Positions 1 through 64,000 of a stretch of DNA of 64,000 nt are shown one piece after another. Under the pieces are notes generated by a model. That model worked only from the letters and a program-made list of their open reading frames with translations. It was not told the DNA's origin and searched no databases. Source of the stretch: Mizuhopecten yessoensis (taxonomy: Eukaryota); assembly GCF_002113885.1 (NCBI RefSeq), contig NW_018406415.1, forward strand, positions 1,645,038 through 1,709,037, in the 5' to 3' direction. The number at the start of each line of letters is the position of its first letter. The stretch's first letter is position 1. Both the position numbers and the translations under genes were made by a program.

Positions 1-802
1 CACAAGTTTTCTGTATTCACATAAAAAATTACATCAAATTTTTAATATCCAACATGGCTGACATAGTTTATTTACAACGGTTTTACTATCCTAAGTTCGT
101 ATTAAATGACTACCACATATCTATTAACTAAATATTTAATTAACAACATGTCACCTTTGAAGGGAAGACCTAAGGAAGGATAATGGGCTATATGTGGTCT
201 ATTACCCTGGTGATTTCTTAATTCCTCAAAGGAGTTACCTCCCCTACACCAATGACATGGATATATGTATTTGTACTGGTTTCCAAATTTTAATTTCATT
301 ATAAATTATATATGTAATACATATATACTGTCAAAATGCATCTCCACATTTATATGGAGAGAACTTAGGCCTAGCCTGTTCTATCCCTTTCATGTATCAT
401 CTTTGAATACAATTTTATGAAATGAAAAGTTTAAGATATATAGGCTAATATTTGTTGTTGATACTAGAAATATCGCATCATATCAAGGCACAAATAAATA
501 ATGTAAGTCCAAAACAAGTAATTTAAAGGACTTCAGCCATGGACAAGTCTGCACTACACTTGTTGCAAATATCCACACATCAAACTAGCAAAAATAAAAG
601 TGTGGTCTCCAAATATTTCAAACACAAATCTTTCATCATTGACCTTTCTACAAATGATTTCAGTTTTAATGCAAAAGAATTTTACTCACATTGGAGACCT
701 AATGCTTTCTCATGATACACCTGGGTTGATGCACTAATTGATCAAATACAAACTTTAATTTATTTAACAACAATTATGAAACAGGTTATTTCAACTTATA
801 TA

Positions 803-1006
803 ATCACTCTTGTCGGCCCGGATGTTAGCGCATGGGGGGTCTTAGTGTGGAAGGAAACCGGAGTACTCGGAGAAAACACACGTGGTTGGGCAGGTGACCC
901 CAACCTTCTCACGTCCGATCAGGGGAAATCGAAACCTGGCCGCCTAGGTGAAAGGCAAGTGCGCTATCCACTGAACCACCTGACCACCCGTGCACCACCC
1001 GACCAC
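803..1006 (-). mobile_element. tRNA-derived SINE with V-domain-like core
   Basis: The minus strand reads a tRNA-like head (A box GTGGTTCAGTGG, B box GGTTTCGATTTCC), then TTTTCTCCGAGTACTCCGGTTTCCTTCCACA, which resembles the V-SINE core. A second copy lies at 63713-63900. Confidence 0.7.
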
Positions 1007-1109
1007 CAGATTTAATGCTATAATCCCCTCCAGTAGTACTGGTGGAGTACAAACAAGGTAAAAGGTTTTATCTGGAAATAATTTTGCACATGCACTCTAA
1101 AATATTTAC

Positions 1110-4100
1110 CGTTTGTGTGTCAAAGATCTGTTTGACGTGTACAATGTTAGTGATATGCCACGTGTATTTTGTGAAGGTTCCCAGCGGGAGAGCATCCTTG
1201 CGTACAAATCCTGTTGTGAAATTTGGAAGTCGTTTCTTTCTGTTTCCTACTGAAATTCTTTGCTGAAGACAGTCAAAGAAGACTTGCGGAGCATGGAACA
1301 CCAAGGGATCTGGGTTCCCTGTAAAAAAGACATCAGGTATATTCATAGCCCAATAATTGAGAGCAAATTAGCAAAATACCTGCACCACATGATTTTAATA
1401 CCTAAAGGTTGTGTATAAGTCCTGTTGTTTAAAATAGACTGAAATTTTATGGGAAACGTCAAAATCGTAATAGGCAAAGATGAAATAATACATTATATTT
1501 ACATTTTTGGTCTGGTTGAGGAATAAACCAAAAACTACATGATCTTAAAAAAACAAAATATGTGAAGCCAAAATAAAGTGAAATAAACTTGTAGAAATGG
1601 CATACCATCAAACTGATAATGCATTGTCTGGTTTACTCTCTCTGTCACACTTCCCAGCCACTGGTAAAATGACACCATCACCTCAGACTCTTCAATAGCA
1701 GACAGTGTTGCTGCAAAAATAGAAAAGAATGTGACCAAACACTGAATTCTCCATATAAATCGTAAATTGACAAATGCATGTCACATATTAAACATGAAAA
1801 GATATATTTCAATACTTTTGACTTGTTTCAAAAAGAAAATTTTGCAACAACACATAACAATAACCCTTCCTTAGTCGAATTTACAACCAGTCCAGCTGTT
1901 TTCAACCGATACCTTCAAATTTGCCTTAGTTATTGATAAATGTACCACACATACGGATTTATCTTGTTCACTTTATGATAAAGCTGCTATTCTGCTATAC
2001 ACTGTAATAAAATCCATTACGATGTCACACGGAAGACGATGGTGTTGTGGTATTTTACATGCATTTCTTTTTAACAAAATGTGTCACTTCAGCAGATATA
2101 TTGATACAGGTGATGAAAAAAATATTTGAAATTTGATCAAACATGAAATGAGATCTTGTTTCAGATTCTCTATAAAAATTTGGTGACAAGCTTTCATTTG
2201 ATAAATGTACCAATTCCATCACTTTTTTTTTCAAACCGGAAAAAACATATGAAACTATCCAGTGTAATTATACAAGGACATTTAAATACATAGAAAGTGT
2301 TTACCTGTACCTGGCTTTTTGGCATTGGGAGTGGCTGGTTTGTTCTGCAGCTGGACAGCTTTGGAAGGACTAGCTTTCTTTGGACTAGGAGGTGCAGGCG
2401 TGTTTCCCTCTTGTAATGTCAACAGGGCATTACTTGCTTGGACTGAAATAACCAAGTGGTTCATTTGAAGGCTCAGTAAGAAATGCAATTTGATAAGTGA
2501 TGAGTTTTGTAATATCAAAAGCCATAAATATGAAAATATTTATACATGGAGCAAATTTGAACAAAGTCACATATTTTGTTCCTTAGTAAGGCATATCATG
2601 TAACAAGTTTTGACCATATAATTTATGTCCTTTAGGGATTCTTTAGGAGTTTAATATTTAAAAAAATAATATATTTGATCTTTTTTCTTTCAGGAAATGG
2701 TCAGCAGATAGGTTACTTAATGGCCAGAGTTTGGTGCTGTAGATTGTGATTTTGTGACATGTTAGATGTCGCATGAAAATACAAGCTTTTCAATAGTTTT
2801 TGATTTTTTTTAAAGATAACTTGTAAAAAAAGGATATTTTGGAGAGATGGAGCCTAAATAAGCCCTGCGTTGCATGCATTAATATTTATTTACACCTGTT
2901 CGCAAAGGTCATTTTGACAAATTTATATATACACATTTATGCTGAAGTACAATGCAGAAATTTCAATAAGACATCCCGGTGAATAAGTACCTAAGTACAC
3001 AGCAATAAATTGCAACAGTCCCTTAATACAATTTCAAGCTATACTGGGTGTCTAGATATCATATTATTGATTGTATTTGTTTTTTAAACTCTCCATGAAT
3101 CTGGTATCTGCCATCTACCTAATGTATCATCTTTCTTCTGTTTCTTCATCACTGGGGCCAGGAGATCCTCCTCTGCCACTACCACCTCTAGCGTGGTCGG
3201 GTCTCCTGTGTCCAGTCCAGTGTCCTGAGCCTGATAGATGGTCACAATCTGACGTTCAGGGGACGGGGCAGACTCTGTAACTGTTCAAAATATTAATACT
3301 TTTATGACTATTGAACACAACAATTATGTCTACTAAACTATAACCAGAAAATTCAATGTTCTCACTAAAAGCTGAATGTCGGCAAAAGAAGCATGCTATT
3401 CGTCACTTTGAACAAGCTATTTTTTCAGAATACATATATATATTTAGACCTTGTACTTGTACCTAATTTATATGATATACATATAATGTTCCCCACGCCG
3501 TGCCTCTAAATATTCATAGGAAACTTACATATCCAAGTATATGTTAAGGGTTGGAACTCTGCATATAGAGCTGGCATGAAACCTGACTTCAGTAGATAAC
3601 ACTTATCTTTCCAAAGATACATGAATATATAGCAAGTTTGACAAACTTAGGTGGAATAGTAACAGTTATTGATCAGACAAAATAATGTTAATCCCCAGTC
3701 TGAGTGACTATACCATGATAATCATATGTAACATTTTAATTTATAACATCCTGAAAAATACAAGTTTATATAAAGGATATTGCAATTTTTAGGAAAACGT
3801 AGATAATGATGTGTTGATAAAAAATGGTAATACATACAAGTATCAACTCCTGTGGAGTCCATGTTGATGTAATACTCAAATTCTTCAGCAAGCTTCTCAT
3901 CACTAGCAAATGCACACACACAAGCATACAGATGGACACATCGTCGTAGTATATCATCTTTTCCACCAGCTTTGGCATTCTGAAGTAAAAATACAATGTT
4001 GTTATCTTTAGCTGCATGTAAAGTACGCTATAGTACACTCGACACTTTATATACAATTGTAAAAAGCTAACTTTTCATGTATATATCGGCTCGGCATGTG

Positions 4101-5069
4101 GGTAGTACATATACATGTATCTAATAGTACACCCCTGCGTTTTGTATCCACAATTATTTTTTTAACTTTTGGTAGAGCTTACAGAACCCAACAAGATTGA
4201 ATTTTGAGTTGTATCAAAACTCAATGAGTCAAATTTTTATTTCATTCATTCATTTAGAAACTTAATCTTGAAAGTTTAAGAAAAAAAATAAAAATTGAAA
4301 TACTAAGTATATATATACAAATTATTTTTATTAATAACTTAACTGTTGAATAATTTTCCCATTGAAAGTAACCACTTACTCTAAAAGCTTTGCAGCTACA
4401 TTGGAATTTGTGTTCTGGCTGGGAACGATTTCTTGAAGTTTCAAATAATGAAAAGTGTAAGAATCCAAGGGGCTGTTTTGTACTTGCTTTACATTTCACA
4501 ACCATAATATTCTTGGTCACTCTCTGTACAAGAGGGCCAGTTGTCTCTGTGGCCAGAAGCCAGATGGCTTGTTTGGTATCATTTGACACTTGTAGAGAGT
4601 TCAATACAGAATTTTTGAGTGTCAGGGGATGAGCCTCCTGGTTGCAGTCAATGGCAGCCTTTATATGGGGACATGCATCCTCTTGAGTGCTCAATGGACT
4701 GCTGTGGGAGCAACTTTCAACAAAGCATCTTGCATTCTGAGACAAAATTGTCGGATCAACCACTTGGGCTGGATTTCCATCAAGGTCTTGAACCAAAGGT
4801 AATTGAACAAAGCCTCTGTAATCTGGACCACGATCTCGCAGTCTAACTGAGAAAACTTGAACAGTGGACCCAGTGATAATCTTCACGGCATCAGCACTAT
4901 GGCCTCTCTTTTTCTCTTTTTCCTTGAAGACAACATCACACGTTTTGTTCTTACAGCTGATGCCTCTGGTTCCATTGTAAGTCCCACATTTAGGACATTT
5001 TCTAACACCTCGCAAAGTTGGCTTGCCAAGATCTTCGAACAAAGTTTTCAATTTGTCTGGTGTTGTCAT
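1110..5069 (-). CDS. C2orf42: C2orf42 homologue (uncharacterised zinc-finger protein); multi-exon, 3' end outside window
   Basis: Exons with GT-AG sites and consistent phases: 5069-4380, 3979-3838, 3280-3119, 2442-2305, 1710-1606, 1318-1110 (482 codons). Diagnostic segments: [129 protein letters not shown]. Confidence 0.92.
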
Positions 5070-6400
5070 TCTGCAGTAAAAAGAAAAACAATTGCAATTT
5101 TATTATTTCAGTTATAATATAAATATGAAACACCATGTATTCACACGTACATGGTTCCACACAGTATAGCTAAAGTTCTTCTAAATCTGACAGTCAATTT
5201 TCTGGTAACAATTGTTCCTGCACCATAAAACAGTATGTTTTTAATAATTAACCTGTCATATATCATTTTTATTAATAATAATTTATACCCGAGGACAAAG
5301 CAATCTGCGATGAATTAGATTTAGGATGAAACAACCTGTTTACATTACATAAATATATGTAATTCGAATTGAATTTTGGGCAAATTAAAACGACCTGGAT
5401 TCCAGAATACAGTTGCTTTCCGTAATGTAGCCCGCGTTTACCCTTGCCCCGACACCAGACTTAGATATTTTGACAGATAGATGTCTGGTGTTGGACCAGA
5501 GGAAACTCGGGCTAACCATAATGCATTTACATGACAATCACATGAATAGGCCGACTCTCAGATAATTTCTGGTTAAACATATATGAGAATGGTTATACTA
5601 AAAGCACAAGTCATGCTGAAGTTAAAACTCGTGGTGGTTTTTATTCCCGTAACCAGAACGACTGGTAACGCCCAAAACCCGGTTGTGTTGTTATGAATGT
5701 GGCCTCAAATGTAGGCGATTGACTACGCATATTTTGGTCTGGAATAAATTATTGGGTATACCTTAGTCTATTGAATGCACAGACAATGTACTGTATTGTT
5801 CCTCTTCTTTGATTCTGTTACAATCGTATTCCACTACACAAAGGTAAGAAAGCAAACTACAATTGTTCAATATCGGCCTATATTGCTGTCTGCTGCTCGC
5901 TAGCTTTCCGCCATGATACCTGTCTCCTCTAAAGGCGGTCAAGACGAAGCACGTCATTGGTTGAGTGATGACACATGATCTGTGGGAACTTTTGATTGGT
6001 GAATACCTAAGAAGGAGGTCAATCTTTTAGTTCCGGGTTAAGCTCTTACCGGGGAAAACTTTTTTAATTTCTTGGTCGTCTTAACTTTTTTCCATGAAAT
6101 TAATTATATCGATAAGCTAATATATTTTGTGAAAAATGTTCCAAATTTAAATTATGATACTTTGGCATATAGTAAAACATCAATACAAATAAATCTACGC
6201 AGAAACCCTTTTTTGGTGGAGTGGGAGGGGGTACGGGGACGGTGGGAGGGACTGTTATTTTTAGTATCATTTATAGATCTAGTACTGTTTACTTTTACTT
6301 ATGGGCGGGCATGGATGGGATGTGATGTTACTTTTAGTTCAGGTCTGAATACAAATACCTTCTAAGCGGAACCAGATAAGTCGACACAACGTCACAAGAA

Positions 6401-6646
6401 TGTTACAGCTGTACATTTGGACCTAAACGAAGGTGTTCAGAGTAATTTTACATGTTTTAGGGGTGTATATCGAGTTTCGGTAAAAATGGCATCCCCAATG
6501 ATCATTATATTTACCGTGTATATAATCACGGACTTAGATAGACTAATCTAATTTCGTGATATAATCATTGGGGTGTCATTTTACCGAAAGTCGATCTAAA
6601 CCCCTAAAACATGTAAAATTACTCTGGTCCAAATACAGTTGTAACA
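6401..6646. mobile_element. Palindromic MITE / foldback element
   Basis: Long imperfect inverted arms: TGTTACAGCTGTA..CAGAGTAATTTTACATGTTTTAGGGGT versus ACCCCTAAAACATGTAAAATTACTCTG..TACAGTTGTAACA. Confidence 0.65.
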
Positions 6647-6900
6647 AATGCTCGGGTCCCTGTACGTGCTTAGATAGTCTAGCAATGAGGAAATATCGAT
6701 TCTGAAATAAGTGGTGAATGAATGCAACAAATCTTAAAGCTGTAGCAGTCTTATATAGAATTTTTTTTTTAAAAAAATGGGCCGAACTTGCTTCCTATAC
6801 ATCTACGGGCTATGGTCCGCAATTAAAAAAAATCGGGTCTAGAAGTAAAAACAAACAAAAAACGATCGGGCCTAACGTCACGCTACCACAATTGGTACAC

Positions 6901-7311
6901 TACCCAAATTGGTACACGGTCAGAAAATTGTTCGAATAGTACTTTAAAATTAAATTTGAGCATTTTCCATTAACAGTATAACAAAATAGACATTTAACAG
7001 CATTTCTGCCGAATAGTTTTGTTTTCAGGAACATTTTAAGAGTACACGATGACTTCAAAGTAAACATATCGGAAAACCAGTAAAAACGACGTACGTCGAC
7101 GAAACTTTGGAGGATTTTCAAGGGGTTAAATATAAGCATGTTTAAATGTTGATTTCTGGTCCTTATATTCGGATAATATAAAAGTGAATATATACAATTA
7201 TAGTTCAGTGTGGTATCTATAAAAGCAATATATTTTGTTGTAATCGGCACATCAACTTGTAGAAATATAAACAATTTCCATAGCCTGTGATATGGTGTAC
7301 CAATTTGGGTA
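6901..7311. mobile_element. MITE with 17-bp terminal inverted repeats
   Basis: TACCCAAATTGGTACAC (6901-6917) and its exact reverse complement GTGTACCAATTTGGGTA (7295-7311). Confidence 0.55.
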
Positions 7312-7414
7312 TTATTTACGGCCGAAAAACGGACGAAATCTCACTCCGAGTTTAGCGATCTATTTTCAAAAATAAATTACTTAGATATAAATCTTTTCCT
7401 GAAAATGAACCACC

Positions 7415-8113
7415 NNNNNNNNNNNNNNNNNNNNNNNNNNNNNNNNNNNNNNNNNNNNNNNNNNNNNNNNNNNNNNNNNNNNNNNNNNNNNNNNNNNNNN
7501 NNNNNNNNNNNNNNNNNNNNNNNNNNNNNNNNNNNNNNNNNNNNNNNNNNNNNNNNNNNNNNNNNNNNNNNNNNNNNNNNNNNNNNNNNNNNNNNNNNNN
7601 NNNNNNNNNNNNNNNNNNNNNNNNNNNNNNNNNNNNNNNNNNNNNNNNNNNNNNNNNNNNNNNNNNNNNNNNNNNNNNNNNNNNNNNNNNNNNNNNNNNN
7701 NNNNNNNNNNNNNNNNNNNNNNNNNNNNNNNNNNNNNNNNNNNNNNNNNNNNNNNNNNNNNNNNNNNNNNNNNNNNNNNNNNNNNNNNNNNNNNNNNNNN
7801 NNNNNNNNNNNNNNNNNNNNNNNNNNNNNNNNNNNNNNNNNNNNNNNNNNNNNNNNNNNNNNNNNNNNNNNNNNNNNNNNNNNNNNNNNNNNNNNNNNNN
7901 NNNNNNNNNNNNNNNNNNNNNNNNNNNNNNNNNNNNNNNNNNNNNNNNNNNNNNNNNNNNNNNNNNNNNNNNNNNNNNNNNNNNNNNNNNNNNNNNNNNN
8001 NNNNNNNNNNNNNNNNNNNNNNNNNNNNNNNNNNNNNNNNNNNNNNNNNNNNNNNNNNNNNNNNNNNNNNNNNNNNNNNNNNNNNNNNNNNNNNNNNNNN
8101 NNNNNNNNNNNNN
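7415..8113. other. Assembly gap (N run)
   Basis: Uninterrupted Ns. Confidence 1.
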
Positions 8114-8524
8114 AAACAGTAGCCATAAACCCAACACATATACTCACACCGGTCGACCTTCGAACCAGACATGCACATCCTCACGCATCCAAACACATAT
8201 CTGCTACAAAGGACACCTACAAATAATCATTCTTTCCACACACAATAACACAATGGAATCTCCTACCTTATGCAGCAGTACAATGCACAACACTAGAGGA
8301 CTTCAAGGCATACTTACCCTATGCAGCCCTTGAAGCCCTCATCACACTCTAAAACATACTCCAGGTTTTTTTGTGTCTTTTATCTATACCTTGCACACAA
8401 AATCACAAAAGAAAACCCCCAACTAATCACTGTAAATAACCCCTTTTTCACACCTCAGCAATAGGATCCCCGAGGACATAAACGTCACAATTGACGGAGC
8501 CTCCGTAATTTAAAGAAGAAGAAA
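8114..8524 (+). mobile_element. 3' end of a degenerate CR1/L2-group LINE
   Basis: Translates TVAINPTHILTPVDLRTRHAH...KDTYK*SFFPHTITQWNLLP...LEDFK, the typical ORF2 C-terminus (YKxSFFPRTIxxWNxLP). A 3' UTR and an (AAG)n tail at about 8513-8524 follow. The 5' part is hidden in the gap. Confidence 0.75.
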
Positions 8525-11500
8525 GAATATTAGTCTTACGTATACGTACGCTCAACCGATCGCGCTAAAGAGAGGTCTCTCTAGCCGAGCGATAGATGGC
8601 GGCTAGTATTTACCAGGGTTAAAAACATATGGTCGATCGTTTTGGAGAAGTGTCTTTCACTTCATCGCTATAATTTTTATGATAATAGAAGATCTTCCCC
8701 ACACGGACCTATATTATTATTTAAATTAACAAAATTGCTAATAGGAGGCTTGAACACATGATTACGCGAATTTCAATGAATATAGAAGATTGAGAGGAGA
8801 TGTCGTACAAATCTATAAACGTTCATTCTCACTTATCATGCGCCAATACATACACAGTAAAAGTGGAAAATGACATTGCGAACATTTCGGTTTTTTCTCA
8901 AAAGAGTAACAGGTGTAGGACTATTCACCAGATTTGAAAACAGAAGTGCCCATTCCCAACAGGTCATTGTCAGTAAAACAGATACGTGATCAAGTACTTC
9001 TTCAAAACAAAATTATTTCTTCTTCAAATTTTCCATATTCGCAAATCCAAGATAGACATACAAACAGACATTTTTCTGCAACAAATGCTGACACGTTTTT
9101 CTGATCGTATATGGAAATAGGCATTTGGTCTCGAACGGAAATCATTCAAAACCAATGTATTCAAAAACAATATTTGTTTCATTTTTTGAACTTTAAACTT
9201 TTGAACACTTTTCATGGGATCAGATTTAGAAAATATTTTTTTTTCATCGACTAATGCATATCTACAGTACAAAACATTCGTTCTTCAGCAACACAACAAA
9301 GATACTACCTCGCCTTATCGCTTTAAAGTTGAGAAACATATTGTAACGTATATATGTTACCTTGCCAGCCAGAGATACAAATCAAATTTTACAGTATCTT
9401 CAATCGAAATGGTATGTTATTTGTACTTGTTTTGATTAACTACTATTAATTTGATCTATATGTTAGAAGTATGGTATGTTGCATTAAAACAGGGATATCA
9501 TTTGTTCTTGTATCTGTTCACACAATTGGAACAAGTAACTTTATAACAAACTTTTATATTGAAAACAACTTAACAAAAGCTCCAGACGTAATTAAACATC
9601 AAGGCGGATTTAACTTATACTGCCAAAAGTTTGTCCGCTAGCGTGCATGTCACTTTTTTCAATCCAATCGTTACTCCTATTTAAAACGTAAACAGATACG
9701 TTACCATTCCAACAGATACGTTACTCATTATATTGGTCAAGTGTTACACTCATGCTACTTAACAGTATCACTAAAACAAACTCTAAATCGATGTAATGAT
9801 CACTTGTGATCAAATATATGCACCTTTCTTAAATGTTCACGTAACCAAGTCGATTTTATATGGAAAAAATAATGCACCAAAACAGAAACGTGACCAAAGT
9901 GAACATTTTCCAAGTGATGTGATCCCTTATCCTCACATATACCATACATTTCTTACATAGCTTTTCACTAATTTATCCATGAAAATCCGTTTATATAGTA
10001 GCTAAATGTATTTGAACATCTACAATAACGTACACAAATTAACCATTATTATATATGCATTCAAGTCTTTGGATTTCCTAAGATTTGAAGATATTCCTCA
10101 GCTGATGCAAGTACAGTTTGTAAAAGGTCTGATTACATTGTTCCCATCAAAATCCCAAAATTGTCCCTTCCGCCACCTGTAATATTGCCTACATAAAGCC
10201 TGTGAAAATTCAAGTACGGTTTCAAAGGCATTGCCAATTAGTGCAGCGAAGCAATTTTTTCCTTCTTTTATCAAACAAAAATGAGATAAATTGTGGACCA
10301 AGTGCCCTTACAATAATTAACAATGAAACCATACATGTACGTTGTACTTTGAAAATGCATTTCGAGTTGTAGAGAGGAACAGAAATTTAGAAGCTATGTG
10401 TTTGAATTTTAGGGTGTTTTTGAAAACATTTGTCTAAATTTCGAGGTCATGATCTGTAGTATTTTATTATTTTATCATATTAAAATATGATTTCTATATA
10501 AAAGTTGTTGAAAATGTTTTTAAATATTCCTAAAGTTTTCCTCATGACTTTTTTGTTATTTCATCATATGAGAATATGGTCTCAAAAATCAAGTATATAA
10601 GAAATTTTAATTGATTCTCTGAAAACAATGATAAAAGTAAGGGCAATATTATGCTTATCGACAAGCGAGGCAGACTTCTTTTGTAATTGTTAATGATTTT
10701 TATTCTGAACACGAAACCGAGCGCAGTGCACCTTTTTACCGTACATGTTGTTCAAAAAGAAAATAGTTATTTTTACGTAAATCGAATTTTCGATGGCTAT
10801 TTGGGGTAGAAAGAATGGTCCGCCGATGGGGACGTATGTAGCCGATTTAAGAGCAAACAACAGTATAGAGAATATTCGAATTCTTGGTTTTCGAGTCATT
10901 TCACGAGTGGGTGAATGGTTTGTTTTTTTCATGCATGAAACAAATGCATTTCATGCATGTACGATCCACGCGAAATAGATGTTACTAATAAGAAGTCAAC
11001 GTACGCTTTCCTTTACAGAGATAAAGGCTTCCATGAACAGAAAAATCAATCCCTGCGAAAGTAATATTGCATTGGGCATCTTTCCGATACTGAAATTTAT
11101 TGTGCCGGGGTTAAATATTTTTTGTCGCATTTTTTTTCTGAAGCAGTAGACTGAAATTGTAGATTTTCAGTTAAAGAATGATTTTAAGACCAGAAATATC
11201 TAAATAAAAAGTATGTATATATCAATATGTGACAGTGTGTATGGAATGGATGCGCAAAGAAATTTTGGCAATATGTGTGTAACAATATCTGAAGAACTAC
11301 ATGTATGAACTTAAAATATTGGAGATTTTGTCTTCATATTTTCCCGCCTTAAAATGTAGGTGCTTGAACCGGCCCGCGGGAACTCTTTTGAATGAAGGCT
11401 GATAAATGTGATGTTGTAAACAACGTGTAGGTTTGAGAATTTATGTGATGTGGAGAGAGAATTAACAGGTGGTATACATGCAATTTTGATGCATTACTTT

Positions 11501-11739
11501 AACAGAGTAAAGCTCCCCGCAAGCACTAAAAGATTCCCAATATAATACATCTATATGGTCTTGTTATCCAACATAGCCGAAACGAACACGGCCGGTTCGA
11601 GCCCCAGCGACGGCAGTCTTTAACACTATTCCTCATCCTACTACAAACGGTGCTGTTGACTCTCCTCATCGAGGTAGGAGAACCCTTGGCGGGGAGTCAA
11701 AGAACCTTGGTTGGTGTTAGAAAAAAAGGGGGGAATAGT

Positions 11740-12148
11740 GATAAGGTAGTTTAATTGGTTAGAGCATTTGTCTAGAGGTTGGAAGCCTCAGGTCCTGGTC
11801 AGTGATGCTGCTAAATTGTCCTCTCCTGTTACAGTGTTGCCTGTGACTGACCCTTATTTCGAGTAGTGTACATGTGTGTATGTTTGGCAAGCTGGATCTA
11901 GCCAGGGACAGTATATACGTTATACGTCCCTGATCTAGCCGAACCTGGGTTGTAAATAGTGTTGTCTTTGAGGGCAAAGACTTTAGAGAAAGGTGGAGGA
12001 ATGTGGTGTACTAGACTGGGTATATGTAAATCATTGGCAATCAGCTAAATATATATAGGTAGATCAATTGATAAAAGCACATCTAGTGTTCGGAGGCCCT
12101 GGTTTCAAATCCTGGTCTGGCAGTGTATTTTTCTTTTCCTGTTTCACA
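11740..12148 (+). mobile_element. Degenerate copy of the tRNA-LTR TRIM
   Basis: Colinear with 34958-35348: LTR1 ends CCTCTCCTGTTACA (11833), then PBS-like GTGTTGCCTGTGAC, internal AACCTGGGTTGTAAATAGT...GGGCAAAGACTT, PPT AGAAAGGTGGAGGAA, and LTR2 from 12002 with B box GGTTTCAAATCC. Confidence 0.7.
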
Positions 12149-12172
12149 TGCAATGCATGCCAGTTGTCTTAT

Positions 12173-12682
12173 CAGGTCGGGGAAAACCACTAACTTGCTT
12201 ATCATATGCAAACTTGCATATATTATACGCCAATAGGGGTATGGATTTGTTACTAAAAATAGCCAAAATCACTTTAATCTTAACTTTTTCTAATTGTTTG
12301 TCCAAGTCGCATTTATTCTTTCATGAAACATAATACAAATGCAAAAATAAACTTTATTTGCATGTGGAAAAGTACCAAAAATTTAATTTAAGATGCAATA
12401 CTTCCGGTAAAGTTACATCAAGTTTCTTAAGTAGCCAACGCTTTCAGTCAACATTTTTTAGCAAAATATTATTTACCTTGTCGTAAATTAATGCGATTTT
12501 GAATAATATCTTGCAAAAGCTACTGTANTACCTTGTCGTAAATTAATGCGATTTTCAATAATATCTTGCAAAAGCTACTGTAAAAGCGATTTGGGTTACT
12601 TTTAGTAACAAATCCATACTCCAACTTGCCTATAATAGGCTAGTTTGCATATATATGCAAGTTGGTGGTTTTCCCCAACCTG
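12173..12682. mobile_element. MITE with long CAGG-starting inverted termini (hAT-like)
   Basis: CAGGTCGGGGAAAACCAC..AACTTGC..TATGGATTTGTTACTAAAA versus TTTTAGTAACAAATCCATA..GCAAGTTGGTGGTTTTCCCCAACCTG. No clean TSD seen. Confidence 0.65.
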
Positions 12683-13070
12683 CTTATAGGACTGATAAGA
12701 AGTGAAGTTAGCCAATGCAAGCAGAAAGGTGAATAAGTGACTCACTAACTCTGTATGAAAATGTAAAATGAAAGTAAAGCTTGACCTTAGCCATTCTGGT
12801 GGTATATATAGACATACAGATATATATTATACACAACATTCAACTAAACAGTTGCAAAATTTAAAGGAGGGTCTTTTCATAATAAAAAAATCTTCCCTTG
12901 TTAGGATAATACAAAAATCACAACTTCCACATTTAATATCAATAAAGCTTGTGTCATCATGTAATTCATATCAGGAATTTGTTTTTGATTTCATGTCATA
13001 ACTTGGTATTTCAAAAAAAGCAATAACCTCAATTTATCTTGTTTAGATCTGAAGGTGATATTAACCAGAT

Positions 13071-16000
13071 ATGGACTTTATATCTGTGTATCAAAATTTG
13101 ATCTATCTGGTCATCGCCAGCCATCTTTTGATTGTTGCTGATGCTACTCTCTCCAAGGGACAGAAGAAGAAAAAGGTAACAGGTCTAAACAAAACAAATG
13201 TTTTTTTTACAGGTTTTACATTCTATAAAAAAACCTAAGGATTGTTAATAATGCAAAATGTATGGGATTACATGAAATTGTATAATAACCCTAAGACCTA
13301 CTTCAGGACTTTGAAGATAATAAATCATATGATTTTTATATAGACGTCTACTTGACGCATGTAACCTGTTTCTATGATTTGGAAAGTTGAATGGGCCATT
13401 TTCCAGTTGAGAGCAACATGTACATTGTACACATATTTCAATCAGCTGTTTTCTGTAAATCTGTTTTAAATGTTCTCATATCGGGATATGTTCCTACTCT
13501 TGTTGTTGATAATATGACCCATTGCCCCCTATGTTTATGCTTCATATTTCCCAAACTGAAAGCAAAGGAAATATGAAATTCAGACATGTGATCTGATCAA
13601 GTAATATCTCAGATAATCTGCATAAAACATACTAAAGCAAAATTCTCATACGAAACCAAAATATGACACTGCAGTGATTTTGGGTAATCAGATATTTGAT
13701 TCCTGTACATATGCTTTCCTGTGGGACTCACCAACTTTTTGAGAACCCATTGTATCTCTCTTTTGTTCTAGGACTAGCCTGAATTTTCTTTTTACAAAAA
13801 TCACTGCAATGAATTATTTAAAACCAATGTTGTATATATGATCATGATCATGTGGCACCATAGTTTTTGTCATGTCATGATTATTACTATTGTCTTTGGG
13901 AGTTGTCTATTCCTTCGCTTGTGCGTTTTTATTCACTACATCAGCATTTCTATTTACTTCCTGGGAGCACAATATGGAAAAATTGTAGAGTGCGATATTT
14001 GTCGATGGATTTTCGTAGTTATTTTATCATTCCTATATATACTTGACAGAACTGTCCAGGGAAAGAAAGCTATACAAGAATTTTCTATCTTACTTCACAT
14101 TATTTCATGTGCATAACGTCACAATATATGGGACATCATTGTGATATCTGAGCTAATTCTGGTGATTGGAATGAGAGAAAAATAGTCTTTCATGTCCAGG
14201 GGTGTAGGATAGAGAAAAATATGCTTTAATGTCCAGGGGTGTAGGATAGAGAAAAATAGTCTTTAATGTGCAGGGGTGTAGGATAGAGAAAAATAGTCTT
14301 TAATGTCTAGGGGTGTAGGATAGAGAAAAATAGTCTTTAATGTCCAGGGGTGTAGGATAGAGAAAAATAGTCTTTAATGTTCAGGGGTGTAGGATAGAGA
14401 AAAATAGTCTTTCATGTCCAGGGGTGTAGGATAGAGAAAAATAGTCTTCATGTCCAGGGGTGTAGGATAGAGAAGAATAGTCTTTAATGTCCAGGGGTGT
14501 AGGATAGAGAACAATAGTCTTTAATGTCCAGGGGTGTAGGATAGAGAAAAATAGTCTTTCATGTCCAGGGGTGTGGGATAGAGAAAAATAGTCTTTCATG
14601 TCCAGGGGTGTGGGATAGGGAAATTCCAAACTCCCGATTTTCAAATTGGTGCAAAACCCTCGGCAAGCTTTGGTCTTCACCCAATTTGAAAACCACATGG
14701 GTGGAATTTCCCTGTCTTACACCCCTGGACATAAATTAATCTAATACTCTTTGGTAGTGTGAGAAAATAGGATAGTAGTTGACCATCATGATAGATATTT
14801 TGCCTTCTGATGTGAAACTTTGGCAAAATATACCTGGTAAACATTTGTTTATTAATTATATAACAGAATGTCAGATTAATACCGCCAGCACATGTTCTGA
14901 ATACTCTGTTTTGCTTCAATTGTAAAGGTTCAGGCGACAGACCACAGCAGCAGGAATGTATTTGACAGAGACCTTGTGACAGAGAATATCAAAACGAAGG
15001 ACATCCTGCATGAATACAAGGCTTACTGTGAGATGGAAAAGGAGATCAAGAGGTTTCAGGGTAGAACATTGGCCTACGTCACTCCTGTAAGTGGACTCCA
15101 TGTGTAATTACTATACGGGAAACTTTCACCTTGTGAAATATTTCCCCTTCTGTGATAAAATCCATATTTGTCAAGTGTTCAAAACGTTTTGCTGTTCAGA
15201 GTACAAGTAGAACTAAGAGACGGATATTAACCATATCTGTTCGGAAGCTCTCTCAGGTGCTGGGGATTCAAGATTGTACAAATGGAGGGGCTGATGAGCG
15301 GGGCCAAAAAAGGGGTAATTTGGCCATATTGCTTTAAGCAACTTCTTCTCTAGAACTAAGTGATGGATATCAAGCAAGCAGAAATAATATGTATAATAAG
15401 CTGTATGCTAATATTCATCATCACTAGGGAGGGCATATCACGTTAAACTGAAGCAACATTTTCCCAGGTTATATGAAATACTTGATAATAGCATTTGGAA
15501 TCAATCAATGGTTGATTAAGTCATTCAGTTTCTTGTTAAATGTTGTTGAGTGTGGGAATCTGTTAATTGTTGTGTAACTGAATAAAAAGTGTATAAATGA
15601 ATAAAGATGAAATACTTCAAAGATTATTTTAAGGTTAAATTTGTTTCAGGTCAATAATGAATATGTGGGCGTTTATTGGTCTTATAGAAAAGATCCTTCA
15701 GTATGTTTAAAATTTTACTTGGTACATGTATAAAAAAAATGCTTGACTTTGCATGAAAATGCATAAGTGGTTCACGATCAAACGAAAGCAAGATTCTAGT
15801 ACAGCTTCCCCTCCCAGGTCGACATTTGGATCTGCCATGCACTTTCTTTGCAAAAAAAATCATTTTTTGTATGGCTTTTAGTGGAACAATCATGGTTACA
15901 CTATAGCCAAAAGATTTTCACAGAAGTTTTCCTACGTGTCACCAGTGTGGCTACAAGTCAAGCGCAAACCTGGAGGTGCCTTTGTCATAGAGGGGAAACA

Positions 16001-19000
16001 TGATGTGGATCACGGTAACTATGATATATATTGTGGTTGTCTGTTGTTATATTCATGAGATAGTATGTCATTGAGAGATCATGTGACTTTGATTACAATA
16101 TTGAATAAGACTGTCATTGAGATATATCACATGATGAAGATCATGTGGCAAGGGTCTGTCATTGAAAGATCAAGTGACAAATGGCTAAATATTTGTCGTT
16201 CAATTAACTAAAATCCATTAAACCTTAACAACTGTTTAGTAATATTTTACTAAATTTAGTTCTTGAAAAAAAAATTGTGTCCATAAAATGTCTTCACGCT
16301 TAACCTCTCGCACTGAAAAAGCCACATCTGCATCTCTGGATGTTGGCAACCCTGATTTACACTCACAGTCTGTCATTACCAGATCACATGTATGCATGAT
16401 ATTTATCATGGTTCGACCACAGGGGTTTGTTACAAATGTCTGAAATACATATACTGATATGGGTCACAGCACACATAACTGTGCTGTGACCCATGCGGTT
16501 TGACTTTTAAGTAGAGATTAATCATTACATATCTGCTTTATATTTGTTGTGAAATATCTCAACTTTTCTCTATAGAATATTTTACTGACTACCTATTTTT
16601 ACATTACAATAGCTGCATTACTTTCTGATATACAACACAGTGCTGATGTTGCAGCAGCAGCACTAGATGTTATACTGAGTTACTGAGCACAGCTGTCATT
16701 TTCCTAGATATCTGATCCATGTAATGGTGTTACTATATATAGTTGTATACTATCGGTGGTTGTTTTATGACTAGATATCTGATCAATGTAATGGTGTTAC
16801 TATATATAGTTGTACTATCGTTGGTTGTTTTATGACTAGATATCTGATCCATGTACTGGTGTTACTATATATAGTTGTACTATCGGTGGCTGTTTTATGA
16901 CTAGATATCTGATCCATGTAATGGTGTAACTATATATAGTTGTTACTATCGGTGGTTGTTTTATGACAAGATATCTGATCCATGTAATGGTGTTACTATA
17001 TATAGTTGTATTATCGGTGGTTGTTTTTTGACTAGATATCTGATCCATGTAATGGTGTTACTTTATATAGTTGTATTATCGGTGGTTGTTTTATGACTAG
17101 AGATCTGATCCATGTAATGGTGTTACTATATATAGTTGTATCATCGGTGGTTGTTTTATGACTAGATATCTGATCAATGTAATGGTGTTACTATATATAG
17201 TTGTACTATCTGTATGTTTTATGACTAGATATCTGATCCATGTAATGGTGTCACTATATATAGTTGTACTATCTGTATGTTTTATGACTAGATATCTGAT
17301 CCATGTAATGGTGTAACTATATATAGTTGTTACTATCGGTGGTTGTTTTATGACAAGATATCTGATCCATGTAATGGTGTTACTATATATAGTTGTATAC
17401 TATCCGTGGTTGTTTTATGACTAGATATCTTATCCATGTAATGGTGTAACTATATATAGTTGTACGATCGGTGGTTGTTTTAGGACTAGATATCTGATCC
17501 ATGTAATGGTGTTACTTTATATAGTTGTATTATCGGTGGTTGTTTTATGACTAGAGATCTGATCCATGTAATGGTGTTACTATATATAGTTGTATACTAT
17601 CCGTTGTTGTTTTATGACTAGATATCTGATCCATGTAATGGTGTAACTATATATAGTTGTTACTATCGGTGGTTGTTTTATGACAAGATATCTGATCCAT
17701 GTAATGGTGTTACTATATATAGTTGTATACTATCCGTGGTTGTTTTATGACTAGATATCTTATCCATGTAATGGTGTAACTATATATAGTTGTACGATCG
17801 GTGGTTGTTTTATGACTAGATATCTGATCAATGTAATGGTGTTACTATATATAGTTGTACTATCTGTATGTTTTATGACTAGATATCTGATCCATGTAAT
17901 GGTGTCACTATATATAGTTGTACTATCTGTATGTTTTATGACTAGATATCTGATCCATGTAATGGTGTTACTTTATATAGTTGTATTATCGGTGGTTGTT
18001 TTATGACTAGATATCTGACCCATGTAATGGTGTTACTATATATAGTTGTACTATCGGTGGCTGTTTTATGACTAGATATCTGATCCATGTAATGGTGTCA
18101 CTATATATAGTTGTACTATCTGTATGTTTTATGACTAGATATCTGATCCATGTAATGGTGTAACTATATATAGTTGTTACTATCGGTGGTTGTTTTATGA
18201 CAAGATATCTGATCCATGTAATGGTGTTACTATATATAGTTGTACTATCTGTATGTTTTATGACTAGATATCTGATCCATGTAATGGTGTTACTATAGTT
18301 GTACTATCGGTGGGTGTTTTATGACTAGATATCTGATCCATGTAATGGTGTTACTATATATAGTTGTATTATCGGTGGTTGTTCTATGACTAGATATCTG
18401 ATCCATGTAATGGTGTTACTATATACAGTTGTATACTATCGGTGGTTGTTTTATGACTAGATATCTGATCCATGTATTGGTGTTACTATATATAGTTGTA
18501 CTATCGGTAGTTGTTTTATGACTAGATTTCTAGATCATATTACTTAATAGAGATTTTTGTAGAAATATTTCAAGTAAGTCCTGGGCCCGTATTCATGAAA
18601 CCACTCTCATGCTAAAGCATGGACTTTGTGCTCAAGCCTAATTTCTTGTTCCAGTTATAAATTATAGCTGAATTCTGTTTTCAATATTTAAATTTGACTT
18701 TATGATCGTTGACATGATTTATGTGAGTTACTAGAAAGCTTGCTTGAGCATGAGAACGGTTTCATGAATACGGGCCCTGGACATCTGTTTCAAAATTTTG
18801 ATGAGTCCTATTTCTAAGAGATATAGAAACAGTGGGCGAGTTCCACAGGAAAAGCATGAATCCAGGGCCAGTATATTCATGAAACTTTTCTCGCCCTCAA
18901 GCATGGATTCTGTGCTCAAACTAATTTTTCTCGTAACTTGCTTAAATCAGGTGGTACTAGTCGAAAAGTCAAATAGAAACTACGAAAATGGTGTTTGACT

Positions 19001-22000
19001 TTTAGTCTCACAAAGATCATTGAAAAAATGTGAATTTTTCATTAATTTTATAAATGGGAAAAAGAAATTGGACTTGAGCACAGAATCTGAGTGTTAGCAT
19101 GGGAATGGTTTCATGAATACAGACTCCAAAGTCTCAGAAATTACTGATACTGGTGGTAGTATGATTACTAGATTTATTATCCATGGTTACTACTAGTCAT
19201 TTTAAAACTATATCTCTGGGCCATTTTACTACTAGCCCTTTCTGTTCTTTGCAGGTTGGGTAGATGAAGTGACAGCAGGGAAGCATGCCAAAATATGTAA
19301 GAACCAAATTAATATACTGTGGATTATACATGTTTTTAAGCACACTTAATTTTGTTAAATCGCATTGCTATAGTTATTAGCGATATTCATGTTTCACTTA
19401 CCATGTAAGTCTTATGCATAGATAATTTTCCCAAGATACTTGGATTTGCAGTCGATGATTAATGTAAATTTGCTTTAAAATAAATGCATGAGATATACAA
19501 GTTATCTACAGTATCGATAATTTTATGTAAAAGGGTTATTTTCAATCATTTTAATACCCTTTCAAAATCACTCTTCGATACTTTTTTGTGAATTTTTAGA
19601 TAAATATGAAATGATTTTAAGATTGTATATCTGCATATCGTAGGGAGGAATTTTATATTATTTGTACAAAAAGACAACACTAAACCAGTAGGTAAAATCA
19701 GAAGGTAACATTATTAAACGTACAAGCTTGCTGATTTAATAAATCACTTTCATTTATATACTGGTCGCTGCAATGTACACATCATCGCAATCCACAAGTT
19801 TTACTCAGTTTGTAGGAGCTGGAGTGGATTTAAACCCATCGCTTGCGACGATTCATTGTACATTTCTCTCAAGAAGCTGGACCAGGTTACATCAACATTA
19901 ACACTACTTGAGAACCTGATTTTTTTTGTAGCTCTAATATATTGTACTGTATAAAACCATGGATGTTTTTGTATCATTTTTTTCAACAGTGCCTCGTGTG
20001 TTTTTTGATGGCTGGAATGGAAAAGATTATGGTGCCCTGTTCAGTAGTGAGGACGCCATCGAGGACTGTATACAGGTTATCCTGGACTTCACCAAGGTAT
20101 ACAGCATATTACATATCTACAGCAACTATGAATAACTTGCTGTGTGTAACAAGTCTGTATTAATTCTATTTACCTTAGGATATCTTTGATAACCTCAAGT
20201 TCAGTGTTAGGCTCACCCTTTGGTTGGTATAGTTTTATAGAAAAGAGTCCTATCCGACATATAAGGTAAAATTGACCATATATGCAAGGTGAATTTATAT
20301 TCAAGGTTTTAGGGTAAACTCTACCAGTATCTATCCATATTTTACCTTTCTTTTAAGATTAAATTTACTTGACTCATCGCAGGGACTTAAAATGTAAAAT
20401 CAAGGTCAAGGTCATTTGTTATTCATTTTCTCTTATGTGATTTGACAAGGATTCCTCTTAATACATAAACTGTATCATGTTATTTTACCAGTATTAAAGC
20501 TTTCCTGTTTTAAATTTTGTAATTTAACATATAATCCTCTAATTATATCCTGTTCTGATTCTGGCTGGGTAACATATCACATGTTTAAATTACTTGTATG
20601 GACATACATTTATGTGAACAGAAGTGACTTTTCTTATATTAAATTGCTGTGCAGGAATGATTCATATTCATTCACAAATGTAGTGTTAATAACAGAGAAA
20701 ACATCTTTGAAAGATTTCTTCATTTACTATACATGTACATGTACAAGCTTTGTTTTATTATGACAAGGGTTCTTGTATTTATAAAAAGAATTAGAAAAAA
20801 TACTTACACTGTAATATCTCTTGTCTCAGCATTAAACTAAAAACAGGTTTTCCGGTAATATCAAATTTCACTTTATATCATATTTTCCTTGGGGAAATGA
20901 AACATGACATTACGAGAAGTGGTCTGTATAAGCATAATTAATACTGTATGTTTGTGTCGTGTCACAGGAGAACAAGTTTGCTGGAGTGGTGGTGGAGATC
21001 TGGTCACAGTTGGGAGGACAAGCTACCAAGTATGTAAATGTAAATGTTAATCTCATTAAAAGCTGGTTGCCAGCAAAAATAGCCTACTTTTAATTCATCA
21101 ACTTTGAACTAGTCATTTAAAAAAAAACAACACTCAAAATGTGTATTTGTCAACATAATGGCATGTACACATTCATTCGGCTATATCCATTTCAAGTTAA
21201 CCAACATTTACAAAACTTAGTGAGAACACTGGTAACGGAAGGTTAATTAGGTAAATCATATATGATAATGATACCAATGAACTGGAGCTAAAATGTCTAT
21301 TCAAATGTACATCATGATCTTGGTAGATGTTTTTATCATAATAGTATTCTTTGAAAGTTTAAGAAACCTATGGTCCAGGGTTTTGTTTGTTCTGATACAA
21401 AGTACACAGGATATAATATTTAAGTTTTATAGGTGATAAAACTGTTAAGTTAAGTTACAAAGAAATTTGGAAAGGCAAGAGTTAAGAACTAGTAAAACAA
21501 AAATAAGTTCAGATTTAAGTAGCATTATGTTGATGGTGTGTTGTTTGTTCATTCACAGAGAGATGCGCCACTTCCTGAATCACTTTGGTGAAATGTTTCA
21601 CACGGCAAAGAAACTGTTTATACTAGTCATCCCTCCACCTGTGTATCCAGGGTAAGTATCCTGCGACACGTCTCCATCCCATCAAACTACTACTCACACA
21701 CACGTCTATAAGCAACATGTGATATTGATTTTATTACATAACCTTCAATTGTTCTTTCTATGCATACTATATTTTATATGTAATGGTACCAGTATTCATC
21801 GTTATCTTGTTTATCATATTGTTACACCTCAAGTGAATTTCTAGATATTTGATTGGTTGGGAGAAAATTAAACAAAAATCTCTGTCACCCTCCGAATATA
21901 CATTGGTTTTAAGGGGCGCGTGTGATATTGCCATGAGACCGTGAAAAATATCACATGCGCGAAAAATATGCGTTCACCGCTTCGTTTCCCCACCATGATG

Positions 22001-25000
22001 GTCACAAGAACGTTTGACGGCAACAGCCAATTTTATCAAGCGCCAGTGCGATAGCGATTGTAAACAGCAGACTATCAACAAACAAGATGTCATTATCGAG
22101 GTTGGCTGCCGTTTCTGAGCTTCAAAGACTTTTGGTGTAACAAAATAGATATTTATATACTGTACATTGTACATGTATATCGGAAACCTTCGCCATAACA
22201 TACAAACTGTCCAGTGAAATTAATGCCCTTCACATTTGATAGCTATGTATAGTATTTTGTTAATTGATGTTAGGTGTTATAATAATATGTATATTTATCA
22301 GTTATCCAGTCAATATACCCATGTCATATTATTTTGCATATTTATCCATGTTATATGACCTATCAGCCCTGTGATTGGTTGTATTAAGTTTAAATTGTTT
22401 CAGTTGTGACGTCATGCCTAGGACAAGTACATGACACACTGGAGTCAAAATGGCGTACTTTTACATTTCAAGGGTGCACGAAAATTGTCGTTACACAAAT
22501 AAATGCCACAAATCTTGATTTTGTGATAAAAAGGATCTTGCACTCGTTTTCATTTCATATGAAATTTATGAAACTCGTCACAAATATTTCTCATATGAAA
22601 TGGAAACTCATGTAAAATCCTATATATATGAGCTCTCTGCTGGCGAAAAAGATGAAAAATAAACTGTGACTTAAATCTCCCAGTTGACACTCCAACAGTA
22701 ATACTCTGTATTCAATTTCCTTTCTGAAACCTTGATCCAACCAACAAGTTAAACAATTTGTCAATTTGTTTCAGTGGATGCCAACAGATTAAAACTGCTG
22801 AACAGCTCAGTTGGGTGGTTTATTTCCTTTTTTTGCACAATCAACTTCAAGGTCATTGGTTAAAGTTCAATTAATTCTAATCATTGTCAGTGTATTGATA
22901 GAAGAATCCTGAACAGGTAAAAGGGGAGATAAACCTGTGAATGGTAGAAAAAACATTTCCTCTCAAGTTAGGTGATAAAAGAGTAAGTTTTAACAGATCA
23001 AGTGATAATTTTGTAGCGTGCAGATGGTCACCCATCCGGCTACTGACTACGCGTGACATTGCTGAGCTAGTGAGTAGATCTACGGGTTATACCACATCAC
23101 TGGAGAAACTAGCTTGCTAATAAGGCACTATTTCACTCAAATTCCTCAGCTGATACAATTTGTTTCAGAGATATGTTTATCTGTTACAGTGATGTAGTAG
23201 GCATGTTCACACAGGAGGACTTTGAGGCACTACAGAGCAATGTTGATGGTTTTAGTCTGATGACGTACGACTTCTCCAGTCAAAGGAAGTGAGTATTAAA
23301 GAAACAGCAACACCAGTATTTGAGTGGCCATTTAGAGAAGTTACTCCATCAACATCATCGGATACCCTAGGCTGATTTCACGAGTGAGTAGCGAAGTGAA
23401 ATCAGCCGTGGGTATCCAACGATGCTCTATCGGATGTCTCATCATACATCTAGTAACAAGACCTGCAATTGGTCAAGTATTGTTCTCCATTAGGCCAAAG
23501 TGTTCTGACACATGATCGAGTGCTGGTGTTCTATAGTAATCACTCTGTCCATTCAAACATCTTTCATTGTCCGAGGTTATCTCAGAGTCCAGAAGTCTGA
23601 AGTTTCTGAAATTTCACACGGTGATGCAATATGTCAAAATCTTAACTCCTACATGTATAAAATCCAAGATGATTGGTGTACCTTTTTCTTTTTGATTATA
23701 AGAGAGATAAACAGTTGGGCACAAGCGGAGCCCTTTCTGACCCCTCAGTGTTCTAGTTTTTAAAACAGTTCAATATTAGCATAAATTCAAGGTCTCCTCA
23801 ATGGTAGCAATACCAAGTGATGGTGATGACGTCACAATTTGTGAGATCATGGTTTGATGACGTCATTGTGTTGTGTTGACATCATGGTAACAGTGTTATG
23901 ATGTCATCAAGATCAAAGTCATAGTTACTCATCATGTTTGTCAAGATGGATGTGACATAGAGGTCCGGTGACATTTAATCCCTGACAAAGGGCTAAGCTT
24001 GAAAGCTTAGAAAAGAGTGACTTTGAAGTTTATTAATATTATTGCGTTCCCTATAGGAACATATAATTATAGACAATAAATTCAAGGGTTATATTTGATC
24101 TATTAAAATAACCTGAAGAACAAAAATTGGTAAAACAGTTTGGTTAGAGTATCACATTGTGTATTCACAGACCAGGAGCCAATAGTCCTATTGACTGGGT
24201 CAAAGATTGTGTGGAGGCGTTGGTACCAAAGGAAGATCCAATATCAAGATCTAAAATTCTTCTAGGGCTCAACTTCTACGGAAATGATTTTACGATGACC
24301 AGAGGCGGTAATGGAGGAGCGATCCTTGGCCACCAGTAAGTCGCTAAACAGGGAGTCAGTTTAGTTCCATGAGGACTTTATATCGCAAGCCATAATCCTG
24401 TAGGTTGATGTACGGTTTGTCGATGCCTGGCCTCTAGCTTGCTGGAGTGTAAGGACATCAACGTTTGTTAAAGGAAAGACCTTTACTCACTTTCAAGGTA
24501 TCATGAATAGATATGTTAAAAAAATAAAAATGACTTCTTACAAAAATCTGTAAGGTCTGCAGTAAATATTCAGCTAGCTTTTTGTGATGAAGAATTAAAA
24601 AAAAATCTAAAGTACTGTTTATACTTTCCTGTAAGTTGTTGTTAAGCATTGAGCACAATTTCAAATATTGTGCAAGCAATAATTTATACATCACCTAAGA
24701 CCTAATTTTAAAAAGATATGTCATAATTTAGAACATTTATTGTAGAGAATTATGTTTCATTTTAGGTACATAGATATTCTGAAGAAGCACAAACCAAAGC
24801 TACAGTGGGTAGAGGAGACTGCTGAACACGTTGGGGAGTACAAGTGAGTGTTGTATACTATTGTATTGGTATTCTGATATTATAACCTGCAGCGGCATGC
24901 CTTTCAAAAATATCAGATAACTCGATCTAACAAACCTAACTGTAGAAAAGACGGATCTCATCATGATAGAAATACGTTTTCTGATTTCAATAAATTAGGC

Positions 25001-25497
25001 AGACTTTATATTATAGAGAAATATTCTACCTTTTAACAAGAATAATTTACAAAAACATTTTGTAAGCAGTGTGTTTTCTGGGGACTTTTTGAGGCCGATA
25101 ATGGGCCCCATTCCCCATTGAAAATACAAATGTATTTCATATGTATGCCTTATTCCCAAAATTTTAGTTTACTCCCAAAAATTTCCTTCCCAATTGGTAC
25201 CTTGTATATTTTTTTCCCCAAAATGAGACAAAAAGGCCCCATCCCAAATAAAAAAATCCCAAATTATAAATTAAAAGACATGATTAGGAGTTACTAATCT
25301 ACAATCTACAACATAATGAATTCAGGAAAAACATTTTCATGTACATTTATTCCAGAACCACAGGAGAGACGCACAATGTACATTTTCCGACACTGAAGTC
25401 TATACAAGTCCGACTGGACCTGGCCAAGACCATGGGGACAGGGATCTCCATCTGGGAAATAGGACAAGGCCTGGATTACTTCTACGACCTCCTGTAA
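13071..25497 (+). CDS. CHID1: Chitinase domain-containing protein 1 (GH18-like, SI-CLP); 11 coding exons, about 394 aa
   Basis: Exons 13071-13175, 14928-15086, 15882-16014, 19255-19296, 19990-20096, 20968-21029, 21559-21651, 23190-23288, 24171-24335, 24766-24843, 25356-25497; all GT-AG and in phase. Signal peptide then ATLSK; LAYVTPWNNHGY; SPVWLQ; GVVVEIW; [11 protein letters not shown]; PGANSPIDW; [10 protein letters not shown]; [14 protein letters not shown]...[18 protein letters not shown]. Confidence 0.95.
14020..14735. mobile_element. Non-autonomous DNA element with internally amplified 37-bp repeat
   Basis: Its flanks (TCATTCCTA..GACAG.ACT.TCCAGGG..TTCTATCTTACT; GGAATTTCCCT.TC.TACA) match the element at 26785-27090. 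Confidence 0.55.
14175..14618. repeat. 37-bp minisatellite, about 12 copies
   Basis: Unit GAGAAAAATAGTCTTTAATGTCCAGGGGTGTAGGATA; period 37 (e.g. 14286 to 14323). Confidence 0.95.
16703..18533. repeat. About 65-bp minisatellite, about 28 copies, in CHID1 intron
   Basis: Unit CTAGATATCTGATCCATGTAATGGTGTTACTATATATAGTTGTACTATCGGTGGTTGTTTTATGA with recurring variant units. Confidence 0.97.
18584..18776. mobile_element. PIF/Harbinger-type (Tourist-like) MITE
   Basis: TIR GGCCCGTATTCATGAAACC / GGTTTCATGAATACGGGCC with 3-bp CTG duplication. Related copies at about 18865-19125 and 48694-48958. Confidence 0.8.
18865..19125. mobile_element. Second, diverged copy of the same Harbinger-type MITE
   Basis: GGCCAGTATATTCATGAAAC..CAAGCATGGATTCTGTGCTCAA ... 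GAGCACAGAATC..GCATGGGAATGGTTTCATGAATAC. Confidence 0.65.
23012..23100 (-). pseudogene. 5S rRNA-derived fragment (SINE3 head or 5S pseudogene)
   Basis: The minus strand AGCTCAGCAATGTCACGCGTAGTCAGTAGCCGGATGGGTGACC resembles the 5S internal control region AGCTAAGCAG...TTAGTACTTGGATGGGAGACC. Confidence 0.4.
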
Positions 25498-25611
25498 CAG
25501 AACAAGCCTTAGGACAAGGCCTGGATTACTTCTACGACCTCCTGTAACAGGACAAGTCTTTAGGACAAGGCCTGGATTACTTCTACGACCTCCTGTAACA
25601 GGACAAGCCTT
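25460..25611 (+). repeat. Triplication of the last CHID1 codons and stop (50-51 bp x3)
   Basis: TAGGACAAGGCCTGGATTACTTCTACGACCTCCTGTAACAG.ACAAG.CTT repeated at 25460, 25510 and 25561. Confidence 0.95.
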
Positions 25612-26028
25612 CATTGGAATGATTGACAGATATTTTGTAAATCTTCTGGAAATTTGTTTATCAGGCCCCAGAATCATGAAATAGACTTACCGTGTAAGTC
25701 TAGGACAAAATTGGAACTTAATTTTGAAGTTTTGACTTAGCTTAGATTACATGTAATCTTAAGTGGATCAAGAAACGTGCTAAGCATTTGATGTTTCAGA
25801 AAAAAGAAGTATGAAAAAGAAATTGTATTAACTGCCAAGCTCTTGTCACTGAAAAGATTTGAATTGATTGGATCAAACTTTATAAGCTCAGCAGTGTATT
25901 GAAGGTAAAATGTTCATCTTAAATCATTCTAGAATTATTAAAATCGAAATCAAAATTAGATGTCCTGGGATGCAGAATGACCACCCTTGAATAATTTGCA
26001 GAAAAATACAAAATATATCTGCACATAT

Positions 26029-26119
26029 TTAACTCATTCACCCCTGAACTTTCATATTAAACTTTTCTAACCTTTGAATTGGAAGAGTTCAAATGTGTTT
26101 TCAGGGGTGAATGAGTTAA
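26029..26119. mobile_element. Tiny TTAA-flanked MITE (piggyBac-like ends)
   Basis: TTAACTCATTCACCCCTGA...TCAGGGGTGAATGAGTTAA; closely similar copy at 30756-30847. Confidence 0.75.
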
Positions 26120-26784
26120 AAAAAAACAGATATTGAAAACAAGATTACATATCTTGAAAGCTAATTAAACTAAATTTGACTGGGTTTTTTGGTTTATTTT
26201 AGTATAAATGTCTGAAAAACATGGTATTAAGATTATTGGAGATCAGATTAACGAGTTGTGGGGTTGGGGGGATTGCCTTATAATTGGTGTTATTTCTGAA
26301 AAATTCAAAAGTTCTTTGATAATGAAAAAATTACCATAACACCTCTATATTTATATATAGTGATAAGTAAAGAAAACCAGCAGACAACCAAAGTGTTACT
26401 TCTCAGAAAACATTGCAGCATAAGTGTATCTTAAAACATTAAATAGGAAGATATGGTATTTTAACCTTTTATTTTAATGGGTATTCAAGTCACTTTTGGT
26501 TTTCAAAACCCTTTTTTTACCTCACAAGTGTCAGACATTCATATCATTCCAAATTTCAGTGATGTTTATTTTAGAAAAATCTTAAACACAGATTACAGAT
26601 TACATCAGAATCAGAGAATGATTAGGAATGAAGCTTTAATGAGTGAATATGTTTTTTTAAATGTGGTGTATTAATATATTCATGGTTCCACTGCAAGCAA
26701 GAAAAACTGTCAAAGTGTATACACAACTGAATTGTCATATTACATGTATATGTACAGTATATTCCTAACAAAGTTCAGGAATAG

Positions 26785-27090
26785 AAAGTATTCTCTCATT
26801 CCTACGTGTGTATGACAGGACTATCCAGGGTAAGATGGGGTGTAAGAAATTCTATCTTACTCCCATTTCAAGTGTGTGACTTCAGCTTCACAATGGCATA
26901 ACAATAACGTCATGTCAAGGAACCGGGAAATTCTGAGGCTGCGATGCAGAAATTGCTGTCTTTTTGTGGTTTCTGGGCAAATTCTGGCGATTGGAATGAA
27001 AGAAAAAAACCTGGATGGAATTTCCCTCTCCTACATCTCAGGAAAGTGTCATAAAGTCACTTTTCTGTCAGCTGCCCATTCAGGTCTTAT
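26785..27090. mobile_element. Non-autonomous DNA element related to 14020-14735
   Basis: Shares left and right modules with 14020-14735 but lacks the 37-bp array. Confidence 0.5.
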
Positions 27091-29903
27091 TTAGGTAGAC
27101 CCTAATTCCTAAATCCAGATGATTATTTAACAAAACTTCATAAGTGTGTACATTGATTAACTTAACTTAATTATTTAACTTTAGTAATGAAAAGATGTTT
27201 TTGCTGTGTGATGATAGAATGATCAATGTGGATGAGAAAACTGCAGTGTGTATGTACATTAGTGTTGGACATTGGCGATAAATGTAATAGCTGACCTCAT
27301 GTACAATTGTGGTTTGATGAATTTGTTTTCCATGATTGTTTGCTACATTTACCATGGACATGTATATATGATACAGTGATTAGTTTGTGTATGTCTTTAA
27401 GATTTTAAATTTTCTTCAGAATCATTATCAAGAGGTCATTAAGGTATAGCACTGATAAAGGCCCCCAATATATATATATCACTTGACAGATAAATTTAGT
27501 GGAGCTTTAGTTTGGAAATGATACACAAGTCCATATCTAGATCCCGACAATGTAAATTGTCAAAGCCTGCATTTGAAAGTCAAATTGAATGTCACCAATG
27601 ATTTGATCTTTGACTATAATGCATTCTGAGTATGACAGTATCCACATAGACAGGCTAGCTATCAGCCACTGAGTGTTTTTATAACCGATTTCCAAGCTGC
27701 ATTTTACTAAGATTATTTTCCTCTAGCTGAGAACTTATAGAATCAGTCATCCAAGTGATCAAACTGATTAGACTCCATTTTTCTCTCTCTACGCAACAGA
27801 TTTTATGATGTACCCTCTATGAAAAGATTATTCGATACAGTTTCTGTGCAATTAATATATTACTATTTACACTCTCTTGATCTTTACAATGAAATATGAT
27901 ATATTGTGCAGCCAATTTGTTCGATATTGATGTATTTCTTTAATCCTTTACATATTTTATGGTATTCAGTTTTGGTTTGATGTGTTTTTATTTTCGTGAA
28001 TGTCTTTTTTTTACAGTATTGTTGGCCCTAAATGACTCACATTGTCGGTGGGCCGTTAAACAATAATAAAACAAAACAAAACAAATAAATAATTCAATAT
28101 TCTAGAGACTAGTGCCAGTCTAAATACCCACAGTATAGCTACTGAAAAGTATTGAATGGGTGGCAATGATAAGTCAAAATAATGACAAGCAATATAGAAA
28201 TACTAGGTTGTTAGCCAAGTAGATATATTCTTTAGTTTTGATGATGCCAGGTATTCTTAATTATAGTCCTTGTCAACAGCTTATAATGCTGGATGGAATT
28301 ATACCTGAATGTTTACACAATAGCTGGCACCAAATTAAAATCTCTGGATTTAACAGCAGATTGAAAGGTTATAAATTGGCCAAATTATCAAATATTGAGG
28401 CCATCTAATTATCAGCTATACAGTATTAATGAAAAGTATAATAGTTAAATATAATAGATAGGAAATGAGTAACAATCGAGGCTGATAAAGTAGGGTTTAT
28501 TTTATGGACAGTAATACAATACATTTTTTTTTTTATTTATTTATTTATTTATTTTTTTATATGTGAAGATGTTTGCAATAGGTGAGCTATGTTGTTCTTG
28601 AAAACAGTGTGAGACAATCTTCAAAAGGCTGTAAAACATAGTTGAATTGAAGACTTATTTTAACAATTCCCTGAAGTTACATTTTGCACATGTATCAATC
28701 ATACACTGTAAGTTACAGTGTATTTTTTCTTGTTTAAATTTCATCTCTATTCATTTTGTTTAATCTTTAACTGAACTAACATGTGTGGTAATTAGTGAAA
28801 AGAATATTTGATGCGTGTGCTTGGGATGGGTTTTATTGTACAAGTGATTTAAGTGTTTATTAAATCTTTATTCTGTTACATACTGGTGTTGTATTATTTA
28901 ATTTGTAATATATTAGCAGGGCAGCAGGGCCGTCAGTCTATGTTGATAAAGATCTAGACACATTACCTTTGTCCTGATCCTCTCACTAATTATGGTTCAT
29001 TAAGGATGTATGCCACTGTTACAAAATCTCCTTTCAACAAGAGTTCTACACTAAAGAAAATCAATGAATACCGTTAAGGTATATGGATGCATTAACAATG
29101 AGTATAACTTTAAACTACATGTATTAGATCGATGTCATGTTACTGAATGGAAAAAAAAATCATGTTAAAGGGAGATAATCCCTAACACGTATCACATTAC
29201 CCGTGTGATGAAGCATATGATTATATTCCTTCAAAATTCACTCTTACACCATGACCAGGTGATGACCCTTACATATTCACATATTGCAAAACAATTAGGT
29301 CCTGTGGGCTAAATTGATAAAGGGGTGATAACTCATTCCAGACTCATCGACAAAACGTGGACTAGATATCGATGCCTAAATATGGGCTAATATGAACATT
29401 TTTTGTTACATAAGATGCTCTTTATATTTTCAGCAGGTGATGTTATTACTCATGAATAAACTAATAATCAAAAGTTTGGAGTGTTTTCTGTATATAACGA
29501 CATTGACTATCTATAGATCTGTTTTAGCATGCTATCTACCATACCTACATGGATAGCTTAATGATAAAGCATCAACTCAAAAAACATGTACAAGTAGAAA
29601 ATTTATTGAAAAATTAAACAGATAAAAATATAGTGAGTGATAACAATTTCAAACAATTTATAAAGAGTTCAACAAAAACATGAATAACAATGTACGTTTT
29701 GCCTATTGTCACATAACAAATAATTAGACGACTCCTTATTTGTATCACAAATATGTTGAACACACTGTAGTATCAAGACATGACCGAAGGAAATATAAAT
29801 TTTAAAGGATCACCAAATGAAGAGATATAAAACCATGAACTTTTATGTTGCGGATGTTTTGGAGATTGATGAAATTCACTGTTAACAGAGTTGCTTCTTG
29901 TGT

Positions 29904-30139
29904 CCATTAATGGTCACTCTAAGTTATGGTGGACCACCGTTAATGGTCACTCTAAGTTATGGTGGACTACCGTTAATGGTCAGTCTAAGTCATGGTGGAC
30001 CACCGTCAATGGTCACTCTAAGTTATGGTGGACCACCGTTAATGGCCACTCTAAGTTATGGTGGACCACCGTTAATGGTCACTCTAAGTTATGGTTGACC
30101 ACCGTTAATGGTCACTCTAAGTTATGGTGGACCATTAAT
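29904..30139. repeat. 33-bp minisatellite, about 7 copies (probable RDM1 3' UTR)
   Basis: Unit CCGTTAATGGTCACTCTAAGTTATGGTGGACCA. Confidence 0.95.
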
Positions 30140-30357
30140 AGGGGTCATGCTGTTGACCTTTGTTGATGCGTGGTCCCTGTTAACCTTTGTAATAAGTCAA
30201 TATGAACATGGATGCTGTTGATCTTTGCTGAGGGATGTTGTAAAATTTCAGTCAACGCTTATTGAGTCACAATCACTGTCGTAACCTTTGTTGAGGCATC
30301 ACTGTTGACCTTCGTTTCAAGCACCTCAAGTAACATTGTGATGATCTTGACCTCGAT

Positions 30358-33300
30358 CTACATTTCCTCTTCCAGCTGATGTAGGATGTGAAGGTTGATG
30401 TCATCAATGTCATCAATATCATTGAACGACATATCTATCTGCTCCTCTTCTGGCTCTTTATCTAACTCGTTAACCTGTAAATAATCAACATTTCTATTTA
30501 TCAGATAGCACACCTGTCAACACCATCAGAAAAGATCAACATCCCAGGTAAGTTAGGGGATGATGCTTGAGGTGTTGGGGAGGGGAGGGATTTGTAATTG
30601 ATAATACATGTATTCGATGATGTGGTCAGGCATTGTGGTAAAAAATATTGTACCACGGCCACTTGTATTTTCAGTGCAAGGAAAAAATCATCAGGGAAAG
30701 TGGGGTTCAAATGCCTCAACCACAACCCCCTCCCCCATTCCCTGTGCTTATTTCTTTAACTCATTCACCCCTGACATTTTTATAATGAACTATTCCAACC
30801 TTTGAATTGGAAGAGTTCAAATGTGTCTTTAGGGGTGAATGAGTTAATAGTCTTTGAAGTTATTACAGAAAGAGAAATTAGTCTTGAAAAGTGTTATTGC
30901 AGAAAAAGGTATCTTTTTACTTAACCTTAAGAACAGGTTCCATGTTAACTTGTTTCTGGGCCAGTAAGGCATCTGGTCTGGTGGTGTCTATTTCGACAGA
31001 AACTTTGCCGTTGTTGAGGACGATGAGGAGGACTCTGGAGAAAGCGTCCTCCACAGCTCTCTGGTAGGACAGTTTCTTAGCCTTACAGATCGCTTTGGCT
31101 CTACTTGTGGGATCTGGCAAGACAAGGCAAACAAAATAAATCTTAAGCGAATGGTAAACGGTGTACCCCCATTCTAGCTGTCTGGTGGAATAGTTTCTTG
31201 GCCTTAGATTAATAGAATCTTTCACCCCCTTGGGGACGAGATAGGGGAATCNTCTGGTGGAACAGTTTCTTGGCCTTAGATAAATAGAATCTTTCACCCC
31301 CTTGGGGGTGAGATAGGGGAATCTCAACCCTTGGGGGTGAGATAGGGGAATTTCAACCCGAGGGGGAAGATTTTTATGTTGCCAAACACGAGGCTTTGAC
31401 GAGTGTTTGGCAACTTCAGAATCTTTCCCCGAGGGTTGAGATTCCCCTATCTTAATTACATTTGTACCTACAAGGGGTGAATGATTCTTTTTCTCTTCCC
31501 CTGTTCTCCAAATGTGTATCATATACACAATGTAATGATAACGTTACATGCTAAATTCAGGGTTGATGTGACGTCATTGTATTGTTGAAGTGGCGTCATA
31601 CCATTGTTATGAATAGAGGAATCCCCCCGTCTCAACACTAGTGTGAGACAAGGAAATCTCACACCGGTAAAAGTGTGGATACACCTGTCCAGGGTAAGAG
31701 AATGCCTTGTCTCTACTAGTTCGATGGGGAGAGACACCAGTGATAAAAACAATATAAATGAGACGAAACTCCTGTTTAAAAATGGTGTTCTCAAAAGCTT
31801 ATTTAGTAGTACAGTTTCTCAGCCTCAAAGATTGGCTTGGATCTACTTATGGGATCTAAGGAGACAACATACAAAATGAAGGGGGGGGGGAAGTAACTCT
31901 GTATAACACTGGTATTTTCTTAGCCATACAGATAAAATTTCACCTGTGTGATCTGACGAAACAAGGGAGACAATATAAATGTACAGGGGAAGTAACTCGG
32001 GTTATTATTTCCATTCTCAATACCACTCCAGTAGGTCAGTTTCTTAGCCTTACAAATTGCTTTGGTTCTACTTGTGTAGACAGGTAGGACAATATAAATG
32101 TCTAGGGAGGTAATTGTGGTAGTCAGACATTAGCATAATCTACTGCTCTTTTGTTGGCCATAAGATTAAATTTCTTTTGGGATCTGCAGACATGGAAGAT
32201 GATGTATAGAGGAGGTATTAATTTTAGTCTAGTCAATAATAACTTATCATCCAGATCTCTCTATAGTCTAGGTGGACAGGCACTTGACGTTACAGTCTTC
32301 TACATATAGAGACAGGGGAGATAACTAGTGATGAGAAGGAATGTTATTCATTATTAATATTAAAAGTCGATGTAGGTTTCTAGTGGTATTATTCCGAAAG
32401 TAAAAAGGGAGAAAATGACAAGGGGATATAGTTAATGGTAAACACACAATAGTTTCTATATTTAAGACAAGCCTTCCTTACACATTACCTAAACAAGTTA
32501 ACCTTTGGTGAGACAAGCCTCCCTTACACGTTACCTTAACAAGTTAACCTGTAACCAATGCTAATTCACCTGTGGTGAGACAGGATTCCTCCCAAGCTCC
32601 AAGACCATCAGTACTTAAACCATGTTGAGCGATGTTCAATCTGACCACACACACATACTGCAGCTTTTTTATCTCACCTTCCTGCACCTCAGAGTCACAT
32701 TCTAGCTGCAATGGGACAATGTACTACATCAATTATAGCAAACAAGTTTTGTCTGTAATTAGGACTTTTTTTCTTCATTGTTGGATTATCAAGTACATTC
32801 AAACAGTAGGGCTGCTAATAAAGTTTTAAAGTACTCTAAGTGTATCACGATACAGGCAAACAAAACTATTCAAATCGATACATGAGAAAGTATTGCGATA
32901 CAATACAATTTGATAGATCGTTGCAGCCCTATCAAACTGACATTCAAACAAACTTGTTTACATACAAAAAAATATACAACCGTACAAACATGAAATAATA
33001 AAATCAAACATTAACAACAACAAAAATAACATATTCTTTCAGTTTCCGTTAATGGGCCATTAAACAAACTTTCAAATCATCATGGCTGACATATTTTGTT
33101 CAATTATTACCCAGTAAAATCAACAGATAGCTCCAACATTGCCGTACTTTCATGACATGAAATTCTTCTACTGTAGTTTGTTCCAGATGACAATACATTT
33201 TACACAGTTATGGGGTCAACAAAAAGAACCAAGAATACCTCATGTCTGGACAATGGGTCATACTAAAATTTGGAAAATTATCAATATATTCAAAATTATG

Positions 33301-36014
33301 ACGGAATGGACAACGGAACAAGAAGAGTATCTATACCTATCAGACAACATAATCATGATGCTCAACATGTATCAAATGATGTTATTAAAAATAAGTTATT
33401 ATATATACAGTAACGTAATTCCCTTTTTGAGAGAAAGATAAATTAGATTTTCCCCCTTCTCCATCCTTGACCTGACGAGGCCCAGTCAATGATTTACAGT
33501 ACTTAAAATATAAACTAGAGATTTAAGACTGGTAGCATGACTGGACTTCGTGTGAAGCGGATTAAACACTGAATATCCATAACTGGTTCTATCATAACTC
33601 CCATTTCATTATCCTAAAAAGCCCCCTCGTTTAAGCTAATTTTTAAGCACTATATGGGTGCTAATAATGGTGAATAAGGCACTGAAACCATATAACTCTT
33701 GCGCATATTTGAGAACTATATCCAATGACTGTCATATTCAAACGGAATTAATATTTGTTATATGAAGAAAGAAAATGGTTAGATTCGTGTTATTTCTTAC
33801 CAGTTTGACAGAAGTGGACCATCCATTAAAGCCTAGGTATTGGTTTGCCAGTTCCTGACACTTTGTAAAGTGTAGAGTGGCTCTACTTATTTCCTTCTTT
33901 CTCTTGGCTGTGGAAATCTGGAACACCACAACAACATACGAATGTATATCGTTTGGTAGTGCTGTGTATCGATAGGGTTGTGACGATATGATACGTGTCA
34001 CGATACATGGGTCACCATACCATACGCATTGTGATACTTGTCACAATTTTTTGTATAAATCTGTTACCATAATTTTCCTTGACTTGAAACGAACCTTGAC
34101 ATGAAACGAATCTGAAGTGTTTACCAGGTTTAATGTGTTTATCAAGTGATCCATCTCCTAGATTGTGTAAGATTTTAATTTTTGAAATAATTGGTTTTTT
34201 TTGGTGATAGATCAAGAAGAAAGAAATGCATGCTTTTTTTAAAATGAATTTTGAATGATGGTAATTAACCACTCTAAAATGGCAGTAACCTGTACGAAGG
34301 TTTTTAAAAGTATCACGGTACTATCGGAGGATGGGACATTGCATCTGCACTCAAGATATGACACGATTCACTGATACATCTTGTGTTTCTGTTAGCGCTA
34401 AGGGTTTGGTAGGAAGGCATTTTTTTTGTTATTATTTTGGAAAATATTTGTACCTATGGTTAAGCTTATATAGAGCAAGAGTTTAACAGTGCATGCCACT
34501 AAATGTCAATGTTAGGCACAAATATATAGGGAAGGTAGGGTTTGCGGAAACACAAGATTTGTTTTTATTTGGTCTGATGTATCTCAGGTTTACATACCTT
34601 GCACTCATTCCCTTGAATAATAAGTCGGCTTTTTAAATTGTCCTTTGCCCTTTTAGCACTCATAGCCAGATAAAACGTCACAAAGGCATAGTATCCATTC
34701 TGCTCGTTGTTACCACCAGGTGGTGTTGACTTGTCTTTGTCTGTGTCATTAAGTGCTATTCCCACCCTACAGTTGAAAGGAGGTGTGTCTGGCTCAGAGA
34801 CTGGTCGAGAAATTTTTATACTTGCCGGACACAGACGAATACCATATACTGGGCCATATGTTGTGAATAGTTGATAGAACTTATCCTGTAAATCAAATGT
34901 TACATATATATATATCTCTGAGATTTATGCATGGTTAGAATGATTGTCATATATGTGTGCTGCGGAACTGGACAGTGGGTCGATTGTTGGCCACCAGATA
35001 GCTGAATCGGTAGACGTAGAGCGTGATCTGTCTAGAGTATGGAGGATCCTGGGTTCGAACCCTGGTCTGACCGTGCAGCTTTCCTCTCCTGGTACAGTGG
35101 TGCCTGTGACCAAGCCATGTTTCAAGCATTTGGTGTATGCTTGGCAAAGGGGATACCCAAACCTGGGTTGTAAATAGTTGTGTCTTCTGGGGCAAAGACT
35201 TAAAAAAAAGGAGGGAGGAATGTAGCGGAATTGGACTGGGTCGATCGTCAGCGACCGGATAGCCCAATTGGTAGAGCGTCCATCAAGAGTTAGGAGGGTC
35301 CCGGGTTCGAACCAAGGTCTTGCTGTGCATTTTGCCTCTCCTGTTACATGTGTTACGCTACAATAATACCTGACTATCAGATAGAAAATCAGACAATTTA
35401 GATTTATTGTTGACGAGACAATATCATTTACATAAAGATATATACTGGTACCTATATAACACATACAATATTGTACCATGATCAAATTTGCAAGCTGATC
35501 GAGACTCCATGCAGCGGGATTCAAACTTCTGACCTTAGCTCAGATATCTAGGCGAACGCTCTACCCATTGAGCTACCCGGCCGATGGCGATCCAATTCCA
35601 CTTCATATGTATATGTCAGAGACGTATACAGTCATTAGTTATAATGCATCTCCTGGCATAATGTGGATATTTATATATTATGTTTACTTTTTACGTCATG
35701 TATGTATTTCTTTCCATTTACAAAAATACCATACCTGTTTTGTGTTATCAGTGATCTTTTTTCATTATGTTCAAAATGTTGGAATCAATTCCCTAACCTA
35801 CAAATTGTGTAGAAAAAAAATGCTGCCTTTGAAAGTGAAACTGAAAGCAAACAAGGCCTAATTATGCATGTGTACATTCTGTATATTTTAAGCAAGTTAT
35901 GAATCTTACCAGTATCTCAGCTTCTTCCATCCAAGGTATACCGGTTATATATAAATTCTTGTTGTTTCCCTCTGGGCGAATAAACTCTAAAATCTCTAGG
36001 CTTACTGCTGACAT
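30358..36014 (-). CDS. RDM1: RAD52 motif-containing protein 1 (RRM + RAD52-like motif); 6 exons, about 316 aa
   Basis: Exons 36014-35910, 34885-34598, 33917-33801, 32705-32570, 31113-30926, 30474-30358; phases consistent. RRM (NLYITGI..LFTTYGPVY..GYYAFVTFY), KCQELANQYLGFNGWS, DGLG, KAKKLSYQRAVEDAFSRVLLIVLNNGKVSVE, acidic tail. Confidence 0.9.
30756..30847. mobile_element. Tiny TTAA-flanked MITE, second copy
   Basis: Same TIR and core (AACCTTTGAATTGGAAGAGTTCAAATGTGT) as 26029-26119. Confidence 0.75.
31210..31700. mobile_element. Non-autonomous DNA element with hairpin-rich termini
   Basis: TAGAATCTTTCACCCCCTTGGGGGTGAGATAGGGGAATCTCAACCC modules; about 300 bp colinear with 54670-54960. Confidence 0.7.
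34958..35348 (+). mobile_element. TRIM (miniature LTR retrotransposon) with tRNA-derived Pol III promoter in each LTR (Helenus-like)
   Basis: LTR1 34958-35096 (TG...ACA), PBS TGGTGCCTGTGACC from 35098, PPT AAAAAAAAGGAGGGAGGAA ending 35220, LTR2 35221-35348 (TGT...ACA), and TSD TGTG on both sides. A box TAGCCCAATTGG (35260); B boxes GGTTCGAACC (35052, 35304). Confidence 0.85.
35500..35605 (-). mobile_element. Solo-LTR-like fragment of the same TRIM family
   Basis: The minus strand reads GTGGAATTGGATCGCCATCGGCCGGGTAGCTCAATGGGTAGAGCGTTCGCCTAGA...GTTTGAATCCC, like the LTR head. Confidence 0.5.
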
Positions 36015-36282
36015 GTTTTGTGACAACAAGTTTACTTGTATTTCCCTCCTTACTTTGTAATATATAGTCTATATTAGATAAATGTCATTTTAATAACTTA
36101 AACAAAAAGTGATGTAAAATACGCCATAAATTAATACAAATTTCAACTTCGAAGTATATTATATATGCTGCAAAAAAAACCACCCACTGCCAAGGCTCAT
36201 TTTACACATAATATTCCTCTTATAAATCTTAAGCAAGTAACATGATAAAGACTATACCTAACCGGAAGTTGATATTTCCAAT
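36015..36282. promoter_or_regulatory. Bidirectional promoter RDM1 / METTL21D
   Basis: Divergent ATGs separated by only 268 bp; ETS/GABP-type ACCGGAAGT at 36261. Confidence 0.7.
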
Positions 36283-39200
36283 ATGTCTGCGCCCGTAGAC
36301 AACACATTCATCCGAGAATTAGAACTGAAAAACGAAGAGAAACTTAAAATCCATCAATTAGAAGTAGGCGATGTTGGTTGTGTTGTATGGGATGCGGCGC
36401 TAGTTATGTGTAAATACCTCGAGACGGCAGACTTTGATGGCGGGGAATCGTGGCGGGGACTAGATGTAGTGGAATTGGGGGCCGGTACAGGTGTACTTGG
36501 TGTGTACGCTGCCGTTTACGGGTTCGTACACACTCACAGTTGCTACAAACGTTCAAAAATGTATTTACTAGGGTGTCGGGTAGTTTCTCACTAAATCATG
36601 TTTTCTGCAGGTTGTTTCGCCATGAAAATATAGTTAAGGGAGATCTTTTTTCTGGTGTAATGTCGTTTCGGTAACAAGCCGTTTCGGTAACAAGACGAAA
36701 GTCGTTCCGGGATTTTTTAGGGTTGTTTCGGGACATGTCAAAAGTCGTTTCGGGATTTTTCATTTTATTTCTTCTGTAAATACCATTGTCTTTTTTCTTT
36801 AAACATATTTTATCGACAAATAATTTGAACAATGAATTGGGTAAAAGTTATTAGAATGTATCATAGCCTTAGGCTACATTTGCCAGAGACGAATAATACG
36901 TCTCTGCATTTGCCATTACATGAAGTGAATATATATAATATTCAAAGACACAAATCCACAACATAAAAAAACATTGTTCAAAACATATTCCTGGATTTGA
37001 TGAATATTGGACCACATGTCTAAAACATATTCCACGTTTTTATTTTCGTGAAATTTAACTTCATATACTATGATATAGCAAAAAAATGCTTAAAACATAT
37101 TGTTTAAATCAATGTTAACTCATTCGTCTCTTAATGTCAATAATGGAGAATAGAGTGAATTGAAATCATGATATTACATACAATAGCAAACAAGGAACCT
37201 ATCAATAACGAAAGAAATTGAATGTTAAATTTCATAAGTTCCTCTCTGTATTTGATAACACACTGGCAATCGGGTAAAGGTTGGTAGGTATCCCCTCTAG
37301 CAATCTGGTAATACTAACGATCCCAAGCACGGGTAGGTCGTGACACAGGTCATACAGGACTTTATTTGAAATGGGAGAGAAATGTAATCTATAAGTGAAA
37401 ATTTTATATGTCCCGAAACGACTTGATCAAGTCCCGAAACATCGTGTTACCGAAACGACTAGCATTCTTTTTTCTAACTTGTAACGTTACTTAGCATTGT
37501 ATGGCTTTTACGATAAAATGTCAAGTATTCCTTAAATCTTTTATTTTATAAGACTTACATTCTCACTCCAGCATGCTGCGTATCCATGGCCAACTAGATA
37601 TTCTCACAGCATACCTTTAGTTCGTCCGGTAAAACAATTGTGTATGAAGCATAAAACACTAAGATTGACATCATATTTTATGATATAAAAATATCGATCA
37701 TATAATACAATCTGTATTTATAAGGGCAAACAATCCACGTGCAAACATGATTGGCCTGCATTCTATTACCAGTGTTCAATATATGACTCTGACTTAAAAC
37801 AAAGCTTTCATGACAAGCTGTTATTGAACAAACTATGATGATCAGGTAGTTACGTTACAGGAGAGGGAAATGTTTGCTTAAGATGATTAAACTTGTCGCA
37901 GATATTATTGTACATACGATTATGATTGTCTTCTATTCCGTCTTTGCGTATTGCAGAGTTATCTTCTCTTTGGAGCAGGTATTGATTGTTTTGTCATTGG
38001 TTTGTGTGAGAAAATTTCGTCGTTTTCTCAAAAATTGATGACGTTGCTCTCACAAACAAGTGACGTAACAATCAATACCTGCCCCCAAGAGAAGATAACT
38101 CTGCAATACGCAAAGACGGAATAGCTTTGCGTAAGAGGAAATTTCTCTTTAGCTCAATCCATAAAACAGACAACTAGATAGCTGGGGGTTGCTCATGGTT
38201 TTTCATCAAACTGCAACACACTATAGCTCTCTTTTCTTTTATATTTATGTGATCATTTGTTGCAAATCACTTATTTGTGACAATTTAAATTTGTGAATAG
38301 ACAGTAATAAATTCATTCCATTTTTATAAGCAGTGGAATATTTCAGAAATTCAAAAACATATTTTTTGTTAGTGGGGGGAACGTTTTCTCAATACCAGGA
38401 AGTAACAGATTACCAAATCAATGTGTTGATTGTTTTATAATTTGACATTCGATTCTGAAGCCCCTGCTGTTTGTTCATTTTCTTCAAGTTCTAAAAATGA
38501 ACTTAAAAGAATAATTTTATGGTTTCCTGTTGAATTACTGTTTAAGTTAACTCCTCTGGCAGCATACACTACTTTCACTTGTGCTGGTTATGACACACTG
38601 GTTCAAACACTGCAGTATCTTGCAACCCTTTAAAGAAAAAATAGTATTTAACGGAAAAAATCATTAGATTTGTTCTGATGACTGCACAGAAAAAATCAAA
38701 TTCCTGAGAGGTGTGATCGTGGCTTACAGTTTTTCTCCCTTTACAGTGCTAACGTAACAATAACCGATTTACCCGAGTTTCTGCCACTGATGAATCTAAA
38801 CATCGATACCAACCAACATCACATAACAGGGAGAGCCGTGGCTCAGTCCTTACAGTGGGGGGAGGAATCGCTGGGACGGACCGTCGAATATGTTCTCTTG
38901 GCAGACTGTATATACTACGAAAAGGTAAGTTTGTCAACATCAAATTATATTACTATAAGTTCTTGTATTGCCTGCTCCGTTGTTATAGCCTGCAAACTTA
39001 TCATGTTAAGGAAAAGTCTGCAAATTGCCTTCTCCGCCAAATTGCTTGGGTATTTTCTGCAACATAAGAACTGTTATGCGGCGCTCACACAGTGCCAATT
39101 ATGGCTCCCGTTTGAAATCAGACAGCGCTACGACACGAAAAGCGAAAAAGTCCGATTACTATCCTCAATGATCTGGAATGTCCTATCATTGTCTGAACGC

Positions 39201-41649
39201 AGTCGTATACGTTTGTAACAGAGTCCTACGGATCGGGAATGGTCCGGAGAGTTCGGCCAAGCACTCCCGACAGTTTTTAGGTGCGTCCCGTAACATTCGG
39301 GAAACTCAGCCGATTTTGTCTAGTCGGATTACAATCGTGCCTATGTCATGACGGATTTTGCTGTATCGGATCAAAATCGTAACACTATCTTGTGTTGTCT
39401 GGACGGTGTCTTGACGGTGTCCTGTGGGTCGGGACGCTGTCGTGATGAACGGGCAAGATTTGGAGACATTTTTTATTGACGTTTCTTGCCGATTAAGTCC
39501 AGATTGCGTCCAGATCTTGCCGAATGTGTCGGTTCACTGTCCGGTCTCTGTCGGATCGCGTTTCGGGAGAATCGAGACGCTGTCGGGACAGATTCGGTCG
39601 TTTTTAACCATGCGGAAGATACAAATCGGATCAGATTCGGATTGAGAACGGGAGAATCGGGACGAATTCGTCTGGAAACGGCTGAATCGGGACGCTTCCT
39701 GAACAATATCTGATTGTTGTCGTGCTTAAATAGATGTTTTCACAAATTTGTGAATTTCCCGCCACGAATCACAGGATCTTGATCAGACTTTTGACAATTT
39801 TTAATCGGAAATGGTCCTATCAAGGACTGCAGTAAAAATCCTGAATGTGTGACTGAGGCTTTAATGAATGGCCCCAGTTTTATCATTTTTGAGTTCAAAT
39901 TTGAGTTTTGTTGACACTTCAGTAATTTCTTGCTTGTTTGTTTTTTGCAGTCCCTTAGTCCTTTGGTAGAATCCATCTGTTCTCTATGTTCAGACACAAC
40001 TGTTGTGTTATGCTGTTATGAGCAGAGAACTACAGGAAATAAACCTGAACTGGAGCGCAAGTTTTTAGAGGTAATTATAGATAGGTTCACTGACTCACTA
40101 AACCACTTAACAGAATTGTCAAAATAAACCAGGACAATTAGCCCAATGACTCAATAAGCAGGGCATTTAGCTCAGATTCAATAAACCAGGGCTTAAAGCT
40201 CACACTCTCCTTAAGCTGACATGGCATGATTAATAAACACAATGTTAGCAAAACTTTTTCAACTTATTCAGTCGTTGAGAAAGAATCAACGCTGTTAATT
40301 TGATTACCGTCGTTTCCATTGTATGTCTTAATATTTATACAAAGGATGGGTGTCATATTCAGCTGTTATGACTCCTCATTGATATGCATTTATTTTTGCA
40401 TGTTAATTGCTATATTTGAATAAAAGAAATCGGTGTGACCCCTTTGGATATATTTGGCGTCAAAGTGTGTGTATCGGTGTTTATCACATACCTGTTGAAT
40501 CTTGTTAAAGTAATACAAGCAATTTTCAGACCATGAAATACAATGTTCTGTATTGCACATGTGCAATACGAAATGTTGTATTTATCTACTAGCCGGAACT
40601 ACATTTTATGGGAATCCTCTTGTCATGGCGAACTGAAAAGTTCCCGGTATTTGCAAAAAATATCAAAATTTATAAAATCTTTGTATCGATCTCTACCAAA
40701 TACGGAAAGTATGTGATAAAAACTCATTTATTGCGCGGACGTATATATTCACTCGTTGCGCTCCGCGCACTCGTGAATGTATTCGTCCGCGCAATAAACT
40801 CTGATTCGTTAGAAAAACACAAGTGTGTGGTCTTGCATATGTATATATATCCCTTCTGGGAGTTAACAGGTTTTATGTTCAAAATGAGGGTTCACTTTGA
40901 GTGGAATTAAAAGCAATTAATTCTTGTTTTGATTTTTTTTTTTTTTATGTTATATTGTGAAAACATATCTGAATAATTGATTTTGACTAAAATAATGATT
41001 TGAATGGATACCGTGAAAAATCGTGTAATTTGCGCACTTTGTTTTTGAGAAATTTAATGCCCAAAGAAGGGGGTGCGCAGAATACATAAGTGTAAGCAAT
41101 TTCAAGTTTTTGTCATGAAAAGATCTACGATTCTGGTAGACCGCCATCTTGGACACGAGATTATCTCCCTTGGTACACGGTATTGAATTTCTTGGAACAT
41201 ATGACATTTTACTGCCCCTCTGTTGACCTCCAATACCTCGAAAAGAGTACCAATTGAATGGATTTTATTACAATATTCTTTATGTAGGCCAGACCTACAG
41301 GCATCTTCTTGCAAAAATAAAAATTCTTATCTGTAATCAGCGGCTGTAAAATTTTCAATTATGGCACCCATCCTTTGATAAAATATCAATTAATATTTTC
41401 AACTTTCAAACAACAATCAACCAATTTTGAAAAGCATAATATTGCGTAGGTTGTTAGTAACTGAAATAAATCTCGAATACTTGGAAATGAGCAGTTGAAT
41501 TATTTTAGATTTTCTGATATTTGTTGCAGCTGATGTTGGAAACATTTAACGTTGAAGATATCCCCTTAGAGAGACAGGATTCTCACTTCCGCAGTGCCGA
41601 CATCCTTATCAAACGGTTCTGGAGAAAGACATGTACAGAAGTTGGATGA
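36283..41649 (+). CDS. VCPKMT: Protein-lysine N-methyltransferase METTL21D / VCP lysine methyltransferase; 4 exons, about 218 aa
   Basis: Exons 36283-36521, 38747-38924, 39951-40070, 41530-41649. GDVGCVVWDAALV, motif I VVELGAGTG, ITDL, LQWGE, LLADCIYYE, CCYEQRTTGNKPELERKF, IPLERQDSHFRSADI. Confidence 0.93.
36654..37467. mobile_element. MITE with tandem-repeat TIRs and 8-bp TSD (Mutator/foldback-like)
   Basis: Repeated GTCGTTTCGGTAAC / GTTTCGGGA motifs on the left, inverted (TCCCGAAAC, GTTACCGAAACGAC) on the right. TTTTTTCT is duplicated at 36646-36653 and 37468-37475. Confidence 0.75.
37934..38123. mobile_element. Palindromic TA-flanked MITE (Tc1/mariner-type)
   Basis: TATTCCGTCTTTGCGTATTGCAGAGTTATCTTCTC ... 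GAGAAGATAACTCTGCAATACGCAAAGACGGAATA; second copy at 52009-52198. Confidence 0.85.
39077..39861. mobile_element. GC-rich non-autonomous DNA transposon (Harbinger-like ends)
   Basis: Ends GCGGCGCTCACACA / TGTGTGACTGAGGC; CpG-rich interior with many short TCGG/CGAT motifs, unlike the surrounding intron. Confidence 0.5.
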
Positions 41650-42174
41650 ATATGTATTTTAATATAATTGATTTTTGTGAGAATTTATTGTATATACATC
41701 TATATTTAATGTTAAGTTTAAACAATAAATTATTTTACCAAAATTGATTTGAAATATTTTTTTTATGTTATTCATTGTATCATAGCCAGAGCCTATAAAG
41801 TTGGTTAAAGCGGCAATATATTTTTGTTTCCTAGAAAATGCCTTTAAAATTCAGATAGCGAGATAATGGCTTACCGCCATGTTTCTGTATATAGTTTTAT
41901 ACAAATACAAGAATTCCATGGAGGTAGATGTGTCGTCTGCCCATGCTGGCGGCCATGTTGAAAATCAGACATGACCGGGTATATATACGTAGTTGATGCT
42001 CGGTCTATATGTATGTGCAGAAGGTTTCATGACAACCACAGGTACTAGCCTCGTCTGCCAGTACACCCATACTATAATTTTATGTTATGGATGTATTGAC
42101 AGACGAGGCTAGTACGTGTTCCTTCGAAAAGTACCACACGGAAACCCTTTGTGCATCCTCTATACCCCTGGTGT

Positions 42175-42462
42175 TGCGCTCACACTCGCTCTTTGCACCC
42201 CTGGAATATGTCATAGCAAAATTGAAGGCTACTATTGATTAGTCTCGGGTAAAAACCCTGACAGAACACCTAAGGCTGATACCTGTCCTTTGAAGATTAC
42301 AGAGGAGCGACACCCAACTTCAAAGTATGTCAATTTTACCACTCCGCGATCGTTAGACACCAAATATTCAACGTCTCATCCCAAAGGTTTGGCATACGGA
42401 TCAGAGAGCCTTCGATTTTGCTACGAAATATTCCAGGGGTGCAGAGAGCAAAAGTGAGCGTT
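42175..42462. mobile_element. MITE with about 55-bp inverted termini
   Basis: CGCTCAC..CTCTTTGCACCCCTGGAATATGTCATAGCAAAATTGAAGGCT versus AGCCTTCGATTTTGCTACGAAATATTCCAGGGGTGCAGAGAGC..GTGAGCG. Partial relatives at about 42850-43020 and (inverted) 53020-53160. Confidence 0.7.
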
Positions 42463-43248
42463 ATTACGATATATATATATACCTACTTTACAACACAACC
42501 AATATACATGTTAGCATCTGTGTGATACTGGAAGACCTCGATTCCGAGAGTAACTCCGGGGTTGGAGGAGTGCGATTAGGATTTAAGTTGTTGAGAATAT
42601 AGAGCTCTAAAGATTTTGATGTCAGGTGTTTTGACTAGATTTCAGGAAGGTTGTTCCAATCAGCGGTGGTTCCCGAACAAACTGAGTTCTTGAAAATATT
42701 GATGTACACTTTTCATTGCTTTTTTATTTGGTCTTATTATTTGTTGCAGTCAAGAGTGACCTACAGGTATAGCCACAAGCCCCATTCACAATTTTATGGG
42801 AAAGTCGATGGTCTCGTAATCCTGAAAATTCCAGGGGTTACGCTTACTACGTTCTCTGTACCCCTGGAATGGCCTTTGTCATGACAAAAACGATGGCACC
42901 CGGTTAGCAATTTGATTAGATTCAAGCAAATTATCAGCCTGACCCGTCGTTTGGCTGATTACTGTCCTTCGAAGATTACAAGTGATCAACACCTGGTATC
43001 AAAGCCAGTCAACTTTACCGTTACACTACATCGTGATTCCTTTATCTTCACCAAAGACATCAGACTAGTTTACTCGAATCATCCTTGAATTTCATGGATA
43101 GTTCAGCTTAATCCGAAGAAGAATTAATTATACTGGCAACATGGTAAATTTGAATTTGTTGTCAGACTGTCGATATTACAATGGGAACTAACAGTGTATT
43201 ATTTTAGCATAACTTTGTACAAATAACATCGAAGAGTTATTATTGGGT

Positions 43249-43445
43249 TAGTCGGGCATGATGCCTGGAGGAGTGAAGCGGTTCCTAGGAGGAGCAATAC
43301 TTGAAGTGGACCCGTCATTTATATTGTCGAGTTACAGTGGTCAGGTAATCAACCATTGGTGGGTGCATATGTTCTGATGTACAAGTAATATAAAAGTTAG
43401 ATTTGACTAGATAAGCGATCTACTTATTGGCTGTAATGACATATC
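43249..43445 (-). pseudogene. Truncated duplicate of the ApoD-like exon 1 and its upstream region
   Basis: ATG at 43318 reads MTGPLQVLLLLGTASLLQASCPT, identical to the ApoD-like start at 51164. Similarity then stops before the splice donor. Confidence 0.85.
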
Positions 43446-43487
43446 GATATCATATAATTAAAAGGTCGTTAATAACACTAGAAACAC

Positions 43488-44400
43488 ATTAGCTGTCCCA
43501 AAATGCAATGCTAGATTGTGCCGTGTCGCGGTGTCCGTCGCCCGTCCATCATCTTTTCCCACTACTCCTGAATGGTAAATGGCTTTGGCTGATTTTGGAC
43601 TGAAGCAATGATTGGCCGACGGAACTCAATTTTGTATGAATGGAGGGTGTGGTCTCTCCGGGGCCAGAAAGGCGGGGCTAGTAGAAGCAACAGAACTCAA
43701 GACCCTTTTTCGTCAGTAGGAATAAAGAAATTTTATCAGAATTTGTTCTGGAGCAAACTTTTGACAAGGTTAATCAATTTTGTATAAGTGGAAGGTCCCG
43801 ACCCGCTACCCATTGACGAGGGCAGAGGGATGGGGCCAAATAGCGGAAATAGTGGTAAACCGGGTAAATCCGTATCATGGAAGAATGAAGAAAATTTGTC
43901 TTAATTTGCTCTGAGCAACTTTAGCAACGGGTGTCGCCCCTTAAGGGGCGAGAGGCGGGGCCAAATAGCAGAAATAGTAGTAAACCTTTGAAATCCTTCT
44001 CCTGTAGGATTACAGGGGTTGTGTCAAATTTTCTCCAGGAACAATCTTATCACAGTGGGACTTATTTTTATAAACGAAGTGTGTAGCCTTCCTTGAGGGT
44101 GAGGGGCGAGGCCAAATAAGAAATAAAGTTAACCTATTTAATCCTTCTTCTTCTGTAAGATTAAAGGGGTATTGCGCAATTTCGTTCAGGAACAACTTTA
44201 GGGCAAAGGGACTTCATGGGCTTTTTAAAAACGAAGTGTGTGGCTTCTCTAGGTGTTGAGGGACGAGACCGCATAGAGGTTAACCTCTTAAGTCTTTCTT
44301 TTTCTGTGGGAAGAAAGGGATTTGTCAAATTTTGCTCTTGGGCTCTGGGGACAGAAGAGAGAATGAGGGAAATTTGATCATAACTTCAAAACGATTTCCC
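43488..44400. mobile_element. Helentron/HINE-type non-autonomous element with internal tandem subrepeats (degenerate)
   Basis: TTAGCT start, GTCCGTC microsatellite seed, and repeated modules GGGGCCAAATAG..AAAT..TAAACC..AAATCCTTCT..GTCAAATTT. Confidence 0.5.
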
Positions 44401-46571
44401 ATCTTATAACCATTTATACCTCTGGTCGACATGATTAGACAAATGTATATATATATATTAGTGCAACCACAATTTGCCATGGGGCGAGTGTGCACTGGTA
44501 GGGATATTGATCATAACTTGAAAACATTTAAAATCCTTACCCTGAAACAAATTATAGCTATATCGGACATTGTCAGAAAACAACATCCATGTTTCTAGGA
44601 TTTGGTCCATTCGCATCATGCCTTCAGGGCTGATTCTGTTAGCATGTGTGTGTTTCTTTGATCTAATTATGGTCAAGGTGGAGATCATCAACCCAACCGT
44701 ACATACAATTGCTGGACATAAACACATTTAATCAAAACTACTTGACTTTCTCTTCAATTTTCATTAACACTTATAGATCCATCACTTTTGTGCAATAAAC
44801 AGTAATGAAAAACTGCCTACGGAAACAGTCCCGGATTCCTTGTGTATGCCAGGGAACTTAAAAAGCAATTACAATGAGAATAGATTTATTCTATTTAAAA
44901 TTAAATATCATTCCCCAACCTACATACGACACATTAATTTTTTACAACTTCATGTAGGTTGTCAAGTTAGAAATACCCGTAAATATACCTGTAATAAAAA
45001 ATTTACGTGTTACTTTTTGTTCAAAGTATTGTCAGCTTGAATACGTTAAAAACGCTGTATACCTGCAATTTTTTTTATCAAATATTCTAATGAAAAGTAA
45101 ACCTTCATGTCTTCTTTATAACACTAATCGTATGGAGATGGGAAACATAACAATATTTTTATAACCGGTAAAAATTGAGATGCAAAGCTGTTAAGTGAAC
45201 AACTCATTAAGTTGATCACATTTTGTACAACTACTCGGCAGGTACTTGGAGTAGAGTTATATCGACGACACGGCCTGCGGGGCGCACCTGGAGTGGGGTT
45301 ATATCGAGGACATCTCCCTAGTGCCCGAAGAGAGAACCACTATGAAGTGTTAAGATCTAACATAATAAAAAATGTATGTTTTGAATTTCAAACTGATAAT
45401 ATCACCATTGAAAATGACCCTGAACTAAAATAGAATAAACATGCACATACGATTTTTTTTGCAAAATGACTGGTAAAGATAATCGTACGATCAGTGTATA
45501 AATATAGCTGTTGCTATCTAGGGCGTTACATATGTACCCGAGGGTTTAACGTTGGAGTTTGTTTTACCCGAGATGCTTCAATCTAAATCTGAAATATTGA
45601 CCACCTGCTTTCAAACTACGAGAAATAAATAGCTATCCGTATTGAGTACCCGTTCACTTCGTTAGTCTACGTGTCTTAGATTGTTGATCATCTCGATACT
45701 TCCGCTAGAGGATCATGGATGTCACAATTACCGATACCACATTCGATGTAGAGAATGTTTTTATATACCCTACCGAAGTCCCTTTTGTCGTCTCCTCTGT
45801 GTGTAGACTCACGGTGTCTATGAATATCATTTTTATCTCTCACGATTTCTAGTTGTCTGCTCGTATCGAATTTTAAAAGTTTGGATGACATTATTCGTTG
45901 ACGATGTGTTATAACTTTTGATTTTATTTATCAGACTGAAGTGAAACTCTCGAGACATATCACTATTTGTCAACATCTAAAGTACAGGGACCGCACTCTC
46001 TAACGATCCCTAAACGCACGAAAGAATATATTGTTTGTTCACCTCCACTCAGATTACAATTTAGATTTGTTTACAAATTCTAGATTGAAGCATATGCACT
46101 GTTAAACAGTAATGTAGATTCTACATTATTTGCAATATTTGAAGCTACCTACATGTATCTTCTTTAAATTTTAATGTACACACACAGCACAAACTATTTC
46201 GAATGAACTCTTGCTATAGGTCTGTGATCTTGAAAATATATTTGATTTCAATTCAGTGCTAGTATAAACGACGTATCATGTGAATTTGTATTTTAATATG
46301 TCAACCTCATGTCAAATACATAAAAGAACATTTCCGTTTCATTTCTAATTACAGATTTGTTGTTGGGAAATGTTTTGTCATCATGCTGACATATGGTATT
46401 GAAAAGACGTTAATACGATCATGAATTCGCAAATCATAAAATAACAACCGATACGATGCTTTACTATATCTATATTTGTGTATATTTCCAAAGGGAAATA
46501 CACAGAAGTGATCTACAGTGACATTTGTAGGAATAATTGAACTTCAACGCCGTGGGATGTAAACCACGTGA

Positions 46572-49233
46572 TTATGCGTCACATCCGGTCTGGTCGGACT
46601 CGATGAACTGAGTAGTGTCGATCCCCAGACTTGATAATCGGCTGTACAACTTTGACCTCTGGCGGCGGGTCACACCATTTCTCTCTCTGGACATAATCCA
46701 AGCCAGTTCTGAAATAGTAAACATGTTATGATAATACAACATAGATATATCCCGCACTAAACAACAGAATTAGTACATTGAATTTGGATTTGTCAACTAC
46801 ATCATGTAATGCAGAAGTTTTGAACAGGTGGTGATGTGTCGATTTTGATAAAAAAAAACATCAGGAAAATTGTAAAATGTCAATATTGCGTTTAAAAGTA
46901 GCTATTTGTAATGGAACTTCATTTAATACAAAATTGGAAAACAATGTATCACATCGTTAAGTCGATACACCACAACAACCAACGACAACAATGCAAATCA
47001 CTAACGTTAAATGAATAACGACAACAGGTATTAAACGGACACAAACAAGAAACAGAAAGAAATGAAGCATCCTCAGCTCTTCAAACTAGAGGAGAGACCA
47101 GTTACTCCGGAAGTGTAAACGTTTCATGCACTACATATGACATCCGTCATTATTTCTGTCGTAAGAATCAAAGAAAGTCTATAGGTCACCAACGATCTAA
47201 GATACGACTAACAATTCCTGGTATGATGTAAAATACTGTAGTCCCTTTACCTGGAACAGTTCATGCTGACAACCCTACAATTCATTAATGTGCATTTAAT
47301 CGTTTCAGGTGGAAAACCCTGTACATATTGTTTATTGATCAACTGGATATGATTTATCTATTATACAATACATAGAACTGGCTCTGTATAAGCGGATTGA
47401 CTGTGACATGTAAATTAAGTACGCACCGGAGGCCGGAATGTAACTGCTGAGGAAAGGAAAGCTAACTATCGCGAAATAGATGTCATCATTTGTCACAAAG
47501 TTTAGTGAGTTGCCAAATATGTAAATGTCTGTCGTAATTGTCTTGGAATGTGGTGTTATTATTATGTATGTGTAGTTAGTTTTAAATTTGTGTTATCATT
47601 TTGTAAGTGTTCATTTTATAGTCTAAACATATGCCATTATCGTCTTTTGTGTGTCATATTGTCCAAATACATATATGTATATGTTGGGCTAGGTAAAAAG
47701 ATGCCGCTCACTGGGATACTTATGTATTTTGATGATGGGATGTACTAACTGGTAATTTGTGTAAATACGATATTGAAGTTTTCTTCTATCATCAGTATTT
47801 CACAGTTAAATCGCAAACATATTTTTTCTTTGGTGTCTGTAAATATATATCTACGGAGTTTATAGTTCATGGTATGAGTATTTTCTGTGTAATTAATTAC
47901 GCGCTATCTTTGGTGACTGCGAAGATAGCGATGTTAAATCCTCCGCAAATATTACCAGCTGTACAGTAGTATAATTTCACATGGAATGGCAAATTAAGGC
48001 AGCAACAACGATATTTGTTCATTCAGTGTAAATTATTTCAATGAGCCTCAGTGCATTATAATTTTGTCTGGGTACTTACCAACGTGCGTGAATCCATATA
48101 CGTCAGAACACGAGTACACGATGGAGTAGTTGTCATAGTCTGTGTCTATGACGTAGTAGTTCCCTGATGGTAGCCCTGGTAACAAAGAAACATCAATATT
48201 ACTGTATAGAGGGTTACATTCGCTGACGTTTAATTTCACCCGTTTTTGCCCTGTGTAATGAGAGTGAATTTATCATTACAGCGAATATAAGTAAACATCA
48301 TGACATACATAGTTATCAAATGGGAAGGGCGAGATTAAACTAAGCGAAAATTGTACCCATGGGCGAAGGGCGAAAGTTTGCCTGAGCGAAAATTTCCCGG
48401 TTTATATATCCAGGATATTATATATATGTGAGTTTGAGATATCCACTCTTTATAATGATAAAGACGTAATGGTTCAGGAATACTTAGTCTGCTATCTTAG
48501 TCAGTGGTATTACAATGCATTCGTTCTTTCAATTACTTGAATTAGTTTGATAACCGTCTTTAAAATCAAACAAGCATTTAAAGTTTTGAATACTTGTTGG
48601 AAAGATTCTGTTACAGTAATAGAAGAAAGCATTCGCTCACTATTTGTATTCTGATATTATAATCTGCCGCGGCATGTCTTTTCAAAACATCAGGGCCCGT
48701 ATCCCATGAAACTGTTCTCATGCTCAAGCATGAATTTTGTGCTTAAGCCTAATTTCTTGTTTCGTTAAAAAATTAATAATGAAATCTTATTTTGTCAATG
48801 ATATGGAAAGAAATTGAAGAGATTTAAAGCCAAATGCTGTTTTCAATGTTTACATTTAACCTTTTGATCGTTTGGCATAATTTAAGCAAGTTACAAGAAA
48901 GTTGGTTGGAGCACAAAATCCATGCTTGAGCTTGAGAACAGTTTCATGTATACGAGCTCTGATGAATCGATCTGACAAACGTAACTGTAGGAAAGACGGA
49001 TCTCGTTGCAGAGTCGTGTTTCTGGTCTTCCTCGATACAAAAGGCACTAGTGAAACGAACATACCAGAAGGAATCGAATTTACAAGGAGATGGCAACAGA
49101 GGCACGGGAAGTGATGAACATTAGAAAAGCAGAGTGTTTTGAATAGTGGACAGTGTTACTGGTGCCGTCTGTGTCGGAGAAGATCACTACCACGATCTCA
49201 AATTAAAGATCTTCAAGCCTCCCCCCCCCCCCC

Positions 49234-49284
<51 letters not shown>

Positions 49285-51164
49285 TCTCTCTCTGTCAGTA
49301 AAACTGAACTTAATTCAAAATATTAATTAATTTAAAAATTGCCATCTTGTATGTATATATTTCATTATGTTATAGGGAAAGGGCTTTACATAAGTTGGAC
49401 AACTTGTGCCCAATCCTTTTTGTATATTAGATGCAAATAAAAATATGTTTAAATCAAAATCGGCATGATAGAAATATGTTTGCTGATTTCAATAAAATTA
49501 GGCAGATTTTAGGCTATTTTCGTTATGTCCCTGTGACGATTTACGTTTTTTTGTGATAAAGGCTTTTGTGATAAAGTTGTATCATTTCTGAAATGTTTTA
49601 GTTTTTGTTAATAAAATTATGAAATATTAGGCAACTTCCTAGTGGTACATGGAAGACGTATATAGTGGTATTATCCTATATATGTCGTTGACCTGGACCT
49701 TAGGTGTTAGGATTATGAATCCGGACTTTACCGGCCGCGTGTCCTTCATCACATGGCAAACAATGTGCTATGGTCTGTATTTGATTACGGCGTTGACCAA
49801 TGAAATAAACTTAGAAAATAAAGTCTTCTGTTTTAGTCCAGATCCCGACAGCGGTGCGTTGTGAGTATATTAGTGACAATGTTTGAGTTATAAATATTAT
49901 TTTAAAAGTATTCAAACTGCCATTTCAGTAGTGACAAGTCGTATTATCTATTCTGTTGCAAATATACGGAGTCTGATCCATACATTTGTTTTCCGCATTT
50001 GTATAAATAAGCACACAAAACTAAGCATTTAAAAACACCATTGTAATATATACGTAAACCAGAATAAACTTTACTTTTGTTAAAAAAAACAAAGACTCCA
50101 GCATTGGAGGCGACTTACATCCTGCAAACGAGGCTCTGAACTGGCCGGGGTGCACATCATCAAAAAGGTCAAGGGTGCCCTCCGTCGTTCTGTTCGATCC
50201 CGTCCTACAGTATTATCAACATAAACAATAACAATAGTAATGCTTTCATTTATAGGCTTTTCTTTTTAATTAAAGGAAGTCTTTGTGTGCAATGTTACAT
50301 GTTCACAATCAACATGCTACTTTGAGAAGGAAGACAATACAGTAGAATTCAATGTGTTGCTTTTATTTGTGCTTTCAGCATGTGCCTTTCGTGTTGTCAA
50401 TGCCATTGACGCGTCCATCTCACCATGAAGTAGTGTACGTGTTGGACACGTGTGTTTACTTACCATGTACCTATCCTGTTGTAAAGGACAGTATAACTGC
50501 CATCCTCACGTGTAATGTACGTGTCCGACACACATCTTGTGTACCATTCGAATGGATTGTCGAACCTTTCCGACTCGTACCAAGTGCCCGCATACTGTCA
50601 ATACATGTCAAAAATCTGAGGTGCATATGATTATTGACGAAATTGAAAAAAGAGAAACTGCAGTTAAATAAACTTCGTTTCTGAAGGTTCTTAAGAAACA
50701 GAGACGTGCAGATCATTTAGTTTGGTGTCCATACCATTGTTCTTGCAGTTTTCTTTGTAAAAAGCTGAGTGTAATTTTGTTAATGTTGAAGATGTTGTGG
50801 ATGGGATGAACCAAAAGGACCGTAGAAAAACTGGTCTTTACAGTAATTTTACAAGTTTTAGTGGTTTTGATCAGTTTTTGGTAAAAACGTCACCCCAACG
50901 ATGTTCATAAGAGTATACTGGTACATATGTACCATCGCTGGAGGTGGTCTTTTTTTTCGTAAAATGATCATGACCAATTAAACATGTGAAATTACTCCAA
51001 ACACCTCAGTTTAGGTCCAAACAAAGCTATAACAAATTCTCAGGTCACTGATCATGACTTACCCGGTTAATGTCGAAGTCGGCTATTATAGGGATAGTCG
51101 GGCATGATGCCTGGAGGAGAGAAGCGGTTCCTAGGAGGAGCAATACTTGAAGTGGACCCGTCAT
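46572..51164 (-). CDS. Apolipoprotein D-like secreted lipocalin; 5 exons, about 183 aa
   Basis: Exons 51164-51063, 50594-50464, 50204-50119, 48175-48080, 46708-46572; phases consistent. Signal peptide, CPTIPIIADFDINRYAGTWYE (SCR1), RCVSDTY, YYVIDTDYDNYSIVYSC (SCR2), AWIMSR (SCR3), C-terminal DQTGC. Confidence 0.92.
48694..48958. mobile_element. Harbinger-type MITE (family of 18584-18776) nested in an older repeat
   Basis: GGCCCGTATCCCATGAAACTGTTCTCATGCTCAAGCATG ... CATGCTTGAGCTTGAGAACAGTTTCATGTATACGAGCT, flanked by CAG/CTG. Confidence 0.75.
49221..49293. repeat. (C)n-(CT)n microsatellite
   Basis: Poly-C run followed by CT dinucleotide repeats. Confidence 0.95.
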
Positions 51165-52008
51165 GTTCACAGTCGAGTTACAGTGGTCAGTTTATCATAC
51201 AATGGGTGCATGTGTACTGATGTATAAGTAATCTACGAGATAAATTTGACTAGATAAGTTATCTGATAGCAATCTCTTTATTGACTTTAATGTTACATAT
51301 TTACGGTTGCTATTTACGTATGGTCATCATCATATACTGTTGATGGTATGGTAATGTTACTCACGGGTACCCTGGGACAGGGATCCCGTATTTTTATCAT
51401 TTTATTTGCATTTTAACGTGTCCAAGAATCTACCAATATATACATAACAACAATAACATCACTAAACAAATGCCGTTCGAAACAAATACGGGGTGTTTTT
51501 TCCCGAACTGCTGTTTGAAGTGAATTCATTGTAATGCCAAATAAAATAATAGAAATAAAACAAGAGATTACGACGCAATGTACCTGTGATGCAATTATTA
51601 TACAGTAACTATCAATGGCGTTGGATATGATATAGCATAACGTTTTTTACTGTTTGATTGAATATTGCACTCGTCAAGTTTGCATGTACTTGCTTGAGAT
51701 GTAGAAGGCATGCAATATACTGTTTGCTATATTCGTGAATGGTTTATCCAGCGTCGAACAAACGCTTTCATCAGTTTTCGAGTGTAGTTGTCTTAATGTC
51801 ATTGGTCATTATACAATGTATTCATGTTGTATTTTATGTGATGTCCGACTGCAGTGATTCCCCTTATGCTGTTCTGTATATATAACTATGTGATAACAGA
51901 TAAAGAGCTGACTTGTATGGTTTTCATCAATTAATTATTACTATTTTGTGCCTCCTCCGTTTCTAACATATAACTGGCCAACACGTGGTCCCAATCCTCT
52001 TTCATTTC

Positions 52009-52198
52009 TATTCCGTCTTTGCGTATTGCAGAGTTATCTTCTCATGTGAGCAGGTTTTGATTGTTACGTCATTGGTTTGTGTGAGAAAATAACGTCGTTT
52101 TCTCAAAAATTGATGACGTTAATCTCACAAACAAATGACGTAACAATCAATACCTGTTCACAAGAGAAGATAACTCTGCAAAACGCAAAGACGGAATA
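52009..52198. mobile_element. Palindromic TA-flanked MITE, second copy
   Basis: Closely similar to 37934-38123. Confidence 0.85.
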
Positions 52199-54345
52199 CG
52201 CGCTTTATCATTGAAAGGTAGACACCTTTGGTATTCCCGCAGCTATAACAGACACTGTTCAATGGAGCTTAACAAGTATAGATCAACAACAGGAGCAAGA
52301 AACATTTTCTTTAAATTTAAATCGCAAAAGATTACTAAACTGTCATGTAAACATTTTTTTTTATTGCAGAAGTATTACTGTCAAGAAGATTATTTTTTTT
52401 CGTTAAATTCTTTTGTAGTTAACGCCAGCAAGAGAGGTATGCCATGGTTGTGTTTGAAGACGATGCGATACGCAAGAGTTTGCCTTAATATTGAATTCCT
52501 CTTACTTTACTGTAACACGTTGGACAAAACGTGCTAGATAATCACCCAATCAGTTCAAACTTTTTAGACAATCGATCGACAAATTGCCTACATTAGTCGC
52601 CTCAGAAAAGTATGCAGCAGTTTAAAGTAGACCATTGCTTTCTCCATTTGCATGCAGGTACATTTTGTGACGTCAAACATACTTGATAGCAAGATATTCG
52701 AATGAGATTAAGTCCTATTATTCAGGTTATGTTTGTTTTCAGGTACATGAACCCACAGTGATAAACCATATATACATTTATCACCGCTCTCTTGCCATAC
52801 ACTTGATAATACATCTAAAGCTGATAACATATACTCTAATGATAAAGGACCAGAGTATTGTCATCCTCGATACGCTCACTTTCGCTCTCTGGCTATGTCT
52901 GGTGTCGGGGATAAAGGAAACTGGGACTAACCCCTTTATTATGTCATAGCTGATCGAAGGCGGCTCAGTGTGCGTCACCTTGTGGATTGTACACCAAACG
53001 AATCTTGTGGTCGCATCACGGTAAACTTTACTAGCTTTAAAGTCGGGGGTCGCTCCTTTGCTATCGTCAAAGGACAGGTATCAGCATGCGATCGAGGCTA
53101 ATCAAATAGCTAGCCGCGTGCCTTCACATTTGCTTTGACATATTCCATGGGTACAAAGAAAGAAGGTGACCGCAACTCCCGGATTATCGAGGATGGAATA
53201 TAGTCTGCACTTCAATAAGTGTTTATAAGTAATTATACAAAATAAACAAAACAATAACATAACCCCTATAAAGAAATAAACCCCTTATACAAAATGTATC
53301 AAAGCTTTCTAAAAAAATATTTCTGGAGTCAAGAAAGTCATTTTAACTCATTACGTAATATACACGTATAACTTACAGTACCTATAAGCAAACGCTTCAT
53401 TGAGTATGTTACTACGGTAATCATGACAAATGGTTTCCATCCGATTTAAATGATTTTTAAAATTACCATTTTCTGATAATATCAAAACGTTTGAAACAAT
53501 TTGTTGTGCTGTCAAGCTGTTAGGGTTAGTAGCTGTCATATACGAAAATAAACTAATGTTTTGAAAAAAATTACAAGCAACATACCCGTAACACATTGCC
53601 CCTGAAAATTCGTGCTCAAGTGTATATTCTTCCAAAGTGATTTAAATAATAAATAACAAAACTTATTTTCATATCTAATGGAGCTAAAATGTTCCGCATC
53701 AAAAAATATTCCATTAGCGTTGCCTTGTTGTGATCATCACACAACAATTACGTGAAAAATTTCAGATTGTTTGGGTAAAAAATTTAGTAATTTAATAACC
53801 ATAAATTGCAGTCAAAAGTGAAAAATATTTCATTATTCTTAATTTGTTAGGGTCATAAGTGACATTTCGTTACAACATTATTCTTGTAACGATTTTTGTA
53901 TCAGAAAGGAACTATTTCTTTAATTCGGTTGATGTAAAAGAACTTAAATCCTGTACAGGTATGGAGAAAACCTCAAGCTTATATGTCAGCTACATGTATA
54001 TAGCGAGGTTGGATAAAGTGTATATATTTCGACTGTTAAGTATGAGTGTATGATAGGAGTGTCAACACTTAAAGGTGAACAACCACCAAATGCTAAAACA
54101 CGTCAAATTTAGTGTCAAAATATTAATAAAACATATTATAATTAGTTGTCATTCTATTTTTTCAAAAAAAAAAATCCGTATTTGTGCATAATTTATTATT
54201 TGAAAACGGCCCGTTTAATCGTACACCTTGGGAAGCACAGAGGATGTACGCAGTTACTTCCCTTTGGCTGTGACGTCATTTGTGACGACCGGAAAGCGCG
54301 CAAGCTGTCAGTTCAGAGGCAGTCGTCCGGAAAACGTAAACAAAC

Positions 54346-54633
54346 ACGGTACATTGTGCTGCGCTGAACTGTAACAGTAATTCCAATAATGAAGAGAAAA
54401 TCAGTATGTTCCTGTTCCCAAAGGACAAAAAGATGCGGAAAACATGGACAATTTAGGTAAAGAGAAAGGGATTTTCTCCAACCTTACACACAAGACTCTG
54501 TCAAAACCATTTTGCACCAGGCAGCTTCGTCACAAGTGAGAGATCCACGATTGATGTCGTCGATAGGCTTTCAATCTAAAAGTCTGAGATTAATCCGGGA
54601 CCGATACCAACACTTTTTGATTATTCACCGAAG
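54346..54633 (+). pseudogene. THAP (C2CH) DNA-binding domain, N-terminus of the transposase; disabled
   Basis: (ACG)VHCAALNCNSNSNNEEKISMFLFPKDKKMRKTWTI*VKRKGFSPTLHTRLCQNHFAPGSF..., then a frameshifted LRL...IPTLFDY (AVPTIF box). TAG at 54454. Confidence 0.85.
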
Positions 54634-54651
54634 TTTCAAGCAGTTTGGTTC

Positions 54652-55117
54652 ACACGTCAACCCCTTAAACCGAGTGTTTGGCAACTGAAGAATCTTTTCC
54701 CGAGGGTTTAGATTCCTCTATCTTACCCACAAGGGGGTGAATGATTCTTTTTCTCTTACCCTGTTCTTCCGATGTGTATCATATACACAATGTAATGACA
54801 ACGTTACATGCTAAATTCAGGGTTGGCGCGTTGTTGATGGATTGTTGACGTGACGTTATTGTATTGTTGAAGTGACGTCACACCATTGTTATGAATAGGG
54901 GAATCCCCCCGTCTCAGCCCTAGGGCGGAGACAGATAAATCTAGCACCGGCAAAACGGGAGATAAATCTGTCAGGTGTGGGAGAAATATAGAATCATTCA
55001 CCCCCCTTGGGGGTGAGATAGGGGAATCTCAACCCGAGGGGGAAGATTCCTCTATCTCACCCCCAAGGGGGTGAATGATTCTATATATCTCACCCCAAGG
55101 GGATGAAACATTTTATT
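54652..55117. mobile_element. Nested non-autonomous element (family of 31210-31700)
   Basis: GAGTGTTTGGCAACT.AGAATCTTT.CCCGAGGGTT...TGTGTATCATATACACAATGTAATGA.AACGTTACATGCTAAATTCAGGGTTG matches 31400-31570; hairpin termini at 54990-55105. Confidence 0.75.
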
Positions 55118-56517
55118 AATCCCAACTCGTACGCGTTCCACAACAATTCCCATTTTAGAACTTTGCTATTTTAGTATTTCAACTTTTACTTTCTCTAACA
55201 AAAGAACATGTCTTATTATTATGTAGTATATTTATATTAATCTATCAAATACTAAAATAAAATAACATAGGTTTAATATATTTTTGGTTTCTTCTGTCTT
55301 TCTAGAATATTGTGACCTATCGGTTGTAAAACTGGAAGCTTGTTTACTATGCCATGTAGTCAAGATACGTTTGTAGTTTTAACACTTTCTGAAACATTAC
55401 TGGTTATACATGTACTTTCAAACTGCTCCAACTTCCTAAAGTGACCCGCAACCTATAATAAGTGTCTTTGTCACAGCTAGCTATATAGAAACCTGTCGTG
55501 ACTGAAAAAAAATACTAATACACTTAAAATAGAAATGTAATGAACTCGTCCATGGCGAAAATACATATATTTTTTAGTTTCTAACTGCTGTTACATCGGC
55601 GGTATTTGGTGGATTTGAGCAGAACCAGTCTTCAAATTAAGCTATAGCATTACATCGGTTCTCGAAAGTGTGTGCACAAATTCGGAAGTGGAACTTTCTA
55701 AACATTTCAATTTTGTTTAGTCGGACAACTACACGTAAAAAAAAAAAGTGTACCCTATATGTAACAGGGTCAACACATTTCGACTAATGGGCACAGCCTC
55801 GGATAAGAAATATACTAGGAGACTAGTCTATATCCTTTCTTACACTTATTCGAGAAATTAACAACAACAATTTTCCTTGCTTACTTTCATTGTATAACTC
55901 TCCTGTTGTTGCCCCCGTGGCTTCTATCAGGGCATAACAAATGAGCCAGATACCCAACGTGTATCGAGTATCCTGAAAAAAATTCAACGATCAGGCCTAC
56001 TCAGCGATCGATAGTTTACCTTTTTATTGTTAGTTACGAGTCTAGATCACTCTGATTTTATCAATTATCGTTAACTTTCAAAATATACATTTATTACGTC
56101 AATATAACGAGTTTATATCGTCTGATGTAACATAAATAACGATGCTTTAATGTGGTGTACGAACTTTCCGGAAAACCTGTACGAACAATACACGGTTCTG
56201 TACGGATTTATCCGCCTCCAACTTTTATTCTTCAAATAGTATAAACTGAAGCCAGAGAGTAAAACTTTACCCGAACATTAGGGCTCTTTAGGAGTCCTTT
56301 GGTTCTTACGGAAAGTTGCATAGAAGCGATGTGATTAGCGATCTTGTCCAAAGGTGTACAATCATACACGGACGCACTCTACGAAACACCGAACAGGAAA
56401 AGAGTAAGGAGCAATGTCGTGCGGAAAAGGCGGATACTTGAGGTAGGCATGCGTCAAATACTTTACATATCTAAATGCATTTTGTACCAAGGATTGAAAA
56501 ATCGAGCTTAAACGAAC

Positions 56518-56723
56518 CATTCTGGTGTAAGATCTTCATTGACGCAAGCCATATTGCCGGTTTCTTGACCCTGTTCGTCGTCATTAACATCCAACTCAGA
56601 CGATTCAGGTTCACTTATAACCTCTTAATCGTTGCAGTCTGGCTCAGACAGGTATGGCTGAATGTCCAGTGTGAAGGGCATTTCTGGAATATCCTCGTTG
56701 TCACTAAAATCCATGGAATCCAT
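56518..56723 (-). pseudogene. First exon of a KolX / P2X7-ballast-like accessory gene; disabled
   Basis: MDSMDFSDNEDIPEMPFTLDIQPYLSEPDCND*EVISEPESSELDVNDDEQGQETGNMACVNEDLTPEW|GT: a (I)QPYxFEP-like motif, acidic linker and Trp at the exon end. Premature TAA at 56625-56627. Confidence 0.6.
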
Positions 56724-56982
56724 AGCCCCGGTACCAACTAGTTCAATAGTTGTTGTGACAGACGGCCGTCGCAAATGACGTCACAGCTCTTCCGGTTTAA
56801 CGAACGATAACTCGTGCTAACTTGTATTTGAGATTTTCAATACCAGTTACAAAATTTGCTGATTTTCGCAACTTTTGTGTTTTCAAAATATTTTTCATTT
56901 TACGGAAGGGATATTTAATGAATAATGCCCCCAAAAAATGCAAAATATGTGAAAATGAAATTGGGTTTTTATCACCTTTAAG

Positions 56983-57130
56983 GATTGAACGTCTGTCAGA
57001 TTGCAGTTACAGCCAATATGAATGCAATCGGCGTGACAGATAAATAATCATGACGTCATACCGCTCTATTTATCTGTCGCCCAGATTGCATTCATATTGG
57101 CTGTAACTGCAATCTGACTGACGTTCAATC
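56983..57130. repeat. About 150-bp palindrome, probably the end of another MITE
   Basis: GATTGAACGTC.GTCAGATTGCAGTTACAGCCAATATGAATGCAATC ... GATTGCATTCATATTGGCTGTAACTGCAATCTGAC.GACGTTCAATC. Confidence 0.8.
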
Positions 57131-57922
57131 GTTATATTTACAAATCCTCATACGACTTATTTTTAAATAATTGGTCGGATGAACTTAATTTATCTACCTT
57201 CCTACTCTGGATGTCTTCATTGTTTGCAAAACCCGTCAAAATGCGACTTGTATGAACCAAACGACAACAACAAGATGGCGGCTATCGTACAAATTGATGA
57301 CGTCGCTGTAACGATTGGAGTGGTTGCTGACACTGACGTCACGGAAACCGTGGTCATGTGACTAGACAATGCAGACTACAGTTACTGAGTTAATGGAAAA
57401 TGGGGAGGGCATATGTAAATATAATTTATTTGGGGGAAAATCGAAGACGTTTACAACCTGATATGTCTAAGAAGAAAAGCATCACTCCATGAACAAATTT
57501 TATAGGTATTCAAAAATGATTACTATCAGAATGCAAGAGAACGTGACTCACACGTCGAACTTGTATCATCTACCAGTTAAGCAACTCAATAGCATGGTTG
57601 AAGAGCAATCGATAAACGAATTTACCCGTATACGGCGGACCACGAAATATCTCATATAGACAAGGAGTACTGCGCTGTTAGGAGGCAATTGCCATCACAC
57701 GCGTGGTATTGATGTTCCCCAGACACAGTAAAAAACACTGTACAAAATACTACTTTACTGAAATTTCATCAAGAGATTATCAGAGAAACGTAGTTCATAG
57801 TACGACTTTTGAACGTGTTTACAAAGTTCATCGCGAGCTTGGCAATTTATTGCTTCATCAAATGATACAAAACTGTTTTGATATTTCACAAAGTGACAAT
57901 TGGCATCTTAAGGAAGAGAATT

Positions 57923-60193
57923 ATGTTCTGCCTTGTACTAGTTGTCAGCGCTATAGCAGGTAAGTTATAATTGATATTGATAGTATTGATATAAAATCGA
58001 TTACATGTTGTGTCGCGGTTCGGCTACTTGATCGTCAAACATCGGTTCGGTGCACATTTATCACAACAGTAAGTGGATGAGCTATCCATTCACAACGAAA
58101 TCTTTTACAGTTTTTAACAAGACAACATCCTTCGATAGTTTAGCACAGGTGTTGATTCCGTTTATAAAATCGTGTAATGTAAGATATATCTTAACATGTT
58201 TTGGTTTTGAAGCCTGGCATACGAATGTGGTCAAATGGTTCACTGCCACGTATACAGTATAAGGATACGGGCAAAGTAGTAATAACGACAGTGCAGACAA
58301 CGATATTTGTCAAATCGTCGGGGCGATCTGCCCCTTTATCGAGACAGGAACATGAAAAATTTACATATCACAACATAAAACAGAGAACAAAAGTCACCAT
58401 GAAACAATAATACAATAGAAAATACATAAACAAACAAGGAGAAATTACTTATATAAAATAAGCTGTTGTAAATGTATATCCCCTCGGTTAGCTTGCAACC
58501 GAAGGCTTATTATAGAAACTAATTCATCTGGAATACGTTCCATTTGCAGTGTATCAATTAACTTTAATAGATGTTGATAAGATTTTAACAACAATTTAAG
58601 CCTAAAGGCTAAGGATGTTTAATGGTCTCGTTAGCTCTTGAATCACCATTAGATTCTACACTAAATGAGTTAAGCAACTAAGGGCCATGGTGCAAACGTT
58701 TGTTAATACTAAGGTCATCGATATCTTGAGTCGATGCAGCGTTTTTACTCTGCATCACATGAGGCACCTCAATTTCCGTTTTGATTTGATACAGCCACTA
58801 TGGGACAGACGTGTACAAACTGGCTTCACAACACTGCAAGGGATGCTAAAATGGACAACTTTAAATACCGCGAAATTGGAGGGATGGGAAGAAATGAATG
58901 TGGGGAGACATGTGTCGCCAGCGATTCGTGTCTGTCTGTCAACTTCAACCACCATACCTTAATCTGTCAAGTCAACAGGAAAGTTACACCAAAAGAGGAC
59001 CTTGTGTACACGTCAGGCTGGGAGTATATTGATAAAATGGCATTACTGCAGGTATTTATATATATGTTATGTTATCATCCCTTTATAAATGGGGATTTTA
59101 TCTTAGTTGTAAAAGTTTAATAAACATTTAACCACTGTCACGTCACATTAAGAACATAACGAAAGAGTCAAACACTCACAATACAAATATGTTCAATGGT
59201 GTATATGCATTTGTGCTACATGTTGTTGTTTTTTGCCTCCTCTGCGATAGCGCGGATACTGATTCTTACTTTAGAGTGCTACTTCACTGAGGCTAATTTA
59301 ATGTAATATTGAATGAGAAAACAGCTCAATCCATCGCTCTACGAACATGACCATGACAAGATGCAAGCCTATATGTCTTCATTGAACATAATGAAAAATA
59401 ACTGAAATGTACAAACAAAAACTGTAAAAACAATGTTATAAATAATAATACATAATAAATCTTTATTTTTCAATACGATTCCCCTCAGGTAATGGATGAC
59501 AAATGTGCAGCCAGTCCGTGCCCTGCCTTATCCACGTGCATAGTCCTGAGGTCAGGGTTCACCATTTGTGTAAAAAGCGGTAAATATGTTAATTATAATG
59601 TCCATTTCTTGATCCATCCATATTACGGTGATGGGCACCTTGCCATATGTAACGCTACAGCAAGATTTCAGAATCTTAGATTTCAGTCCTAGTGTATTCA
59701 GTCTAGTACTGATATTGGATGGTATCCATTAACAAAAACATATATAAATATAAATAAAAATAAAACAGGTTTAAAAGAATATTGATTTTTAGTGCGTAAT
59801 TTGCACAAACAGAAAATATTCTTACTAACAGAAGGGAATTATTTTCTTCTAATAATGTAGACAGACGTTCTTTGTTGAGGATATTTACATGTTTAACCAG
59901 TGGCTAATCTTCCACATGGTCCTCGATTTTATTTTCTATATTGATATTCTTAACGGTGAACAAAGAGTAACCCTTTCCCCGAACTGTTTGTTATTTTCTA
60001 TGTCACAGAATGTGCCGATGCGCCAGTAGTTGCCTTCACAGAGCCGATAACTTCTCGTTTGTTTCCTGTGGGAAGAATAATCAGATACAAGTGTGCCACA
60101 AATTACACTTTCGGATACGGAACTGGTGAACTCACCTGCCTAGCAAATGGACAGTTTGAAAATATCGATTTCGAATGTGTACCTTACTGGTAG
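57923..60193 (+). CDS. Small secreted PAN/apple + EGF-like + sushi (CCP) domain protein, about 189 aa
   Basis: Exons 57923-57959 (signal MFCLVLVVSAIA|ATMG), 58795-59051 (ECGETCVASDSCLSVNFNHHTLICQVN...GWEY, PAN-like), 59489-59579 (DKCAASPCPALSTCIVLRSGFTICV, EGF-like), 60009-60193 (ECADAP...GRIIRYKCATNY...LTCLANGQFENIDFEC, sushi). Phases consistent. Confidence 0.8.
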
Positions 60194-60529
60194 GTCTATT
60201 CGGTCATTTATAAATTGGGTTGACTTAACATTTCAATTATCTTACAGTATAGACGTTTTCATGATTTCATTGAATTAATTCTATAATAATAATTGCTAAG
60301 CACGAATCCTTTTTGTATTCCTCTTCCCTCTTTTAAATATGTACAGTATTTATTTTTACACACTTTTGCAAATTCAATTATTGGCCCCAAGTATCACTTT
60401 TTATTTTTTTTAAATCTTCTTTTATGTAAAAAAAAAAAAACATTTTTTCTTTATTCTTACATTATATCCTTCAAAACAATATACTTTAAAATCGGGATTG
60501 TTTTACAGTTTTAAGATCTGTTACAAATA

Positions 60530-61157
60530 CAAACAAGAGGCCCAATGGGCCTGCATCGCTCACCTGGTATTAATCTCACACTTGTAATCTGAAAAGTGGA
60601 CAACAATACAGCTACAGACAGAAGAATATCAGTGTGTGATTATTATAAGATTTAAACATATGACGCCTGTGACCTTGAATGTCGATCAAGGACAAGGTTG
60701 AAGGTGGGTCAAGGTCATTCATTTGAACAAACTTGTTAGTCCTTCATCCCAGCATGCTACAGGCCCAATTTCAGTACCCTTTGCCTTTTGGTTATTGAGA
60801 AGTGGTTTGAGGATTTTACGAAATTTGACCCCCGTGACCTTGAAAGTGAGTCAAGGTCATTCATTTTGACAAACTTGGTAGCCCTTCATCTCAGCATGCT
60901 ACAGGCCCAATAGCAGTACCCTGGGTCTTTTGGTTTTTTAGAAGAAGTTGTTTGAAGATTTTAAGACATTTGTCACCTGTCACCTTAAAAGTTGGTCAAG
61001 TTCATTCATTTGAACAAACTTGGTAGGCCTTAATTCCAGCATGCTACTGGCCAAATATCATCAGCCTGGGCCTCATGGTTATTGAGAAGAAGTTGTTTAA
61101 AGTAAAAAGTTGACGCCGGGCGGACGGACGACGGACCAATTCACTTGGCCCTTAAAA
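60530..61157 (+). mobile_element. Helentron-associated non-autonomous element (HINE / pearl-like) with about 150-bp internal tandem repeats
   Basis: Starts AAACAAGAGGCCCAATGGGCCT..CGCTCACCTG (hairpin). Three copies of GTCAAGGTCATTCATTTGAACAAACTTGGTAG..CAGCATGCTACAGGCCCAA, a GGAC microsatellite near 61120, and ends TTCACTTGGCCCTTAAAA. Confidence 0.7.
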
Positions 61158-61368
61158 ATGTACCTCATATACTGTACGTAATGCAGAACGGCTATGATGG
61201 TGATTGATCTATTCAACGTAGACTATAGTACTATCCCACTGAAATACTCAACTAAATGCTATATTATCACAACTAATCAAGAGTTTGCTTCGTTTCTTAT
61301 AACAGATGGTGTTCGCCGTCGAGATTCACATCGACTACAGTGACATGTAAACAGCGATTCAATTTACA

Positions 61369-62360
61369 ATTCTTCGTACAGTATACCTGTCAACAAGGTG
61401 GATCACATTCTACGTACAGTATACCTGTCAACAAGGTGGATCACATTCTACGTACAGTATACCTGTCAACAAGGTGGATCACATTCTACGTACAGTATAC
61501 CTGTCAACAAGGTGGATCACATTCTACGTACAGTATACCTGTCAACAAGGTGGATCACATTCTACGTACAGTATACCTGTCAACAAGGTGGATCACATTC
61601 TACGTACAGTATACCTGTCAACAAGGTGGATCACATTCTACGTACAGTATACCTGTCAACAAGGTGGATCACATTCTACGTACAGTATACCTGTCAACAA
61701 GGTGGATCACATTCTACGTACAGTATACCTGTCAACAAGGTGGATCACATTCTACGTACAGTATACCTGTCAACAAGGTGGATCACATTCTACGTACAGT
61801 ATACCTGTCAACAAGGTGGATCACATTCTACGTACAGTATACCTGTCAACAAGGTGGATCACATTCTACGTACAGTATACCTGTCAACAAGGTGGATCAC
61901 ATTCTACGTACAGTATACCTGTCAACAAGGTGGATCACATTCTACGTACAGTATACCTGTCAACAAGGTGGATCACATTCTACGTACAGTATACCTGTCA
62001 ACAAGGTGGATCACATTCTACGTACAGTATACCTGTCAACAAGGTGGATCACATTCTACGTACAGTATACCTGTCAACAAGGTGGATCACATTCTACGTA
62101 CAGTATACCTGTCAACAAGGTGGATCACATTCTACGTACAGTATACCTGTCAACAAGGTGGATCACATTCTACGTACAGTATACCTGTCAACAAGGTGGA
62201 TCACATTCTACGTACAGTATACCTGTCAACAAGGTGGATCACATTCTACGTACAGTATACCTGTCAACAAGGGGGATCACATTCTACGTACAGTATACCT
62301 GTCAACAAGGTGGATCACATTCTACGTACAGTATACCTGTCAACAAGGTGGATCACATTC
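61369..62360. repeat. 38-bp minisatellite, about 26 nearly identical copies
   Basis: Unit ATTCTACGTACAGTATACCTGTCAACAAGGTGGATCAC; one internal substitution seen at 62273. Confidence 0.98.
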
Positions 62361-63712
62361 GTTTATGAATTTTGTTGATAACGAAGAACGAATTGGAATT
62401 CGTCTTAACTGTTGAAATAGGTAATATTGTTCTTTATTATGAATTATTATAACAGAGCAATTCTTTGCGATCTATTTGATAATAGATATATATATATCAT
62501 GCGTGTACTATTCTGAAAAGGAAGTCATGGATATTGGATGGTGACCATTGGCCTTTTTCAGTGGAATTATGTGTAAATACGTTTTGATAAGTTCACTGAT
62601 AGACACAGGCTTGTTTCCTAATCACATGGTTTATCAATTACAAATTTGACGTTACTGCCGGTCTATGCTTTAAATTTAGCCAACTATGTATATATCTTAT
62701 ATCTCGGAGTGTTTATGGTTGTGCATTCTATAACCACCTCTTTACGCATCCTCTCGTTTTACGGAGAGACTAATACAATATTTTACCTGTAACTTAGTTG
62801 ATGTTGTTTATCGCAACTTTTAGTTCGAAAAGAACTATCCAATTTTGCTAAAAACTACAAGTATCCCACCTTGGGCCTCAAATGATAATGACCTCTTCAC
62901 TACTAAAGCTACATTTGAATGCTTCCGCATAAAAATGTAGTCTGTCCTTACATAGATAACAACGTATTTCCCAGTGTAGATTATATTTTATCTACACCAT
63001 CAAAACTATACATATAACGACAAAACAGAACACTTATAATGCAAATTGTCAATTTAACAGTTAACACGCAGATGAATACATCGTAGTGTAAAAATTCCGC
63101 GAAATGTCACGTAAAGGTACAAGACAAATGACGAGATAGAAAAATCTAGCATGGGGTATGACGTGGGATATCTCTGTCTGAGGTGCGAGAATATTGTATT
63201 TTGAAAGATGATATTTAAACGGCCTAAGTATGGACCTTTTGTGTAAATAGATTAGAACATATTGCAATAATATGATTGTATTCGTGTTCCTAAGTTAAAT
63301 CTCTAATTGTGAGTTGTCAGGAAGTAGGTTAGCTGCCCGTAGAGTACGTTTTAAAGCAAACTTCAAACAGGACGGATCACAGAACACCACCATGTGGTAT
63401 TCTCACTAGATATTCAAGAAATTCGTCGTTAGGGAGTACATTTTTTGTTCCTCTGACTACAAAAATATCCAGTTCACAACTTGGTTGTTCATTCCGTAAA
63501 TCTTTATTATTTTCTGTTAAACGTCTTTAGGGGAACTAACCAATCGTTGTCATAAGATCAGTACAATAGGATATTCTGAAATGAAATAAAATGAAATCGT
63601 TGTCATACGTGTCATCAATCTAACCTCTGCTGACCAAACCTTCCAATCTTCTTAAATATAAACTTTATTTATTTTACGAAACTTATGAAACAAGTAATTG
63701 TAACTGATATCA

Positions 63713-63900
63713 ATCACTTTTGTTGGCCCAGATGTTAGCGCAGGAGATGTGGGTCTTAATGTGGGAAGAAACCGGAGTACCCGAAGAAAACTCACGTGGT
63801 TGGACAGAAGACCCCATACATTTTCACGTTCGATCGGGGAAACGAGCCCCGGCTGCCGTGGTTAAAGACGAGTACGTTATCCACTGCTCCACCCGACCAC
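63713..63900 (-). mobile_element. tRNA-derived V-type SINE, second copy
   Basis: Colinear with 803-1006 (GATGTTAGCGCA..GGTCTTA.TGTGG.AG.AAACCGGAGTAC.CG.AGAAAAC.CACGTGGTTGG). Confidence 0.7.
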
Positions 63901-64000
63901 CATATCCATTCTTGTCTCACTATTAAAAGTTCTACAGTTGTCCTTTGGTGATTAATCCTCACAGTTTGCAACTTTGAATCTTCTTCTCCATATAAAACGC

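What the first reader, a model, noticed from the sequence alone, without database searches (positions are those of the whole stretch)
34958..35348. Miniature LTR retrotransposon whose LTRs contain a tRNA-type Pol III promoter
Seen: two direct repeats of 139 and 128 bp bounded by TG...CA, each with tRNA A- and B-box sequence. A PBS (TGGTGCCTGTGACC, close to the complement of the tRNA-His 3' end) starts 1 nt after LTR1, a purine tract abuts LTR2, and there is a 4-bp TGTG target duplication. The whole element is 391 bp and non-coding. Established: plant Cassandra TRIMs carry 5S sequence in their LTRs, and I recall tRNA-bearing TRIMs being described as Helenus, so the class is probably known while this family may not be. 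Inference: a SINE/LTR hybrid transcribed by Pol III and mobilised by a Gypsy-type partner (4-bp TSD). Three copies in 64 kb imply high abundance; standard pipelines would mislabel it as tandem SINEs or tRNA pseudogenes.
Basis: partly seen in the sequence, partly recalled or inferred. Interest (0 to 1): 0.8.

Follow-up and report, generated by a model that had tools for sequence, protein, structure and literature searches.

The report
Old Helenus tRNA-LTR mini-retrotransposon copy
This 391-base stretch is a worn-out copy of Helenus, a tiny non-coding LTR retrotransposon with tRNA-like repeats that was described in bivalve molluscs in 2024.

Summary
There are two direct repeats of 139 and 128 nt, both running TG...CA, and each has a tRNA box A and box B. 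A tRNA-His-like primer-binding site starts 1 nt after the first repeat. A 19-nt purine tract abuts the second repeat, and TGTG flanks both ends.

The repeats are only 77% identical (K2P 0.28), so this is an old, dead copy. No tRNA is predicted in either repeat.

The class is published: Helenus (Kojima 2024, PMC10886601), with 51 families in pteriomorph bivalves, 4-bp target duplications in animals, and tRNA-His primer sites shared with Gypsy elements. Pieces of the published scallop consensus sequences match this copy almost exactly. For example, the first 26 nt of Helenus-1_ArIr-LTR match 25/26 at the start of the second repeat.

Flanking exons place the host near scallops (best named hit Pecten maximus, 85% aa). 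A second element of the same family and two further LTR remnants lie in the window.

Pol III transcription and Gypsy mobilisation are inferred from the literature and were not tested here. The scallop-type LTR joined to a His-type internal region matches no scallop family that Kojima lists, so this is probably an unnamed family of a known kind. Interest is low.

The parts
34954..34957 (+). 5' target-site duplication, TGTG
   Evidence: Read directly. It is identical to 35349-35352. The 4-bp length matches animal Helenus (Table S1).
34958..35096 (+). 5' LTR (139 nt, TG...CA) with a tRNA-like core. Box A is at 34999-35010 and box B at 35052-35061. It has no run of four or more T.
35098..35111 (+). 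Primer-binding site TGGTGCCTGTGACC, lying 1 nt after the LTR. It is the tRNA-His complement with one extra T.
   Evidence: The tRNA-His 3' end and the Helenus and Gypsy-39_CGi PBS table from Kojima Fig. S2C were read. There is no ungapped match to the canonical complement. The same variant occurs at 11835 in the second element.
35097..35220 (+). Internal region (124 nt, non-coding). In order it holds the PBS, hairpin 1 (about 35107-35146), the motif AACCTGGGTTG, hairpin 2 at 35182-35199, and the PPT. It has no run of four or more T.
   Evidence: Folding. Homology to the internal region at 11834-12001 (76% identity). The hairpin-2 block matches Helenus-4_PeMa-I at 18/20.
35202..35220 (+). Polypurine tract AAAAAAAAGGAGGGAGGAA, abutting the 3' LTR
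   Evidence: The junction AAGGAGGGAGGAATGTAG, as in published oyster Helenus-2 internals joined to an LTR start, is exact and unique in the window.
35221..35348 (+). 3' LTR (128 nt, TG...CA). Box A is at 35260-35271 and box B at 35304-35313. A TTTT run lies at 35330-35333, downstream of the tRNA-like core.
   Evidence: Its first 26 nt match the Helenus-1_ArIr-LTR consensus at 25/26. The box-B block matches 25/28 and the D-arm block 20/23.
35349..35352 (+). 3' target-site duplication, TGTG
35472..35604 (-). Solo-like LTR of a related Helenus family (tgaagtgg...catggtaca), with no clean TSD. It is the only copy with a weak Rfam tRNA hit (15.2 bits, below the gathering score of 29).
11727..12146 (+). 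Second element of the same family. It consists of a leader-deleted LTR (11727-11833), the PBS TGTTGCCTGTGAC (11835), an internal region (to 12001) with an insertion of about 39 nt that itself forms a hairpin, a PPT, and an LTR (12002-12146).
11546..11726 (+). Remnant of another Helenus directly upstream. It has an LTR 3' part ending cctactaca at 11645, a His-like PBS cggtgctgttgac, an 81-nt internal region and a PPT. With the element at 11727-12146 it forms an LTR-I-LTR-I-LTR cluster. The 5' limit is uncertain.

Best explanation
This is an ancient, inactive copy of a Helenus element. Helenus is a terminal-repeat retrotransposon in miniature whose LTRs derive from a tRNA (class TRIMp3), here in a scallop-like bivalve.

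The sequence shows these things directly:
- the LTR-PBS-internal-PPT-LTR anatomy;
- TG...CA ends and a 4-bp target duplication;
- box A and box B in each LTR;
- homology to named Helenus consensus sequences.

The working of active family members is inferred from the published model, not tested here:
- RNA polymerase III starts at the tRNA-like core of the 5' LTR, directed by the internal A and B boxes.
- It reads through the T-poor remainder of the LTR and the T-poor internal region.
- It stops at the T run behind the tRNA-like core of the 3' LTR.
- The RNA is packaged by a Gypsy-superfamily element.
- The partner's integrase inserts the TG...CA-ended DNA and makes a 4-bp duplication.

This particular copy has since accumulated about 23% differences between its LTRs and can no longer be functional.
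For: - **Anatomy and statistics:**
- **Published class definition:** (PMC10886601). It gives 51 families in Pteriomorphia including Pectinidae, 4-bp TSDs in animals, bivalve PBS types including tRNA-His, and Gypsy-39_CGi sharing the His PBS.
- **Homology to published consensus sequences, from supplement look-ups:** the 14-mer tggactgggtcgat from LTR2 occurs only in Helenus-1_ArIr-LTR and Helenus-2_PeMa-LTR. A 19-mer around box B occurs only in Helenus-1_ArIr-LTR.
- **Homology, searching the other way:** consensus pieces match the window at the expected positions with 0 matches expected by chance. The scores are 25/26, 25/28, 20/23, 18/20 and 17/20, and 18/18.
- **A second element of the same family** has the same part order and the same PBS variant.
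- **Host:** flanking exons are closest to Pecten maximus (85% aa). This fits the scallop-type LTR.
- **T runs:** there is no run of four or more T in the 5' LTR plus internal region of either element. The window background is 9.3 such runs per kb per strand. A T4 or T5 run lies at the homologous site of both 3' LTRs.
Against: - The LTRs are only 77% identical and differ by an 11-column indel, which is unusually diverged for a recognisable intact element.
- The PBS is not a perfect tRNA-His complement. It has one extra T, so there is no ungapped match. The host tRNA set could not be checked.
- Neither LTR is called as a tRNA, so 'tRNA-type' rests on the boxes and on homology.
- The TSD lies in TG-rich sequence (tatatgtgtg), which makes a 4-bp match somewhat less surprising.
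- No autonomous Gypsy element lies in the window.
- No other genomic copies could be fetched. Two metagenome scans found nothing. 41 kb from related ENA contigs had no match.
- Whole-length identity to the published consensus sequences (about 82% for LTR2 against Helenus-2_PeMa-LTR) was counted by eye only.
Confidence: 0.9

Rival explanations
1. Two neighbouring copies of a tRNA-derived SINE (SINE2), or tRNA pseudogenes, separated by unrelated spacer and mobilised by a LINE.
For: Each repeat has tRNA A and B boxes. A third tRNA-like copy lies 120 bp away in the opposite orientation. tRNA-derived SINEs are common in bivalves (general knowledge).
Against: - Neither repeat ends in a poly(A), simple-repeat or LINE-like tail.
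- Both repeats run TG...CA and share a roughly 35-nt non-tRNA leader that is 25/26 identical to a published Helenus LTR.
- The 'spacer' starts with a PBS 1 nt after repeat 1 and ends with a PPT touching repeat 2. It is homologous to published Helenus internal regions and to the spacer of a second in-window element.
- A single 4-bp duplication flanks the whole unit, not each repeat.
Confidence: 0.04
2. A local tandem or segmental duplication of a tRNA-like sequence, with chance PBS-like, PPT-like and TSD-like features.
For: The window is rich in tandem arrays. The LTRs are diverged, as an old duplication would be.
Against: The same composite order recurs 23 kb away in different flanks. It also recurs in published consensus sequences from other bivalve genera. 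Purine runs of 19 nt or more are rare, with 3 in the window, and one sits exactly at the LTR2 border. Consensus pieces have 0 expected chance matches.
Confidence: 0.02
3. A Helenus-derived element that the host has taken over, for example as a Pol III-bound insulator or promoter element upstream of the METTL21D-like gene, rather than neutral debris.
For: The element and the solo LTR lie 680-1330 bp upstream of METTL21D-like exon 1. The A and B boxes are still intact in both LTRs despite 23% overall divergence. The literature suggests SINE-like regulatory roles for TRIMp3.
Against: There are no conservation data, because non-coding sequence of the nearest available relatives does not align. Survival of the two short boxes can be chance. 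The rest of the tRNA-like core has decayed beyond detection.
Confidence: 0.04

Closest known systems
Helenus TRIMs of pteriomorph bivalves (Kojima 2024, Biology 13:119, PMC10886601), LTR lineage Helenus-1_ArIr / Helenus-2_PeMa (scallops) and Helenus-1_SaGl / Helenus-2C_CGi (oysters)
   Same: - LTR of 128-139 nt with the same leader, tRNA-like core, T run and ...ctctcctgttaca end.
- 4-bp TSD and total length of about 350-400 bp.
- The 3' half of the internal region, with the AACCTGGGTTG motif, the hairpin before the PPT and the PPT AAGGAGGGAGGAA.
- A His-type PBS, as in Helenus-1_SaGl, 2C_CGi, 4_PeMa, 5_PeMa, 4_ArIr and 4_MiYe.
   Different: - In the two scallop families with this LTR type, the internal region carries a tRNA-Lys PBS (ttggcgcccaac). 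Here it is His-type.
- The PBS variant TGGTGCCTGTGACC is in none of the published consensus sequences (look-ups found 0).
- The 5' half of the internal region (hairpin 1) has no obvious published counterpart.
- The copy is heavily decayed.
Cassandra (plants) and Ajax (nemerteans): TRIMs with 5S rRNA-derived LTRs
   Same: Same design principle: a TRIM whose LTRs carry a small-RNA-gene Pol III promoter (TRIMp3). These elements are also found as tandem LTR-I-LTR-I-LTR arrays.
   Different: Their promoter is of 5S type (box A, IE, box C), not tRNA type. They make 5-bp TSDs. There is no sequence similarity, and Rfam finds no 5S here.
tRNA-derived SINEs (SINE2)
   Same: A tRNA-derived head with A and B boxes, a short non-coding body, and dependence on an autonomous partner.
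   Different: SINEs have no LTRs, PBS or PPT. They end in LINE-derived or A-rich tails and make TSDs of variable length through target-primed reverse transcription.
biv-TRIM (Satovic et al. 2019, PMC6934838)
   Same: A TRIM of bivalves that also occurs as solo repeats and tandem forms.
   Different: Its terminal repeats are 202-218 bp and its internal domain 77-80 bp. It has no canonical PBS, its PPT is GGGGAGA, and no tRNA-like repeat content is reported in the passages read.

Membership tests
Helenus (TRIMp3, tRNA type) | Short non-autonomous LTR element with no coding capacity (published range 311-1263 bp) | tested here: met
   The element is 391 bp. The only long ORF across it (34925-35524, minus strand) has no Pfam hit above its cut-off.
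Helenus (TRIMp3, tRNA type) | Two direct LTRs ending TG...CA | tested here: met
   The LTRs are 77% identical.
Helenus (TRIMp3, tRNA type) | tRNA-derived sequence in each LTR with a conserved box A (TRGCY...YGG) and box B (GGTTC) | tested here: met
   Both boxes are present in both LTRs. A full tRNA is not detectable, as the paper reports for most families.
Helenus (TRIMp3, tRNA type) | PBS complementary to a tRNA directly after the 5' LTR | tested here: inconclusive
   The position is right, and 7 + 7 nt match the tRNA-His complement around one extra T. There is no ungapped match. The host tRNA-His was not available.
Helenus (TRIMp3, tRNA type) | Polypurine tract directly before the 3' LTR | tested here: met
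   A 19-nt purine run abuts LTR2.
Helenus (TRIMp3, tRNA type) | 4-bp target-site duplication (animal Helenus) | tested here: met
   TGTG on both sides of the finding. It could not be verified for the other in-window copies.
Helenus (TRIMp3, tRNA type) | Sequence homology to named Helenus families | tested here: met
Helenus (TRIMp3, tRNA type) | Transcription by Pol III and mobilisation by a Gypsy partner | not testable with these tools
   Even the describing paper only infers this. No Gypsy element lies in the window.
SINE2 (tRNA-derived SINE) | Single tRNA-derived unit with a LINE-derived or A-rich 3' tail and its own TSD of variable length | tested here: not met
   There is no tail at either repeat end, and one 4-bp TSD flanks the pair.
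Cassandra / Ajax | 5S rRNA-derived sequence in the LTR | tested here: not met
   No 5S match in Rfam. The boxes are of tRNA type.

The most novel reading that the evidence does not exclude
This family is a modular recombinant. A scallop-type Helenus LTR, elsewhere joined to a tRNA-Lys internal region, is here joined to a tRNA-His-type internal region with a PBS variant not yet recorded.

All bivalve Helenus internals, whatever their primer, appear to keep a short hairpin just before the PPT. The stem is like gtcttcg/cgaagac with an RGGR loop. The stem co-varies between families:
- gtgttcg/cgaacac
- aaattcg/cgaattt
- aactcg/cgagtt
- gtctttg/caaagac in the second copy here

This hairpin would be a cis signal by which Gypsy partners recognise these Pol III transcripts, a question the describing paper leaves open. 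The covariation was read by eye from the published consensus sequences and from two copies here. It was not tested formally.
Probability: 0.35. Interest if true: 0.4.

Novelty: new member of a known kind. Interest (0 to 1): 0.18.

Why it matters
It matters little beyond correct annotation. The element shows that Helenus copies, solo LTRs and tandem clusters are scattered through this scallop-like genome. Decayed copies escape tRNA finders, yet they would confuse SINE or tRNA-pseudogene annotation.

Two small points could interest transposon specialists. The first is the swap of primer type on a conserved LTR. The second is the apparently co-varying hairpin before the PPT. It might be the handle by which a Gypsy partner recognises a Pol III transcript, and the 2024 paper says that mechanism is unknown.

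Tried and rejected
- **tRNA and RNA family scans.** ARAGORN found 0 genes and Rfam found 0 at gathering scores. Only the third copy gives a weak tRNA hit.
- **Metagenome scans for further copies.** Two scans found nothing: one with an LTR leader plus box A pattern, one with a PPT/LTR junction pattern.
- **Orthologous or empty-site comparison.**
  - The Pecten maximus METTL21D isoform is not on record for a DNA look-up.
  - The Logan contig holds only 368 bp upstream of the gene.
  - Relatives are about 75% identical even in exons and do not align outside them.
  - The test was therefore not possible.
- **Harvesting Helenus copies from related ENA contigs.** 41 kb gave no match to HMMs built from the window. 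A tRNA-like repeat in L005 is unrelated.
- **Host identification.** It reached only 'near Pectinidae, not P. maximus'.
- **biv-TRIM.** Considered and rejected, because its dimensions differ and it has no PBS.
- **A TGGTGCCGT site at 49160.** It looked like an LTR end plus PBS but has no Helenus context.
- So there is no whole-length alignment to them and no formal covariation count on the hairpin.
Full report
**What is there.**

Window 34958-35348 (+) reads as follows:
- LTR1, 34958-35096, 139 nt, tgctgcgg...ctggtaca.
- One base, g.
- TGGTGCCTGTGACC at 35098-35111.
- A non-coding internal region running to 35220 and ending AAAAAAAAGGAGGGAGGAA.
- LTR2, 35221-35348, 128 nt, tgtagcgg...ctgttaca.
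- TGTG immediately before the unit (34954-34957) and immediately after it (35349-35352).

The two repeats find each other with blastn E 1.3e-17. They are 98/128 identical with 11 gap columns. The differences are 16 transitions and 14 transversions, giving K2P 0.28.

Each repeat has a box A (TAGCTGAATCGG, TAGCCCAATTGG) and a box B (GGTTCGAACC). A combined box A-spacer-box B pattern hits only these two places in 64 kb. Only three purine or pyrimidine runs of 19 nt or more exist in the window, and one is the tract touching LTR2.

There are three caveats:
- The LTRs are far more diverged than a young element's would be.
- LTR1 carries about 9-11 extra bases behind box A.
- Neither LTR is recognised as a tRNA by ARAGORN or Rfam.

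**What it is.**

The class was described by Kojima (Biology 2024, 13:119; PMC10886601). Helenus elements are TRIMs whose LTRs contain a tRNA-derived sequence with conserved A and B boxes. The paper reports:
- 51 families in five orders of pteriomorph bivalves, including Pectinidae;
- 4-bp TSDs in animals;
- bivalve PBS types that include tRNA-His;
- PBS similarity to Gypsy elements only (Gypsy-39_CGi for His).

Look-ups in the paper's consensus file link this copy to named families:
- The 14-mer tggactgggtcgat of LTR2 occurs only in Helenus-1_ArIr-LTR and Helenus-2_PeMa-LTR.
- A 19-mer around box B occurs only in Helenus-1_ArIr-LTR.
- The LTR end ctctcctgttaca occurs three times in the file, and the two passages shown are the Helenus-5_PiIm and Helenus-1_ArIr LTRs.

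Short pieces of the consensus sequences, searched the other way, hit the window exactly where expected. Nothing was expected by chance for the first four, and 0.01 for the last:

| Consensus piece | Match in window |
|---|---|
| First 26 nt of Helenus-1_ArIr-LTR | 35221-35246, 1 mismatch |
| Box-B block | 25/28 |
| D-arm block of Helenus-2_PeMa-LTR | 20/23 at LTR2, and 20/23 at the third copy |
| Pre-PPT hairpin of Helenus-4_PeMa-I | 18/20 and 17/20, in the two in-window internal regions |
| PPT/LTR junction AAGGAGGGAGGAATGTAG | exact |

By eye, LTR2 is about 82% identical to Helenus-2_PeMa-LTR over its whole length.

**Other copies in the window.**

Profile HMMs built from the copies and searched back with nhmmer find five LTR-like segments at two loci.

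A solo-like LTR lies at 35472-35604 on the minus strand. It has tg...ca ends and no clean TSD (cata against atat). It is the only copy with a weak tRNA score (15.2 bits).

A cluster lies at about 11546-12146:
- an LTR remnant ending cctactaca;
- an 81-nt internal region with a His-like PBS and a PPT;
- a leader-deleted LTR;
- g followed by TGTTGCCTGTGAC;
- a 168-nt internal region, 76% identical to that of the finding, with an insertion of about 39 nt that itself forms a hairpin;
- a PPT;
- an LTR ending tgtttca.

This second element has the same part order and no SINE tail. It also shares the extra T in the PBS. That T is therefore a trait of the family, not a private mutation.

**Primer-binding site.**

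The complement of the Aplysia tRNA-His 3' end printed in the paper is TGGTGCCGTGACCAGG. The site here matches 7 nt, then has an extra T, then matches 7 more. There is no ungapped match.

The published scallop His-type sites also carry one extra base, at a different position (GCCGTTGACC, GCCGTAGACC). The host's own tRNA-His may therefore differ. No tRNA gene is in the window, so this stays open.

**Host.**

The window is a eukaryotic sequence of about 35% G+C.

Exon 1 of a METTL21D-like gene starts at 36283, 935 bp downstream of the element. Its best named relative is Pecten maximus at 85% aa. Oyster and ark-shell proteins are at 62-63%.

A C2orf42-homologue exon lies at 4254-5069.

The host is therefore a pteriomorph close to scallops, but not P. 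maximus itself.

In Kojima's table, the two scallop families with this LTR type have tRNA-Lys internals. The combination of this LTR type with a His-type internal is listed only for oysters (Helenus-1_SaGl, 2C_CGi). The family here is probably unnamed, while its kind is fully known.

**How it works.**

The sequence shows the anatomy of a product of reverse transcription and integration. The steps below are inferred from the Helenus and Cassandra model and from established retroelement biology:
- Pol III initiates at the tRNA-like core of the 5' LTR.
- The transcript carries the PBS, the internal region, the PPT and the upstream part of the 3' LTR.
- It ends at the T run behind the 3' core.
- A Gypsy partner supplies Gag, reverse transcriptase and integrase.
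- tRNA-His primes the minus strand and the PPT primes the plus strand.

The distribution of T runs fits this. Neither the 5' LTR nor the internal region of either in-window element has a run of four or more T. The window background is 9.3 such runs per kb per strand. Both 3' LTRs have T4 or T5 at the homologous site. With two old copies this is only suggestive. Since the published consensus LTRs carry the T4, active copies must read through it in the 5' LTR.

With K2P 0.28 between its LTRs, the copy is tens of millions of years old at any plausible rate. It is dead.

**Side observation.**

The internal regions here and in the published consensus sequences share an order: PBS, a variable hairpin, the motif RRCCTGGGTTG, a short hairpin, then the PPT.

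The stem of the short hairpin differs between families in a base-pair-preserving way, and its loop stays RGGR:
- gtcttcg/cgaagac
- gtgttcg/cgaacac
- aaattcg/cgaattt
- aactcg/cgagtt
- gatcttcg/cgaagatc
- gtctttg/caaagac in the second copy here

This was read by eye. In the passages searched, the paper does not mention a hairpin. This could be a cis signal for the partner element, but it was not tested formally.

**Verdict.**

The class is already published, and this is an ordinary, decayed member.

Noticed in passing
window 11546-12146 (+): A tandem Helenus cluster with the layout LTR remnant - internal - LTR - internal - LTR. The two internal regions are different, so it is either an insertion next to or into an older Helenus, or recombination between two families. 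No TSD could be assigned.
   Followed up: partly
window 35472-35604 (-): A solo-like Helenus LTR in the opposite orientation, 120 bp from the finding. It has tg...ca ends but no clean 4-bp duplication. It has the best-preserved tRNA-like core in the window (Rfam tRNA 15.2 bits, below threshold).
   Followed up: partly
window 35182-35199 and 11964-11981 (+): A short hairpin just before the PPT. It matches the corresponding block of published Helenus internals, and a C-G pair is replaced by T-A in the second copy. Across the published families the stem appears to co-vary around an RGGR loop.
   Followed up: partly
window 36283-36520 and 38790-38930 (+): Exons of a METTL21D-like lysine methyltransferase gene (Pfam Methyltransf_16). 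The Helenus element and the solo LTR lie within about 1.3 kb upstream of its start codon, on the promoter side.
   Followed up: partly
window 4254-5069 (-): A large exon of a C2orf42 homologue (zf-tcix domain). Its best relatives are 83-86% identical ORFs on unnamed ENA assembly contigs.
   Followed up: partly
window 14174-14623, 16704-18536, 29907-30134, 60704-61102, 61369-62360: Several minisatellite arrays with periods of 37, 65, 33, 145 and 38 bp. The 38-bp array (26 copies, 99% matches) is open in three reading frames and produces spurious long ORFs with meaningless Pfam hits.
   Followed up: no
window 7415-8113: A run of 699 N, either an assembly gap or masked sequence. Single N bases are at 12528 and 31252.
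   Followed up: no
L005:17840-17920: A contig from a related mollusc-like ENA assembly carries a different tRNA-like repeat (box B GGTTCGAGGC) without recognisable Helenus parts.
   Followed up: no
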